Shown: positions 1 through 64,000 of the stretch, one piece after another
Position numbering within the stretch: position 1 is the stretch's first letter
Layout: each line of letters starts with the position of its first letter
NCBI GenBank assembly: GCA_964016885.1
Contig: OZ024746.1
Span: forward strand, 1,860,001-1,924,000
From: Eledone cirrhosa
Taxonomy: Eukaryota
DNA length: 64,000 nt
Direction: 5' to 3'
Made by a program: the position numbers and the translations under genes
The notes under the pieces: generated by a model
The model's database searches: none
The model's input: only the letters and a program-made list of their open reading frames with translations
What the model was told of the DNA's origin: nothing

Positions 1-26
1 AGTGGTGCACAATAAAGTATGTGGGT

Positions 27-340
27 GAAGGCACGTGGCTTAGTGGTTAGAGTGTTTGGCTCCTGATTGCAAGGTCATGAGATTGATTCTCATTCACATT
101 GTATTCTTGAGCAAGACACTTTATTTCACGTTGCTCCCGTTTACTCAGCTGATAAAAATAAGTTATACCAGTATTTCAAAAGGCCAGCCATGTCTCTCAT
201 TGTGTCACATTGAATTTCCCTGAGAACTATTTTATGGAATCTGTGGAATGCTCAGCCACTTACATGTTAATTTCCTGGGCAGATTGTTCTCTTGTTCAAA
301 CAACTGGAATATTTGTCATTGAAGTCCAACAAAAACAGTT
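27..340 (+). mobile_element. tRNA-derived SINE (family A), degenerate
   Basis: A-box-like TGGCTTAGTGG head, then CTTGAGCAAGACACTTTATTTCACGTTGCTCC core. Related copies lie at ~13200-13478 (-), ~18110-18400 (+) and ~39250-39395 (-). Boundaries approximate. Confidence 0.7.
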
Positions 341-389
341 GTCTTTTGATACATTAAACTATAATTTGTGTGAACTGTGCAAGTGTTTA

Positions 390-754
390 CTTTCAGGTCT
401 TCAATAGTCACCTCCCCCCAGCCCCGCTTATTAATTTTCAGACCCCACCATCCCTGCCTTGCTTATTAAATTTTGCTAATCTATCTCTGGCAAAATTTTA
501 TTTTAAGTGGTAGCATTCCTGCAACAATTTTCTTTGGACATTAAAAACATTGTATATGACAAAAAAAAGTACATTACAAAAATCCCATTTGTTATAAAAT
601 AAATAGGATGGGTCGGGGTCTCAATATGTAAACTAAATGACTAATTCTGGTTTTTAAAAAAATCAACAGAGACAACCTAGAAAAATGACCAGTTTCCAAC
701 TCTCCCACTTATTCCAACCCCTTGTCATTCCCCTTATTATTTGGGACCTGAGAG
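390..754. mobile_element. TA-flanked MITE (Tc1/mariner-type non-autonomous element), copy 1
   Basis: Imperfect TIRs CTTTCAGGTCTTCAATA ... TTATTTGGGACCTGAGAG with TA on both sides. The internal sequence closely matches 15304-15701. Confidence 0.75.
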
Positions 755-1095
755 TAGCCATGATGTGTAACTAAATACCCTGGATAAATGCCAGTTTTAT
801 CTCTGTGGACAGAAAAGGTGGCTGAGTGACTGCCTACAGAGATAAATATGACATTTGCCAATATATGTCTATTTGTGTTTCAACAGTCTCTTTACTTTCA
901 CATATAAGTAGAGATAAATGTTATTAACTTTTGTTGAAGCAATCCATCACTAGTTTCTTCAAATTCAAGCTTTTAAGGGAGATAATTCCTTTATCAGAAT
1001 TTTATTTAAATTTAAATAGTAATTCCACTTGGAAACTTTTTAATAAACCATTAAATAGACTTTATAACATTCAATATATTTAAGATTCATTATAT

Positions 1096-1280
1096 CGGTG
1101 GATTGGCAGTATTGGTAGAGGGTCAGACGCCATGCTTTGACGCATAGAGTTACGGCCCTTGCCATTCTGAGTTCAAATCCCGCCGAGGTTAACTTTGCCT
1201 TTCATCCTTACGGGGTCGATAAAATAAAGTACCAGTAATACACTGGTTAATTTGCTGGCCTTGTGCCTAAAGTAGAAACA
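1096..1280 (+). mobile_element. tRNA-derived SINE (family B)
   Basis: TGGCAGTATTGG A-box and GAGTTCAAATCC B-box, then GAGGTTAACTTTGCCTTTCATCC...AAAATAAAGTACCAGT. A reverse copy lies at 16770-16972. Confidence 0.75.
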
Positions 1281-1340
1281 ATTATATATTGCAAATTGAA
1301 GAAATATGAAAACAAAATAATATAACTATAAGTAAAATTT

Positions 1341-1546
1341 ATGGTGATGGTGATGGTGGTGGTGGTGGTGATGATGGTGGTGGTGGTTATGATGGTGGTG
1401 GTGGTGGTGATGGTGGTGGTGGTGGTAATGATGGTGGTGGTGGTGATGATGGTGGTGGTGGTTATGGTGGTGGTGGTGGTGGTGGTGATGGTGGTGGTGG
1501 TGGTAATGATGGTGGTGGTGGTGATGGTGGTGATGATGGTGGTTAT
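1341..1546. repeat. (GGT)/(GAT) compound trinucleotide microsatellite
   Basis: Directly visible; runs into the assembly gap. Confidence 0.95.
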
Positions 1547-1746
1547 NNNNNNNNNNNNNNNNNNNNNNNNNNNNNNNNNNNNNNNNNNNNNNNNNNNNNN
1601 NNNNNNNNNNNNNNNNNNNNNNNNNNNNNNNNNNNNNNNNNNNNNNNNNNNNNNNNNNNNNNNNNNNNNNNNNNNNNNNNNNNNNNNNNNNNNNNNNNNN
1701 NNNNNNNNNNNNNNNNNNNNNNNNNNNNNNNNNNNNNNNNNNNNNN
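1547..1746. other. assembly gap (200 N)
   Basis: Run of N. Continuity across it is not guaranteed. Confidence 1.
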
Positions 1747-2047
1747 AATGATACAGTGACAACATGCAGTAATAAATAAGACAAATACAACAATAACAAC
1801 AATATATCCCAAACAACATGCTGCTGATGTGACTAGTTCACTACTTTCTTAGGCTTAAGGCTGTTTTGTCACTTGTTATTTATATAGAGATAAGACGATT
1901 TAGTCCGTGCAGAAGGATTATCAACTGTAAAGAAGTGAAAGAAGTAAACCCTGGTTGGAACTGTACTGAAATATGAAAAGTAATAAAACATATATATATT
2001 ATATATATGTATATATATATATATATATAGTATATATATATATATTA

Positions 2048-2155
<108 letters not shown>

Positions 2156-2233
2156 GTTGTATATTATATATATATATATATATATGTGTATATATATATA
2201 CTATATATATATATATGTAATATATATATATAA

Positions 2234-2270
<37 letters not shown>

Positions 2271-2437
2271 GTATATATATATATATATATATAGTATATA
2301 TTATATATATATTATATATATATATATATATATAATATATATATTATATAGTATATATATATATATATTATATATGATATATATATATATATATATTATA
2401 TATATAAATATATATATATATAATATATAATATATAC

Positions 2438-2476
<39 letters not shown>

Positions 2477-2485
2477 CATATATAT

Positions 2486-2523
<38 letters not shown>

Positions 2524-2674
2524 CATATATAAATTATATATATATGTATATATATATAGTATATATTATATATATATATATATATAATTATATATTATAT
2601 ATATATATATATGATATATATTATATATTAATATATATAAATATATATATAGTATATGTATATATATATTATAT

Positions 2675-2706
<32 letters not shown>

Positions 2707-2732
2707 ATATATATATATATATATATATAAAT

Positions 2733-2810
<78 letters not shown>

Positions 2811-2819
2811 TTATATATT

Positions 2820-2873
<54 letters not shown>

Positions 2874-2919
2874 CTATATATACATATATATATATTATAT
2901 ATACATATATATATATATA

Positions 2920-2998
<79 letters not shown>

Positions 2999-3069
2999 AT
3001 ATACTACATATATATATAATATATATATATATATACACATAATATATATATTTATATATATATATATAC

Positions 3070-3166
<97 letters not shown>

Positions 3167-3179
3167 CATATATATAATA

Positions 3180-3302
<123 letters not shown>

Positions 3303-3322
3303 TATATATATAATACATATAT

Positions 3323-3378
<56 letters not shown>

Positions 3379-3481
3379 CATATAAATATATATATATACT
3401 ATAATATATATATATATATATACATATATATATTATACATATACATATATATATACATATATATATATATAATATATATAT

Positions 3482-3525
<44 letters not shown>

Positions 3526-3954
3526 CATATATATATTATATATATATATACATATATATATTATATATATATACATATAACGAAGGAAGTCCAGAATTAG
3601 CCGTCGAAACGGGCTTGAGCTCAGCTGTCGGGGTCTTACTGGTTCCTATATATACATATATAATATATATATATAACATATATATATATATATTATACAT
3701 ATATATATAATATACATATATATATATATATATATAACATATACATATATACATATACATATAATATATATATATACATATACATATTATATATACATAT
3801 AATATATATACATATACATATATAATATATACATATACATATATACATATACATATTATACATATATATATATACATATATATATATACATATATATATA
3901 TATACATAATAATATATACATATATATATATACATATATATAATACATATATAC

Positions 3955-4037
<83 letters not shown>

Positions 4038-4151
4038 ATATATATATATATATATACATATATCATATATATAAATATATATACATATATATATATATTA
4101 TATACATATATTACATATATATATATATATATATAATATATACATATATAA

Positions 4152-4189
<38 letters not shown>

Positions 4190-4255
4190 ATATATATCAT
4201 ATAATATATATATATACTATATAATATTATATATATATATCATATACATATAATA

Positions 4256-4301
<46 letters not shown>

Positions 4302-4575
4302 CATTTATATATATAATATATACATATATATATAGTATATATACATATTTCGTTTCTGAATTTGTTTAGCAAGATTCTTTATCTGAAATCTGTGTGTTGA
4401 AACCGATATTGTTATACTTTGGGAGGGTCATGTTGCCCATTAAGAAACACACGCACCAGTTGCTTTCACTTCAATTTATATATATATTTATAAATTTATA
4501 AATTTACAAATCTACAAACTTATAAATTTCTGGTTGGTTGGTTGGTTCCACAACCAGATAGTTTGTTTTATATAT

Positions 4576-4620
4576 AGTCATAGTCCTTTCGTCACACACT
4601 CTGTGACCTCTTCAGTGACT
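4576..4620 (-). ncRNA. minimal type I hammerhead ribozyme (inverted copy)
   Basis: Exact reverse complement of 5184-5228. Confidence 0.8.
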
Positions 4621-5183
4621 GGGGATTCCTTCTTTGTTTCTTGTGCCTTTCCTTTCTTCTGTCCCTACGCCATTTTGTTTCTGTGTGTGTTTGTGTTCAT
4701 TTATCTATTTGTTTATTTATTTATTTATTTATTGTTTGGTTGGTTATTTGTTCTATTGTTCTAAAGAATCATCTGTGCTCTACCAACATGCTAAGATAGA
4801 ACCATAGGGGTAAATTAGAGAATATAGAAATAAAAATAGAATCCACACACAGAAAAAGATGCAATGTTTAGGCAAATTACAGAGGCAGTAGAAGCATAAA
4901 AGAATTACAACCAAAATTAAATAGAAAATATGAGTGGAACAGCAACATCACAACTTACAATTAAGAACAAAAGGACAAAATGAAAACACACACACTCACA
5001 TAGAACAAACAACCAACCAACAATAAATAAATAAATAAATAAACAAATAGATAAATGAACACAAACACACACAGACACCCGGATGTGGCGCATGCGCAAA
5101 ACTGAGCACACAACACACACACAGAACAAAATGGCGTAGGACAGAAGAAAGGAAAGGCACAGAAACAAAGAAAGGAATCCTCC

Positions 5184-5228
5184 AGTCACTGAAGAGGTCA
5201 CAGAGTGTGTGACGAAAGGACTATGACT
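5184..5228 (+). ncRNA. minimal type I hammerhead ribozyme
   Basis: Stem I AGTCA/TGACT; core CTGAAGA (5189-5195); one extra G; stem II GTCACA-gagtg-TGTGAC; GAAA; tiny stem III AG-ga-CT; cleavage triplet CUA (site after 5223). Confidence 0.8.
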
Positions 5229-5393
5229 ATATATAAACAACTATCTGGTTGTGGAACCAAACCAACCAACCAGAAATTTATAAGTTTGTAGATTTGTAAA
5301 TTTATAAATATATAATAAATTGAAGTGAAAGCAACTGGTGCGTGTGTTTCTTATTGGCAACATGACCCTCCCAAAGTATAACAATATATATAC

Positions 5394-5461
<68 letters not shown>

Positions 5462-5519
5462 GTACATATACATAATATATATATACATATACATATATAT
5501 TATATAATATACATTATAC

Positions 5520-5552
<33 letters not shown>

Positions 5553-5556
5553 ATAC

Positions 5557-5590
<34 letters not shown>

Positions 5591-5736
5591 ATATATACAT
5601 ATACATATATATATATATATACATTATATAATATATATATATATACATATACATATATATATATACAATATACATATATAATATATACATATACATATAT
5701 ATATATACATATACATATATATATATATACATATAC

Positions 5737-5771
<35 letters not shown>

Positions 5772-5917
5772 CATATATATAATATATATACATATATATA
5801 TACTATATATACATATATATAATATCATATATATACATATATATTATATATATACATATATATTATACATATATATATACATATATATATACATATATAT
5901 AATACATATATATATAC

Positions 5918-5950
<33 letters not shown>

Positions 5951-6013
5951 ATATATATATACTATACATATATATATATACATATATATATACATATATA
6001 TATATATACATAC

Positions 6014-6044
<31 letters not shown>

Positions 6045-6085
6045 CATACATATATATAATATACATATATATACATATATATATA

Positions 6086-7211
6086 TTTTTTTTTTTTATT
6101 TTTTTTTTTTTTTAACCTGTTTCAGCCATCCGGCTGAGGCCATGCTGGGGCACCGCCCTTGTTGCTACACATTTTATCTCCAGCCTGTATAGGGTTGGCC
6201 ACTGGTGTAGGAGGGAGTTTTGTTGCTGCTGCCCTTAGGTTTCCCTCGTTGTCTTGCTGTGGGCTCATCCGGGATCCTGGATAACAAGGTGTCGAGATGT
6301 TTCTTAAAGACATCCACCTCCACATCATGCAAAGTCTCGCAGATGCCTCGGAGCAGCCTGTTGAAGAGTTGAGGGCCCTTGAATCCCAGGCTATTGCAAT
6401 ACCTGCTCCTTATTCTAGATGTGGAAGACGGGACCCTTTTGGCACCACACAGTGACGTCCTGTTCGACGGTTGGTCCAGCTCCCCAATGCCAAAGTTTGG
6501 TGCTAGTCCCTCCAGGATTTTCCACATGTAGATCACTGCGTATCTCTCCCGTCTTCGCTCCAAGGAGGTAGAGGTCAGTTCCTTCCAGCCTCTCCCAAGT
6601 AGCTTGTCTCCCTCATCTTGGCAATCCTCTTGGTGTAGCTTCGCTGGATTGCCTCAAGCTCTGTGGTTAGTTTGACACTATGGGGTGACCACAGCTGGGA
6701 GCAGTAGTCCAGGCGGCTTAGGACAAAAGTCCTCCACAGTGTCAACATGGTGTCTCGATCTCTTGTAAGGAAAGTCCTCAAGATCCCAGCCAGCGAATCG
6801 TCTTACATGCTGTCGCCACCTTCATGATGTGTGAAGAAAAAAGATGCATCATCGCTCATGTCTATGCCCAGGTCTCGTATCGATTTTGACACGGGGATAT
6901 CGGTCCCTCCCTGGTCCTGTGTAGCTGTGTTCCGCTTATATTTGTGTTTGTGTTTTGCAGGTTTGTATTGTAGGGCTTGGAATTTGCCAGCATTAAACTG
7001 CATGTTGTTTTCTTCCGCCCATCTGTATATGGCATCCAGATCCTGCTGTAAGAGGGCAGTGTCAGCCGGGTTTTTGATTGCCTGTGCTACCTTAGTGTCA
7101 TCAGCATAGCTAGTGAGGGATGTTGTTGCATGCACCACAGAGGGCATGTCCGAGAGAGCCACCAAAAACAGTAGTGGTCCCAGGACTGTCCCCTGAGGCA
7201 CCCCAAGGTGC
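6086..7211 (-). mobile_element. 5'-truncated CR1-group LINE (reverse transcriptase C-terminal half, 3' end and poly(A) tail)
   Basis: Motifs GVPQGTVLGPLLF, YADDTKV, LQQDLDAIYRWAEENNMQFN, LDYCSQLWSP, ERRRERYAVIYMWKIL and FKKHLDTLLSRIPDEP across frameshifts. The T-run at 6086-6113 is the poly(A) tail. Confidence 0.92.
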
Positions 7212-7246
7212 ATATACATATATAGTACTATATTATATATATACTA

Positions 7247-7290
<44 letters not shown>

Positions 7291-7317
7291 CTATATATAT
7301 ATATATATATACATATA

Positions 7318-7378
<61 letters not shown>

Positions 7379-7471
7379 CATATATATTAGTATATATTAT
7401 ATACATATATATATATATATAATATATACATATATATATATATATCATATATATATATTATAATATAATAT

Positions 7472-7522
<51 letters not shown>

Positions 7523-7545
7523 TATAATATATATACTATATATAT

Positions 7546-7579
<34 letters not shown>

Positions 7580-7586
7580 CGATATA

Positions 7587-7642
<56 letters not shown>

Positions 7643-7921
7643 CATATATAATATTATATATATTATATATACATATATATATATATATATATGATATACA
7701 TATATACATTATATATATATATTATATACATATATACATATATATATATATACTATACTATATATATATATTATATATTATATATATACATATATATACA
7801 TATATATATACATATATATTATAATATATATTATATATATATATATATAATATATATATACATATATATATATATACATAATTATATATATATATATATA
7901 CTATATATATATATAATATAC

Positions 7922-7958
<37 letters not shown>

Positions 7959-8130
7959 ATATAATATACATATATATATAATAAATATATATATATATAA
8001 TATATATATACATATATATATATACATATATATATACATATATATATACATATATATATACATATATAATATACATATATATTACTATATATATACATAT
8101 ATATATCATATATATATATATACATATATA

Positions 8131-8209
<79 letters not shown>

Positions 8210-8219
8210 TATATATATA

Positions 8220-8286
<67 letters not shown>

Positions 8287-8353
8287 ATATATATTATATA
8301 CATATATATATATATATAAATATATATACTATATATATATAATATACTATATA

Positions 8354-8505
<152 letters not shown>

Positions 8506-8535
8506 AGTATATATATATAGTATATATATATATAG

Positions 8536-8635
<100 letters not shown>

Positions 8636-8680
8636 TTATATATATATACATATATATACATATAATATATATATACATAT

Positions 8681-8718
<38 letters not shown>

Positions 8719-8768
8719 ATACATATATATATACTATATATATATATATATATATACATATAATATAC

Positions 8769-8816
<48 letters not shown>

Positions 8817-8980
8817 TATAATATATAATATATATATATATATAGTATATATATATAATATACATATATATATATATAATATACATATATATATACATAT
8901 ATATATACATATATATATACATATATTATATATATATACATATATATACATATATATATACATATATAATATATATATAC

Positions 8981-9055
<75 letters not shown>

Positions 9056-9073
9056 TATATAATATATATATAC

Positions 9074-9219
<146 letters not shown>

Positions 9220-9279
9220 AATTATATATATATATATATATATACATATATAATATATATATAATATATACATATATAT

Positions 9280-9329
<50 letters not shown>

Positions 9330-9333
9330 TATA

Positions 9334-9370
<37 letters not shown>

Positions 9371-9379
9371 ATACATATA

Positions 9380-9435
<56 letters not shown>

Positions 9436-9468
9436 CATATATACATATATATATATATACATATATAA

Positions 9469-9628
<160 letters not shown>

Positions 9629-9651
9629 CATATATATAGTATATTATATAT

Positions 9652-9760
<109 letters not shown>

Positions 9761-9779
9761 TATATACATATATATATAC

Positions 9780-9810
<31 letters not shown>

Positions 9811-9916
9811 CATATATATATACATATATATATACATATATAATATATATACATATATTTATACATATATATATATATACATATATATATACATATATAT
9901 ATACATATATATATAC

Positions 9917-9963
<47 letters not shown>

Positions 9964-10001
9964 TATATAATATACATATATATAAATATATATATATAAT
10001 A

Positions 10002-10056
<55 letters not shown>

Positions 10057-10181
10057 ATACATATATATATATATATATATATACATATATATATTATATA
10101 TATATTAATATATATATACATATTATATATATATACATACATATATATATATATACATATACATATATAAATATAATATAT

Positions 10182-10332
<151 letters not shown>

Positions 10333-10390
10333 CATATATATATATATATAATATATATATATATAATATATATATACATTATACATATAC

Positions 10391-10423
<33 letters not shown>

Positions 10424-10443
10424 TATATACATATATATACATA

Positions 10444-10669
<226 letters not shown>

Positions 10670-10674
10670 TATAT

Positions 10675-10811
<137 letters not shown>

Positions 10812-10825
10812 ATATATACATATAC

Positions 10826-10905
<80 letters not shown>

Positions 10906-11069
10906 ATATATATACATATATATATAATTATACATATACATAATATATATATATATACATATACATATATATATATATTATACATATACATATAATATAC
11001 ATACATATACTAATATATATATATATATATAATACATATATATATATATATATAATATATATATATACT

Positions 11070-11117
<48 letters not shown>

Positions 11118-11150
11118 AATATATATATCATATATATAATATAATATACA

Positions 11151-11321
<171 letters not shown>

Positions 11322-11417
11322 ATATATATATATATATTATATATACATATATATATATATATTATAATATATATATACATATATATATATATAATATATA
11401 TATACATATATATATAC

Positions 11418-11480
<63 letters not shown>

Positions 11481-11504
11481 ACATATATATATATATATAT
11501 ATAT

Positions 11505-11613
<109 letters not shown>

Positions 11614-11634
11614 CATTTTTTCCACCCAACATGT

Positions 11635-11672
<38 letters not shown>

Positions 11673-12129
11673 TGTGTGTGTGTGTGACTGAAAAATTAAT
11701 TAATGGAAATTTGACGCCACATTTTTAATATATCTCATTTCGTTTTATTCTGAAGTTATCTCCCTTTAACCAAATCCTATTATATCTTCGACTTTAACAC
11801 GAATTTAATTGTGGTAAGAAATTGATTTTTATTTTTTAAAATAAAAATTTAAACGTTTATATTTTGACTGCAAGCACGGACATACGAAATAAGATTTAAT
11901 TGTTTTATATTAAAGTTAGGTGAGAATGCATTTAGTATTTGGTTTTCGTTGCTCAACGTTTGTGAGCTCACAAACCTCTAAATTGCCCGTAATTCCATTG
12001 AAGTCAATAAAATAAATTTTAAATTTACTTTAATAATAATTTATTTTATGTTTTCCTTTTCTTAATAATAGCAGAGATGATTAAAATATTAGACAGTTAT
12101 ATTAAATACACTCACCTTTATCTTAAGAT

Positions 12130-12610
12130 CCTGCTTCGATGTCCTGCCTGTGGCCAACATTAGTAGTCTTCTCAGTCTAGACGAGCTCCGCATTTCCATT
12201 GCTCTCCGAATGGGAGCTGATGTCTGCGGAGTCTGAGATATCGCTGTGATAGGTCCCTCGATTCAACAGGCATCCATGGTTTATCCTGCCACCTGAATGC
12301 TGGTCGTATCACCCGCCTCACCGAGCTAAACCTAATAATTAAGCAGGCCCTAGTTCGAGTAAATATCCCCTCAGTTCTTGGAGCCGGCTGGATAATCCAG
12401 AGGTAGTGAGAAGAAACCAGACGGCCTTACCCTTTTGTCCCTGGGTAAGAGGTAGATGTCTCATCTGGGGACGCCACAGTCAGTGACTGTTTTTGTTCCT
12501 TCCCACATCATGGTTGCCGCGGTAAATGTGAGGGTGGCTGTTTCCGTTGCCGAACGGAATAAAATCCTAAAATACCGGGAACTATCAAATAACTATTTTT
12601 TCCAGCCTGT
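12130..12610 (+). mobile_element. degenerate CRE/R2-group non-LTR retrotransposon fragment (restriction-like endonuclease region)
   Basis: Stitched frames give ELRISIALRMGADVC..DSTGIHGLSCHLNAGRITR..ELNLIIKQAL..KKPDGLT..RGRCLIWDATV..AERNKILKYRELSNNYFFQPV: a Zn knuckle followed by PD..D..K RLE motifs. Confidence 0.8.
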
Positions 12611-12635
12611 GTGTGCTTATATGTATATTTATGTG

Positions 12636-12700
12636 TGTGGAGACACGTGGTTAGTGTATTCGGCTCACAATCGTAAGGTCGTGAGTTCGATTCTCGGCAG
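12636..12700 (+). mobile_element. SINE tRNA-like head fragment
   Basis: GTGGTTAG...GGTCGTGAGTTCGATTC A/B boxes. No complete cloverleaf. Confidence 0.55.
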
Positions 12701-13199
12701 CACGATGACAAGAACTTCGCTGTCAGCGACACAGCTCCACCTTTCTATTAATAGATAAGTTATTGTTGATGTATATCACAGCCTCTTCTAGGTTGATAGT
12801 TTTAATCTCTCTCTTAACGAATTACTCTGCATGAAAATAGTAGCATAGTTACCTCCCTTGTAATGTAAAACTTGGACAACTGACGCCGGCCAATAGTGAT
12901 ACACATTCCTGTTGTATAATCGACAAAAACTCATTGAATGTAAATGACTAAAGTATTCCACGGGATCTTTAAGAGATTCTCGGAAAAAGTGAATCCCATT
13001 TCAAATGAAATACATTATATTTCAATTAAATGCTGAAGAATTTTTAGTGATTTTCTAAAACTATTGATTATTTCATTACTTAGATACGGTTCTAATATAA
13101 AATTGTCAGAAAATTTTAATTTAAATAGGAACCCTTTCAAATAGGCGTTTTTGTTTCATAGAACTAGGGCCAATTTTAACTGGGTTGATATGAAGCCTA

Positions 13200-13478
13200 T
13201 TAAATTGGGTGATTATCTAGGATTATAACCAATCTCTCATAAACTGTTTGTGGAAGACCAACAGTCACCCATGCATACCTCTCCATGCCACCGATGTTGC
13301 CAATGGCTAATATAGCTTGGCACCAGTGACATCCCAACTCATTTCTGCAGTTGAGTGAACTGGAGCAACGTGAAATAAAGTGTCTTGCAGAAGAACACAA
13401 TGCAAAGCCCAAGAATCGAACTCAGAACCACACGATTGTAAGCCCAATGCTCTAACCACTAAGCCATGTGCCTTCACT
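13200..13478 (-). mobile_element. tRNA-derived SINE (family A)
   Basis: Reverse complement reads GAAGGCACATGGCTTAGTGGTTAGAG...GAGTTCGATTC...GCAAGACACTTTATTTCACGTTGCTCCAG, matching 27-140. Confidence 0.75.
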
Positions 13479-14084
13479 TACAAAGACACCTTAAGAAACT
13501 GAACCAAAATTGGTAGATTCCACTTCTATTCTATATTTAACACTCAAGCTTTGAATTTGACTAAAGAAAAAAAAACAAAAAACAAAACCATTATTGTAAT
13601 AAAATTGATTTTATTTCTTCTTATTTCTCCAAGGCAACCAAATATGGATGCACAACTGTACACATATACTCTGTTCTGCTTCAGTGAGTTTATTTGTCCT
13701 TCATTAAGAGTGATCATCAGTGGTATCATTGATTAAAATTCATCTCCATAAAATACCATTGACTCACCTCAACACAATATCATGTACACCAAGAATGTCT
13801 ATTTCAAATAGCTTCATTGTCACATGAGACAAAAATATTGTTTTTGCTAGATTTCTTTCGGTTGCTTTTTTTTTTTTTGGTCCCCCCCCCCCTCTAATTT
13901 TAGCCCTATTTGTTTGTTTTTTAAATGGGGAGGAAATGGAAAATGATATTCATGCCTTTTTGCCCAGTGTTTGTAATATGTAGGCTAAGGTTCAACTATG
14001 TGCCCACATTTTTCCCCTACATGTTACACACACAAATACAATCCATATATTAGTTTCTTTCTTTGAAACAAGTCTAGAAAGTCT

Positions 14085-14260
14085 AAAGTCTGTCTCGAGC
14101 CCAGAGACTCATCAGGTCGGTGCTTATCCCGGTTTCCATGGCATTAAGAGACTGAGAGTACAATACCCACCCCTGGACAGGACAACAGTCCATCACAGGG
14201 TTAAACTCCCAGCTATTGCTGGTATTCATTTTCAACTGAGTATACTGGAGCAATGTGAAT
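14085..14260 (-). mobile_element. SINE central/3' domain fragment
   Basis: Shares ACTGGAGCAATGTGAA with the family A core, followed by a typical SINE body (ATGGACTGTTGTCCTGTCCAGGGG...GGATAAGCACCG). Confidence 0.5.
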
Positions 14261-15303
14261 TCTCATGGACACTAGTGAAGTGTAAATAAAATGGATTACA
14301 TCAAAAATAACTCTTTCTCTCTCACATACATATTACTAATATGAAAGAAATATTTGTATGACAACTGATATATCTTATAAGAAGTGAACAACAAAGGGAA
14401 CTACACAGATGAGAGAGAGAGAGAGAGAGAGAGATTATTTGAGAATCATAACAAACCAAACCAACACAGTAAACAATGAAGCCATCAAAGGATTAGCTGT
14501 TTAGATGCCAGAACAGTGATGTCACAAAGACACCGCCCACAGTTCAGGTAGAAACATTATTGTGTGGTGAAGGAGTTGTCTTTACAACTACATGGTTTCA
14601 AGTTTGATTCAACTACAATCCTACACTGTGACATCTTGGGCAAGGTTTTTTTCTGCCCTAGCCACAAGTCAACCAAAGGCTTATAAGTAAAATAGTTCTT
14701 GTTGTTTAGTGGTAGACTTAATCTGTTACTCAGCTTTATTTGGCCCTTGTGGGTGCCTTTAGAGAAAATATAACTACTGTATGCAATGTAGTCAGGTTTG
14801 TGACCTAAGGATAATTTCTTCATAGCAGTCTTAAAAAGATCATGGACTCCTCTCTTCCTCCTTTGATTAAACCATTGAAAAACAATATAGGAGACTCTGG
14901 AGTGGTGCAGCCAACAAATGTTTGCAGCAGGAGCACTGTATATCTGATGTGTGTTCCACTGGCTTACAATATCAGTTATAAAAGTGATATATATACCCTT
15001 GAATAAAAACTGATATGAACAAGTAACCCACTAATGGATACCTCTAGTTTTGAAATGTCAGGCAATTGTGTGGGTGTGAGTGTGAAAGAGAGAGGGGGGG
15101 CAGAGACAGAAGGAAGAGAGAGAGAGAGGGAAGAGGAGAGATGTTCTGATTTATCACCTAACAATGTAGTTACTGAGTGACAGAGACACAAATCTTTTAT
15201 CTTTTAGACAGAGGAGTGGTGACTAACAGTGAAGGAGTGTTCTCTCAATATTTCATTTATTAGAAACCATTTATACTTAACACGTAATTATATAATTCAC
15301 CTA

Positions 15304-15701
15304 CTCTCAGATCTCGAATAATCCCCTCCCCCGCTGCTTATTAATTTTTCAGATTTTTTCCAACCCCCTCACCCATTCTTATCCCACCCCGCCTATCACC
15401 CTATCCCACCCCCACTTATTAAATTTTGCTAATCTATCTCTAGCAAAATTTTATTTTAAGTAGTAGCATTCCTGCAACAATTTTCTTTAGACATTAAAAA
15501 ACATACATGGTAAATAAAAAGTACATTACTAGAAATCCCATTTGTTATAAAATAAATAGGATGGGTTGGGGTCTCAATATGTAAACTAAACGACTAATTC
15601 TAGTTTTTAAAAAGATCAACACAGGCAACCTAGAAAAATTACCAATTAATCTCCCTCCCCCCAATCTATTCCACCCCACCCCATTATTTGGGACCTGAGA
15701 G
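15304..15701. mobile_element. TA-flanked MITE, copy 2 (best preserved)
   Basis: TA|CTCTCAGATCTCGAATAA ... TTATTTGGGACCTGAGAG|TA; ~400 bp; non-coding. Confidence 0.82.
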
Positions 15702-15846
15702 TAGAAGAATAGGAATATTAAAATTAACTTTAATTTATTTTAAAAAAACATTTTTCTCTTATTTTGTTATGGATTATGAATTATTTTAAGGTTTTCTTTT
15801 CATTACTTTAAAATGTTTTACAATTTCATTACAAAATAATATGTAA

Positions 15847-15880
<34 letters not shown>

Positions 15881-16284
15881 TATACACACACACACAAATA
15901 TATATATATATATATTGTGCAGAGCCAGCATTCAATGATATTCACTTTGATTATTGAAAACAAAAAATTCAATAATACTTAATATAAAGTTATCAATAGT
16001 CATTTTTTTATTTATTAATATATATGTAAAAAAACAACCATATTCAGTAAATTGTCCAGAAGTAGTAGACCAATACCAAATCACTGCAAGTTTATAGATA
16101 TTTTCTGTCTTTTGATGAAACTGCAGTTTGCTGTTTGATATTGTCAATATATTTATAAAGAGCTTTAATGAAAGTATACAATATCAAATAACTCCAGTGC
16201 AAGTAATGGCTGACAAATTAATGGAACTTGCAATGCACCAAAACCTATAGAAATATTTATATAGGCATTTTATCGTCCACTTTC

Positions 16285-16327
<43 letters not shown>

Positions 16328-16549
16328 CATACATACACACACACACACATATATATAAAGATATATATAATTCAACATACAGTATTTCATGTTACGGTAT
16401 ACAAACAGGAAGATTGCTTTTATATCATGCAAATGTATAATAGAAAAATTTGTGAATGAGATATGCAATACTTTCAAAAGTTATAACACTGAGTTATATT
16501 GAAGAATTTCCTTTTCATATCATTTCTTTCCCCCCTTTTATCAAATAAT

Positions 16550-16972
16550 AACGAACAGTTCCTAGTTTAAGTGCAAGACCAGTGATTTGAGGGGAGGGGT
16601 TAGTTAATTAAATCAAGCCCATTATTTGACTGGTACTATGTTTTATCAACCCAGCCAAGATCTTAATTTAGAATGTAAAGAGCCAAAAGAAATAGTGCAA
16701 AGTTTTTGTCTGCTGCTCAAACGATTCTGCCATTCCACTGACCTTACATATAATAATAATGATTTCTGATTTAGGCACAAGGCCAGCAATGGGGGGGGGG
16801 GGGGGTCCGAGCTAATCGACCCCAGTACGTGACTGGTACTTTATTTTGTTGACTCTGTAAGGATGAAAGGCAAAGTTAACCTCGGCGGGATTTGAACTCA
16901 GTCCGTAAAGGGACGTAACTGTACTGCAAAGCATGGTGTCCGACCCTCTACCGATACTGCCAATCCACCACC
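16550..16972 (-). mobile_element. two tandem family B SINEs
   Basis: 16770-16972 closely matches the reverse complement of 1096-1280. 16550-16745 is an older copy (ACTGGTACT...TTTTATCAACCC). Confidence 0.7.
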
Positions 16973-18417
16973 CTTAATAATATGAATAATAATGATGAAA
17001 TGGATTCCATTTACTAGTTCATTTTTTTACAATATAGAAGGATTTTGTATTTACAAAACTTCACATTATTTTAAAAAGGCAATATCTGAAACTACCCTTT
17101 CACCTTTCGATAACTTTTATCATTCAAAATAACTTTCAGAACATGTTTTTCCTCTAAAGATAGATACATACTAAATCTAAATATATATGTATTTTTATTT
17201 TTTTTATTATAAAAAGGAAAAAAAAACAATATAAAGATAATCCAAAGAAAATAGAACAATATTTATGTAGTATATTAAATCTAGAGAAATATTGTCAGTT
17301 ATAAACTAATGCTACAACTAATTTATTTATCCAAGGTTTCATTACCAAAACCTCCAATAGTCATATTTGCATGTTTTAAACATTCTGAGGCACTTAAAGT
17401 ATCTATTATCTAGACACTAGGTTTCAAGTCTTTCATAAATTTTCAAAAAGCATTTTCAAACTGTAGTTCCAAACAGAAAAAAAATGTCAAAGAAAAAAAG
17501 ATATTGATTGCAACTCAAACCAAAACCTAATATTTAAAACTGAGTTTTCAATATTTAAAAAAAAAGAAAATTCTAAATTCTAAACTCTAAATTCTTTACT
17601 CAGTCCTTTTAACTGATAGCACAGTGTTAGACAACTGATAACGTTCAATATTGAATAAATGCTTCATCTACTCCTATATTACAACAAATAGGATCTTTAA
17701 AAATGTGTACTTTCATATTTCACATGTTATATCCATCGACAAGACTAGAGTGACTCAAAGGATTTTCAGGAAATTGTGATATTTTCTTCATTTTAATTTT
17801 AGATTCTATATTTGACTGATATTTTTCCCTTTTGTCAATTTCGATTGATGGCTGATGACAATCCAAACCAAAAACTTATAACTTACAATTGTTCAGGGTT
17901 GATGAGTATTAATATGAGGATTTTTACACAAATCTTAGAGAACTCTTCAAAATAGAGATATATTCACTTTCTCCTAAGTTGACAGATTAATAAAAAGCAA
18001 GTTTAAGTGTTGGGTTTCACCAATGAAATAATTAAGCAACTAAAATGTTAGAAAACATCCTAAAATGCTTGGTTAACAGATATATCGTGAATATCTACAA
18101 TGATAAAGGAGTAGACATGTGAGTATTTTTGTGTTGTGTCCACCACAATGATGAAGTCCCAGGGTTGATCTCACTGCATCACATAGCTTTGGATCATCTC
18201 AAACCTTGTGGAATCTTACCAGATGGACAGTACCTGTAATACAACCTTCTTCCTCACTCTATCACATTGATATTGCCTGAGAATTATGGTAAAGGTACAC
18301 ATGTCTGTGGGATACTCAGCCACTTATACTATAAGTTAATGAATTGCGCAGTTCCATTGAACCACTGGAATACTCATTGACGAAACTGACAAAACATTTA
18401 GTTTCTCTTTACATTTG

Positions 18418-18828
18418 TTGATATATAAATACACTGTCAATATCACTGTTGATATATCACTGGATATATCACTGGATATATAAACAGACTGTCAATATCA
18501 CTGTTGATATATCACTGGATATATCACTGGATATATAAACAGACTGTCAATATCACTGTTGATATATCACTGGATATATCAGTTGATATATAAACAGACT
18601 GTCAATATCACTGTTGATATATCACTGGATATATCACTGGATATATAAACAGACTGTCAATATCACTGTTGATATATCACTGGATATATCACTGGATATA
18701 TAAACAGACTGTCAATATCACTGTGGATATATCAGTTGATATATAAACAGACTGTCAATATCACTGTGGATATCTCACTGTTGGTATATAAACAGACTGT
18801 CAATATCACCATGGATATATCACTGTGA
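18418..18828. repeat. 55-bp minisatellite built from GATATATCACTG subunits (~7-8 units)
   Basis: TAAACAGACT recurs at 18481, 18536 and 18591. Confidence 0.9.
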
Positions 18829-19208
18829 ATTTATAAGTTTCAAAATATATAAATTCTTCTGATGTTTTGTATCGAAATATTTTTAACTGAGAATATTATT
18901 GTGAGATGATTTCTAATGGAAATGTATGAATATACACAGAGAAAAGAAAGTTTCAATCTGAACATTTAATTATACATATTAGAACTTCTTTAGAGTATTA
19001 AAATGTTTAATCAGATTAGGCAACAAATTAAATGCACTTTGTGAGTTCATAGATTGTGCATGTGCATTTTCAGCAAAAATATATTTTTTCTTTTTCCAGC
19101 TAAAAATGAAAACACAAAATATTTAAAAGATTTTGTTCTTTAAAACAAAAACAAAAAAATAAACTTTAGTAATTATTTTTATGAGGAATGTATTTTTATT
19201 CCTTTTTG

Positions 19209-19266
<58 letters not shown>

Positions 19267-21241
19267 TGTATGTATTTATATAATTTTTCTGTTATCTCTC
19301 TCCAGTCTCTTAAATATCTGTACTATAATTCCTAAATTATCATTCAAATGTTTTACAAGAGGCTCTTTAGAAAGACAATAACTATTCATGGAAGACTACA
19401 GAGTAATTCATTTAGTAACAAGTCCATCACAATATATTTTGTTTTGTAAAATTAAGACAATTGTCTCCATACATATACCACAATATAATTATATTTTATA
19501 TATATATATATATATTCCTGATTTCAAGTAATAATCAAAGAAATAAAATTGAAAATATTACTCATCAATTTGAACAGTAAAAAATAAATCATTCATATTT
19601 TTGTTTTCTAAAAAGTTATTCAAATAATCACAAAGTTTGCTATGAGGCAAAAATCATAAACATTCTTGAAAACAAAAGAATTTTTGTTTTTTCATTATAT
19701 AAGTAGTTTCGAAAAGCTTTTTTCTATCTTTAAAAAAAAAAAAAATTCAGAGATATCAACTTTACAGATATCAGTCTGCCTTTCGTTTTAAAATTTCATT
19801 TATTCTATAAATATCATTAAATTTGTTTAATTTTTTAGTTATTTGGAGAATCCCTAACAACGTAGTAGTATTTCCTGGAATATTTACATGCTCAAAAGAT
19901 TGTGTTTCATGAATAAGTTATTACTGAAATATTTAAATATAGGAATTATTACCAAAATACTTCAGTGAGCTGCTAATAATAATTTTACCCAGTGAAACCC
20001 ATTGAAAGAATATACTGATGTGGGGTGTATTTGTTTATGTCAATATATATATATATAGGATATACTGGAATATAATTCTGTGTGAGTAGAGAGAGAATGA
20101 GATTATATATTTGGGATATAGTTGTATGTGTGTGTAGAGAGAAAGAGAATATTATATATCTGGGATATAGTTGTATATGTGTGTGTAGAGAGAGAATGAT
20201 ATATATTTGGGCTATAGTTGTATATGTGTGTATGTGTTGTAATTGGTCTTAAAACAGTAAAAAGCCAGTCAAATCAATGACCAGTTAACCATGAGTTCGA
20301 TATGTTCAAAAATGTTTGCTTTAAAATTGGAATTGAGGAAATGGAAATGCCTGTAAATGTGTTTCATCTTACAATCCTTACAAAAACATTCTTAAAAAAT
20401 GAGATTCAATTCTCTCATTTTGTGTTATTTGTTTTTCTTTTTTTTTAAATTCTTTTCTTTTTATAATTTCGTTTTTGTTTTGTTGATTTATATTTTTTCT
20501 CCTTTGGAAGATTAAAACAACCCAATATTAAACAATAAAAAAGGGGAGGGAATATTATTTTTTTTGGACATAAATATTTTGTGTAGATCAATAAATAGAA
20601 GTTGGAGCCATATTTAAGATAAAAATGATTCTATAGAAAGGGAAGAGACATTTTTTTTTCATCATTATTATTTTTAAATATTTCCCTAATTTGTAATTCC
20701 TGTAGCATCATATTTCATGTAACACAAACATTTTCCCTAACATTACAATATTTGTTAGCTTTTTTTAGATACTAAGTAATTTTTCTTCCTATAAAAAATT
20801 TGCAATTTGAAGAATTAAAACACTATTTCTTAACACTGAGCAAAAATAATAAAAAAATGAATAGATAAATAGAACAAAATTTATATTTCAACTAAGTAAT
20901 AAAATGAAGCACCACTTATACATTAGAAATATTCAAATGTAATCTTATAAATTAAGTATGTTAAAAATAAATCAAAGTTATCATTTTTAAATGTATAAAT
21001 TGAGAAAAAAATTGTAATCCTTTTTTTCATTATCATCATCATCATCAACCTTACTCCATGATTTTTTATTTTTCCACAGCTGCAGAATCTCTCACTGACT
21101 GAGATAAGACAACATAATTAAAATGTTTGTAAGGCCTTGTTAGATCCAGAGCACAACCAATGAGAAAACAGCAACATTGGGATGCTATAGCATGTTATGG
21201 ATGCTGTAAACTTTTAAAAGTCTTATTACACAGGCATTGGT

Positions 21242-21412
21242 TTATTTGCTGTGTTTAGTATTCTGCTCAGCAGCACGGACTTCCTTCATTCGTCGTTCAA
21301 CTGCTTTCTTCATCATGTGATATTTATACTGGAGTTGTTGAATATGTTCAGTTTCTTCTCGATCCAATACTTTCACAAAATTATTTAGCTCAGGATGACT
21401 GAAATTTGACCA
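21242..21412 (-). CDS. RASSF1: RASSF1/5-like protein, last coding exon (SARAH domain)
   Basis: ttttccag|TGG acceptor, phase 0. Encodes WSNFSHPELNNFVKVLDREETEHIQQLQYKYHMMKKAVERRMKE...K*, matching the SARAH pattern WxxFSxPELxNFLxxLxREE. Confidence 0.93.
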   Translation of the reverse strand, partial: WSNFSHPELNNFVKVLDREETEHIQQLQYKYHMMKKAVERRMKEVRAAEQNTKHSK

Positions 21413-21721
21413 CTGGAAAAGAAAGCGAAATAGAAAATAAGTAATAAAACCAAAAGATGTTTGATTCAATATTTGGTTTAAAACAACATAACTAAAGAAT
21501 GGGATCATTCTGTTTGTTGATTTTTACAAAGTAATATAGGTGTAAATTATTGACAATAGCATGACAACTTTCTGTACCCAGGAACACAGAAATATAATTT
21601 CCAGTGTAATGAAGTAGAGTAACTAAGAAAGTCTATTTATTGGTTCAAACCACTTAACATATCATAGTCTTCCCATGTGGAAAGTGAAACATATTTATGA
21701 TATATAATATATTGATTTTCA

Positions 21722-22054
21722 CCCTACATCAGTTCAAATAATGGGAAGGGGGAAATCAGTAGTTTTTCTAGGTTGTCTCTGTTGAATTTTTAAAAAACAG
21801 AATTAGTCATTTAGTTTACATAAACATCCTGTTTATTTTGTAACATATGGGATTACTTGTAATGTACTTTTTTGATATGTTTAATGTCTTTTAATGTATA
21901 AAGAAAATTAATTGACGCAGGAATGTTACCACTTAAAATAAAATTTCACCACAGATAGATTAGCAAAATAAGCAGGGGTGAGGGTGGAAAAAAATCTGAC
22001 AAATTAATAAGCAGGTGGGGGTGGGGCTGATGCTGATACTTCAAGACCCAGGGG
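21722..22054. mobile_element. TA-MITE copy 3 (inverted, more decayed)
   Basis: Reverse-complement similarity to 390-754 and 15304-15701 (TTTTTCTAGGTTGTCTCTGTTGA, AGAATTAGTCATTTAGTTTACATA). Confidence 0.7.
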
Positions 22055-22885
22055 TATGTTTTATGGGGTCATTTGTAAAGTAATAACTCTCATTACAGCT
22101 GATTGCTGGGATTGATTCTTCCTCTAAATCTTTCTCACTTCCTCTCTATCTCACATTCTCCGTCTTTGGGAGAAATCAGCTATGTTCAGAAGTGAAGAAG
22201 GGACCAGATTTGCCAGGTTTAAAATACCCAGTGCCCCTATGACAACCATGAGTTACTGGTTCATACATATAAATGAAAAAACCTGCTAAAAACACAAAAC
22301 TAAGGGTTGTCTAAAACACTAAAGTTGACTCAGAAGAACCCAAACATTTTCAAATCCAACTCAAAGATCTAATAAATGTTACTTTGAACTGAAGTTTTCT
22401 TTACAGTAGTTTACAACCTATGAGATATTTGACTTCAGTTTAGTTCTCATAAACCAAAGTGTAACCGGTCTCACAGGATAGTTCAAAAATTTGAAAACAA
22501 TGTATTGTTAAGCCATGTTAGATTATTCAGTATAATACAGATTAACTATGACGCTAAAATAGTCACAATTGTGCAAATACTACTGTCTGGGAAATAGAGA
22601 GATATATAATACACACTTTTGAAAAATATCTTGTTGAATTTACTTCCTTGGCCTCATTTCTTTTCTTTTATAACATTAACTTGTTGGCTACCACCAACCA
22701 AGGACACTTTTCTCAGATAATACATTCTTATTAACAAACAAACTTCAGGTGGTAAAGGAGTTTGCTTTGAAACCATGTGGTTTTGTGTTCAGCACCATTG
22801 TGCAGCACTGTGTGCAGTATAAACCTAGTAGTGAGAGTCACTACTGGGTTTATACTGCACACAGGTGGAAATGTCAGAACTATTA

Positions 22886-23293
22886 ATAGAGTTTGGTGAG
22901 GTATCAAGGAGGGTGAGGGAGGTGATAGAGTTTGGTGAGGTATCAAGGAGGGTGAGGGAGGTGATAGAGTTTGGTGAGGTATCAAGGAGGGTGAGGGAGG
23001 TGATAGAGTTTGGTGAGATATCAAGGAGGGTGAGGGAGGTGATAGAGTTTGGTGAGGTATCAAGGAGGGTGAGGGAGGTGATAGAGTTTGTAGAGATATC
23101 AAGGAGGGTGAGGGAGGTGATAGAGTTTGGTGAGATATCAAGGAGGGTGAGGGAGGTGATAGAGTTTGGTGAGGTATCAAGGAGGGTGAGGGAGGTGATA
23201 GAGTTTGTAGAGATATCAAGGAGGGTGAGGGAGGTGATAGAGTTTGGTGAGGTATCAAGGAGGGTGAGGGAGGTGATAGAGTTTGGTGAGATA
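22886..23293. repeat. 39-bp purine-rich minisatellite (~10 copies)
   Basis: Unit GATAGAGTTTGGTGAGGTATCAAGGAGGGTGAGGGAGGT. Confidence 0.95.
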
Positions 23294-23920
23294 AATTAAA
23301 AATGAATGGAAAGTGTTGACCTAAGACATGAAGGCAGTGAATTGCTCCCTAGAGAGTGAAGTGGTACTGGAGAATTCATGGAGAGAGGACAACACAACTA
23401 AGACTTATTTTGTTTCTCATCACATTGACTGTTGCCTTCCTACAACTACTTCCATTTATCACCTCCTCCTCCTCCTTTCTCTCTAACTACCCACAATTTA
23501 GCACCATTAGTAAACATTTCACCTCCGTCCCACAAAGGCCCCTGCCCAAAATAATAGACTTTTCTTCTTCTTAGTAAAATAATTTATTTCACTTGTTCTA
23601 AATGTATTAGTTTTTTTTTAGTTTTGCCCCTCTCAGTTTCTTCAAGTTCAAATCCTGTCTCTCATCTTCCCAGGAACAGTAAAATAACTAATACGAACAT
23701 AAGAATGTATTCAATTAACTATATCCCACTCTAACTACAAAAATCAATAAATAACATATGAAAGAACATGTACAATAAATTCCACAAACAATATAAAACT
23801 ACTTTCATTTGCAGAACTAAATAGCGAACAGCTTTTAGATTGGTGAATAAAGACACAGAAATATTGAGGTTTATTCATGAAGCAATTTGTCTGTAAAATA
23901 TCTAAGAAAAGAAAACTTAC

Positions 23921-24042
23921 TTCAATATCTCCTGAAGCTTCATTCTCTTGAAGAACTAAACGATAAGACTCCAGTTTATTTGTTTCCCAGCCAAGACATA
24001 CCTGAAGAGGAAATTCCTCTGGCATAACTCGCCGCAGTTTCA
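23921..24042 (-). CDS. RASSF1: RASSF1/5-like exon (end of RA domain)
   Basis: aatttcag|TG acceptor (phase 1) and GAA|gtaagt donor (phase 0). Encodes (V)KLRRVMPEEFPLQVCLGWETNKLESYRLVLQENEASGDIE. Confidence 0.92.
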
Positions 24043-24902
24043 CTGAAATTATAAAATAGTTATAATTGGTTTGTTAATTTAAGTCGGTGGAAAGGTAGAT
24101 GAAGTATGAAATTATTGAACAATATTGTCTGTAAAATCAAGCAAATATCTTGTGCCATTTGTTTAGGCTTACTGTGTCCTCAGTTGAATTCCCTTTTTGG
24201 GAGTTGATGAGATAAAGTCCAAAGTGTGGGGGGTCGTTAGAGTATTAGATAAGATGCCTTGTGGTATTAGTTCTGGTTGTGTTCTGAGTGATAGACGAAA
24301 CCTGTTGCTCAGTTTAACTCAAGATATTTCAACCCATGCTCCAATTGTTCTACCAATTTGCTGCTATAGAAAGCAAACTTTCAAAATGAGGCTACTATCA
24401 GCAGATAGGTGGCCAGTAACATAGAATAAATAATAAAGCACCAACAAACTGGGTTTATAACAGATTCAGTTCCGTATTATTGCTACTTCACTAACCATGT
24501 TCTTAGTTATAGAATGAATATCTCAATTTTGTAAACTATAGAATCAACAGGTCTGATGACCAATTGGTGAATATATCTGATTATAAAAGGTGAAGTAATT
24601 GATTCCATCATACTAGTGTTTGGTAACATAAAACAAAAGAGATAATTATGTTGGTATGAATGAGCAATATGAGGTTAGAAAGTATCACAAGATGAGGTTA
24701 CACTGTACAGGGGAGATAAGATCTGTAAAGTGAGGTCACATAGAGCAGATACAGAATCAGCAGCAGAGGAATTTCTATTGATAAAACTGTCATAAACCTA
24801 AATGGTAATGGGAGTCTAACAAATCAAAGCACAAATTGAAAACTGAGATAGTAATTGGAGTTTTTACATATTGTTTTATCAACTTAAATTCACAGTATTT
24901 AA

Positions 24903-25133
24903 CCTTTGTTACCAACCCAGCCAACACCAGCTCTGGTTCTATAAAATAAAGTCACCCATTTTAAAGGTTTCTAATTTAAATTAAAATCTTTCAACTTAAT
25001 TTTATATAAGAACCTAACATAAAGTTACTATCTTAGTAATGAAATAATTAATAATTTTAGTAAACCCCTCCCAAATTCTTCATTAATTAATTGAAGTAGA
25101 GTATATTTCACTAGAAATACTGTCATGGAAGGG
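24903..25133. mobile_element. TTAA-flanked piggyBac-type MITE (family P1), uninterrupted copy
   Basis: TTAA|CCTTTGTTACC ... CATGGAAGGG|TTAA. Related copies at ~30757-30990, 40697-41389 and ~48257-48396. Confidence 0.75.
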
Positions 25134-25300
25134 TTAAAAAAAGACGTCTTATCACCCAGTGACTCCAGGATACAATACTGGTAATGTGTCCAAGGACTTG
25201 CATCCCTGAATTTGTTAAGAACACAAAAGTGAAGTGTTGGATATTTTTAAATTTCACTTTTAAAACAAGAAATAAAGTAAATTTTTTTTTAAATCCTCAC

Positions 25301-25410
25301 CAAGTTTCTTGTTTTTGAATTCCTGTTCATACATAGCAAACTTCCGAGGATTATCAAGAATCTTGAATTTTTTCAACAAAGCTGCAATCACTTCTTTGGT
25401 TGTAGTCTCA
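25301..25410 (-). CDS. RASSF1: RASSF1/5-like exon (RA domain)
   Basis: tttcag|T acceptor (phase 2) and G|gtgagg donor (phase 1). Encodes (S)ETTTKEVIAALLKKFKILDNPRKFAMYEQEFKNKKL, comparable to the RASSF EVIxALLxKFxVVDxPxKFALF motif. Confidence 0.93.
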
Positions 25411-25439
25411 CTGAAATAAAAAAAACAAAAAGATATTAT

Positions 25440-27183
25440 ATGTGTACTATTAGTTCAATGCCATAATATATGTACTATTAGTTTAATGCCATAATATATC
25501 CTATGTACTATTAGTTCAATGCCATAATATATGTACTATTAGTTTAATGCCATAATATATCCTATGTACTATTAGTTTAATGTCATAATATATCCTATGT
25601 ACTATTAGTTTAATGTCATAATATATCCTATGTACTATTAGTTTAATGTCATAATATATCCTATGTACTATTAGTTTAATGTCATAATATATCCTATGTA
25701 CTATTAGTTTAATGTCATAATATATCCTATGTACTGTTAGTTTAATGTCATATCCTATGTACTGTTAGTTTAATGTCATATGCTATGTACTATTAGTTTA
25801 ATGTCATATGCTATGTACTATTAGTTTAATGTCATATGCTATGTACTATTAGTTTAATGTCATATGCTATGTACTATTAGTTTAATGTCATATGCTATGT
25901 ACTATTAGTTTAATGGCATATGCTATGTACTATTAGTTTAATGTCATATCCTATGTACTGTTAGTTTAATGTCATATTCTATGTACTATTAGTTTAATGT
26001 CATATGCTATGTACTATTAGTTTAATGTCATATGCTATGTACTATTAGTTTAATGTCATGCTATGTACTATTAGTTTAATGTCATATGCTATGTACTATT
26101 AGTTTAATGTCATATGCTATGTACTATTAGTTTAATGTCATATGCTATGTACTATTAGTTTAATGTCATGCTATGTACTATTAGTTTAATGTCATATCCT
26201 ATGTACTATTAGTTTAATGTCATATGCTATGTACTATTAGTTTAATGTCATGCTATGTACTATTAGTTTAATGTCATATGCTATGTACTATTAGTTTAAT
26301 GTCATGCTATGTACTATTAGTTTAATGGCATATGCTATGTACTATTAGTTTAATGTCATATGCTATGTACTATTAGTTTAATGTCATGCTATGTACTATT
26401 AGTTTAATGGCATATGCTATGTACTATTAGTTTAATGTCATATGCTATGTACTATTAGTTTAATGTCATGCTATGTACTATTAGTTTAATGGCATATGCT
26501 ATGTACTATTAGTTTAATGTCATATGCTATGTACTATTAGTTTAATGTCATATGCTATGTACTATTAGTTTAATGTCATGCTATGTACTATTAGTTTAAT
26601 GGCATATGCTATGTACTATTAGTTTAATGTCATATGCTATGTACTATTAGTTTAATGTCATGCTATGTACTATTAGTTTAATGGCATATGCTATGTACTA
26701 TTAGTTTAATGTCATATGCTATGTACTATTAGTTTAATGTCATGCTATGTACTATTAGTTTAATGGCATATGCTATGTACTATTAGTTTAATGTCATATG
26801 CTATGTACTATTAGTTTAATGTCATATGCTATGTACTATTAGTTTAATGTCATATGCTATGTACTATTAGTTTAATGTCATGCTATGTACTATTAGTTTA
26901 ATGTCATATGCTATGTACTATTAGTTTAATGTCATATGCTATGTACTATTAGTTTAATGTCATATGCTATGTACTATTAGTTTAATGTCATATGCTATGT
27001 ACTATTAGTTTAATGTCATATGCTATGTACTATTAGTTTAATGTCATATGTTATGTACTATTAGTTTAATGTCATATGTTATGTACTATTAGTTTAATGT
27101 CATATGCTATGTACTATTAGTTTAATGTCATATGTTATGTACTATTAGTTTAATGTCATATGCTATGTACTGTTAGTTTAATG
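25440..27183. repeat. 26/28/33-bp intronic minisatellite (~60 copies)
   Basis: Core unit ATGTACTATTAGTTTAATGTCATATGCT; fills most of intron 25411-27375. Confidence 0.96.
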
Positions 27184-27375
27184 TAAAATATATGATTTAT
27201 AAGGAATATTTTCTTTTACAATTTACATTAATTTCAAACTATTTACTTTTTGAAAATTGACCGTTCCTGTTGATTTATACCAAATTTACCGTTCCTGTTG
27301 ATTTATACCAAATTTAGGCAAACATTAGAGAAAAAAATGTTTAAATGTTTTAAAATTACATTAAACTAAACTTAC

Positions 27376-27569
27376 CTATCCACATGAATAGATTTAACAG
27401 TATCTCGGGGCATGTAGAATGAAATAGATTGGGTATTTTGCTCCACAATGTGTTCCCGAGTAAGTACTTCATATATGGAAGGTGGCCGAGCACCCAGAGA
27501 CATAGTGATTGGTCGAATCAAGTTCAAAGTTACTTTGATGAAACCTTGGAATGTTTCTCCATCTGACTC
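27376..27569 (-). CDS. RASSF1: RASSF1/5-like exon (start of RA domain)
   Basis: tttacag|GAG acceptor (phase 0) and AG|gtaagt donor (phase 2). Encodes ESDGETFQGFIKVTLNLIRPITMSLGARPPSIYEVL...SFYMPRDTVKSIHVD, comparable to RASSF1 YTGFIKVQLKLVRPV...SFYLPKDAVKHLHV. Confidence 0.94.
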
Positions 27570-28984
27570 CTGTAAAATTCAACAAGACGATATTTTTCAA
27601 ATAATTAAATTGTTTGTTTGAATATAGATTACCTTAAAATGAACACGTGTAAATTAGTCCAATTTTTACCCCATACTATAATCGTTATAATCTGATCACA
27701 TTTCATTGATAATTTTCAGAAGTGAATAAAAATGTTTGATTTTCTTCTTTACAATATTCCCTTCGCTGTGGAGTGTTGAACTAATACTACTTTAAAAGAA
27801 AAGGGGTAGAAACACAGCTGAAATATAACAGAGTCTAATTAGTAAGGACCAATTGAGAAATGATAAACAGAGTCTAATTAGTAAGGACCAATTGAGAGAT
27901 GATAAACAGAAAACATTCAAAGAATTGATTGAGTCTTCAAATTAGGGCAACTTTTTTATGGCCTTTTTTGAAGTTTTAAAGTAGAAATATATATTTTCTT
28001 CATTAGTTACTTTTACTCAGTATGGAGGATTAGGTTAAGGATCTGTTCAAATATATATTAATTTTTTTAATTATTTTCAAAATTAATTGAAATAGATAGG
28101 CATTGCATTTTGTAAGTGAAGAGATAATTTATTGCTGTTATAAATGGTGGCTTAGAGTGACGCCAGCAAAGATATCCTTTACTCTACCATAACATACAGA
28201 ACTCATTCCACTCTGCTTTGAAAATTGGCTTTATTTTTAGATTAACTTTTCTGGATGTATTCCACATTAGATCTGAGAAAAATTTAATGAACTTGTTCCT
28301 AATCTAAAAGTAACCAAAGTACAGATAGACCAAGAAAAACATAAGTTGAGAGTGACTGAAAAATTTCTAAATTAAAGGAAAAAAATAAGATTAAATAAAA
28401 TTCACTTCAAATAGAATAATTTTGGAACTCTTCTAATTCCTAATATAAGGATAATGGAGAGAATAACAAATGACAAGAATAAACAAAAAAGTAATTAATC
28501 ACTGCTCAAGAAGAAATGGTGATATTTAATAATTATTGAAGAATACTAACACTACGTCAACATTGAATAAAGGATGTTGTTGGTATCTAATATCCCAACT
28601 GATATATTATCCACTGAAAGGACTCAAAGATTCAAATTCTTGACTATATTATTACTCCTAATTTATGTTTAACATGGATTCTTAGAATTGGAAAACTTAT
28701 AAGCAAATAAACAAAACAAAAATTTAAAAAAGTACAGTAACATTCTTGCAGACACTAATAACTTGTACAATTCTTATCCACTGAATACGTCTCAATTCCT
28801 GGCAGATATATTTCAAACAGTTGAAGTTGCCACACCACAAATTCCATACAGAACTCAAGTATGTATACCACCCAAACAATTCTAGATTAACCATTCATAT
28901 TTCATGCTAATGCACATATCTCTCATCTATTCTTATTTCATATGAAATATAGCTATAACAGAAACTGACTAGATGAATAAATCC

Positions 28985-29310
28985 CTTCTTTTTCATCCAC
29001 TTGTTCTTGGAAGGGTTGTGGGGGCAGGATCCTCAAAGCACTCCTTCCGGTGGGTCCTTTCAAATTGATCCAGCTGGATCCCCATGTAGACCAGCCGAGC
29101 TCATGAATGTTATCCAACCATCTTGCTCAGAGTCTACTCCTGGATCTCTTGCTGGTTGGTTTTGCCAGTGATTCTTTCCTAAGATGTTGTAACCATATGT
29201 CTGTAATATTGGAGCTGTGATCTCTCAATTCAGAGAAGTAGAGGATCCAGTCCGTAACTCATTCCAACAGCTTTGTGAGTATCCGCTCGCACCGTGTGCA
29301 GTCATTTCCA
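28985..29310 (-). mobile_element. old RTE-like LINE 3' fragment (a different family from the (GAT)n-tailed copies)
   Basis: Decayed IERSQLQYYRH...KPTSKRSRSR..RWLDNIHELGW, resembling RTE ORF2 C-termini. Confidence 0.55.
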
Positions 29311-29552
29311 AAAAGAGTTTGGAAGGGAACAAATCAAAACCATTAGAACCTAGAACAACCTAACCCTAACCCTTACAGGTAAGGAGCAGAAACTAATGGA
29401 GGAAGCTAGATGCTACAAGTTAGCTATAAATAAATCCCTATTCAAATAAATGTTCTGTAAGATGCTTTATTTTTAAAATCTTTGAATGTAGTTTAATTTC
29501 TCTAAAAGAAAATGATAAAATCATTATGCAATATCTGTTACTTGCCAAACTT

Positions 29553-29665
29553 TAACCGTTGTCCTGGTTACTAATCAGATCAATACATCAATTTAAATTA
29601 AACTGATTTTAAATGTTATAAATAAACCAATGTATTGATCTGATTAGTAACTAGGACAACGGTTA
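29553..29665. repeat. near-perfect 36-bp inverted repeat (hairpin or tiny MITE)
   Basis: Arms at 29553-29588 and 29630-29665 differ by one mismatch; 41-nt AT-rich loop. Confidence 0.9.
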
Positions 29666-32579
29666 TAAATCTTTAAGTTTTCTTCAAATTGTGTTCACTC
29701 TTCTACCCCTTTTTCTATTTTGGTGTCATATAAACAATGGTAAATAAACAGATAAAACTGTTACTACAGGGTGGATAGTCATCCCTCATACCCTACAGAA
29801 GTTATGCTGTAGTGGCAGGGACTTAGAATCCAACTGGTGTACTGATTTCAGACAGAGATAGCAGTACCAGATGCTTAGGAGAAGGAAATACAAATATTCA
29901 GACATAGATAACATTGCAAGCAGCTCAATGATCGTCAATAAGGAAATGTGATAAGATGGAAGCAGATATGTAGCTAAGTATATAGAGACAGTTGATAAGA
30001 TGATAATCACAGCTATTACAAATCATGGAGATCAGACAGTTCAAAATATTACATATTCTCACTATCTTGGCTAAAGTTCAAACTGAAATAAGCAAAAAAT
30101 CTTATTCTATATATTTGGAAATGTCATTAAAACATAAAATAATAACTATTAACCTAATGACCCCCCCCCCCCCTCACGTTGGCTAGTCAATGTTAGCATG
30201 AGTCAGACATGTATATATTGAAAAACTATCTCCAAAGATGGAATTAATATTCCAAAAATTAGATATTTAATAATTAAAAGAAAAATACATTATCAGTTCT
30301 GTCGGTATAACTGAACAGGACTAGATAAGCTTTCATAAAGTTCAAAATCAATTTTTGTCTTTTTAAATAGGGAGGATATAGTTCAAAGTATATAACTTGA
30401 TTTCGGAGAAATGGTAAGTCAAAATCTAAATTCAGAATATAAAAGTATAAAACTAAATTCTGTAAGGTACTTTTTATATATATATATATTTTCAATATAT
30501 ACATTGTCCTTTCACATTTTAGTTTCAAATCTTGAAAGCTTATTTCAGAATTTAGAAAGAAAAAAATAAATATCTTACAGTATTTACTAAATATTATTTA
30601 TATATTTTCTAAGTTTCAACTAATTAACACACACATCTCTTCCTTATCAGGTTCTAAAATTAGAATACCTCTGAAGACATCTTTTTAAGACTTCCAACAC
30701 AGAGTGGATTGCAGCTTCTTGTTTTCCAATTTCACAGCACCCAAGTGATATTTAACCAGTTTGATACCAAACCACCTGAAACTGCTCCTGGTTCTCTCAT
30801 ACAAAGCTATTTCAAAGCATATGTTTATCTAAAAACCTCCCATAATAGTTTTATGTAAGAACCTTTGTTAAGTTGAGTTCCAAACACCAGTTTAGTAATG
30901 AGGAAGTACATTATATTTCTAAATCTCTCCAAATTCTTGATTATTTTCAAAATGCTATATTTCCAAAATTTGAAATATGGTAACAAAAGGGTTAAACAGG
31001 TTTACAATATAACCATAGTACCAGTTCTCTCTAGTAATCTCTATCTTTTAGTGGAACTATATATTTCCAGTGTCTGCTGACCAAATAAAAGCTTTATGAA
31101 CATTTACATATGCATGTGTTGTGTGTTTTCTTTTATTGTTTTAGTGGTTTCAGCCAGATATATCTAACTTTCATCTTTGTAATAATTTGTAGACTTGTAG
31201 CCCAACCCATAAACAATCTTATGACTCAAGCCAAGTAAAACCTCTACACCATCATTTCACCTACTAGAAATAACCAAATTTCCCTTAAATCACAGCCATC
31301 TTTAAAAAAGACAAGACAGTCATAACTGGGAACCGTTTTTATCATAAGTCTACTCAGACAGGGCTGATCTAGAAATAAATAACAGCGACATATTACCAAA
31401 CTAGTTTCCTAAAGTAATATTTATCTGACTGGATTCATAGAATAGTTACCAGCATTGCAATAAAAGCACCTCATAGCCCCAATCTACTAAGCTAGAAATA
31501 GATACTATGAAGAAGTACAATTCAGTTACAGACAGTGAGTGTACTGTATGCTTAATAAAATGTTTGCAGTTGAAATCATTCCAGCGACTAAGAGAAAACA
31601 ATATTTTTTCAGAGAAGACAATATTAAATCTTCTGTTCTGAAATCAGCAGGTTTGATCACTAAAGAAAAGATAACTCTAATAATAATCAACAAATTTATC
31701 AGTTTTAATCTGAAAGTAATTTAATAAAAGTTACTGAAAAACAGACAACTATTCAAATTAAGAACACATAGCTTAACAGTAGTTACATGCCTTCATCTGA
31801 ATATAAAATCTGTATTATAGAAAATCTGTATTATAGAAAAAGCTCAGAGGAAGTATTATGAGATGAATTACTTAAAATAATGAGTGAAAGATTGCAAAAC
31901 TGGATGTCTTGTAACAAATGAAATAATATTTAACATTCAATAACATTCTTGTGTTAGTTGTTTTCCCCACCCACTCTAAAACAGAATTCTGGCTGGATAC
32001 AGCTGCTTTAAATGAAGCACAAGCGAACCCTTTTTATACCAAACTGCCTAATACAGCGCTTGGTTCTGTGATATAAAGCTGACCATTTCAAAATACTTAA
32101 ATATACTCAAAAGTTTATTTAAGAATCTTCTGTTAAGTAATGTTCAAAACATTAGCTTACTAATGAAAAAGTTATTTTACTATATTTCTCAAAGATTTTA
32201 ATTATTTTCAAAATTATTTGAAACACAATGGCAATGTGTTTCAATATAAATATGGTAATGACCTATGGTAATAACCTTTGTTAAAATAAAATCAACCAGA
32301 TTCATAAATGAAAATACAACAGGAACAACGAAGAAATTATAATAAGCTAATTAACATTCCACAGGTTTAGTAAGAAATGAATAGGAACTGTTCAAACAAG
32401 GTAATCAACTGCAAGGCAGGTAACAGGTAAATAACACTCAAATAAGCTTTGGAATGTTCAACTAGAAAATACTTTCTTCAAACAGGAAATATGTTAATAT
32501 CATATTTAATAAGTAAACAATGTATTTTAAGATGTCAGTCAATCATTTCTAATGAGTATATATCTATTGAGTAGAAATA

Positions 32580-32622
<43 letters not shown>

Positions 32623-32689
32623 TGGTAGTAAAGGTACCAGTAAAATAAACCTTTTCCAATCCCAGTTGGTTGATTGCTTCGGTTGGCAA

Positions 32690-33245
32690 GATGGCTGAAC
32701 ATTAAGTTGTTCTGAAAGCATAGTCACCAAAATAAGAACAGGATGGAAAAAGTTCACAAAGCTACTACCTCTGTTGACAACAAAGGTATTTTCTCTCCAG
32801 GCAAAGGGTAGATTGTATGATGCCTGTATGCACAGTTGCATGGTCATGAGATATGGCTAATGAACATAGAGGATGTGTGAAGGCTAGAGAGAAACAAAGC
32901 ATGTCCTGATGAATGTGTTATGTTAGTGTGAATGATCGATGTTAGATGAACTGAGAGAATAACTGAGCATCAGAGGAATCAGATGTAATGAGTATGGCAG
33001 AAAATAGCACTGGCATGGGCATATGATGTGTATGGATGATGATCATTGGGTGAAGAAGTGCCAGGAAATTCTAGTGGAAGGAAGCAGCAAAATAGGAAGA
33101 CATGGGCAGAGGTGTTAAAAGTTGATCTCAAAATGCTAAGCCTCATAGAGGTGACAAAGGAATGCAATATAGAAAGAAGCTGTGCTGTAGAAGATCCATT
33201 CAACACATGCAAGCACGGAAAAATGGATGGAAAGATGGTGATTGT
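32690..33245 (+). mobile_element. degenerate RTE LINE 3' fragment
   Basis: SESIVTKIRTGWKKFTKLLPLLTTKVFSLQAKGRLYDACM...RKTWAEVLKVDL; same family as 62057-63196. Confidence 0.8.
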
Positions 33246-33277
33246 GAAACATACACACACGCATATATATGCGTGTA

Positions 33278-33620
33278 TATACAAGGATGGGCTGAAAATT
33301 TCATAGGCTAATTATAAACAAGTGATGCTAGAGCTGTGAAATCTTGCATGCATTAATTTCAACTCTTAATAATTGCCTTGTTTCTTTCCAGGTAAACTGA
33401 TATCTGACTGTTCAAAGAAGACTTAAAAATAACTAGTAGCAATTTCTCTTGAAAATTGACAAAATTTGGCATCGTGGTGTTATCAAGTTCCTGTAGAAAA
33501 CGGTTTTAGCCCACAACAACATTATCAACAGTGTAAAAGTGGGCAGCTGAATTCAAGAAGGGAAGGAAGAGTCATAAAGATGACTCAAGGTTTGGACGTC
33601 CCTCAACTACTACCACCGTG
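33278..33620 (+). mobile_element. mariner-type DNA transposon 5' fragment
   Basis: TA followed by CAAGGATGGGCTGAAAATTTC TIR-like start. Decayed N-terminal HTH: DKIWHRGVIKFL...KWAAEFKKGRKS.KDDSRFGRPST. Confidence 0.75.
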
Positions 33621-34005
33621 AATTACTGGTGGTGTACCAATATGAGCACTCAATGCAGAGAGAAAATAAGGACAAAACAATGAAGATATGACTACTGTTT
33701 ATGAAATAGAAGCCTCAGCTGTGAAAAGAATGAAGTTCTTAAAAAATAACTATCCTATGATTCTATGTACAGAAGTATATTACTCCAGTAACACTATATC
33801 ATATAAAAGTTAGAAGACAGCTGGAATGGTCAGTCTAATTTGTATGATGTGCCGACATCTGGCAATGTAATTAGATATATAATAGTTATGCTAGAACACA
33901 GGGTATAATTTGAAGATTTTATGATTAACTTAACTTAACGTAGATATGACTACATACATACATATATATACAAACACATGCATATGCATACACACATACA
34001 TACAG

Positions 34006-34043
<38 letters not shown>

Positions 34044-35388
34044 CCAAGCAAGCATGGAAAAACAGGCATAAAAACGATTATAAACATATATATATATATA
34101 TATATATATTATGATAATGATATTAATAACTATGTAATATGATTCTATAACTAACTTTTTCTCTTCTATGTTCACAAACTGATGATAGTAATTATCTGTA
34201 ATAAGATATTGAACAGTTAAAACAATACCTATTATCTTATTATCTATGGTTATTGGAAACTATAAAATTGACAGCAGGCTTTGCAGTTAGATCGATGGTA
34301 AAAAAACTTTCAGGAGAGCTGGACAGCAGAAGGTCTTTAGAGAAGAAACCCTTCTCAAGCAAGTGTTTTGGCCCTTAACATCTTACAGTTTAAGGGGGCC
34401 AGGCCACATTCCAGGTCATGACTCCTGAGTGCCCTTCTGCTGTCATTTAGTCATTCAGAAATTGGAGACTTGCTGTGTATTGAAGTTGTATGGAGAGAAG
34501 ATATAATACTGCATTGTTCTACAGGACAATATATAAAACAAGGGTCTCAAATTCAAAGGGTCATTACATCCTGGGGAAGAGGCACAGCGGACCAAAAGTG
34601 AAATATGAGAATTAGTACAAAATGTAAGGTGACAAATTTTCCATTTCAAATGTTCTGTGGCAATCTATAGAAAAGTAGTTTGTGGGCAACATGTTTGAGA
34701 TTCCTGATATAGAACTACATTATCCATTGTAATGATGAAACCTGATTCAATAATCAAGAATTATTTTTCACCAGTTATTCAATTAGTTTTATTTATAACA
34801 AAGTTAATGCATGACGGGTCCTTAACTCCAATCTTCTCTTTAAATGCGCTGAAGACAAGCAAAGTACGATGGCTGGAGGGGATTTAAACACAAGGAGGAG
34901 TCTCATACGTGTTTTATTTTTCATAGAACATGTAAACACAGGAAGACTGTTAGTGATTATTACAGCTATAACAGAGTGTAACCAAAAGTTGTGTATTTGA
35001 AAAGACATCTTGATATTTCCTTTAGAAGATGGTAACAATGGTAACAAGACTACCACTCAGAGAAAACAATGTTCTTCAACTAGTCTAGGTACAAAAATAC
35101 TGTCATTGTTCATTGAAATATTACTAAGACCTGAAACTGATAAAACTTAATCAGCATTAGTGTGAAATAAGAACTAATGTGTGAACTGTCCAGTATAACA
35201 TTGCACTATATTTACAGTGACACAAAACAATCAGTTATACATGATATCACATTAGTATTATAGAGTCTATTGAAACAATAAACAAACCAAAAGCAATATA
35301 TATTTATAGAAAGAGAGCAAGAAAGGAAGAGGAATTAGAAAGCACACCATGCTTAAGTAACTATTGTTATTGAAACTGTAACACAAAA

Positions 35389-35676
35389 CTAAATAGTTAA
35401 TAGGTTACAGTGGTGGTGAATCACAACTGAATAAGAAAGTTTCTTTTTTAAAATCACATTAGAAGCTAAGTTGATTGACTCATCCTCGTCAAAGTCTGAG
35501 TCAGACTCAGTGAGTGCCACAGCAGAGTAAGAATTCAGTTCATCGGAGGGTATAAGTGTTGATGGTTGTTTTGACTCTGTGGGTTTACTGGAATGCTCCA
35601 AGCCAAAATCATTGGATTCCATGGAACACCCAGAATCCATGTCAGTTGATTTCATTGGGCATTCAGTGTTTGAGTC
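35389..35676 (-). CDS. candidate alternative (probably terminal) RASSF exon, Ser/acidic-rich
   Basis: ttttcactccacag|GAC acceptor in phase 0. Open for 95 codons: DSNTECPMKSTDMDSGCSMESNDF...TESDSDFDEDES...*. No repeat similarity recognised and no transcript evidence. Confidence 0.45.
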   Translation of the reverse strand, partial: DSNTECPMKSTDMDSGCSMESNDFGLEHSSKPTESKQPSTLIPSDELNSYSAVALTESDSDFDEDESINLASNVILKKKLSYSVVIHHHCNLLTI

Positions 35677-36263
35677 CTGTGGAGTGAAAAAGTTACCAAA
35701 AATATTATGTCCTATAATGCCTAATCATAAACATGACAATATTCCAAACAATAAGCATTTAACAGCATTTAGTAAGGATATTTTTTTAATTTGTGTGACA
35801 CAGTGTTGCTGTTTTGTTTATGTTTCAAGTACAACATTGCTTTATCTAAAGACATCAATAATTTATCTCCATTCTCTATTATACATTTTTCAATAAAAGT
35901 TTACAGATTCTGCAAAAAGAGAAGTGATAGAATTTAAGTGTACATGAAAGACAAACCAATATTTCATACTAAAAAAATCTGCATTCAGTGAAAATCCAAA
36001 AGACACAAAAGGTATTTAGAAATCATCATCATCATCATCATCATCATTTAACGTCTATCTTCCATGCTAGTATGGGTTTGACAATTACAACAGTGATATA
36101 CATAGCTATCATCATCATCATGAGATGTTAAACGGCGATGATGATGATGATGATGATGATGATGATAGCTAGTCATTTTGTCTGTTCAATTGTAACAATC
36201 TAAGGTTTGATACTAAATAGTTAATGCTTGTACAACAGTCACATGAAATTAAGAATGAATTAA

Positions 36264-36480
36264 CCCTTTAGTATTTACATTACTCTATATATACTGTGAT
36301 ATTTTTGTGGTAAAGGCTTTATCTTATATAATTATTTCACATAATATTGAATCTATGAGATTTTGATATCTATTTTGAGAACAATACCTTAACATCAGTA
36401 TGAGTGGTCGGTTACAGCCAGTTTGAACAGAAAGAGTTAAGAGAATTCTGGCTGGATATGGCCTGTTTAATGTAAAAGGG
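36264..36480. mobile_element. TTAA piggyBac-type MITE (family P2)
   Basis: TTAA|CCCTTTAGTATTTA ... TAATGTAAAAGGG|TTAA. Sister copies at 40853-41310 and 48046-48252. Confidence 0.8.
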
Positions 36481-36676
36481 TTAAATACAAAATACAGGTA
36501 TTCTCTCTCTCACACACGTGTATAAATAGTATACATATGCATACTGTTTAAAACACATTGAAACATCGATATAGATACAAAAACTTGATTGTTCAATAGT
36601 AATAATCTCAAGATCCCTAAATTTGTATTATTTGTTGCATGGGTCAACAACAGACCTATAACCTATAAATGGATGA

Positions 36677-37755
36677 CATCATCATCATCATCAACGTTTA
36701 ACGTCCGTGTTCCACGCTTGCATGGGTTTGGACGGGGGTTTTCCCACTTGAGGCAAGAGTGATTGTCTTGCTCGCATAGGACTGTCTGGCGGGTTTTCTA
36801 CAGCTGGATGCCCTTCCTAACACCAACCACATTTACAGTGTGGGGCTGGGAGGTTTTTACCGTGTTGCCTACACGGCCACATTACAGCGTGGACTGTGTG
36901 TTTTTTTGTCGTGACACCTACACGATCTCATTTGTTTCGGCCTGGATGTTGTGGCACCAACATAACTTTACATTGAAAGGGGCGGTGTGGATGGGGGGGG
37001 GGGGGGGGTATTTTGTTAGAGATGCCTACTGACTGTAGTAGGTTTTACTTTGTATTTAGGTAAGGCGGGTCTTCTCTATTACTGAGTACCGCCAAAGGTC
37101 TCGGTCCAGTGACATTGTCTAGGAGAAGTGTAAGTGTGTGAGGTCGAAATTTATCAGCTCGTCCCAGGTTTTTCTGGGTCTGCCTACTCCGTAGCTACCG
37201 TCTATCTTTATTGCCCTGCACTTTGTTATACAGCTGTCGTCTTTCATGCGCATCACGTGACCATACCAACGTAGCCTTCTCTCGAGTAAACATCTAATTA
37301 TTTCTAATTTTTTCCTTAGTTCGCTTATGCTTTGCCGTTCACGTATGTTACTATTACACATCCAGCGGAGCATGCAAGCTTCGTTCCTCTCTAGTCTGCA
37401 TATATCCTCTGCACACAATGCCCAGGTCTCACTGCCATGCAACATTGCTGTTCGTATGCAGGCATCATACAGCCTGCCTTTCATTTTTAGGGAGAACCCT
37501 TTAGCGGCTAATAGTGGTATAAGCTCTCTGAACTTTTTCCATCCAGTTCTGACTCTAGCTACTGTACTTTCAGAGCACCCTCCCCCACTGCTGATTTTGT
37601 CACCCAGGTAATGGAAGCTGTCCACTATTTCTATAGAACCCTCTGCGCAGTTGAAGGAGCTAGTATTTTGTGGGCACTTGCTGCTACTTACTGCACCAGA
37701 GCACCGACCACATATAAAATCTATGTTCTTAGTTAGCTTACCTGATGCACAACAT
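36677..37755 (-). mobile_element. 5'-truncated RTE-clade LINE with (GAT)n tail
   Basis: ORF 37119-37769 contains VDSFHYLGD..RVRTGWKKFREL..RLYDACIRTAMLHGSETW..RRLRWYGHVMR..GRPRKTW. (CAT)n at 36677-36692 is the tail. Confidence 0.93.
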
Positions 37756-37999
37756 AATATACTGTACATTTATCTACCTTGATATGAAGTAGTTTATTGT
37801 AAAGTAAATAAGTTGAGGGTTTTGTGTATTAAATGGTGTACATAAGAAATTCTTAAATGAAATTTTCTTCTTAATAGGAGAAAACAAAAACCCAGTTAAA
37901 ATTGTTAAACCCCAGCCAAAGAGTAATTATAAGAAATTAAGAATTAATCTCTCAATGTTAATTTATATGTTTAGAGGACTTATTAGACTTCATCGGCAT

Positions 38000-39036
38000 A
38001 GTGTATTATACTCAAGTGTAATATACTCAAGTGTATTATACTCAAGTGTATTATACTCAAGTGTAATATACTCAAGTGTAATATACTCAAGTGTAATATA
38101 CTCAAGTGTAATATACTCAAGTGTAATATACTCAAGTGTAATATACTCAAGTGTAATATACTCAAGTGTAATATACTCAAGTGTAATATACTCAAGTGTA
38201 ATATACTCAAGTGTAATATACTCAAGTGTAATATACTCAAGTGTAATATACTCAAGTGTAATATACTCAAGTGTAATATACTCAAGTGTAATATACTCAA
38301 GTGTAATATACTCAAGTGTAATATACTCAAGTGTAATATACTCAAGTGTAATATACTCAAGTGTAATATACTCAAGTGTAATATACTCAAGTGTAATATA
38401 CTCAAGTGTAATATACTCAAGTGTAATATACTCAAGTGTAATATACTCAAGTGTAATATACTCAAGTGTAATATACTCAAGTGTAATATACTCAAGTGTA
38501 ATATACTCAAGTGTAATATACTCAAGTGTAATATACTCAAGTGTAATATACTCAAGTGTAATATACTCAAGTGTAATATACTCAAGTGTAATATACTCAA
38601 GTGTAATATACTCAAGTGTAATATACTCAAGTGTAATATACTCAAGTGTAATATACTCAAGTGTAATATACTCAAGTGTAATATACTCAAGTGTAATATA
38701 CTCAAGTGTAATATACTCAAGTGTAATATACTCAAGTGTAATATACTCAAGTGTAATATACTCAAGTGTAATATACTCAAGTGTAATATACTCAAGTGTA
38801 ATATACTCAAGTGTAATATACTCAAGTGTAATATACTCAAGTGTAATATACTCAAGTGTAATATACTCAAGTGTAATATACTCAAGTGTAATATACTCAA
38901 GTGTAATATACTCAAGTGTAATATACTCAAGTGTAATATACTCAAGTGTAATATACTCAAGTGTAATATACTCAAGTGTAATATACTCAAGTGTAATATA
39001 CTCAAGTGTAATATACTCAAGTGTAATATACTCAAG
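38000..39036. repeat. 15-bp minisatellite CTCAAGTGTAATATA (~69 copies)
   Basis: Essentially perfect after the first few units. Confidence 0.98.
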
Positions 39037-40696
39037 CCTATTTCACCAGTTGACAAAGATTTTTAATGACTGAAAAAATACAATAACAAATACAAGCCAA
39101 CCTACTCATTCTGAGTAGGTTGGCATCAAAAGGGTTCATTAGATCTAAAGTTAGAATTCCGCATCTACCAAACTACTTCTTTCCTATGCAGATTTAGCTG
39201 GCCTCCTCCAAAGTATATCTTGTTGGAGGTGTCTTGGGTGATTTAATGATAGGGACCCCAGTCCTATTATTTCATTTCTACAGCTGAGTAAACTGGAGCA
39301 ATGTGAAATAAAGTGTCTTGCTCAAGGAAACAACACATCTCCCAGTCCGAGAATTGAACTCACAACCTTTCGATTGCAAGCCCAAATATTCTAAGGAGGT
39401 TCTATTAGAATTACTTATTTACTCTACAGAAAATTTATCTGTAAAGTTCTACTACATGGAAATCAAAATACATGACTTAAACAGCCTACCAATGTGATTA
39501 AAAGGAACCAGAGATGTCAAGAACTATCACAGAAACCAAATAGAGATAAAGATTTAATAAATGTAAACCAAAAGAGTTAACTAATGTCAGCAAAGAAAAC
39601 ATACATAAAACTGATATCAACAAATATCCTCCATATTTATTTTTTATCAAACTTTTCAATAAACATTGAAAAAAAATCTAAGTATCCACACGATTGTTTA
39701 TATATAACTGGTAGGAATAAACATAGTGATGTAGTATAGAAGTCATCAGAAACACCTAAACATGTTCTTTGACAGTCACAAATATTCCATAAAGAGTTGA
39801 AAAGGCTACTGATGGATGTAGGCATTTTCACCATTTTATTTCCACCAACATAAACCAGCAACGCAGTATAAATATAACCACATAACTACTAAATGATTAA
39901 AAGTTATATTCCATGAGATCAACACTCATATACTGAAACCTACTCAATGTCATCTTTATGTCTAGATTATTCCAGTCATTCTGGTTGTCCCCAGCAACCA
40001 AGTAAACAGTTGCTGGAGAAATAAATGCATCACACTTAGAAGCCAACAGCAGAGCTATTTACATAGGTAAAAGTCAAGATCAAGTTACCAAACACAGAAC
40101 TATATTTAGGGCATACCACTCTCCTAATTTGTCTTGAGAATCTGAATCACTAGGAGAGAGAGGGGGGGGGGGGTTTCAGCAGCTAACAACTTCAACAGAA
40201 ATGTCAGTTCTTCAAGTTAACATTGTCAGTCTTTCAGCTGGATATTGATAGTAAATCAAAACCCTGACAGTTAATGTACACTAACTCTAGTGCCAGATAA
40301 TAATAAAGTGGGGACCAATATAAAGTTATATAAACATGGATTACATTTAAAAATAAATATTACTTTCACACACACACACTTTTACAGCTGTTCTCCATGC
40401 TTGGGTGGGTTGGATGGTTATGCAATTTCAGAAATTTTAACAGGTTGTTGGAACAGGTGTTAGACAGTTAGATGCCCTTCTGAGTGTTCATTCAAGTACT
40501 ACATACAAAAAATATACTTTCTCCAGATATTAAAAAGAGAAAGAATTGGGTTTTCTAAAGCAATATAAATATGAAATCTTTATTTTCCAACCATCAATGT
40601 AACTAAGCAATACAACCATTATACCACAATAGGAACCTTCAACTATAGCAGTAAGATACTGAGGGTGATAAACATTATATAATAGGATACATTTAA

Positions 40697-41389
40697 CCTT
40701 TTCATCACCACATTTCTAACAAAACACACTATTTTAATTAATTAATGAAGAATTTTGAGGTGATTTATTAAAATTATTAATTATTTCATTACTAATATAA
40801 TAAATTAATGTATAGTTCTTATATAAAATTATATTGAAAGATCTTAATTTAACCCTTTAGCATTTAAACCGGCCATATCAAGGCCAGAATACACTGCCCT
40901 CTTTCAATTCAAACCAGCTGTAACTGACCACTCATACTGATGTTAAGGTATTTTTCTCAAAATATATAATATTAAAATCTCATAGATTCAATGTTATGTG
41001 AGATATTATGTAAGGTAAAGTTTTACTGAGAAAATACAATAGTATATATAGAGTAATGTAAATGTGAGGTAAACCCTTTACTGAGAAAATACAATAGTAT
41101 ATATAGAGTAATGTAAATGTGAGGTAAACCCTTTATTGAGAAAATACAATAGTATATATAGAGTAATGTAAATGTTATGTGATATATTATGTGAGGTAAA
41201 GCCTTTACTGTGAAAATACAATAGTATATATAGAGTAATGTAAATGTTATGTGAGATATTATGTGAGGTAAAGCCTTTACTGTGAAAATACAATAGTATA
41301 TGCTAAAGGGTTAAATTGGAAACCGTTAAAATGGATAATTTTATTTCATAGAACCAGAGCTGGTTTTGGCCAGGTTGGTAACTAAAGGG
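40697..41389. mobile_element. nested MITEs: family P2 (40853-41310) inserted at a TTAA inside family P1
   Basis: Inner element TTAA|CCCTTTAGCAT...ATGCTAAAGGG|TTAA. Removing it restores a sequence matching the reverse complement of 24903-25133. Confidence 0.82.
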
Positions 41390-41626
41390 TTAAATATTAG
41401 TTTATCATAAATGCCAAGTTTAAATGACAGATCTATGTTTATAAACATTGTAGAAAAAGAGTAAAAGGAATTAAAAAAATACTAAAACTTTGCCAGGCCT
41501 TCTTCCCCTCAACTGTCCCTGATTTCTCTAAATACTAATCAACAATAATTAAAACTAAACATTAATCTAACCTCATCTAATTATTCTTACTTTTACCTCC
41601 TAATCAGAACACCTAGAAAATATATA

Positions 41627-42866
41627 TATGACTTTGGTCCCTTCCTTCCTTTAGGATATCTCTGTCACAACATATGACTTTGGTCCCTTCCTTCCCTTTA
41701 GGATATCTCTGTCACAACATATGACTTTGGTCCCTTCCTTGCCTTTAGGATATCTCTGTCACAACATATGACTTTGGTCCCTTCCTTCCCTTTAGGATAT
41801 CTCTGTCACAACATATGGCTTTGGCCCCTTCCTTCCTTTAGGATATCTCTGTCACAACATGACTTTGGTCCCTTCCTTCCTTTAGGATATCTCTGTCACA
41901 ACATATGGCTTTGGTCCCTTCCTTGCTTTAGGATATCTCTGTCACAACATGACTTTGGTCCCTTCCTTCCCTTTAGGATATCTCTGTCACAACATATGAC
42001 TTTGGTCCCTTCCTTGCTTTAGGATATCTCTGTCACAACATATGGCTTTGGTCCCTTCCTTCCATTTAGGATATCTCTGTCACAACATATGACTTTGGTC
42101 CCTTCCTTGCTTTAGGATATCTCTGTCACAACATATGGCTTTGGTCCCTTCCTTCCCTTTAGGATATCTCTGTCACAACATGACTTTGGTCCCTTCCTTC
42201 CCTTTAGGATATCTCTGTCACAACATATGACTTTGGTCCCTTCCTTGCTTTAGGATATCTCTGTCACAACATATGGCTTTGGTCCCTTCCTTCCCTTTAG
42301 GATATCTCTGTCACAACATATGACTTTGGTCCCTTCCTTGCTTTAGGATATCTCTGTCACAACATATGGCTTTGGTCCCTTCCTTCCCTTTAGGATATCT
42401 CTGTCACAACATGACTTTGGTCCCTTCCTTCCCTTTAGGATATCTCTGTCACAACATATGGCTTTGGTCCCTTCCTTGCTTTAGGATATCTCTGTCACAA
42501 CATATGACTTTGGCCCCTTCCTTCCCTTAAGGATATCTCTGTCACAACATATGACTTTGGCCCCTTCTTTCCCTTAAGGATATCTGTCACAACATATGGC
42601 TTTGGTCCCTTCCTTGCCTTTAGGATATCTCTGTCACAACATGACTTTGGTCCCTTCCTTGCCTTTAGGATATCTCTGTCACAACATGACTTTGGTCACT
42701 TCCTTCCCTTAAGGATATCTGTCACAACATATGGCTTTGGTCCCTTCCTTCCCTTTAGGATATCTCTGTCACAACATATGACTTTAGTCCCTTCCTTCCC
42801 TTTAGGATATCTCTGTCACAACATATGACTTTGGTCCCTTCCTTCCTTTAGGATATCTCTGTCACA
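41627..42866. repeat. 44-47-bp minisatellite (~27 copies)
   Basis: Unit ATATGACTTTGGTCCCTTCCTTCCCTTTAGGATATCTCTGTCACAAC. Confidence 0.96.
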
Positions 42867-42950
42867 ATTTTCCCTATTAACACGATATGGTACATGGACA
42901 TTCAGACACTGTTGAAATAATTGTGCCCCTCTCATTGTTAATTTCTTTGC

Positions 42951-45900
42951 TTTGGAACCTATAACCTAAGTTTGGAACCTATTACCAATCAAAGTTTGGA
43001 ACCTATTACCAATCAACGTTTGGAACCTATTACCAATCAAAGTTTGGAACCTATAACCAATCAAAGTTTGGAACCTATTACCAATCAACGTTTGGAACCT
43101 ATTACCAATCAAAGTTTGGAACCTATTACCAATCAACGTTTGGAACCTATTACCAATCAACGTTTGGAACCTATTACCAATCAAAGTTTGGAACCTATTA
43201 CCAATCAAAGTTTGGAACCTATTACCAATCAACGTTTGGAACCTATTACCAATCAAAGTTTGGAACCTATTACCAATCAAAGTTTGGAACCTATTACCAA
43301 TCAAAGTTTGGAACCTATAACCAATCAAAGTTTGGAACCTATTACCAATCAACGTTTGGAACCTATTACCAATCAAAGTTTGGAACCTATAATCAATCAA
43401 AGTTTGGAACCTATTACCAATCAACGTTTGGAACCTATTACCAATCAAAGTTTGGAACCTATTACCAATCAACGTTTGGAACCTATTACCAATCAAAGTT
43501 TGGAACCTATTACCAATCAAAGTTTGGAACCTATTACCAATCAAAGTTTGGAACCTATTACCAATCAAAGTTTGGAACCTATAACCAATCAAAGTTTGGA
43601 ACCTATTACCAATCAACGTTTGGAACCTATTACCAATCAAAGTTTGGAACCTATAACCAATCAACGTTTGGAACCTATTACCAATCAAAGTTTGGAACCT
43701 ATAACCAATCAAAGTTTGGAACCTATTACCAATCAACGTTTGGGACCTATTACCAATCAAAGTTTGGAACCTATAACCAATCAAAGTTTGGAACCTATTA
43801 CCAATCAACGTTTGGAACCTATTACCAATCAAAGTTTGGAACCTATAACCAATCAAAGTTTGGAACCTATTACCAATCAACGTTTGGAACCTATTACCAA
43901 TCAACGTTTGGAACCTATTACCAATCAAAGTTTGGAACCTATTACCAATCAACGTTTGGAACCTATAACCAATCAAAGTTTGGAACCTATTACCAATCAA
44001 CGTTTGGAACCTATTACCAATCAACGTTTGGAACCTATTACCAATCAAAGTTTGGAACCTATTACCAATCAACGTTTGGAACCTATTACCAATCAAAGTT
44101 TGGAACCTATTACCAATCAACGTTTGGAACCTATTACCAATCAAAGTTTGGAACCTATAACCAATCAAAGTTTGGAACCTATTACCAATCAAAGTTTGGA
44201 ACCTATTACCAATCAAAGTTTGGAACCTATAACCAATCAAAGTTTGGAACCTATTACCAATCAAAGTTTGGAACCTATTACCAATCAAAGTTTGGAACCT
44301 ATAACCAATCAAAGTTTGGAACCTATTACCAATCAAAGTTTGGAACCTATAACCAATCAAAGTTTGGAACCTATTACCAATCAAAGTTTGGAACATATAA
44401 CCAATCAAAGTTTGGAACCTATAACCAATCAAAGTTTGGAACCTATAACCAATCAAAGTTTGGAACCTATTACCAATCAAAGTTTGGAACCTATTACCAA
44501 TCAAAGTTTGGAACCTATAACCAATCAAAGTTTGGAACCTATTACCAATCAAAGTTTGGAACCTATAACCAATCAAAGTTTGGAACCTATAACCAATCAA
44601 AGTTTGGAACCTATTACCAATCAAAGTTTGGAACCTATAACCAATCGAAGTTTGGAACCTATTACCAATCAAAGTGTGGAACCTATTACCAATCAAAGTT
44701 TGGAACCTATTACCAATCAACGTTTGGAACATATTACCAATCAAAGTTTGGAACCTATTACCAATCAACGTTTGGAACCTATTACCAATCAAAGTTTGGA
44801 ACCTATAACCAATCAAAGTTTGGAACCTATTACCAATCAAAGTTTGGAACCTATTACCAATCAAAGTTTGGAACCTATTACCAATCAAAATTTGGAACCT
44901 ATAACCAATCAAAGTTTGGAACCTATTACCAATCAAAGTTTGGAACCTATAACCAATCAAAGTTTGGAACCTATTACCAATCAAAGTTTGGAACCTATAA
45001 CCAATCAAAGTTTGGAACCTATTACCAATCAAAGTTTGGAACCTATAACCAATCAAAGTTTGGAACCTATTACCAATCAAAGTTTGGAACCTATTACCAA
45101 TCAACGTTTGGAACCTATTACCAATCAACGTTTGGAACCTATTACCAATCAAAGTTTGGAACCTATTACCAATCAACGTTTGGAACCTATTACCAATCAA
45201 CGTTTGGAACCTATAACCAATCAAAGTTTGGAACCTATTACCAATCAAAGTTTGGAACCTATTACCAATCAAAGTTTGGAACCTATTACCAATCAACGTT
45301 TGGAACCTATTACCAATCAAAGTTTGGAACCTATTACCAATCAACGTTTGGAACCTATTACCAATCAAAGTTTGGAACCTATAACCAATCAAAGTTTGGA
45401 ACCTATAACCAATCAAAGTTTGGAACCTATAACCAATCAAAGTTTGGAACCTATAACCAATCAAAGTTTGGAACCTATAACCAATCAAAGTTTGGAACCT
45501 ATAACCAATCAAAGTTTGGAACCTATTACCAATCAACGTTTGGAACCTATTACCAATCAAAGTTTGGAACCTATTACCAATCAACGTTTGGAACCTATTA
45601 CCAATCAAAGTTTGGAACCTATTACCAATCAACGTTTGGAACCTATTACCAATCAAAGTTTGGAACCTATAACCAATCAAAGTTTGGAACCTATTACCAA
45701 TCAAAGTTTGGAACCTATTACCAATCAAAGTTTGGAACCTATTACCAATCAAAGTTTGGAACCTATAACCAATCAAAGTTTGGAACCTATTACCAATCAA
45801 AGTTTGGAACCTATAACCAATCAAAGTTTGGAACCTATTACCAATCAAAGTTTGGAACCTATAACCAATCAAAGTTTGGAACCTATTACCAATCAAAGTT

Positions 45901-47815
45901 TGGAACCTATAACCAATCAAAGTTTGGAACCTATTACCAATTAAAGTTTGGAACCTATTACCAATCAAAGTTTGGAACCTATTACCAATCAAAGTTTGGA
46001 ACCTATAACCAATCAAAGTTTGGAACCTATTACCAATCAAAGTTTGGAACCTATAACCAATCAAAGTTTGGAACCTATTACCAATCAAAGTTTGGAACCT
46101 ATAACCAATCAAAGTTTGGAACCTATTACCAATCAAAGTTTGGAACCTATTACCAATCAAAGTTTGGAACCTATTACCAATCAAAGTTTGGAACCTATTA
46201 CCAATCAAAGTTTGGAACCTATTACCAATCAAAGTTTGGAACCTATTACCAATCAAAGTTTGGAACCTATTACCAATCAAAGTTTGGAACCTATTACCAA
46301 TCAAAGTTTGGAACCTATTACCAATCAAAGTTTGGAACCTATTACCAATCAAAGTTTGGAACCTATAACCAATCAAAGTTTGGAACCTATTACCAATCAA
46401 AGTTTGGAACCTATTACCAATCAAAGTTTGGAACCTATTACCAATCAAAGTTTGGAACCTATTACCAATCAAAGTTTGGAACCTATAACCAATCAAAGTT
46501 TGGAACCTATTACCAATCAAAGTTTGGAACCTATAACCAATCAAAGTTTGGAACCTATTACCAATCAAAGTTTGGAACCTATTACCAATCAAAGTTTGGA
46601 ACCTATTACCAATCAAAGTTTGGAACCTATTACCAATCAAAGTTTGGAACCTATTACCAATCAAAGTTTGGAACCTATTACCAATCAAAGTTTGGAACCT
46701 ATTACCAATCAAAGTTTGGAACCTATTACCAATCAAAGTTTGGAACCTATTACCAATCAAAGTTTGGAACCTATTACCAATCAAAGTTTGGAACCTATTA
46801 CCAATCAAAGTTTGGAACCTATAACCAATCAAAGTTTGGAACCTATTACCAATCAAAGTTTGGAACCTATTACCAATCAAAGTTTGGAACCTATTACCAA
46901 TCAAAGTTTGGAACCTATTACCAATCAAAGTTTGGAACCTATAACCAATCAAAGTTTGGAACCTATTACCAATCAAAGTTTGGAACCTATAACCAATCAA
47001 AGTTTGGAACCTATTACCAATCAAAGTTTGGAACCTATTACCAATCAAAGTTTGGAACCTATTACCAATCAAAGTTTGGAACCTATTACCAATCAAAGTT
47101 TGGAACCTATTACCAATCAAAGTTTGGAACCTATTACCAATCAAAGTTTGGAACCTATAACCAATCAAAGTTTGGAACCTATTACCAATCAAAGTTTGGA
47201 ACCTATTACCAATCAAAGTTTGGAACCTATTACCAATCAAAGTTTGGAACCTATTACCAATCAAAGTTTGGAACCTATAACCAATCAAAGTTTGGAACCT
47301 ATTACCAATCAAAGTTTGGAACCTATTACCAATCAAAGTTTGGAACCTATTACCAATCAACGTTTGGAACCTATTACCAATCAAAGTTTGGAACCTATTA
47401 CCAATCAAAGTTTGGAACCTATTACCAATCAAAGTTTGGAACCTATTACCAATCAAAGTTTGGAACCTATTACCAATCAAAGTTTGGAACCTATAACCAA
47501 TCAAAGTTTGGAACCTATTACCAATCAAAGTTTGGAACCTATTACCAATCAAAGTTTGGAACCTATAACCAATCAACGTTTGGAACCTATTACCAATCAA
47601 AGTTTGGAACCTATAACCAATCAAAGTTTGGAACCTATTACCAATCAAAGTTTGGAACCTATAACCAATCAACGTTTGGAACCTATTACCAATCAAAGTT
47701 TGGAACCTATAACCAATCAAAGTTTGGAACCTATTACCAATCAAAGTTTGGAACCTATAACCAATCAACGTTTGGAACCTATTACCAATCAAAGTTTGGA
47801 ACCTATTACCAATCA
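42951..47815. repeat. 24-bp minisatellite TTTGGAACCTATWACCAATCAAMG (~200 copies, 4.9 kb)
   Basis: Directly visible; source of the 1633, 990 and 625 aa repeat ORFs. Confidence 0.98.
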
Positions 47816-48045
47816 GGCAAACTGAGGGTATATAGTAAAGATCTAAATGATGTTGCTGACTTTGCAATAATTAGTGATATATCAATATTCAATCAGTCAT
47901 TGAACATTTCATGTATGTGTCATATGTTGACATGAAAATCAAAACAGCCAACAGTTTGCACCAACCAGCAAGTAAGTCTACCACACAAGGCTTATAACAA
48001 ACTGAATGAAACCAACCAGGCTTTTACAATACAAAGCTGTTTTAA

Positions 48046-48252
48046 CCCTTAAGCCTTTACATTACTCTATATTTCCTTATATTTTATTGGTAAAGGCTTT
48101 ACCTCACATAATATCGAATCTATGAGATTTTGATATTTATTTTGAAAACAATACGTTAACATAAGTATGAGTGGCCGGTTACAGCCACTCATACTTATGA
48201 GAAAGAGGTGAGAGAATTCTGGCTGGATACGGCTGGTTTAAATGCTAAAGGG
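48046..48252. mobile_element. TTAA piggyBac-type MITE (family P2)
   Basis: TTAA|CCCTTAAGC ... AATGCTAAAGGG|TTAA; internal sequence matches 36264-36480. Confidence 0.8.
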
Positions 48253-49989
48253 TTAAAGTGTTCATAATAATCTAAAAAGCTTTCATCATAATTTTATGTA
48301 AGAACCTTAGTTAAATTATATTCCGAATATCAACTTAATAATTCTTAATTATTTTTTAAACTATTGTCTTTGATTAGAAATATAGTAACGAAAGGGTTAA
48401 TGTGTTGTATTTGTGGCATGTTAATGAGAAGATAATGAATAAAATCCCAATTGACTCCTCATCATTATAGTCTGTTTCCCCTACTAGCAAGGGTTGGACA
48501 GGGTCATCATAGATGGAGTCAGTACTTAGCCAGAGTCGCTGACCTCTAAGACAGGCTGAGGACTACATGTTGCTGAGACAGGTTCCCTTACACAACAGAA
48601 TGTACTGTATCAGCACTAGATAGGTTATCATGTCTTCACATTTCTAATAATAGTTTTAGTTTGATTGTGTGCATGTGTGTGTGAGTATGTATATATGGAA
48701 ATAACACGTGACAACTGAATATACGATTCACTGCAGCTAGCGGCAACATTTAGCATCTCGCCCCGTTCTTTGGTAGAATGAAAACCTGTTGATGAATTGA
48801 ATCCTCTGTTTGATCATGAATACCACGAGCTTGCCAGTCACGTAAGTCTGATATTTGATTTCGGATTCATAGAAACACTTTAAACGTATAACGTTTGATT
48901 TGTCCAGGTGTATTTTTCTCAATCTGTTAGTTCTTTCGTTACTTTGGTATTGTGTGTTAGATTTTGCCTACCACAATGTTCAATTTGTCAAGCTATTTAA
49001 ACGTATGTTATTAATCTAAGGACCTACCTTGTCGAGTGCTTTGCTAACTCATTCATATAGTAGGTCGAATTTGCTTGCACACTGCCAAAGATTCGATTTT
49101 ACTAAGCATCCAATTATATATATATATATATATATATAGTCTAATATTAGAGTTTATGAACTTCATAACAGAAAACAATCCTATAAGCCAGAAAAAATAA
49201 TATTCATTGTTTGTTATCTGTTTCAGTCATTATTATCAATATATTCCACATCATCTCCAGACGAATGTGTTTTTCACATGTTCTCTTTCAGATGATACTA
49301 TGATAAGTATATTGCAGAGAGGGGGAGGAGAGGGGGGATTTTTTACATTTTAATCAACTATGTTTTTAATTCATTAGAGTACTTATCAGTTATGGCTCTC
49401 AACCAATTAGTCCATTACTGGTAGTAGTAGTATTTCAAGTTTCTATAAGCTAACATACCCCATACATCTGGCCAACAGAACCAATGTTACTTGTGTAACC
49501 TGGTAAGTATCTTCATTAAAAAAATCAAATTATAATGAGTTTCAAAAGCTCAAAGAACATCAGTTGCCAACTACCCAGCAGTAAAGCTGTTACCTTTAAA
49601 CTATATAAATTATTGACATTTTCTCTTTTTTGTTATTTCCATTATCTAAGAAGGTCATTGATACATCATTAATAATGATAAACTGGTCCATTAATGACCT
49701 TAGTTTTGTCTAGAAAGTTTTCAGACTGGCGCCATGCCATTTGGTTGAGTGCTGACCAAATCTATTTTGCATGATAACAACTTTTTTGTTGCTGTTGTGT
49801 CTTTTTTTTTTACATATTATTGAAGAGCAATGTGAAATAGAGTCTAGAACGGACCACAAGATAATAACACAACTGTGTTATAATACCCATTGGCAAGACA
49901 TATAACTCTGCCATAGTTTGTCTAATAGGTTTCACTCCTATTTCATGGCCAAGTTGTTAACATCAGGAAAGTATTACACTTTAAAGAAG

Positions 49990-51130
49990 ATCATCATCAT
50001 CATCATCATCATTGTTTTTATGTCCGTCTTTTCCCTCTTTTGCATGGGTTGACCGGGTCCTTTTCAGCACAGCATTTCTCCACTCACTGCATTTTTTCAT
50101 CATCTCCTCTATGAGGTTACCTCTCATCACCTCCTCTTTCTTGGTCAACCTCTACCACATCTTCCTTCCACTTACACTTCTTCACCCATTATGTGCATCA
50201 CACGTCTGTACCAACGCAGTCTTCTCTCTTTACACCACCTCGAATTCCTCTTAAACCCAGCTTCTCCTTCAACTCGTCCAAGTTCTGCCTCTCTTTCACA
50301 CTTACATTGCACATCCAACAGAGCATGGTTGCTTCATTTCTCTCCAGCTTATACATGTTCTCTGCAGTCACTACCCATATTTCACTACCATGCAGCACCA
50401 CATGTTCTCTGCAGTCACTACCCATATTTCACTACCATGCAGCACCACATGTTCTCTGCAGTCACTACCCATATTTCACTACCATGTAGCACCACATGTT
50501 CTCTGCAGTCACTACCCATATTTCACTACCATGTAGCACCACATGTTCTCTGCAGTCACTACCCATATTTCACTACCATGTAGCACCACATGTTCTCTGC
50601 AGTCACTACCCATATTTCACTACCATGTAGCACCACATGTTCTCTGCAGTCACTACCCATATTTCACTACCATGTAGCACCACATGTTCTCTGCAGTCAC
50701 TACCCATATTTCACTACCATGTAGCACCACATGTTCTCTGCAGTCACTACCCATATTTCACTACCATGCAGCACCACATGTTCTCTGCAGTCACTACCCA
50801 TATTTCACTACCATGTAGCACATGTTCTCTGCAGTCACTACCCATATTTCACTACCATGCAGCACCACATGTTCTCTGCAGTCACTACCCATATTTCATT
50901 ACCATGCAGCACCACATGTTCTCTGCAGTCACTACCCATATTTCACTACCATGTAGCACCACACACAGACGTCATACAGTCGTCCTGTTGTAGGGAGAAA
51001 CCTTTGGTCAACAGTGGGTGTAACTCTCTAAACGTTTCCCATTCTATTCTAGCCATTATGCCCTGGGAGCACCCTCCTCCACTGCTGATTAAGTCCCCTG
51101 GGTAGCAGAAGCTATCAACCACATCTAAAA
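49990..51130 (-). mobile_element. decayed RTE LINE containing an internal 47-bp tandem expansion
   Basis: (CAT)n tail at ~49990. Frames give VDSFCYPGDLISSGGGCS..RIEWETFREL, and after the array VLHGSEIWVVTAENMYKLERNEATMLCWMCNV. Confidence 0.85.
50354..50961. repeat. 47-bp minisatellite (~13 copies) derived from RTE ORF2
   Basis: Unit CATGTTCTCTGCAGTCACTACCCATATTTCACTACCATGYAGCACCA is the reverse complement of the LHGSE(T/I)W coding segment. Confidence 0.93.
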
Positions 51131-52262
51131 ATTACAATTGTGTGTTAGGAGAGATTAGTGATGAGCACTTATTACTATTGATAATCTGAACGACAAATCA
51201 ATCCCCTGATTGTGCCACCACTGACTATCTTGTAGCATACCTAACAGGTGTTAGGATACTAACTGAACCACAAAGTAAGGATGCCAGAAATGACTTAATG
51301 TCTTCTACTGCATGAAACAGTACTTGTAAAATATTCTTGAAAGGTGTAAAACAGCACTGTGACTGCATCACTGTAAAAATTAAGTCTTTACGTTAGTTTA
51401 CTGAAAATCTTCACAACAATCTGTCCACTAGTAAAGATACTACAAACACTTGAATTAACAAACATGTTTTTAGTAATTTTCTATGAAATTGTTACCAGAT
51501 GTTAAAAGTTTATGTACTGTATTGTATCCATGACAACTACATAATTCACAATCACTCCAGTCCACCAAACTGTAAATAAGTCTCAGACATTTTGCTAGCG
51601 TTTGTAAAGCTAACTTATATTTTGAAACTTTTGTACTGATGGCTTCTTACTGTATAACTAAACCACATTAACAGCACTAGCAGCAATAATATAGAAACAC
51701 ACACACTTTCTCGTATACAGAGTTTATGTGCAATGTTAAAGGCAAAATAAGCAGCTGATTGTTGCACTTTGTAAAGTATTGTATAACTGAAATACAGTGG
51801 AGATGATGAAGGATTGTGTAGAGAGATGCTGTGCTGGACCTGTCCAACCCATGGCACTGTGGAGAAACGGACATAAAAACGATGCTTAGTAAAATGTAAT
51901 ATTCTCGTGTGTGTGCTTTGAATGTCTAACATTACTCTACTAAGTTGCTATCTACTTAGAAGGAAAAAAGTTATTACCAATTCCAAATAGCCTTATTTAT
52001 TTTTCTTGTTTATAAATTATGTGAAATGACACTTTAAAGAAAATATTTCCTTATTTTTCATGCGATGCTTGCTATCCCTTCTGCTATTTTCTAAAGGCAC
52101 ACTGCAATTCTTTGGTTTTCAGAGTTTATTCTTTGCAATGTTATCAAATCACAAAATTAACTGAGTATTACTACTCTTCTCTTATAGAGAAGGAACCCAT
52201 TTTACTTTTGTAAAACATGGAAAAAACAAAAATAAATACACATAGAAAAAGAAACAACTTAC

Positions 52263-52412
52263 GAGTGCGAGATTAGCATTTGGAACATTGTTATTGTATT
52301 CTTGTAATTTACTTCTAAGTTCCTCCCGATTGAGTGTCGCTTCACTTGGTTCTCTCTTTGGCAGAATCTCATCTGGAATTGGACCTGATCTGTAACCAGA
52401 ATCGGTTTCATC
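52263..52412 (-). CDS. RASSF1: RASSF1/5-like exon (linker before the RA domain)
   Basis: atcttcag|GAT acceptor and CTC|gtaagt donor, both phase 0. Encodes DETDSGYRSGPIPDEILPKREPSEATLNREELRSKLQEYNNNVPNANLAL, comparable to RASSF1 LSQAEIEQKIKEYN. Confidence 0.9.
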
Positions 52413-53120
52413 CTGAAGATAAATAAAAACATACAAGTAATTATTATTATTGTACCCTATCTTTTTGCCATTTCGTCTTTTTAACAAACAACAACATAAA
52501 TATTCCATTCAAGTAAAATATTGTGTGTAGACACCTTAAGATATTTTTGTAAAATCTAGTTATTCTCACAAATTATAAGGAATCATTTCCATATTTATGT
52601 AGCAGACAAATTATGGATTACAATATTGTAATTAGTGATATTATATTTACCATAAAAGAACAATGTTGAACAATTTCATAAAAAAATGTATGTAAACAAA
52701 TTGGAACTACTCTATAGAATTTTACATGCCCAAATGAATCTAAGTTTATATGATACCATTGACAATTACAGAAGCACCATTGAATAAATGAAACATATTT
52801 GCCAGTTATGTATCTTGGCAATGTTTAAGCAAGATGCAATACAAAACTTGCTATATTTTACACAACTAGACTGAAGTACTGCATATGTAATCACTAACAA
52901 AATAAAAAGCAACTTAGGCAAAAAAAAAATAATAATATTAATAATGTACAATAGCAAAAAATAATTTAAAGGAAAAAAACTCAGGAAATATATATATTTA
53001 TATATATATATATATGCAATAATTGGGAAGGATGAAAATAAAATATGAATTTTAATAACTCTAAAGTTACAGAATAGCCAATGCATTCACTAGCAGTGAA
53101 ATAAACAGCTTTTCACCAAC

Positions 53121-53342
53121 CTGAAATCTTATTGGAGGAATTTTGGAATGTATATCTCTAAATAAAAACTGTAACTTTTCCCAATCCCAACATGCCACCA
53201 TGTCTTTTACTTTGTCAGGCAGCTGTTCTTGTTCCCTCAAAGATTTGGTGACCCACAAGAATGGTGACAAAACAGGTTCGTGAATATCAATTCTCAGAGG
53301 AATATCTTCTCTGTAAACTTGGGAGATCTCCCTGGAACAACT
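53121..53342 (-). CDS. candidate alternative first or cassette RASSF exon
   Basis: Phase-0 donor CAG|gttggt at 53120; in-frame gacATGg at 53201; possible phase-0 acceptor cctgtttctcctgttaaacag at 53343; stop-free for 74 codons. Confidence 0.35.
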
Positions 53343-54654
53343 CTGTTTAACAGGAGAAACAGGTGTTTATCACTTCATATCCATTAATGGGTTCGTCTCA
53401 ACATATCTATGCACTTGTGTGTGTGGGAGGTAGTGCAGTGGGTGTCTCAAAGAATGCATGTGTTTGTAATAAGACTAGGTAAACAAACTATAATAAATTA
53501 TTTAATCAATAAATGTTATCAAATCACAAAAACAAAGCTGAAACAAGAAAATAGAAATTTTTTGTTTTTTTTGTAACTCATATTTCTATTTCCCTTGAAT
53601 TCCTTTAGAGAAGTCCATTCTATAGCACACGCAGTATCCAGTCTAAGGATACTTTCCTCACTCCCACCAATCTCCAGGGTTCTGTAAAGAGTCATAGACA
53701 CTGTCCTTTCTAAGTGATAAATAAACTGAGCTAAAATGAAGTTCTGGAATCTATTAGAAAGACAACATTAAAGTTAGATGTAGAAGAAAGGCTTATCAAA
53801 ATATAAAACTTACAGGTCATCATAATCACCACCATTTAACATGTCTGAATGGGTTAGACAGGCTGTCACATTGAGGTCAGACAGGCTGTCACATTGAGGT
53901 CAGACAGGCTGTCACATTGAGGTCAGACAGGTCAGGTGAACATATCTTGTTCAAATACTCTATTTTAGCTTGTTTTTCTCATGCTCTTCTTAATGCTACC
54001 CACTTCACAGGGTGAAGTGGGTACTTTTGTCATGGCACCAACACTACCACCTTACAATGTAGATTGTATAGAATAAAATATTGAACTCTATACCAAAACT
54101 CTGAATTAAATACATTTCTTTTTCTTTATAATTCTCATGACCAAACTGCCTCTGACTATCTCAAGATTATTTGCAGAATCAATAGAAGACTAGCCAAAGA
54201 AGTCTGCAATGTAAAAATTGGGAATGTGTTTACAATAAATACATGGAGATTTGTCATGTAAAAATAAGTTCCCATACCTGATGTTTAACTCCTTCGGAGG
54301 AATTTACTAAATTTGTTATTTTATCAAGATGGATTTTATAACAAAGTAACAAAAAGTTCTTGTAACAAATTATATTTGAAGGTACTAATTTAAATAGGAA
54401 CTCTTTAAATTAGGTGTTTGGGGTTTTTATTTATTTTTTCTTTTCATGGAATTAGAGGTGGTTTTCGGTGGGTTGGCACCAAATGGGTTTGTGACTAATT
54501 TCACACTAGTTAGGATGCTAATCTTATACAAGTAAACCCTCCAAGAGAACAGGTACCTGTTGAAGGAACAGAAGTGTATGTAGAATAAAGTGTTCTCAAT
54601 ACACAACAACACTTTACAAATATCATTATATAGATATAAACAATAAAACTGCTG

Positions 54655-54828
54655 TATAGAGTAGATGGAGGAGGAAACCTTATAGAGTAGATGGAGGAGG
54701 AAACCTTATAGAGTAGATGGAGGAGGAAACCTTATAGAGTAGATGGAGGAGGAAGCCTTATAGAGTAGATGGAGGAGGAAACCTTATAGAGTAGATGGAG
54801 GAGGAAGCCTTATAGAGTAGATGGAGGA
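54655..54828. repeat. 26-bp minisatellite (~6.5 copies)
   Basis: Unit TATAGAGTAGATGGAGGAGGAAACCT. Confidence 0.93.
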
Positions 54829-54891
54829 AAGAGAACATATAGTATAATGTGACCATCATCAATTCTCTTCAAGTCTATTTCCTTTTTATTG

Positions 54892-55432
54892 TACCCAGCT
54901 AAACTGGTAACCATACCAGATGTACAATAACATACCCAGCTAAACTGGTAACCATACCAGATGTACAATAACATACCCAACCAAACTGGTAACCATACCA
55001 GATGTACAATAACATACCCAACCAAACTGGTAACCATACCAGATGTACAATAACATGCCCAACCAAACTGGTAACCATACCAGATGTACAATAACATACC
55101 CAGCCAAACTGGTAACCATGCCAGATGTACAATAACATACCCAACCAAACCAGATGTACAATAACATACTCAACCAAACTGGTAACCATACCAGATGTAC
55201 AATAACATACCATACCAGATGTACAATAACATACCCAGCCAAACTGGTAACCATACCAGATGTACAATAACATACCCAACCAAACTTGTAACCATACCAG
55301 ATGTACAATAACATACCCAGCCAAACTTGTAACCATACCAAATGTACAATAACATACCCAACCAAACTTGTAACCATACCAAATGTACAATAACATACCC
55401 AACCAAACTTGTAACCATACCAAATGTACAAT
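54892..55432. repeat. 41-bp minisatellite (~13 copies)
   Basis: Unit AAACTGGTAACCATACCAGATGTACAATAACATACCCAACC. Confidence 0.93.
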
Positions 55433-55739
55433 AGCACAATAACATATTGAGTGCCAAAACACATTTAACTGTGAACACCTTTCATTTCTATTTACATGAC
55501 CAGAAAAGAAAGTGAGAAGCTAGAAAGTAGTGCTGTGTTTGTAGTAGGAAAGTTATCAGAAGAGGCACTTATTAAAGAGATTCAATGACACAATAATGAT
55601 GTTCAGGTCTAGAATTCAGAGGTAAGCTGTACTATATAATGTTCAGTGTAAAAAGTGGGTACAATTTTCTAATAATGGGAAAATGTTGGAGATGTGAAGC
55701 ATAAAAGAGAAGAGAATTATTAATATTTGAATATATAAC

Positions 55740-56040
55740 ATTATCATCATCATACTCATTTTCCCATGCTGGCATGGGTTGGACAGGATGTTTTGAGAGA
55801 ATGTTTTACAGTCAGATGCCCTTCCTAATGCCAACCCTTTTAGTTGCCTCTTATGACACACAGGGATATGGTGTGTCTATTCTAAATCCTGGATATACAC
55901 AGATGATATATCATTATCATAACCATTTTATGTCTATTTTCCATGCTGAGACAACACAGATGACCACATAATGCTCATACATACCATTTTTGTATGGTTT
56001 CTGCAAGTGGATGCCCTTCCTAATGCCAACCACTTTACAA
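55740..56040 (-). mobile_element. short RTE 3'-tail fragments
   Basis: CATCATCAT...CCATGCTGGCATGGGTTGGAC...GATGCCCTTCCTAATGCCAACC matches the 3' UTR of the RTE copies. Similar stubs at ~36022, ~40385, ~48460 and ~51840. Confidence 0.65.
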
Positions 56041-56959
56041 ATAAACTCTAGTACTGGATGTGGTGGTAGGATATAATATAATGAAATAACTATAGCAATG
56101 AAGAAGTACAAGTTTGAAAAGCTGTTGTTTTTGTTAACAAGAGTTTCTTTCATGTAAAAGCAACATATAATAAAGCTAGTATTTAGAGTATAGAGCTGCA
56201 GTGAAACATGGACACTGACTGTGACAGATCTAGAAAAGGTGGAAAAAAAGAGGCAACTATGCAGAATATATAACATTAACTTGCATGAAAGAAGAGGACA
56301 AGTAAACTGAAAGAACAGTCATAAAAGACATCAGCCATTGTTCACAGGACTTCTGGGGGGGGGGGGGGGGGGGGGTGATAAGTAGTAAGTGAAAAGGTAC
56401 TGTTAATAACTATAGAAGGATAAATCCGGCAGCAGAAGACCAAGAAACAAAAACTAAAATAAATGAAGAGGTCAAGGGTCATACAGTTGAAGTGGCAAAA
56501 TAATATATAACAAGTGACAATGTGCAAGTAAAATGACCTAAGCCAGCCATCATTAAAACCAAGTGTATGTGTGTGTGTGTCTGAGTAAAATAACAGACAT
56601 GAGGGTTAAGGCAAAAGAGTATGTGTACATGGGTAGAGAGAGCCAGTAGTATCAGTTTGTTGACCCAGACATGGAACAACCTAAACCACCTAAACCCCCA
56701 AAACCGCCTAAAGCCCGGAAACTCCCAGAACCACTCACACCCCCAAAACTGCCTTAACCCGCAAAACCCCTAAAACCAGCTTAACCCCCGAAACTGCCTA
56801 AAATATAGACACAACTGGATCATTTGTGTGGACTTGAAAATGGTCACTGTCCACTTGGTCAACAGAAAAGTTTCACAAAAAATCCTTGCTATATCTGAAT
56901 GTGGGACAGCTGAGATGCAGAAGGATGGTCATCCGCGAGTCTCTGGAAGCAGGCATGCA

Positions 56960-57420
56960 AACTATTGTTAATAATCCAATTGTCAGTTGAGATAAGATGA
57001 AGCAGTTCACGAAAACATTGAATACTGATGGTGAATGTTTTCAACATGTAGTCTCTGAACTACTGCTTTGTCCTTTGAGAAGATTAATGCAGGTGTATTT
57101 GATGGACCTCAGATTTGTGCCCTTGGTCGTAATGAGCAATTTATCAGAAAGATGAATGACAAGGAAAGGGCAGCATGGCTGTCATTCGTGGCAGTTATAC
57201 AAAATATACAGAAAAGCAGATGACTATGAAATTCTTGTAACTAACATGTCAGCTTTTCATGATCTTGGAAGCAAAATAAGTGTCAAACTCCATTTGCTGC
57301 ATAGTCCCCTTGATCAATTTCCTGAGAATGGAGAGAGCTTCTATCAAAATTTTGGAAGAGCGGTACCAAGGCAGATGGGACAAAAATATGATGGCAGGCT
57401 ACTCCTGGAGCATTAAGCTA
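56960..57420 (+). mobile_element. decayed Chapaev(-3)-type DNA transposase C-terminal fragment
   Basis: EKINAGVFDGPQI..ERAAWLSFVAVIQN..KADDYEILVTNM..KISVKLHLLHSPLDQFPEN..GESFYQ..EERYQGRWDKNMMAGYSW matches the Chapaev GPQIR / HFLHSHLD / GERFHQD / RYQGRW..MMADYCW signature. Confidence 0.78.
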
Positions 57421-60400
57421 GATTGCCTTTGGAAAGTCCACAAATGCAAGCTACAATGCCTGAATAAGATCTATTTTTGTTTTGCCTTCAATACTATTCC
57501 ATGTCTGACCACCTATTAGTTGTATATAATGTATGTTTTCCACTAGAAAACAGTACTCACTTATTAGAACAGAGTTACGTTTCTATATTGTGATCACTGG
57601 CAATCAATGATGAATCTATATAAATGTATTAGAGACCACTAAATGATTTAACAATTGTAACAGGAAAAATATATATATCTACATCTTTTTCACCAAAATG
57701 AATTTTTAAAGCAACATTTTAACTGCAAATTAAAACAAAGTTAATGTTTTCACGAAGACACAATAATTATTTAAATTTTATATTCGAAATAACTGTTGTG
57801 TTTCAATGGAAAATAAAATTTCTAATGAGACTCTTCATTAGAAAAGGGAAAAAAGAATACCAAAGGGCACAACAAGAACTGTTCGACTACCTCAGCTCAA
57901 CACACTCCAACATACTCTTATTTATATATTCTATCCAATATGTTAACATCCTACTCGTTCTAGTGGCTATCATTTTGAATGCCTCATTTTAAGTGGACAA
58001 CAACAACAAGCATTTTAAAGCTACCTTCCTTACAAAAGCAGGGGGTTATCCTTGCTGGCCCTATGACTAGCTTCTCTACCTTTCCCTATCATCTGTTAAG
58101 AATAGGTACACTATCTCTGCGTGTTGTAAGAGATGGCATGAGAAATTGTATCTGGCGAGAAAACAATGCCTCAAAAAGGACCTTGTGCACCCATAAACTT
58201 CCTTTGAAAAAACATTACTTCAATCTAAGTGGTTTTCTCAATAGTTCAGAGATTTAATATGGATAAATAGGAAATCTGAGGTATGTCAAATAAATTAACA
58301 ATGAGTCATTTACAGTGGTTTGAGCAAATGCTTTACAGGTTGGTAATCCAATGCCGAGAAAGTTTCATTCAGGCAATCATTCAGATAAGGAAAAAGAAGG
58401 TTTAGAACGTGACGGTAATATCAACAATAAACCAGTCTTCAAATTGAAATTAAAATTATTTTAAAACTCATAATACATTTCCGGTACACAACAGTGCTTT
58501 ATGTGAACATTAAACTCAGATATCAGAGTAAAAAGAAAAGTTACGCCACCTATAGTAGTCTGACAACATTTATAATTGCATAAGAATGGAAATATATATA
58601 ACATTAAGCATGTTAAGCTGGTCCTACCTGTTTCATAGATAGCATTTTATTGATTCAATTATAAATTGATAGAAAAGATTTTAATGCAAATAGTATTAGA
58701 TGTTATAAGCACTAATTTGACTCAGAAACTAACAACAGGTCCACTGATAAGACAAACTTAACATTTATTGCATACTGAGTACTGCACAATTTGAGAAGAA
58801 ATGATAGATGCTCTATAGTGTAAACACACTATCATTTCTTCTCAAATTAAGTAGTAACACAGTCTCCAGCCAAGTGACATTGTGTCCCAACAAGGTCCTT
58901 GCTGCTCTTTACTGTCTGAAATTGGTTCTTATACTGCCAAACATCTCCCAAATATATGTTAGCCAAAATGAAGAAACACACACCTTTGTAACATAGACAA
59001 CTGTCTTGCTAAAAAGAACACACAACCTAAAATATTTGCCACTTCAAGTAATTTTAGAGTTAATGAACTTTTTAAAATATCAAGTTTATAGCAAAGTGTT
59101 TAATTTTATGTTTGTTTTTCTGATTTTTAAAATATAAAATAAGGTATGATACTTAAATAGTAGATACAATCTTTTAAAACAGCTATTTACTAGAGACAAA
59201 TGACTATTTCCTTAACATATTACCTAAAAAAAAAAAAAGCATTGCTTCTGATTTTCAAACAATTTTGAAAATAATAAAAAAAAATTGAGGAGATTTAGTA
59301 ATATAACTATATAACTATATATAACTAATATATAACTACCTTTCTCATTATTAAACTGGTGTTTGGAACATAAAGGTTATTACATAAAATTACTATAGAG
59401 ATAAATATAAACACTTTAAAATAAATAGCTTTGTATTGTAGAATCAGGGGCAGTTGTATGCTATAGAAATAAAATTAAAATATCAGATATCAAACCAAAT
59501 AACCTGAAGGTCATATCTGTATATTATTGAAAAGATACTAGTTTTAACAAGTTACTCATATTTATCTTGAACTTCAGTAGGTTTATTTTAAGAGAACAAA
59601 CAGTACTAAGATAAGGAAATTGTCAGGTGATGAGGAGTTTGAGCATCTTACATTGCATAGAGAAGTCATAAAGAACAGTGTAATATATAGGGCATATTTA
59701 TTCCAGTGGGGGAGAGAGACATATGACTATCCCAAATCGTTACGATGTTAAACCTACTGATTAAAGAGTTGATAATTCATTTGTAGTCTCAGACATTGTA
59801 TGGTATCCACAGTAAAAAGACTTTCATTGGCTGTAAAACAAACCCCCTTCGTAGTTATAGCCAACTGTTTTAGGTAGTACCTAATTAATGCCTCATTGAA
59901 TTTTTGGTGAAATCCTTCTCTAAATATAGTTAAAAGGCAGATGAACTCTACCAGCCCTTAAATGTACCTCTTGACAAGAACAGTAGTGAAATAAACAACA
60001 CTAATTCATACATATAACCAGTTTTCTACAGATAAGTTAGGGGATTTCCAGGAAACTGTGCTTAAAACAAAGGAGACGGGGAAAACATGCTGGTCGACAG
60101 GGACCTCCCTGTATCTTCATTACCATCCTTTCTGTGGTTGTTTCATCTCACATATGTAGTGTGGGGTCTTCTGTAGAATGACATGTAAACAGTCAACTAG
60201 TTCCTGTGCCATGTCCTTCATGAGGTCAGCATTCACTGCATCATCACAAGTTTTCCTAGTGATCTCTCGCTCTCTGTGAGTGTGTGTGGGGGGGGGGGGG
60301 GAGTTCTTACATAAAATTATGATAGAGATAAATATATACACCTTAAAATACAGTTTTGTATTGTAGAAAGGAAACCCCAGACCAGTGAATGTTATAGACT

Positions 60401-60548
60401 GAGAAAAAACAAATAGATTTTTTTTCTTTCTATTATTTAATCCTGAATTATTTGATTTGATGGCAAGTGAAAGCAACAAATACGCCGAGTCGAAAGGGTC
60501 CGATTCAAAGTTGCATAACACAACTGCATCTGAAATGAGGATTGTTTC

Positions 60549-60925
60549 TGTACCAAATCAAGACATGTATTTCTTGAAAGACAACTTGTTCCAGTCTACA
60601 GAGATCTGGGATTTAATTACCAGGGGGCAGGTTAGATAAACTGACTCAATATTTCCATATTTCTGATGTCACCCTGAATCCAGCCGGTGGCCATCCTGGA
60701 CACAGCAGACTTGTCCATATACAGTCCTTTATTGAACAGACATGCCAGAATCTGAGGTCACAATATAACCCACACTGTGAAACATCCATTGATATGGCTA
60801 TGATTACCTTCACTAGACAACTGGCCTTCAACCAGTACATTCCATTGACATCTACAAATGGTAGGCTACAAGTGTGGGTTCAGGTTGATCCCTACAACAA
60901 TTATGTGAACGACTTCCAAGTTAAA
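60549..60925 (+). mobile_element. decayed piggyBac transposase fragment (PGBD4-like)
   Basis: VPNQDMYF..ITRG/RLDKLTQYFHISD..YNPHCETSIDMAMITFTRQLAFNQYIPLTSTNGRLQVW..DPTT/YVNDFQV corresponds to SIDEAMxxFxGRxxFKQYxPxKPxKWGxKVW. Confidence 0.78.
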
Positions 60926-61690
60926 ACTTAGAGCAATTTTTGTATGGGTATCTTAAATAACTATTACTTTTCACTATTCAGCTTAGGGAACTAGTGTGAA
61001 AATATCCTAGAGAAGGAAGCAGTGGTGCTAGTGGCAGCCGTCAGGGAAGAAAGAGTTAAGTAATCAAATGACACACAAATCTATATAATCTTCCTTCACA
61101 GTACATGACTTATACTCCTCTTCATGACTGTGTGAAGCTGACCCCAAATCACTGACTTATGGACAACAGGCCCACTGACAGAACTTAAACTATGTATTGT
61201 TTCAAACACATTCTAGCCATAATGAAAAGAAAAAAATACAGACACCTCTACATCTAACATGTTTTCTGGGTTCAATATGAAGATCATAGCAGCCCACTGT
61301 GACTTTGGAACCTTAATCCCCTATGACCATACCCAACCACACTTGATAAATTAAATAATGAACGTCTTACTTAGATTAACCCTCAAACTAAACAAAAAAA
61401 ATTATTTTTTAAATAAATTTCTATTCGAAAAGAAACAAACATAATTATGATTGCTTCCAAACAAAAAGAGAGAAAAAAATTGCAATAAATATTTTACATA
61501 TCACAACAAATATTGCAATAAATATTTTACATATCACAACAAATATTGCAATATATATTTTACATATCTCTAGTATTGTTTGTGTTTATCTTAAGAACCT
61601 TTACAAAGTGGCCATTAAACAATTATCTTCAAAAGATTGAAAAAACAAACAGTTATTTTAATGTTAAATAATGTTAGAGACAATACTTAC

Positions 61691-61851
61691 ATTGGATAAT
61701 GCATCAGAAACTGTACTGTTGCTACCAGGTGTGGAAGCTGGTTCTGATAAAGAGGTTTCTATGGAACCATCTGACGTGGAATTTGGTAAGTTATTAGCAC
61801 AGTCTAATGTCACTAGTTGCCGACATGTTTTATGACACGTGTATTTACAAT
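61691..61851 (-). CDS. RASSF1: RASSF1A/NORE1A-type exon: C-terminal half of the C1 (DAG-type) zinc finger plus a Ser-rich linker
   Basis: cttttacag|AT acceptor (phase 1) and AAT|gtaagt donor (phase 0). Encodes CKYTCHKTCRQLVTLDCANNLPNSTSDG...DALSN, comparable to RASSF1A CKFTCHYRCRALVCLDC. Missed by the ORF track. Confidence 0.9.
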
Positions 61852-61877
61852 CTGTAAAAGAAACAACAACATTGTTA

Positions 61878-63166
61878 TATATACATCACTATATACATCA
61901 TTGTATACATCACTATATACATCATTGTATACATCACTATATACATCATTGTATACATCACTATATACATCATTGTATACATCACTATATACATCATTGT
62001 ATACATCACTATATACATCATTGTATACATCACTATATACATCACTATATACATCAGAAAACAGAACCCAGATCCCCTCAGGGAAATGGCCTTGCTCAGT
62101 ATGTAGGAAAGGTGTAGGTAGGAACTCCATTCTCTGCCCCAAATGCAAACAATGGGTACACAAGAGATGTAGCGGGATCTCAGGAAGCTTAATTAAGAAT
62201 GTAGGATTCACATGCAGCAGCTGTGCTGAAACAGCAAGCAAACAGCCACAGGAAACAAGTACCACCAATCTCTGGGAGGGCCCTGTAGAAACAGTAGACA
62301 GCTTCTGCTACCTAGGTGACCGAATTAGCAACGGAGGTGGGTGCTCAGAAAGTACAATAACTAGGGTAAGAACGGGATGGAAGAAGTTTAGGGAACTACT
62401 ACCACTGCTAGCTGCAAAAGGCTTCTCCCTCAGAATGAAAGGCAGACTGTATGATGCGTGTATCCGAACAGCGATGTTGCATGGTAGTGAGACCTGGGCG
62501 CTGAAGGTGGAAGACTTACGTAGATTAGAGAGAAACAAAGCCTGCATGCTCCGATGGATGTGTAACAGTAATATACGTGAACGACAAAGCATAAAGGAAT
62601 TGAGAGAGAGACTGAGCATAAGAGGAATCAAATGCTGCGTGCAGGAGAGGCGGTTACGCTGGTATGGACATGTGATGCGTATGAAGGATGACAGCTGCAT
62701 AAAAAGGTGCAGAGCACTAGAAGTTGATGGAAACCGCGGAGTGGGGAGACCCAAGATGACTTGGGATGAGGTGATAAAAGCCGACCTTACCCAACTACAC
62801 CTCTCAAAGTCAATGACACACGACCGTGACTTCTGGCGTCACACAGTAATACAGGGTACCCGACCTCCCATGGGTACATGCTGAAGCATATAAACAATAT
62901 GCCCCCCCCCCCCCACCGCAAGGTGGTCGTGGAGGTGCCACGGCAAAAAAGCACCCAGCCCACACTGTAAAGTGGACGTGTAGGCGCCACGAAAAAGCAC
63001 CCAGCACTCACTGTAAATGAGGTTGGTGTTAGGAAGGGCATCCAGCTGTAGAAATCAAGCCAGATCAGTTCCTGTATGAGCAAGGCATGGTCAGCCGACC
63101 AGACACTGCCCACAACAGGACAACCCGTCTAACCCATGCTAGCGTGGAAGAACGGACGTAAAACGG

Positions 63167-63197
<31 letters not shown>

Positions 63198-63508
63198 ACA
63201 TCATTGTATACATCACTATATACATCATTGTATACATCACTATATACATCACTATATACATCACTATATACATCATTGTATACATCACTATATACATCAC
63301 TATATACATCACTATATACATCATTGTATACATCACTATATACATCATTGTATACATCACTATATACATCACTGTATACATCACTATATACATCACTATA
63401 TACATCACTATATACATCATTGTATACATCACTATATACATCACTATATACATCATTGTATACATCACTATATACATCATTGTATACATCACTATATACA
63501 TCACTACA
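61878..63508. repeat. 12-bp minisatellite TATACATCACTA/TATACATCATTG split by an RTE insertion
   Basis: The same array occurs at 61878-62056 and 63197-63508, on both sides of the LINE. Confidence 0.93.
62057..63196 (+). mobile_element. young 5'-truncated RTE-clade LINE with a PHD-like finger, intact ORF2 C-terminus and (GAT)n tail
   Basis: Uninterrupted frame to the stop at 62884: WPCSVCRKGVGRNSILCPKCKQWVHKRCSG..FTCSSC, VDSFCYLGD, LHGSETW, RRLRWYGHVMR, GRPKMTW. (GAT)n tail to ~63196. Probable TSD ATACATCA. Confidence 0.95.
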
Positions 63509-63606
63509 ATTAGACTTCTATTGTTTTCTCTCTCACTTTTTCTATTCAACTTACACAGGCTCGAGAAAGAAGATATTAAAACAATAGTGATGAAATAAAT
63601 TTGGAT

Positions 63607-64000
63607 TATAATAATAATAATAATAATAATAATGAAATTATTGTGTAAAGTGCTCAGGTGCACTACAACTCATCAAAGGTGCATGTATAGTACATAGAAT
63701 AATATACAAATGTCAGGGAAGTGAATAGTGTTTGAGTCATGATATACATGTGTGTATGTGTATGGAGGGGGTACATTAGGTGTAGTGTTGGCGAGTCTCG
63801 GGAAGCATGGAGGTTTTAAAAGATGCAGTGTCTCGACAGCTAACAACTAATGCAGGGAGTTTGTTCCATGCTTCAGCAGCTCTGAGTGTGAAAATATATT
63901 TCTGAATGTCATGGGAACTGTGCTGTTTTCTGACTTTGTGGACATGTCCACGTGTGTTAGACACATGGCAATCAAAAAGGTACTCAGGGTTGTTGTTGGC
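63607..64000 (-). mobile_element. CR1/L2-type LINE 3' end with (ATT)n tail, running off the window edge
   Basis: NTRGHVHKVRKQHSSHDIQKYIFTLRAAEAWNKLPALVVSCRDTASFK matches the TRGH..FF..R...WN.LP..VV....FK motif. Confidence 0.82.

Follow-up and report, generated by a model that had tools for sequence, protein, structure and literature searches.

The fold-back at positions 4349-5387 of the window (the whole 64,000-nt stretch of Eledone cirrhosa DNA analyzed here) is most likely the product of one integration of a Penelope-like element (PLE) into a TA microsatellite, in which the two nicked target strands primed reverse transcription at separate start sites (the family has two) of a single template, leaving two copies head-to-head and two opposed hammerheads as a by-product. 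The double priming is deduced from end products. Two primings on one template fit three observations made across the family: nearly all paired copies have exactly one tail, either arm may be the longer, and paired arms share sequence variants.

The insert itself is a dead, doubly 5′-truncated mirror-image copy, one among thousands; the locus is of little weight, the family of modest weight. The initial annotation presented the arrangement as something special and possibly new. However, opposed minimal hammerheads have been published (PMC4209133), as have the inverted pLTR and the one-sided tail (PMC3846280; PMC8557442). What is added here is the count of one tail in 37 of 38 cases, together with the variable arm length and the shared variants; a pile-up of arm 5′ ends upstream of the ribozyme core and not at its cut site; and a conserved insert of about 70 amino acids in the reverse transcriptase (RT), which the described clades with a C-terminal endonuclease lack.

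Structure of the insertion

The whole insertion (4349-5387) consists of two 5′-truncated PLE copies lying head-to-head inside a degenerate (TA)n tract, which forms the left (1990-4348) and the right target flank (5384-6086). The left arm, a 5′-truncated copy of pLTR and 3′ UTR (4406-4756, minus strand, 351 nt), is an inverted repeat of 5000-5387 (plus strand, 388 nt; E-value 4e-122). The inverted repeat of about 350 bp proposed initially thus stands; the “245-bp spacer” does not, being a unique middle of 243 nt (4757-4999) by which the right arm extends farther 5′ than the left. That layout also missed a one-sided tail of 57 nt (4349-4405, minus strand), by which the left arm extends beyond the right arm, where the tail has no counterpart. 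In parent elements the tail sequence stands after the pLTR and opens the element body, and it forms the outer of the two 3′ ends of the family. The right arm (3′ UTR/pLTR, 4965-5387, plus strand) ends at the short, untailed 3′ end. Both arms meet in a head-to-head junction (4748-4763) with an 8-bp direct duplication and a 2-bp overlap into the right arm; this junction is unique among the loci examined.

The middle carries the remnant of a GIY-YIG endonuclease domain (4762-4964, plus strand; last 66 codons and stop). As had been read from the sequence, this remnant is frameshifted; it aligns to residues 731-796 of an intact family protein across frameshifts and is broken by three small insertions, which are missing in other copies. 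The left arm has lost 49 nt between short direct repeats and shows seven one-base indels in 269 nt, compared with two in the right arm and 0-2 in 82 other arms. The one-base indels look like local consensus errors in a TA-flanked stretch, and the frameshifts of the remnant may be errors of the same kind. A family boundary at 4762, where 28 of the 29 other best matches start, was discarded: the position is merely the truncation of this copy, and most copies continue into the ORF.

The hammerhead motif

The arms contain the same 45-nt minimal type I hammerhead motif, both pointing outward (5184-5228, plus strand; 4576-4620, minus strand), which agrees with the initial annotation and places A17 at 5223. 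The motif at 5184-5228 comprises a 5-bp stem I, an intact core with an extra base after A9 and G10.1-C11.1, a 6-bp stem II, and a stem III of 2 bp with a 2-nt loop, as is characteristic of minimal type I hammerheads; the cut is predicted after A5223. Scanning the 64 kb for minimal hammerheads gave these two motifs as the only matches. The suggested search with Rfam models was negative, since none of the 59 matches at E≤10 in 3500-6500 was a hammerhead and nearly all fell on TA tracts. Folded in isolation, the motif was no better than its shuffles (z -0.26). Since Rfam is silent and folding is uninformative, the ribozyme call rests on the core nucleotides and on covariation. In 13 hand-picked motifs from related families, both sides change in three of six stem II pairs and in two of five stem I pairs, a score which was reached by 0/500 shuffles, stems from few independent events, and includes one stem I pair broken in 8/13 motifs. 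The stem covariation asked for at the outset is therefore present when sister families are included; within the window's own subfamily no compensatory change was found. Four sequencing runs of other organisms yielded the PLE family in three cases and nothing in one; the three positive runs showed changes in loop II, loop III, the cut site and the stem ends, none of them compensatory.

The identical block containing the ribozyme is 53 nt long, and the longest identical block measures 57 nt (5019-5075). With 14 differences in 334 matched bases between the arms, the chance of a clean 46-nt stretch is about 0.13. Thus, the identity of the ribozyme amid indel-rich flanks, initially taken as a hint of constraint, is within chance and no sign of selection.

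The motif resembles the minimal PLE hammerheads of PMC4209133 in its stem I (4-5 bp there), long stem II, tiny stem III, unpaired base after A9, and G10.1-C11.1. The same source describes hammerhead pairs on opposite strands at distances of 100-700 bp; the window's pair is 580 bp apart. Unlike the motifs described there, the stem III hexamer of the window is an imperfect palindrome, and a dimer needs two G-A mismatches (-3.7 kcal/mol duplex). In the commoner sister variants, a dimeric stem III would need two A-A mismatches (duplex about 0). Three common ribozyme variants of loop III and cut site occur in contig C1, the most frequent of which needs two A-A mismatches as a dimer. In the experiments reported in PMC4209133, a lone minimal motif showed no cleavage, and the review PMC6765202 gives the same account of dimers. 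This speaks against cleavage by a single motif as initially assumed, and the cleavage assay proposed for the monomer would probably be negative. The ribozyme is likely to work only as a same-sense dimer or with the help of protein, in the parent RNA, and it likely does nothing at the window locus.

Head-to-head copies across the genome

A genome search returned 1,594 candidates, the best of the 40 scored having 90-95% identity. The exact 46-nt ribozyme core is present in 3,066 copies, a looser hammerhead motif in 20,893, and a 34-nt 3′-end motif in 22,691, with 0 matches for the reversed control in each case. The two discrete 3′ ends lie 56-58 nt apart, and the extra piece of the tailed end can be recognized as the start of the element body where the pLTR continues into the ORF. 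The exact tail end followed by TA was found 13,436 times and the exact short end followed by TA 11,364 times. When ends were located by motif in 60 loci, TA-rich flanks were present at 49/50 short ends and 43/45 tailed ends, compared with 9% of random positions; the expectation of (TA)n flanks is therefore borne out for 92 of the 95 scored family ends. The family was detected in sequencing runs of other organisms, too.

Neighboring copies within 12 kb, counted for the first 100 ribozyme hits of one contig, were head-to-head in 19 cases, tandem in 5 and tail-to-tail in 0, with about 1 expected by chance. Junctions were then analyzed in the first 60 of 76 clusters in order along one contig, anchored on the exact ribozyme. 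These 60 loci contained 45 head-to-head junctions in 44 loci, every breakpoint pair being different; according to the rule applied, an inverted junction was absent in 16 loci. The head-to-head arrangement is thus the norm of this family. One outer end was not intact at seven of the 45 junctions. Where both were intact (n = 38), 37 had one tailed and one untailed end, a single one had two untailed ends, and none had two tailed ends; 37/38 at even odds has a probability of about 1 in 10^10 (hand calculation). In the 37 pairs, the tailed arm was longer in 17, the untailed in 15, and five were equal. Short overlaps of 1-14 nt were found at 30 of the 45 junctions. Paired arms diverge by 1.4% compared with 2.7% between loci, and they have 117 variant sites in common where 27 are expected (both for the 25 pairs whose overlap sufficed, from 24 loci and the window). 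Several insertions measure only about 550-600 bp and fold back almost symmetrically. The idea that tailed arms are short since the 5′ pLTR is all they copy was rejected, as they reach up to full length.

At least one sister PLE family (L138, L140, L230-L246) has a different hammerhead stem II, the same 5′-end motif, a similar 3′ end, and a tail of its own; L138 is a one-tailed fold-back. Sister motifs lie downstream of endonuclease remnants in two of the nine loci tested (52-63% identity) and are also found in one-tailed fold-backs. In PMC13282606, 31 recently active Penelope-like families are reported for an octopus repeat annotation.

Formation of the fold-back

In the mechanism we favor, both nicked target strands would prime reverse transcription on one template, each strand starting at a different one of the family's two start sites. 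A protein dimer could carry out the double priming, the two variably truncated cDNA ends would be joined by microhomology, and the two opposed hammerheads would remain as a by-product of integration. PMC11167929 reports a PLE protein, predicted to be a dimer, which nicks and extends both target strands; two internal start sites define the tail there, and ribozyme cleavage is not required. However, start-site use is equal on both strands according to the same source, which leaves the differing choice of site per strand unexplained. Age structure, subfamily structure, or gene conversion of the arms at a later time could likewise account for the shared variants.

Self-priming, where a single cDNA or an antisense template would snap back to give the mirror arm, was proposed for rotifer PLEs from palindromic junctions (PMC3846280) and accounts equally well for the shared variants and the short junction overlaps. 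Yet snap-back of a single tailed cDNA predicts an untailed arm nested in the tailed one, and the untailed arm is the longer in 15/37 pairs and in the window. The version with an antisense template, also from PMC3846280, is still compatible with these counts, and taking both versions together we regard self-priming as unlikely. An artifact, whether of assembly or in the form of a long-read fold-back chimera, would fit the left arm, where the excess of one-base indels given above indicates that local base quality is probably poor, and no read or contig of two public runs, in which repeats were skipped, bridges the window junction. Nevertheless, the arms have different family-typical ends, a 49-nt deletion, and unlike flanks, none of which a mirror read would produce; contigs from the public runs contain other head-to-head joints of the family; and the recurrence of the layout in 44/60 loci makes an artifact, considered as a caveat in the initial annotation, hardly credible. 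Even less probable is a non-autonomous fold-back unit, MITE-like or retrozyme-like, which moves as a whole: the near-symmetric short fold-backs would suit such a unit, but no two of the 45 junctions examined share a breakpoint pair, the window junction recurs in 0/29 other best matches, and tandem ribozyme monomers are absent at the window locus. We prefer two primings on one template for the fold-back in the window.

Arm 5′ ends and a putative promoter

Among 100 arms anchored on the 3′ end, of which 84 had a scorable 5′ end, 12 begin inside a zone of 40 nt, some 50-85 nt upstream of the ribozyme core. This is 2.6 times the rate downstream (P 0.003, a generous value, as the zone was chosen after viewing the data and includes a CA-rich run) and seven times the rate upstream. 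Further head-to-head joints at 5102-5139 were detected in the contigs of one public run. Near the ribozyme cut site, two 5′ ends were seen with 1.0 expected, i.e., no excess. The pile-up zone likely marks the RNA start, and transcription would begin near 5110-5135. The likely pLTR promoter zone (5088-5136, plus strand), around which these 5′ ends accumulate, contains a GC palindrome at 5088-5097 and, at 5127-5136, a 10-nt motif kept in a sister family; we take these elements to resemble NRF1 and YY1 sites. For Penelope, an internal promoter in the pLTR is described in PMC2377424.

The parent element and its reverse transcriptase

A full parent, as the genome-wide search was meant to reveal, exists in the form of PLE copies with RT and GIY-YIG. 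Near-complete copies have a unit of 4,091 nt from one short end to the next, and locus L031 has an open stretch of 916 codons with RT and C-terminal GIY-YIG in one frame. Matches to the RVT_1 and GIY-YIG families were weak and below the Pfam cut-offs. A structure model based on 82 sequences (pLDDT 92) is closest to telomerase RT (Z 14.7, rmsd 4.0, 384 aligned), its C-terminus to the GIY-YIG domain of I-TevI (Z 10.0, rmsd 2.2, 90 aligned). The closest named protein is from Octopus vulgaris (69%), a PDB sequence search returned three bacterial defence RTs only, and the ESM Atlas contained unnamed eukaryotic RT clusters.

Between RT motifs A and B′, the parent has a conserved insert of about 70 aa (L031:1372-3759, minus strand, residues ~271-345), which has conserved residues of its own and is confidently modelled. 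The distance from A to B′ is 134 residues in the parent. Of 120 relatives, which are mostly unnamed proteins and were found by a query containing the insert, 77 could be scored, and in 76 of these the distance is 130-138. Counted by eye in Fig. S1 of PMC8557442, this distance is ~63-66 in Penelope, Neptune and Nematis, ~87 in a Naiad, and ~121 in human TERT; the canonical PLEs with C-terminal endonuclease presented there have no insert at this place. The TERT of a beetle scored like other TERTs in the fold search, so this search does not decide whether the insert is homologous to the IFD of TERT. In the literature searched, no other paper on such an insert in PLEs with C-terminal endonuclease was found; the family or the insert may already be recorded in Repbase. 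A motif search in the supplement of PMC8557442, where long runs are abridged, revealed no listed element with the RT motifs of the family. Upstream of the RT, the ORFs of L033 and L031 contain an asparagine/threonine/histidine-rich low-complexity stretch from AAC-type repeats, which recalls the N-rich inserts of rotifer PLEs (PMC3846280).

Classification of the family

The parent is an endonuclease-positive PLE, its clade being unplaced in a comparison with named clades via published figure rows. It combines a telomerase-like RT and GIY-YIG in one frame with partial-tandem pLTRs, an inverted 5′-truncated copy and an optional tail, and protein alignment A1 agrees with the description of such elements in PMC8557442. 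With the canonical clades (Penelope/Poseidon, Neptune, Nematis; PMC8557442, PMC3846280) it shares the order of RT and GIY-YIG in one frame, partial tandems, head-to-head inversion, a one-sided tail, a pLTR hammerhead and a microsatellite bias. It differs from them in its longer tail (56-58 nt compared with 30-40), in a one-tail pattern counted as near-strict (37/38), and in the ~70-aa insert between motifs A and B′.

Penelope/Poseidon have no CX2-5CxxC linker before the endonuclease, whereas the window family does. The gap between the linker and the GIY-YIG core is ~25-30 residues in Neptune (Fig. S2, PMC8557442) and seven in the parent (5-11 in 80 of 95 relatives scored). The Nematis rows of Fig. 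S2 come closest in their CX4CxxC linker with a short gap, CCHH and C-terminal endonuclease, as well as in the spacing of the C-terminal R...E...N (by eye, Fig. S2 of PMC8557442). However, A and B′ are 134 residues apart compared with ~66 in the Nematis rows of Fig. S1, where no insertion is present, and DKG reads DKS in the window family. Hydra elements have no CCHH, a CxCX5C linker, DKT, a length of <3 kb and no IFD, while the family has CCHH, DKS and a 4.1-kb unit. Poseidon PAc of Anolis (PMC11167929) likewise has AT-rich targets, two 3′ ends which define the tail, and no reported sign of ribozyme-cut RNA as template; it has no zinc-finger linker, and its ribozyme and start codon overlap, unlike in the window family, whose ribozyme is located about 160 nt upstream of that family's short end. 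Naiad/Chlamys elements and telomerase RT (insertion in the fingers) have extra sequence at the same place of the RT, and Naiads also favor (TA)n. Nevertheless, Naiad/Chlamys have an N-terminal endonuclease, no canonical hammerheads, and inserts of 20-40 aa, and the family insert is longer than that of human TERT as counted from Fig. S1 of PMC8557442. Non-LTR retrozymes are tandem non-coding hammerhead monomers; here, tandem monomers are absent and a coding remnant is present.

As a tentative proposal, which is more doubtful than the origin of the fold-back given above, the family could belong to an unclassified PLE lineage of marine invertebrates with a Nematis-like endonuclease and a telomerase-sized fingers insert, whose one-tail rule would be the footprint of a dimer making two copies of one RNA from two start sites. 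The origin of tandem and inverted PLE structures and the microsatellite bias are named as open questions in PMC8557442. If the footprint reading is true, it would explain the inverted repeats of PLEs in general; if the insert marks a real clade, this bears on how often fingers insertions were gained or lost between PLEs and telomerase. As the family is young and has over 10,000 copies per end type, genome-wide counts can address the one-tail rule, the use of a single template and the part played by the ribozyme.

RNA folding and possible regulation

For the whole insert, folding predicts a single long hairpin (-569 kcal/mol) in which the ribozyme pairs completely with its antisense copy, just as the initial annotation had supposed. 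According to this model, any read-through transcript, in which the antisense arm comes first, would bury the ribozyme in the hairpin; a transcript that starts at the promoter of the right arm itself would carry no antisense partner. A locus kept as a regulatory hairpin, which would keep the ribozyme inactive and supply Dicer or ADAR with substrate, would be consistent with this fold and with the siRNA from inverted Penelope copies in Drosophila (PMC3681739). We consider this very unlikely, given that the locus is one of many like insertions, the identity of the two ribozymes does not exceed chance, cleavage would in any case not be expected of a lone minimal motif, and no transcript of the locus was found. 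In two RNA-type runs, no contig fell on 4560-5260 and few of the words of this stretch were present, which is no proof of silence. The dsRNA idea for inverted Penelope copies as such is sound but already known (PMC3681739). About 20,900 related hammerhead motifs, many in fold-backs, represent a large potential source of dsRNA, although none was observed in this analysis.

Other features of the window

Repeat-finder output for the window is dominated by TA repeats. Very long degenerate (TA)n tracts reach 4.4 kb (e.g., 7212-11613), and short non-TA islands occur inside such tracts (e.g., 3580-3646). Translations of the open stretches 6110-6653, 37122-37769 and 61816-62838, judged by eye, appear remnant-like of other retroelements. 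Finally, a 24-bp unit is repeated 202 times at 42968-47815, where the plus strand reads open for 1,656 codons and encodes an 8-residue repeat; this array is probably a minisatellite without stops.
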